Below, one piece after another: positions 1 through 8,223 of a DNA stretch of 8,223 nucleotides (within the stretch, counting starts at the first letter, position 1; each line of letters opens with the position of its first letter). The notes under the pieces were generated by a model. The model worked only from the letters and a program-made list of their open reading frames with translations, was not told the origin of the DNA and searched no databases. The position numbers and the translations under genes are program-made. Origin of the DNA: Octopus sinensis (taxonomy: Eukaryota). The DNA lies in assembly GCF_006345805.1 (NCBI RefSeq), contig NW_021828489.1:1-8223 (forward strand), in the 5' to 3' direction.

Positions 1-2
1 AC

Positions 3-135
3 AGAGCTAGAAGAATAGAAAGAGTCCAAGAAAAAAAAACAACATTTATAACCAGATTTAACACCTTATACTGGGTCATGTACACCCAACACCTAAATAC
101 TGCCAGATAAACCGATGCTTACGAGACTGAAATAT
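3..135 (+). pseudogene. Possible relic of a CR1/L2-type LINE ORF2 C-terminus
   Basis: Frame 3 reads RARRIERVQEKKTTFITRF, recalling the 'ERVQRRxTKxI' motif downstream of CR1/L2 RT domains. Only one short motif, and it is cut by the window edge. Confidence 0.25.
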
Positions 136-153
136 TTTGCTCAAAGATATAAT

Positions 154-530
154 CTCTTTACTGTCTTTACTCTTTTACTTGTTTCAGTCATTTGACTGCG
201 GCCATGCTGGAGCACCGCCTTTAATCGAGAAACTCGACCCCAGGACTTATTCTTTTGTAAGCCCAGTACTTATTCTATCGGATTCTTTTGCCGAACCGCT
301 AAGTAACGGGGACATAAGCACACCAGCATTGGTTGTCAAGCAATGCTAGGGGGACAAACACAGACACACAAACACACACACGCATATATATATATATATA
401 TACATGTATACGACGGGCTTCTTTCAGTCTCCGTCTACCAAATCCACTCACAAGGCTTTGGTTGGCCCGAGGCTATAGTAGAAGACGCTTGCCCAGGGTG
501 CCACGCAGTGGGACTGAACCCGGAATCACG
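154..530 (-). mobile_element. tRNA-derived SINE, family A, 5'-truncated
   Basis: Minus strand has a B-box-like GGTTCAGTCC (511-520), an internal (TA)n/(TG)n tract (about 358-402) and a short-repeat tail (GTAAAAGAGTAAAGACAGTAAAGAG, about 154-178). Homologous pieces occur at 4792-4935, 4936-5008 and 5647-5754. The A-box part of the head is missing. Confidence 0.85.
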
Positions 531-908
531 GTATATTTCTTGCTCTTTCCGCCAAATACTCATGCAAACTCAACATGGTGTACTCCAGAATACTCTAGGA
601 TAAACATACAAATTAATAATGAATAGTGTTGCTTTTTGCTGTTGGGTTGCTTCCATGCATGGATACCTGATAGAGCAGCGGAGCGTTCCAGTCATGACAA
701 TTGCGTCGTTTTCTTTTCTTTCGCTTTCTTTCATTTTTCTTTTTCTTGACGTAGTGTATGTAACTAAAGTATCATTCGTGTATTTCGCTGTTATTTATAG
801 CAGATCGAGCGACTATGAAAAAAAGCCTTTTGCAAGCTCGTTGTGTTTCTTACATTAAAGCTGAAGCCATGAATTCACCGAAGAAAAACCAGTGTAATCC
901 CTGCTTTC

Positions 909-940
<32 letters not shown>

Positions 941-957
941 TAATAATAAAAATAATG

Positions 958-988
<31 letters not shown>

Positions 989-990
989 TC

Positions 991-1050
<60 letters not shown>

Positions 1051-1088
1051 TAATAATAATAATAATAATGATAATAATAATAATAATG

Positions 1089-1132
<44 letters not shown>

Positions 1133-1151
1133 AACAATAATAATAATAATG

Positions 1152-1183
<32 letters not shown>

Positions 1184-1197
1184 ATAATAATATGATA

Positions 1198-1249
<52 letters not shown>

Positions 1250-1252
1250 AAC

Positions 1253-1293
<41 letters not shown>

Positions 1294-1312
1294 ATTAATA
1301 AAAATAAATAAC

Positions 1313-1360
<48 letters not shown>

Positions 1361-1384
1361 AATAATAATATAATAATAATAATG

Positions 1385-1437
<53 letters not shown>
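909..1437. repeat. (AAT)n microsatellite with GAT/AAC variant units, 529 bp
   Basis: Directly visible; explains the poly-L/I/Y/N ORFs. Confidence 0.99.
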
Positions 1438-1577
1438 CCGTGTCAGACTGAAGTTTATACCATCGAATCCCTCTCAGATTAATCAAGCGCAACGTTTTGT
1501 GTTCCAGTCATTGAACACTGATTCTTTGCAAACTTTTGAAGATATCGCTCGCCGTTTCCCTTCAAATAAATTCATAA

Positions 1578-1582
1578 ACACA

Positions 1583-1613
<31 letters not shown>

Positions 1614-1633
1614 GCGCGCACACACACGCACAT
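1578..1633. repeat. Alternating purine-pyrimidine tract (CA)n(CG)10(CA)n
   Basis: Directly visible; (CG)10 at 1599-1618. Confidence 0.97.
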
Positions 1634-1995
1634 AAATGAATGAATTAAACAGATACACACTTCCTGCAAATGCTACTCGATTGTCAATAGATAGAGGCAG
1701 TTTTTACGGTATTTCCACTCAGGTGTGTCGCAATTTGTTTCATCTGATTTTTACAATATTCATGGTTGATTTAACACTTCATCAAGAATTTACATAACAT
1801 GTTTCGATTCTGTTGCTGTTCCCACCACTTCTTCCCCGTCTAGATTGCTTACACATATTACATCTAGTTTTACCATTCGATTTACTGTTTTTTTGTTTCC
1901 GAAATTGTTTGTGTATTTTATTTAAATAAAAATGTATATGCGATATTTATTTAAAATGCATGTATACCTACGTACCTATCCACATACCTATACAC

Positions 1996-2047
1996 CTCTC
2001 TCTGTCTCTCTCTCTCTCTCTCTCTGCCTTTCTCTGTCCCTCTCTGT

Positions 2048-2086
<39 letters not shown>

Positions 2087-2090
2087 TTCT
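1996..2090. repeat. (CT)n/(CTGT)n compound microsatellite
   Basis: Directly visible. Confidence 0.95.
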
Positions 2091-2134
2091 GCCTCACTAA
2101 ATATGCAAAATGATTGTGTATGTCTACACACAGG

Positions 2135-2217
2135 TATAATATATATTTATATATATTATATAATATATATATATACATATATATATATTATATACATATA
2201 TATATATATATATTATT

Positions 2218-2251
<34 letters not shown>

Positions 2252-2266
2252 ATTACAATATATATA
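2135..2266. repeat. Interrupted (TA)n microsatellite
   Basis: Directly visible. Confidence 0.95.
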
Positions 2267-2429
2267 AGAGGGGTGGCCACTACGTGGACATCCATTATGC
2301 TAGAAGTAGATCCTCTATGGTCTTACCTCTAAGAAAGGAATGTTCTCAACAAAATTCAGTAAACGCTAAATGGTTTAAATTGATATTAATCAAATTAATA
2401 TTCAATTCTTTACCCTTATTATTTTAAAT

Positions 2430-2441
2430 TTATATATATAT

Positions 2442-2513
<72 letters not shown>

Positions 2514-2514
2514 A
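2430..2514. repeat. Interrupted (TA)n microsatellite
   Basis: Directly visible. Confidence 0.95.
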
Positions 2515-2523
2515 CTACATATA

Positions 2524-2900
2524 CATGTCCCTGCCGTAAGACTTCACTTCTATACACGCCAGCTTAATTTAATTCATCCTTAGTCGAAAGACACCGGTCG
2601 TTAATGTCCTGTTGTTTACATTTGTATTTGTGTACCATTTCTCCGTCCTTGTTTTCGTATACATTCGCTGCTTTCTTCCAAGAAATCTAGTGCTCTTAGC
2701 TTAGATTTTCCTTGGGGCTGGCCAGATTGGAGCAGTCTCGAGTATAACCAGCCGAAACTGCAAAGAGAATCTGGAACTTGACTGACGAATGAAAACTCCG
2801 AATGACCCGTCCCTGTTTTTTCATGTTCCTTTTTGTATCATCCAACTGTCTGGATGTTTTGTTGTCGCCTGTTGCGCTCTTGTCCCATTTCTGTATTCTT
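2524..2900. mobile_element. Probable dispersed repeat between two (TA)n tracts; class unresolved (possibly a Penelope-like terminal repeat)
   Basis: More GC-rich island bounded by (TA)n on both sides, with several hairpins and recurring GTCC(T/C)TGTTTT-like motifs (2606, 2645, 2808). Recalled as a common octopus repeat; not verified. Confidence 0.45.
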
Positions 2901-2901
2901 A

Positions 2902-3066
2902 TGTGTATATATATATAATATATATATTATATATAATATATATATATATATATGGTATGTATGTATGTATGTATATGTATGATGTATGTATGTATGTATG
3001 TATATTTGTATCTATAAGTCTTTCTCTCTCTCTCTCTCTCTCCCCATATATATTATATATATATAT
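2902..3066. repeat. Compound microsatellite (TA)n-(TATG)n-(CT)n-(TA)n
   Basis: Directly visible. Confidence 0.95.
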
Positions 3067-3265
3067 GATGAGATAAAAATACTAACGATTTGTGTATTAA
3101 AGTTCCTACGCACGTTTCACCATTATAGTAGTTTGGAGGCTTGAAATACGTGTTCCAAGTGCATTTAGATGGTAAACCAACGGATAGTCATGGGAAACTT
3201 CATAGCATTAAATTACAGATACTATATCAAGATTTGACAGTATAGTACGAGTTTCACCCTTGTAT

Positions 3266-3400
3266 GGTAATTATTTTATCGACAGCGAAAGGATGAAGGC
3301 AAGATTGATCCCGGTGAAATTTGAACACCGACCGTAAAACCAAAAGAAAGGTAACTAAGCATTTTGTCCAGCCTGCTCAAGATTTTGCCAGCTCGCCGTC
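3266..3400 (-). mobile_element. Degenerate tRNA-derived SINE, family B, 5' part
   Basis: Minus strand reads GGCGAGCTGGCAAAATCTTGAGCAG (A-box-like) ... GTGTTCAAATTTCACC (B-box-like) ... GTCGATAAAATAATTACC. Collinear with the + strand copy at 7706-7860. Confidence 0.65.
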
Positions 3401-3469
3401 TCTGTGTCACATAGTGTTTTGCACTATGCAAAATATGTTGCAATAAACCTTACATACCTTACCTTACAA

Positions 3470-3565
3470 CACGTTAACTTCACGCTTGCACGTTAACTTC
3501 ACGAGCAGGCTGTACTGTCGATGGGATCAAGTGGAACCGTCGTCATCCTGACCGATGGAGTACCA
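3470..3565 (+). mobile_element. 3' fragment of SINE family C
   Basis: Aligns to 6769-6854: CACGTTAA-TCACGAGCAGGCTGT ... GGATCAA ... GGAACC-TCGTC ... ACCGA-GGAGT. Starts with a 15-bp direct duplication. Confidence 0.8.
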
Positions 3566-3571
3566 TAAATA

Positions 3572-3610
3572 CAGAGAGACAGACTGACAGACAGACAGAC
3601 AGACAGACAG

Positions 3611-3652
<42 letters not shown>

Positions 3653-3671
3653 GTGTGTGCTTCCGGAGATA

Positions 3672-3710
<39 letters not shown>
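3572..3710. repeat. Compound microsatellite (GACA)n(CA)n(TA)n(TG)n with a short spacer
   Basis: Directly visible. Confidence 0.9.
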
Positions 3711-3711
<1 letters not shown>

Positions 3712-3713
<2 letters not shown>

Positions 3714-3758
3714 TTCCTGAAGATTCTCTTGAATGAAACAGTTCTAGCCTGTAGAAGC
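3712..3758 (+). ncRNA. Type I hammerhead ribozyme motif (variant stem II)
   Basis: Stem I GCTTC(3712-16)/GAAGC(3754-58). Core CTGAAGA(3717-23). Stem II TTC/GAA with a TCTT loop and one extra T3734. GAAA(3735-38). Stem III ACAG/CTGT with a 7-nt loop. Cleavage triplet GUA ending at 3753. Confidence 0.72.
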
Positions 3759-3795
3759 TCCTTCTATATAATAAATATATATATATATATATATA

Positions 3796-4748
3796 TCAGG
3801 TCATCTCATAATTTCAGTCCGAATTTTGAATAAAGAAAACAAGTGAGCAAATATTATATTTAATTGAAATTTAATCATCACTGTACTTTCCCTGATTATC
3901 TATGACTTCCTTCCATCTATTTTCAAGCTTTTTAATCCCATCAATGTAAAACTCTTTTGGTTTCAAAGCGAAGAACTCTGAAATGTCAGTTTCGACCTCC
4001 TCATGGCTTGCGAAAGTTATGTCCCCCAAATGATTCTGTAAACTACGAAACAAATAGTAGTCTGAAGGAGCAAGGTCGGGAGAATAAGGTGGATGAAGAA
4101 TTTTTTTCCCAACCAAGATCTTCGATCTTCTGTGATGTGATCTTTGCAGTGTGGAGTTGCGCATCGTCCTGATGAAACATCACTCCTTTTCGATTCACCT
4201 TCTCGGTTGTGATTGAGCTTTTTCCCTTTTACCAAGCCACTGTTTACGACGTTTAACATTTCGATCGAAGATCCATTTTCCGTTACCAGTTACAAGTCTA
4301 TCCAAAAAGGGTGAAATGTGTTCGCGAGAATGGAGAGAAGAACAGATGTCAACTCGGGATTTGCGGTTGCTTTCGGACAATACATGAGGCACCCATTTTC
4401 CAAGTTTAGGAATCTTTCCAAGTTGTTGAAGATGACAATGAACAGTTATATGGTTTGAACTAAGCTTTATTGCCAATTCTTCAACTGATAATGCAGGATT
4501 TTCCTCACGTATTGCCTCAAGAAGCTTATCATCAAACTCAACTGGACATCCTGTTCGATGTTCATCTTCAAGGCTGAGATCTCCACTTCTGAATTTTGCA
4601 ATCCATCTTCTGCAAGTGCTTTCATTCAAGCATTCTTTCCCATAAACTGAGTATGTTTCGAGTCGCTTCGCCGTAGAGTTTCTTTTTTTGTACTCATAAA
4701 GCATTATGTGCCTTAAATGCTCTTTGGATACTTCCATGTTAGAAAGGG

Positions 4749-4750
<2 letters not shown>
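3796..4750 (-). mobile_element. Mariner (Tc1/mariner, D34D) DNA transposon, defective, only the 3' TIR present
   Basis: Transposase homology, plus a terminus TA|TCAGGTCATCTCATAATTTCAGTCCGAA at 3796 matching the mariner YYAGRT end next to a TA. No second TIR was found in the window. Confidence 0.93.
3871..4737 (-). pseudogene. Mariner transposase pseudogene
   Basis: Motifs seen: WVPHVL; RLVTGNGKW (first catalytic D changed to N); FHQDDAQLH ... HPPYSPDLAPSDY (D34D spacing after correcting a +1 slip in the A7 run, T7 at 4101-4107 on the + strand); LxxRWxxVIDxxGxY. About 60 codons are deleted near 4198 (QPRR joined to VNRKG, out of frame). Confidence 0.95.

Positions 4751-4791
<41 letters not shown>
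4750..4791. repeat. (TA)21 microsatellite
   Basis: Directly visible; starts 13 bp upstream of the transposase ATG. Confidence 0.97.
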
Positions 4792-4792
<1 letters not shown>

Positions 4793-4935
4793 TTGTTTCA
4801 GTCATTTGACTGCGACCATGTGGGTGAACCGCCGCCTTGAATGTTTTTTTGTCGAATAATTCAACCCCATGGCTTATTTTTAGCCTATATACTTACTCTA
4901 TCCGTCTCTGGGCCGAACCGCTAAGTTGCGGGGGC
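4792..4935 (-). mobile_element. SINE family A, 3' half
   Basis: Collinear with 178-314 (CTTGTTTCAGTCATTTGACTGCG-CCATG ... GCCGAACCGCTAAGT ... GGGG). Confidence 0.85.
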
Positions 4936-5008
4936 GTTGAATTATTCGACAAAAAACATTCAAAGCGGCGGTTCTCCCACATGGTCGCAATCAAATGGCT
5001 GAAACAAG
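4936..5008 (+). repeat. Inverted copy of 4792-4865 (SINE tail)
   Basis: Reverse complement matches 4792-4865 with 4 substitutions and a 1-nt indel in a T-run. Confidence 0.92.
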
Positions 5009-5117
5009 TATATATATATATATATAATATTATTAGAGACAAAACCACTATTTTGCAAAACAATCAAGGAAAGACTTAATCAATACATAAAATTTTAATA
5101 AAAAGTCAATAAAACCG

Positions 5118-5160
5118 CCACTACAATTGTTTCTTGTCTTGATCGACAATCTTCAGGTGG
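5118..5160 (-). ncRNA. Type I minimal hammerhead ribozyme (mirror copy)
   Basis: Exact reverse complement of 5222-5264. Confidence 0.85.
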
Positions 5161-5221
5161 ACTTCCAATAAGTCATTTCAAATTATGAAACTTCATAATT
5201 TGAAACTGACTTATTGGAAGT

Positions 5222-5264
5222 CCACCTGAAGATTGTCGATCAAGACAAGAAACAATTGTAGTGG
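5222..5264 (+). ncRNA. Type I minimal hammerhead ribozyme
   Basis: Stem I CCAC(5222-25)/GTGG(5261-64). Core CTGAAGA(5226-32). Stem II TTGTC/GACAA with a GATCAA loop. GAAA(5249-52). Palindromic stem III ACAATTGT(5252-59). Cleavage triplet GUA ending at 5260. Confidence 0.88.
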
Positions 5265-5468
5265 CGGTTTTTTTGACTTTTTATTAAAATTTTATGTATT
5301 GATTAAGTCTTTCCTTGATTGTTTTGCAAAATAGTGGTTTTGTCTCTAATAATATTATATAATATTTTACTATAAAATTGGATTTAATCCTAAATCTGAT
5401 TTTTTCCCTGTAAATTTGGATTTATTCCCTAATATTTATTATTATTATATATATATATATATATATAT

Positions 5469-5560
5469 AACCCTTTCTAACATGGAAGTATCCAAAGAGC
5501 ATTTAAGGCACATAATGCTTTATGAGTACAAAAAAAGAAACTCTGCGGCGAAGCGACTCG

Positions 5561-5565
<5 letters not shown>
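5469..5565 (+). repeat. Inverted copy of mariner 5' segment 4654-4750
   Basis: 97 bp with 1 mismatch (encodes NSAAKRLET vs NSTAKRLET); ends abruptly in (CA)n. Confidence 0.95.
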
Positions 5566-5625
<60 letters not shown>

Positions 5626-5646
5626 CACACATATATATATATATAT
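5564..5646. repeat. (CA)n(TA)n microsatellite (internal tract of SINE family A)
   Basis: Directly visible; same position relative to the SINE head as 358-402. Confidence 0.9.
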
Positions 5647-5754
5647 ACACACAAATCTTTGGTCGGTCCGCGGCTATAGTAGAAAACTCTTGCTCAAGGT
5701 GCCACGAAGTGGGACTGAACCCAGAACCATGTGATTGGGAAGCAAGCTTCTTAC
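5647..5754 (-). mobile_element. SINE family A, 5' half with tRNA-like head
   Basis: Collinear with about 445-530 (CTTTGGT-GG-CCG-GGCTATAGTAGAA ... GGTGCCACG-AGTGGGACTGAACCC). B-box-like sequence at 5712-5721. Confidence 0.85.
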
Positions 5755-5798
5755 TTTTTATAATTCCAGTGTTAATAGATAAATTAATGCAACATTCA

Positions 5799-5860
5799 AG
5801 TACTGAGATCGATGTAATCGACTAACTCTCTCTCTCTTCAAAACTGATGCCTTGTGCCTA
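5799..5860 (+). mobile_element. 3' fragment of SINE family B
   Basis: AGTACTGAGATCGATGTAATCGACTAA resembles 7837-7860 and 7950-7972, followed by a CCTTGTGCC tail motif. Confidence 0.45.
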
Positions 5861-6469
5861 TTGGTGTTAGATGTACTCAGATCCGCTACCTTCTTACCCC
5901 CGTTTTCTCTATGCGTTATTTGGATATTACAAACTTTTTCAGAAATGATATGACCTTTCTTTATGTATCTTTTTGAAAACATATTTACAATGAAAATGAG
6001 TTTGCTTTGATTAATTCTTCCCCCCACCCTTTTTGATCATTTTACTTATATTGGGATGTCGTCTTGATGTCGCTAACTATTAACATCTTCAGCAACTGAG
6101 TAATTTTACATCTCCTCTTCTCTTACCCTATTTTATAAAGCAAGTGAATTTCATTTAAATTCGGTCCCATTTTGAAAAAAAAGACACTTTATTGGAGATT
6201 TTCAACTTTGTTTTTATTTGACTTGATTTGCAATGGCGTCAAATCAACAAGGAAAAATAATAAACATTTCCTGCGGATGCAAAGCAGAAAAACATGAACG
6301 TCCTGCTTTTCAGTGGGACACCCATAGTTTAGGTAAGGAAAATGTTGAGGATACCGAAAAAAAAAAAAAAAGGAATAGCTATTTGAGTGGTCTGGAGAAC
6401 TTATTCGATAAATGTAATAACGACAATAACAGCAACAACATTGACTATATCATACAGACAAATCACTGT

Positions 6470-6482
6470 TTGGCAAGCAAGC
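6470..6482 (+). repeat. Left target-site duplication TTGGCAAGCAAGC
   Basis: Identical 13-mer at 6855-6867. Confidence 0.92.
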
Positions 6483-6854
6483 GCCCAGTGGTTAGGGCAG
6501 CGGACTCGCGGTCATAGGATCGCGGTTTCCATTCCTAGACCGGGCGTTGTGAGTGTTTATTGAGCGAAAACACCTACAGCGCCACGAGGCTCCGGCAGGG
6601 GACGGTGGTGATCCCTGTTGTACTCTTTCACCACAACTTTCTCTCACGCTTACTTCCTCTTTCTGTTGTACCTGTATTTCAAAGGGCCGGCCTTGTCACT
6701 CTCTTGTGTCACGCTGAATATCCCCGAGAACTACGTTAAGGGTACACGTGTCTGTGGAGTGCTCAGCCACTTACACGTTAATATCACGAGCAGGCTGTTC
6801 CGTTGTTTCGGATCAACCGGAACCCTCGTCGTCGTAACCGACGGAGTGCTTCCA
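6483..6854 (+). mobile_element. tRNA-derived SINE, family C, near full length (372 bp)
   Basis: tRNA-like head with an A-box remnant GCCCAGTGGTT (6483-93) and a B-box-like GGTTTCCATTCC (6524-35). Flanked by a perfect 13-bp TSD. The 3' end matches 3470-3565. Confidence 0.9.
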
Positions 6855-6867
6855 TTGGCAAGCAAGC
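6855..6867 (+). repeat. Right target-site duplication TTGGCAAGCAAGC
   Basis: Identical 13-mer at 6470-6482. Confidence 0.92.
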
Positions 6868-7705
6868 AATGTTCAAATGGAGGCAGGGTTGTTGAAATTG
6901 CCACAAATATTGACATATTGGTTAAAGACAATGCTCAATCCAAAATAGAAGTGCAACAAAACTTTTTAAATGGGATTCCGTTTTTTATCCGAAAATTTTA
7001 TGCATGACAAAGCAACGAAAGGATCGAACTGCTTTTGTTCACAAAAGGAGAGCGAACGTTTCTTTGTCCTCGAGGTACCAGATAACCCAGATAACTCGAG
7101 ATTTGGAAAATATCTGGACTACATTTTGTCCATAGAAGGAGGTAAAGTTTATTGCCCCATCTTACTGGCCTTCACGATTGACAATGAGGTACGGCACCAT
7201 ATTATGCGGAACACCCGCTTATACGCTCGCTCTCAAATACACTGGATTATGCAATACAAATGCGAATGTAACATTGCAAGTAACACTCGTTCTTTGTTAC
7301 CATATTTGGTATTGGCAGGTGATAAGTGCACCAGTAACGATGAACATGTTGTGAAGAGAAAGTAGAATTTACAAGTCCTTATGATCTCTCCGGACCACAG
7401 AATAACCTTGAAGATGTGCCTTTTTGTTAGTACTGAGACAAAAAAAAAAGGATCAGGCTTGATGGCACAAAGTAAAAAGCGTAGTTATTAAAGCTGTGGT
7501 AGTAAGACCCACTTGAGGGAATTTGCCCTGTAGAGTTGGAAAACTGAAAATCGAAGGAGACGAGAATGTGGATGAGAAGAGCTCGTCACAGACTAAAGAG
7601 TTCAATCAGTCACAGGCCAGGTCTCGCTGCCTCAGTAGCATTGCCAGTCACACTACCGGACAGAGCTCGGAGGAAAACCTACCTCATTCTTGAATCAATA
7701 TTACT

Positions 7706-7860
7706 TAGCAGAATCGGTAGCGCGTTGATAGTATTTTCTTTGCACTGACTGTTGCGTTCCGCTACGTTCTGAGTCCAAATCTTACGGAAGTCAATTATTC
7801 CCTTTCTTCTTTTGAGGGACGGTGAAATAAAGTACCAGTACTTAGATAGTATCGACTTAT
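7706..7860 (+). mobile_element. Degenerate SINE family B
   Basis: TAGCAGAATCGGTAGC (A-box-like), GAGTCCAAATC (decayed B-box), AAATAAAGTACCAGT. Collinear with the reverse complement of 3266-3400. Confidence 0.6.
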
Positions 7861-7891
7861 AAGCTTTATGCCCAAAGCTGAAGCTATTATT

Positions 7892-8012
7892 AAGGGCGGT
7901 ATATTGAGAGTATCGTCAGCTCGACAGATAAAATGTGATATAGGAGACAAGCACTGAGACGGTATTGACTAACCTATGCTCTCAAATTTCTCAGCTTGTG
8001 TTTACAGTAGAA
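7892..8012 (+). mobile_element. Very degenerate, internally deleted SINE family B
   Basis: Head-like GGGCGG ... ATCGTCAGC ... ATAAAATG joined directly to tail-like AGCACTGAGACGGTATTGACTAACC ... GCTTGTG. Confidence 0.4.
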
Positions 8013-8223
8013 AAAAATATGATTAGTTTATGAAGACTATTATTTCATTTCAAAACATCAAATTAAAAATAATGGTTACTACATTTGCCAGGAACGCAAT
8101 ATAAATGCAAACGATTTAAATATGGGAATGAAAACAAATATCTCAGAATATTGGTATATTCCTTCATGCAGGAACTAACCATCACCATTAAGCGCATTCA
8201 TATTGGTTTCAAATTTTGGCTCA

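What the first reader, a model, noticed from the sequence alone, without database searches (positions are those of the whole stretch)
4654..5565. One fold-back inverted duplication explains two separate inverted repeats and sits inside a single SINE
Seen: 4936-5008 + (TA)n + 5469-5565 together equal the reverse complement of the contiguous block 4654-4865 (mariner 97 bp + (TA)n + SINE tail 74 bp), with a 70-bp spacer (4866-4935). The flanks 4792-4935 and 5564-5754 are the 3' and 5' halves of a same-orientation family A SINE. Compared with the copy at 154-530, about 45 bp is missing between them. Both junctions show microhomology: GT next to GGGG/CCCC at about 4931-4937, and ACA into (CA)n at 5563-5565. 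Inferred: a snap-back template switch (FoSTeS/MMBIR-like) copied about 212 bp backwards, then rejoined at the (CA)n tract. The hammerhead palindrome later landed in the duplicated (TA)n.
Basis: partly seen in the sequence, partly recalled or inferred. Interest (0 to 1): 0.8.

Follow-up and report, generated by a model that had tools for sequence, protein, structure and literature searches.

The report
Fold-back inverted duplication inside octopus SINE
A 212-base stretch of junk DNA (the end of a dead mariner transposon, a TA repeat and a SINE tail) was copied backwards into a break 70 bases away inside the same SINE, a clean but ordinary example of a known kind of DNA-copying accident in what appears to be an octopus genome.

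Summary
The reverse complement of 4654-4865 reappears as 4936-5008 + (TA)9, then an insert, then (TA)12 + 5470-5565. The arms differ by 6 substitutions and 1 indel in about 170 non-repeat bases. The longest exact inverted match is 99 nt, against at most 18 nt in shuffles.

The flanks 4792-4937 and about 5561-5754 align collinearly, in the same orientation and with similar divergence, to other copies of one tRNA-derived SINE. That family is also present in Octopus vulgaris. Between the two flanks 40-54 bp of SINE is missing.

Both junctions show short microhomology: GT within GGnGT at 4933-4937, and ACA (possibly AAACA) at 5561-5565.

The best reading is a single switch-and-return, fold-back event of four-point type 3-2-1-4. 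The sequence cannot tell repair of a break from a replication-fork switch.

The insert is a nearly spacer-less palindrome of 2 x 170 bp. Each arm carries a minimal hammerhead-like motif, there is a tail on one side only, and it sits in (TA)n. These are the habits of Penelope-like elements. It is present in the copied arm only, so it arrived at or after the duplication. Rfam hammerhead models do not score it.

No orthologous locus could be reached, so the empty-site test remains undone. This is a new member of a known kind, of low to moderate interest.

The parts
3797..4750 (-). Degenerate, 5'-truncated mariner (Mos1-type) copy. The 3' inverted terminal repeat is at 3797. The transposase start codon is at 4737, and only 13 nt of 5' leader are kept.
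   Evidence: Pfam HTH_48 E = 8e-14. Relatives include Limulus SETMAR-like proteins (73-74% identity) and an Octopus vulgaris protein (79%). It is 86-93% identical at DNA level to copies in O. vulgaris L002. A fuller copy, L003, has about 180 nt of terminal repeat plus leader before the ATG. That leader is absent anywhere in the window.
4654..4749 (-). Donor segment A: the first 84 nt of the mariner ORF plus 12 nt of leader. This is the last part copied.
   Evidence: Its reverse complement equals 5470-5565 with one mismatch, 4674/5545.
4750..4791 (.). Donor (TA)21 microsatellite between the mariner and the SINE tail.
   Evidence: TRF: 21.0 copies, 100% matches.
4792..4865 (-). Donor segment S1: the 3' end of the SINE. 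This is the first part copied.
   Evidence: Its reverse complement equals 4936-5008 with 4 substitutions and 1 indel. It aligns to SINE copies at window 176-245 and in L002.
4866..4935 (-). Spacer (the loop of the fold-back): the next 70 nt of the same SINE, present once.
   Evidence: Collinear with window copy 243-312.
4933..4937 (.). Junction 1 (switch points 1 and 2). SINE identity runs to 4937 (GGGGGCGT here, against GGGGACAT in the copy at 308-315). Identity to the copied block starts at 4936, or at 4933 with one mismatch. The shared bases are GT, inside an imperfect GGnGT.
   Evidence: Read directly from the sequence. Alignments. Repeat I18.
4936..5008 (+). Inverted copy of S1.
5009..5026 (.). 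Left part of the copied TA run, (TA)9.
5021..5361 (.). Near-perfect palindrome of 2 x about 170 nt, centred at about 5190/5191. The arms differ by 1 substitution and 1 one-nt indel. A minimal type-I hammerhead-like motif lies at 5222-5264 (+) and 5118-5160 (-). The sense copies are head to head, with their 3' ends pointing outward.
   Evidence: Arm alignment. A descriptor written after seeing the motif hits once per arm and 0 times in 2000 shuffled windows. No Rfam hammerhead hit.
5362..5445. One-sided 84-nt extra piece next to the palindrome. It contains an internal repeat that TRF reports as period 21 (5391-5430) and the repeat finder as two 31-nt copies. Its origin is unknown.
   Evidence: It has no counterpart in the left arm or elsewhere in the window.
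5446..5469 (.). Right part of the copied TA run, (TA)12.
   Evidence: TRF.
5470..5565 (+). Inverted copy of donor segment A. It encodes the first 28 residues of the mariner transposase and keeps the ancestral Ala where the donor now has Thr.
5561..5565 (.). Junction 2 (switch points 3 and 4). The copy ends ...CGAAACA and runs into the SINE's internal CA tract. ACA is certainly shared. AAACA is shared if the ancestral SINE had the AAACA seen at 356-360 and 370-374 of the other window copy.
   Evidence: Sequence and alignment.
5563..5754 (-). 5' part of the same SINE: the internal (CA)34 and (TA)8 microsatellites, then the tRNA-like head. About 18 nt are missing from the extreme 5' end.
   Evidence: TRF. 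84% identical to window 446-528. 87% identical to L002 14103-14210. Alignment.

Best explanation
One switch-and-return template switch, of the fold-back or snap-back kind, happened inside an old SINE.

Shown:
- Before the event the locus read, on the + strand: mariner (5'-truncated) - (TA)n - SINE 3' end ... SINE 5' end.
- After it, 40-54 bp of the SINE are replaced by the reverse complement of the 212 bp that lie 70 bp to the left.

Inferred sequence of events:
1. A free 3' end of the + strand arose in the SINE at about 4937, next to the SINE's own CA/TA microsatellite.
2. That end folded back on its own strand, or on the equivalent sister strand, and paired by GT (GGnGT) with ACnCC at 4864-4868.
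3. It was extended leftwards through the SINE tail, the (TA)21 run and 97 nt of mariner.
4. The new strand then came off and paired by ACA/AAACA with the CA tract on the far side of the gap, where normal copying or ligation resumed.

I think repair of a two-ended break is slightly more likely than a stalled-fork switch. That would mean a resected end, hairpin-primed synthesis and capture of the second end by microhomology-mediated joining. The sequence alone cannot decide between them.

Later, or at the earliest in the same episode, a head-to-head pair of 5'-truncated, hammerhead-bearing retroelement ends entered the copied (TA)n. These look like Penelope-like elements. Both arms have since picked up a few point changes. 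On a published O. vulgaris repeat clock the duplication is roughly 5 million years old.

No function is implied. This is a mutational scar in repeat DNA.
For: - Contiguous donor and split copy. Chance is excluded: 99 nt against at most 18 nt in shuffles.
- The donor side is identified by continuity with the rest of the mariner and the SINE.
- The switch points are ordered 3 (4654) < 2 (4865) < 1 (4937) < 4 (CA tract). This is the published four-point type '3-2-1-4'. It creates an inverted repeat and is compatible with an intra-strand switch (PMC5453318).
- Microhomology at both junctions and a small deletion at the site. The same anatomy is described for fold-back insertions at yeast breaks: imperfect inverted microhomology, a 41-nt loop, 0-5 bp at the capture junction, and sizes from 2 to about 150 bp (PMC11724301). 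It also matches snap-back SD-MMEJ (PMC2943611 and PMC5728401, listed).
- The arms share about 10 substitutions and a 13-nt insertion relative to three other SINE copies, but differ from each other at only 5 sites in the SINE part. The copy was therefore made from an already aged SINE.
- Changes since the event lie on both arms: 3 derived on the right, 2 on the left, including the mariner Thr/Ala site polarised with 9 relatives. The arms are therefore real, independently evolving DNA and not an assembly echo.
- The TA run is of similar length in both copies: 21 units against 9+3+12.
- Timing uses the O. vulgaris calibration of JC 0.065 = 18 My (PMC13282606) and 6 differences in 170 nt.
Against: - No orthologous or polymorphic empty site was seen. 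The ancestral state is reconstructed from other SINE copies only.
- Only three other copies of the SINE were available, so subfamily differences cannot be told from post-insertion changes.
- At 212 nt, the copied tract is longer than most reported break-site fold-back insertions.
- Folding the single strand 4850-4937 does not favour pairing of the 3' end with 4864-4868. Priming therefore relied on a fleeting 2-5 nt contact.
- The differences between the arms cluster in the part copied first (5 in 73 against 1 in 97, Fisher p = 0.085). A single age does not predict this, although it is not significant.
Confidence: 0.8

Rival explanations
1. The same product arose with no double-strand break. 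During replication, the nascent strand left its template at about 4937 and copied the opposite (lagging or sister) strand from 4864 back to 4654. It then returned to the original template 40-54 nt downstream at the CA tract. This would be a short-range FoSTeS/MMBIR-type event, or 'template switch mutation'. It is the reader's wording, and it differs from my preferred version only in what produced the free 3' end.
For: - Microhomology at both switches.
- The event fits the four-point model. The authors of that model argue that most human events are inter-strand and replicative (PMC5453318).
- The site abuts long CA and TA runs. From general knowledge, such runs stall forks.
- 212 nt is long for break-site fold-backs.
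Against: - Nothing in the sequence requires a fork.
- With point 2 lying before point 1, an intra-strand snap-back is equally possible.
- The small deletion and the short capture homology are just what break repair gives.
Confidence: 0.35
2. The inverted copy was made by the reverse transcriptase that inserted the SINE. During target-primed reverse transcription the enzyme jumped from the SINE RNA onto its own cDNA and the upstream target DNA, copied 212 nt, and jumped back to the RNA at the UG tract.
For: - The first-strand cDNA would be the + strand, growing from 4792 rightwards. That is the right direction for a snap-back at 4937 (orientation).
- Template jumping by retroelement reverse transcriptases is established knowledge.
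Against: - The duplication would then be as old as the SINE. Yet the arms share about 10 substitutions and a 13-nt insertion relative to three other copies and differ from each other at only 5 sites in 73 nt.
- The copied block includes 97 nt of double-stranded target DNA and a ready-made (TA)21 run. The enzyme would have had to unwind both.
Confidence: 0.05
3. Two or more unrelated events produced the structure. For example, a free DNA fragment copied from the neighbourhood was ligated in reverse into a break. Or a second mariner-(TA)n-SINE junction from elsewhere in the genome happened to land here.
For: Capture of stray fragments at breaks is known.
Against: - The donor lies only 70 bp away.
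- Both ends of the copy fall at microhomologies with the recipient SINE.
- The mariner/TA/SINE junctions are base-for-base the same in both copies.
- The mariner truncation point is peculiar to this copy. Other copies keep more leader.
Confidence: 0.05
4. The structure is an assembly artefact, such as a chimeric or fold-back long read.
For: - Inverted duplications and spacer-less palindromes are known artefacts of some long-read libraries (general knowledge).
- One of the arm differences is a homopolymer length.
- The palindrome is almost perfect.
Against: - The arms differ by 6 substitutions, spread over both arms relative to outgroups.
- One arm carries a 425-bp insert.
- The structure is interstitial, with both flanks continuing the same SINE.
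- Both junctions have biological-looking microhomology.
Confidence: 0.03

Closest known systems
Short-range template switch mutations, four-point model type 3-2-1-4 / 1-4-3-2 (Loytynoja and Goldman 2017, PMC5453318)
   Same: A fragment between points 1 and 4 is replaced by the reverse complement of a nearby fragment 2->3. This creates a new inverted repeat flanked by unrelated sequence. The point order is 3<2<1<4.
   Different: This event copied 212 nt, including a whole microsatellite. It was inferred from repeat-family consensus, not from an outgroup genome. The published model was built for short mutation clusters, so this event is probably on the long side for it. One search gives no length distribution, so that comparison rests on my own impression.
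Fold-back (snap-back) templated inverted insertions at double-strand breaks: SD-MMEJ in Drosophila (PMC2943611, PMC5728401), Pol-delta/NHEJ hybrid events in yeast (PMC11724301), Pol-theta snap-back extension (PMC4912351)
   Same: Priming occurs at a short imperfect inverted microhomology next to the break. The loop is tens of nt long: 64-70 here, 41 in the yeast system. The new strand is unwound and captured at 0-5 nt of homology, and a small deletion results.
   Different: At 212 nt the copy exceeds the reported range (mostly under 14 bp, up to about 150 bp in yeast). The enzymes cannot be known here. The event is germ-line and fixed in an assembly, not induced.
Large fold-back inverted duplications of human chromosomes (Hermetz et al. 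2014, PMC3907307) and MMBIR/FoSTeS complex rearrangements
   Same: An inverted duplication with a single-copy spacer and microhomology at the junction.
   Different: From general knowledge, those are kilobase-to-megabase duplications, usually with a terminal deletion and a dicentric intermediate. This one is 212 bp, interstitial, and returns to the same molecule about 50 bp downstream.
Penelope-like element insertions (for the palindrome only; PMC8557442, PMC4209133)
   Same: An inverted 5'-truncated copy lies head to head with another. There is an extension on one side only. The insertion sits in (TA)n. Each copy has a hammerhead motif whose helix III is a single A-U pair closing a palindromic loop.
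   Different: There is no reverse transcriptase ORF and no family members to compare. The motif has U10.1-A11.1 instead of the usual G-C, a 4-bp helix I and a 6-nt loop 3. No Rfam hammerhead model scores it. The one-sided tail is 84 nt, against the 30-40 nt described.

Membership tests
Template switch mutation, four-point type 3-2-1-4 | The new fragment is the reverse complement of a nearby stretch of the same locus. | tested here: met
   The reverse complement of 4654-4865 equals 4936-5008 + TA run + 5470-5565, 96-99% identical.
Template switch mutation, four-point type 3-2-1-4 | A single switch and return, with point order 3<2<1<4 and point 4 not before point 1. | tested here: met
   Points lie at 4654, 4865, 4937 and the CA tract at 5561-5565. 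That CA position corresponds to 40-54 nt downstream of point 1 in the intact SINE.
Template switch mutation, four-point type 3-2-1-4 | The ancestral state is established from an outgroup or a polymorphic allele. | not testable with these tools
   No octopus orthologue was reachable. Exact look-ups, two protein searches and the metagenome and viral scans gave nothing useful. Other copies of the SINE served as a proxy.
Fold-back templated insertion at a double-strand break (SD-MMEJ / TMEJ / Pol-delta + end joining) | Inverted microhomology at the priming site next to the break. | tested here: met
   The 3' end ...GGGCGT pairs with ACCCC at 4864-4868: the terminal GT pairs, then one mismatch, then GG pairs.
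Fold-back templated insertion at a double-strand break (SD-MMEJ / TMEJ / Pol-delta + end joining) | The second junction is made with 0-5 nt of homology, often with loss of a few tens of bases. | tested here: met
   ACA (up to AAACA) at 5561-5565. Between 40 and 54 nt of SINE are lost.
Fold-back templated insertion at a double-strand break (SD-MMEJ / TMEJ / Pol-delta + end joining) | Insert length within the reported range (2 to about 150 bp, mostly under 35 bp). | tested here: not met
   212 nt were copied, against the range in PMC11724301. This lowers membership of the short-insert class, but not the likeness of mechanism.
Fold-back templated insertion at a double-strand break (SD-MMEJ / TMEJ / Pol-delta + end joining) | Dependence on a break and on Pol theta, or on Pol delta/Pol32 and end-joining factors. 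| not testable with these tools
   This needs genetics.
L1/LINE twin priming inversion | The inverted segment consists of retroelement sequence only and lies within one insertion bounded by target-site duplications. | tested here: not met
   The inverted segment includes 97 nt of mariner and a (TA)21 run from outside the SINE.
   Alignment to window 154-530 and to O. vulgaris L002 14103-14700.
   Substitution identity is similar for both halves: 83-85% and 86-89%. Only three comparison copies were available. The 3' end abuts (TA)21, so no target-site duplication can be read.
Hammerhead ribozyme (type I, metazoan/PLE style) | Core CUGANGA ... GAA, an A15.1-U16.1 pair, cleavage triplet NUH, and helices I and II. 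| tested here: met
   CCAC CUGAAGA UUGUC-GAUCAA-GACAA GAA A-CAAUUG-U A GUGG at 5222-5264 (+) and 5118-5160 (-). The descriptor had 0 hits in 2000 shuffles. It was written after seeing the motif.
Hammerhead ribozyme (type I, metazoan/PLE style) | Recognition by curated covariance models; a G10.1-C11.1 pair; self-cleavage. | tested here: not met
   No Rfam hammerhead family hit at E <= 1 on the window or at E <= 10 on 5100-5300. The 10.1-11.1 pair is U-A. Cleavage was not tested.
Penelope-like element | A reverse transcriptase with GIY-YIG endonuclease, or clear sequence kinship to a coding element. | not testable with these tools
   The 425-bp insert has no ORF, and no octopus genome could be searched. 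There was no match in 57 kb of fetched loci.

The most novel reading that the evidence does not exclude
This may not be a one-off accident. The SINE family may carry a recurrent break point (sense strand GTTT|AC, next to its internal CA/TA microsatellite), perhaps an endonuclease-prone site. Unusually long, hairpin-primed copying would then start there. If so, a SINE family that fills over a tenth of octopus genomes would be a steady source of new long inverted repeats made of transposon pieces. Such repeats could fold into hairpin RNAs.

The only hint is that the single full copy seen in O. vulgaris is broken within 2 nt of the same position, by an unrelated 240-bp insert.
Probability: 0.05. 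Interest if true: 0.6.

Novelty: new member of a known kind. Interest (0 to 1): 0.28.

Why it matters
It is a tidy natural specimen in which every step of a switch-and-return copying error can be read from one sequence. The surrounding repeats act as a built-in ancestral reference. It shows that in a cephalopod germ line such events can copy over 200 nt, straight through a (TA)21 run. It also shows how they create long inverted repeats from transposon fragments. Repeat annotation would otherwise report these as separate mariner and SINE 'insertions'.

It does not reveal a new mechanism or a functional element. The nested palindrome is a useful reminder that Penelope-like insertions with weak hammerhead motifs escape the Rfam models.

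Tried and rejected
- Exact look-ups of four window ORFs, two of which span the junctions, found nothing on record.
- A protein search with the mariner ORF gave only paralogues, the best octopus hit being 79% identical. A search with the decayed ORF at 6233-7365 gave no hits. No orthologous locus could therefore be fetched.
- A metagenome scan for a SINE 20-mer gave one chance hit in unrelated DNA, L001. The viral scan gave none.
- I looked for the missing mariner 5' end elsewhere in the window, to test whether the SINE had split the mariner. It was not found.
- I tested whether the 3' end is predisposed to fold onto 4864-4868. It is not.
- I tested whether the arm differences are copying errors confined to the new arm. 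This is rejected, because derived changes lie on both arms.
- I considered that the equal TA counts (21 = 9+12) prove recency. I dropped this, because a further (TA)3 lies between the palindrome and its tail.
- I checked whether the 240-bp insert in the L002 SINE is another local inverted copy. It is not. It has an open frame with no Pfam hit.
- Rfam hits to miRNA families over the palindrome and the microsatellites are all below gathering score. They reflect any long hairpin, not genes.
Full report
**What is there**

Reading 4500-5900 and running the repeat finder show three nested inverted repeats:
- 4648-4773 / 5446-5571: 126 nt, 98% complementary.
- 4774-4849 / 4951-5026: 76 nt, 95%. This continues as 4845-4868 / 4933-4956: 24 nt, 96%.
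- 5021-5178 / 5204-5361: 158 nt, 99%.

A global alignment of the reverse complement of 4640-4940 to the two right-hand stretches shows that the first two repeats are one repeat interrupted by the third. The contiguous block 4654-4865 reappears backwards as 4936-5008, a TA run, an insert, a TA run, and 5470-5565. The longest exact inverted match outside pure dinucleotide runs is 99 nt. In 30 dinucleotide-preserving shuffles it was 10-18 nt.

**Identity of the pieces**

*Mariner.* The ORF 4195-4737 (minus strand) hits the Mos1 transposase HTH domain at E = 8e-14. The 28 codons at 5482-5565 (+) hit the same domain. Its closest relatives in the big protein collection are Limulus SETMAR-like proteins (73-74% identity) and an Octopus vulgaris hypothetical protein (79%).

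Fetching the O. vulgaris locus (L002, GCA_951406725.2) and an ENA contig (L003) gave mariner copies 82-93% identical at DNA level. L003 shows the complete 5' end, about 180 nt of terminal repeat and leader before the ATG. The window copy keeps only 13 nt of leader before the (TA)21 run, and the rest is nowhere in the window.

*SINE.* The stretches 4792-4937 and 5563-5754 align to the copy at 154-530 and to a copy in O. vulgaris L002 (14103-14700). They are collinear, in the same orientation, and cover adjacent, non-overlapping parts of the element. The L002 copy shows the tRNA-like head, so the SINE lies on the minus strand of the window, with its head at 5754 and its tail at 4792. The presence of this SINE and this mariner family in O. 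vulgaris places the window in an octopus or a close relative. I could not tell which species.

**Is it one SINE?**

Relative to the window copy, SINE identity on the left runs to 4937 (reference position 315). On the right it resumes in the CA-rich stretch, at reference 356 or 370, depending on which AAACA is used.

Substitution identity to the two better copies is 85% and 83% for the 3' half, and 86% and 89% for the 5' half. Between those two copies themselves, the 3' segment is also the more variable one (88% against 93%). The halves therefore look equally old. This is what one insertion predicts, but three comparison copies are too few for a subfamily diagnosis. No target-site duplication can be read, because the tail abuts the TA run.

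**Which copy is the donor?**

The left copy is continuous with the remaining 860 nt of mariner on one side and with 70 more nt of SINE on the other. The right copy stops at both ends. The left copy is therefore the original.

**Junctions**

*Junction 1.* The sequence reads ...CTAAGTTGCGGGGGCGT|TGAATTATTCG. SINE identity extends through GGGGGCGT, compared with GGGGACAT in the copy at 308-315. The CG is decayed in the two copies that cover this position, the window copy and L002 8325-8480. Identity to the reverse complement of the donor (GGGGTTGAATT) starts at 4936, or at 4933 if one mismatch is allowed. GT is therefore shared, inside an imperfect GGnGT.

*Junction 2.* The copy ends ...GACTCGAAACA, where the donor would continue TACTCAG. 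The sequence runs instead into (CA)34. ACA is shared for certain. AAACA is shared if the ancestral SINE had that motif, as the other window copy does, twice.

**Timing**

The arms differ at 4674/5545 in the mariner part. In the SINE part they differ at 4802/4998, 4810/4990, 4825/4975, 4836/4964 and 4866/4935, plus one T7/A6 length difference.

Nine mariner relatives show that the right arm keeps the ancestral Ala and the donor has changed to Thr. Three other SINE copies polarise three changes to the right arm and one to the left, with one site and the indel left ambiguous. Both arms have thus changed since the event. That argues against an assembly echo and against the idea that all differences are copying errors.

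In contrast, the two arms share about ten substitutions and a 13-nt insertion that the other SINE copies lack. The copy was therefore taken from an already aged SINE. This speaks against a reverse-transcriptase jump at the moment of SINE insertion.

With 6 differences in 170 nt and the calibration used for O. vulgaris repeats (JC 0.065 = 18 My; PMC13282606), the event is of the order of 5 My old, with wide error. The differences cluster in the part copied first (5 in 73 against 1 in 97, p = 0.085). This remains unexplained.

**Mechanism**

The four switch points are ordered 3 (4654) < 2 (4865) < 1 (4937) < 4 (CA tract). This is the published '3-2-1-4' type of template switch mutation, which creates an inverted repeat and is compatible with an intra-strand switch (PMC5453318).

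The same anatomy is described experimentally for fold-back insertions at breaks in yeast (PMC11724301). A resected 3' end pairs at a short imperfect inverted microhomology, leaving a loop of tens of nucleotides. It is extended and unwound, and is then captured by the other end at 0-5 nt of homology. The snap-back form of synthesis-dependent microhomology-mediated end joining has the same anatomy (PMC2943611 and PMC5728401).

The present case has a 64-70-nt loop, 2-5 nt of homology at each junction and a 40-54-nt loss. It differs in length: 212 nt, against mostly under 35 nt and up to about 150 nt. Folding the single strand does not predispose the 3' end to the priming site.

Break repair and a fork-based switch give the same product. 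I lean slightly to a break, because a second end was evidently available about 50 nt away, and the capture junction plus the small deletion are typical of end joining. This is inference only. The site lies next to the SINE's own long CA and TA runs, a plausible source of breaks or stalls.

**The insert**

The palindrome runs from about 5021 to 5361, centred at 5190/5191. Its arms differ by one substitution and one single-base indel, so it has practically no spacer. It is followed, on one side only, by 84 nt of unrelated sequence (5362-5445), and it is embedded in TA repeats: (TA)9 on the left, (TA)3 between palindrome and tail, and (TA)12 on the right.

Rfam finds no hammerhead, either on the whole window at E <= 1 or on 5100-5300 at E <= 10. 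It finds only sub-threshold miRNA-hairpin matches, which any long hairpin gives.

By eye, however, each arm carries on opposite strands CCAC-CUGAAGA-UUGUC(GAUCAA)GACAA-GAA-A(CAAUUG)U-A|GUGG. That is the hammerhead core, with a 5-bp helix II, a one-pair helix III closing a palindromic loop, a GUA cleavage triplet and a 4-bp helix I. A descriptor of this shape found these two sites and none in 2000 shuffled windows. The descriptor was written after seeing the motif, so this overstates the significance.

A short helix III with a palindromic loop, working in dimers, is the published style of metazoan and Penelope-like-element hammerheads (PMC4209133). Published habits of Penelope-like elements (PMC8557442), which are present and recently active in O. 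vulgaris, include:
- head-to-head inverted 5'-truncated copies;
- an extension on one side only;
- a liking for (TA)n.

The two sense copies here are head to head, with their 3' ends pointing outward. There are four caveats: there is no reverse transcriptase ORF, no family members could be searched, the 10.1-11.1 pair is U-A, and the tail is longer than described.

The insert is absent from the donor TA run, so it came at or after the duplication. Its nearly identical arms are consistent with a later arrival, but not significantly so (1 in 168 against 6 in 170, p = 0.12).

**What could not be done**

The decisive test is an orthologous or polymorphic locus with the intact SINE, or with the duplication but no palindrome. 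It was out of reach. The public collections on hand hold almost no octopus DNA that can be addressed by sequence. Exact look-ups of junction-spanning ORFs, two protein searches and two DNA scans all failed to bring in the locus.

**Verdict**

The exact enzymology is open. It is a well-preserved example of a known class of mutation in repeat DNA, with no sign of function. It is a new member of a known kind, of low to moderate interest.

Noticed in passing
window 5118-5160 (-) and 5222-5264 (+): Each palindrome arm holds a minimal type-I hammerhead-like motif: CUGAAGA core, 5-bp helix II, an A-U helix III closing the palindromic loop CAAUUG, and a GUA cleavage site. The Rfam hammerhead models miss it. 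Together with the head-to-head arrangement, the one-sided 84-nt tail and the (TA)n target, it looks like a Penelope-like element remnant.
   Followed up: partly
L002 14103-14700 (Octopus vulgaris OX597837.1): The one full copy of the same SINE seen in O. vulgaris is broken within 2 nt of the SINE position of junction 1 here. The break is a 240-bp insert (14346-14583) with a fully open minus-strand frame (RLHWYGH...GRPRKTW; no Pfam hit), plus a 29-nt loss. From memory the frame resembles the C-terminal end of a LINE ORF2. This is either a possible recurrent break site or a coincidence.
   Followed up: partly
window 6472-6868: A second, different tRNA-derived SINE (about 6485-6855) is flanked by a 13-nt target-site duplication, TTGGCAAGCAAGC (6472-6484 and 6856-6868). 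It sits inside a decayed reading frame that runs from 6233 to 7365 with one frameshift near 6990. That frame has no Pfam hit and no homologue in the protein collection. A fragment of the same SINE family lies at about 3485-3560.
   Followed up: partly
window 3797-4750: The mariner copy is about 950 bp long, and its frame is broken several times between 3871 and 4259. No Pfam hit to a transposase catalytic domain was found in two of the downstream ORFs (3871-4164 and 4017-4259). The copy lacks its 5' terminal repeat and about 165 nt of leader, which are replaced by (TA)21.
   Followed up: partly
window 3636-3725: A tandem duplication of about 45 bp: (TA)n GTGTGTGCTTCCGGAGATATCTC followed by (TA)n GTGTGTGCTTCCTGAAGATTCTC. 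It lies next to GACA, CA and TA microsatellites. Rfam gives sub-threshold miRNA-hairpin matches here that reflect only the TA/CA/TG symmetry.
   Followed up: no
window 900-1440: A long, imperfect (ATA)n/(ATG)n minisatellite-like tract of about 540 bp.
   Followed up: no
L002 12093-12875 and 16138-17000: A roughly 0.8-kb inverted repeat (91-99% complementary) with arms 3.3 kb apart, in the O. vulgaris locus next to mariner copies. It also encloses a 174-bp tandem array (14902-15831). It could be a transposon with long terminal inverted repeats, or another inverted duplication.
   Followed up: no
window 5563-5647: The SINE's internal microsatellite has grown to (CA)34 followed by (TA)8. The copy at 354-402 has only an interrupted CA-rich stretch of about 30 nt followed by (TA)10. 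A further 37 nt of SINE (reference about 409-445) is missing to the right of the TA run in the copy studied here.
   Followed up: no
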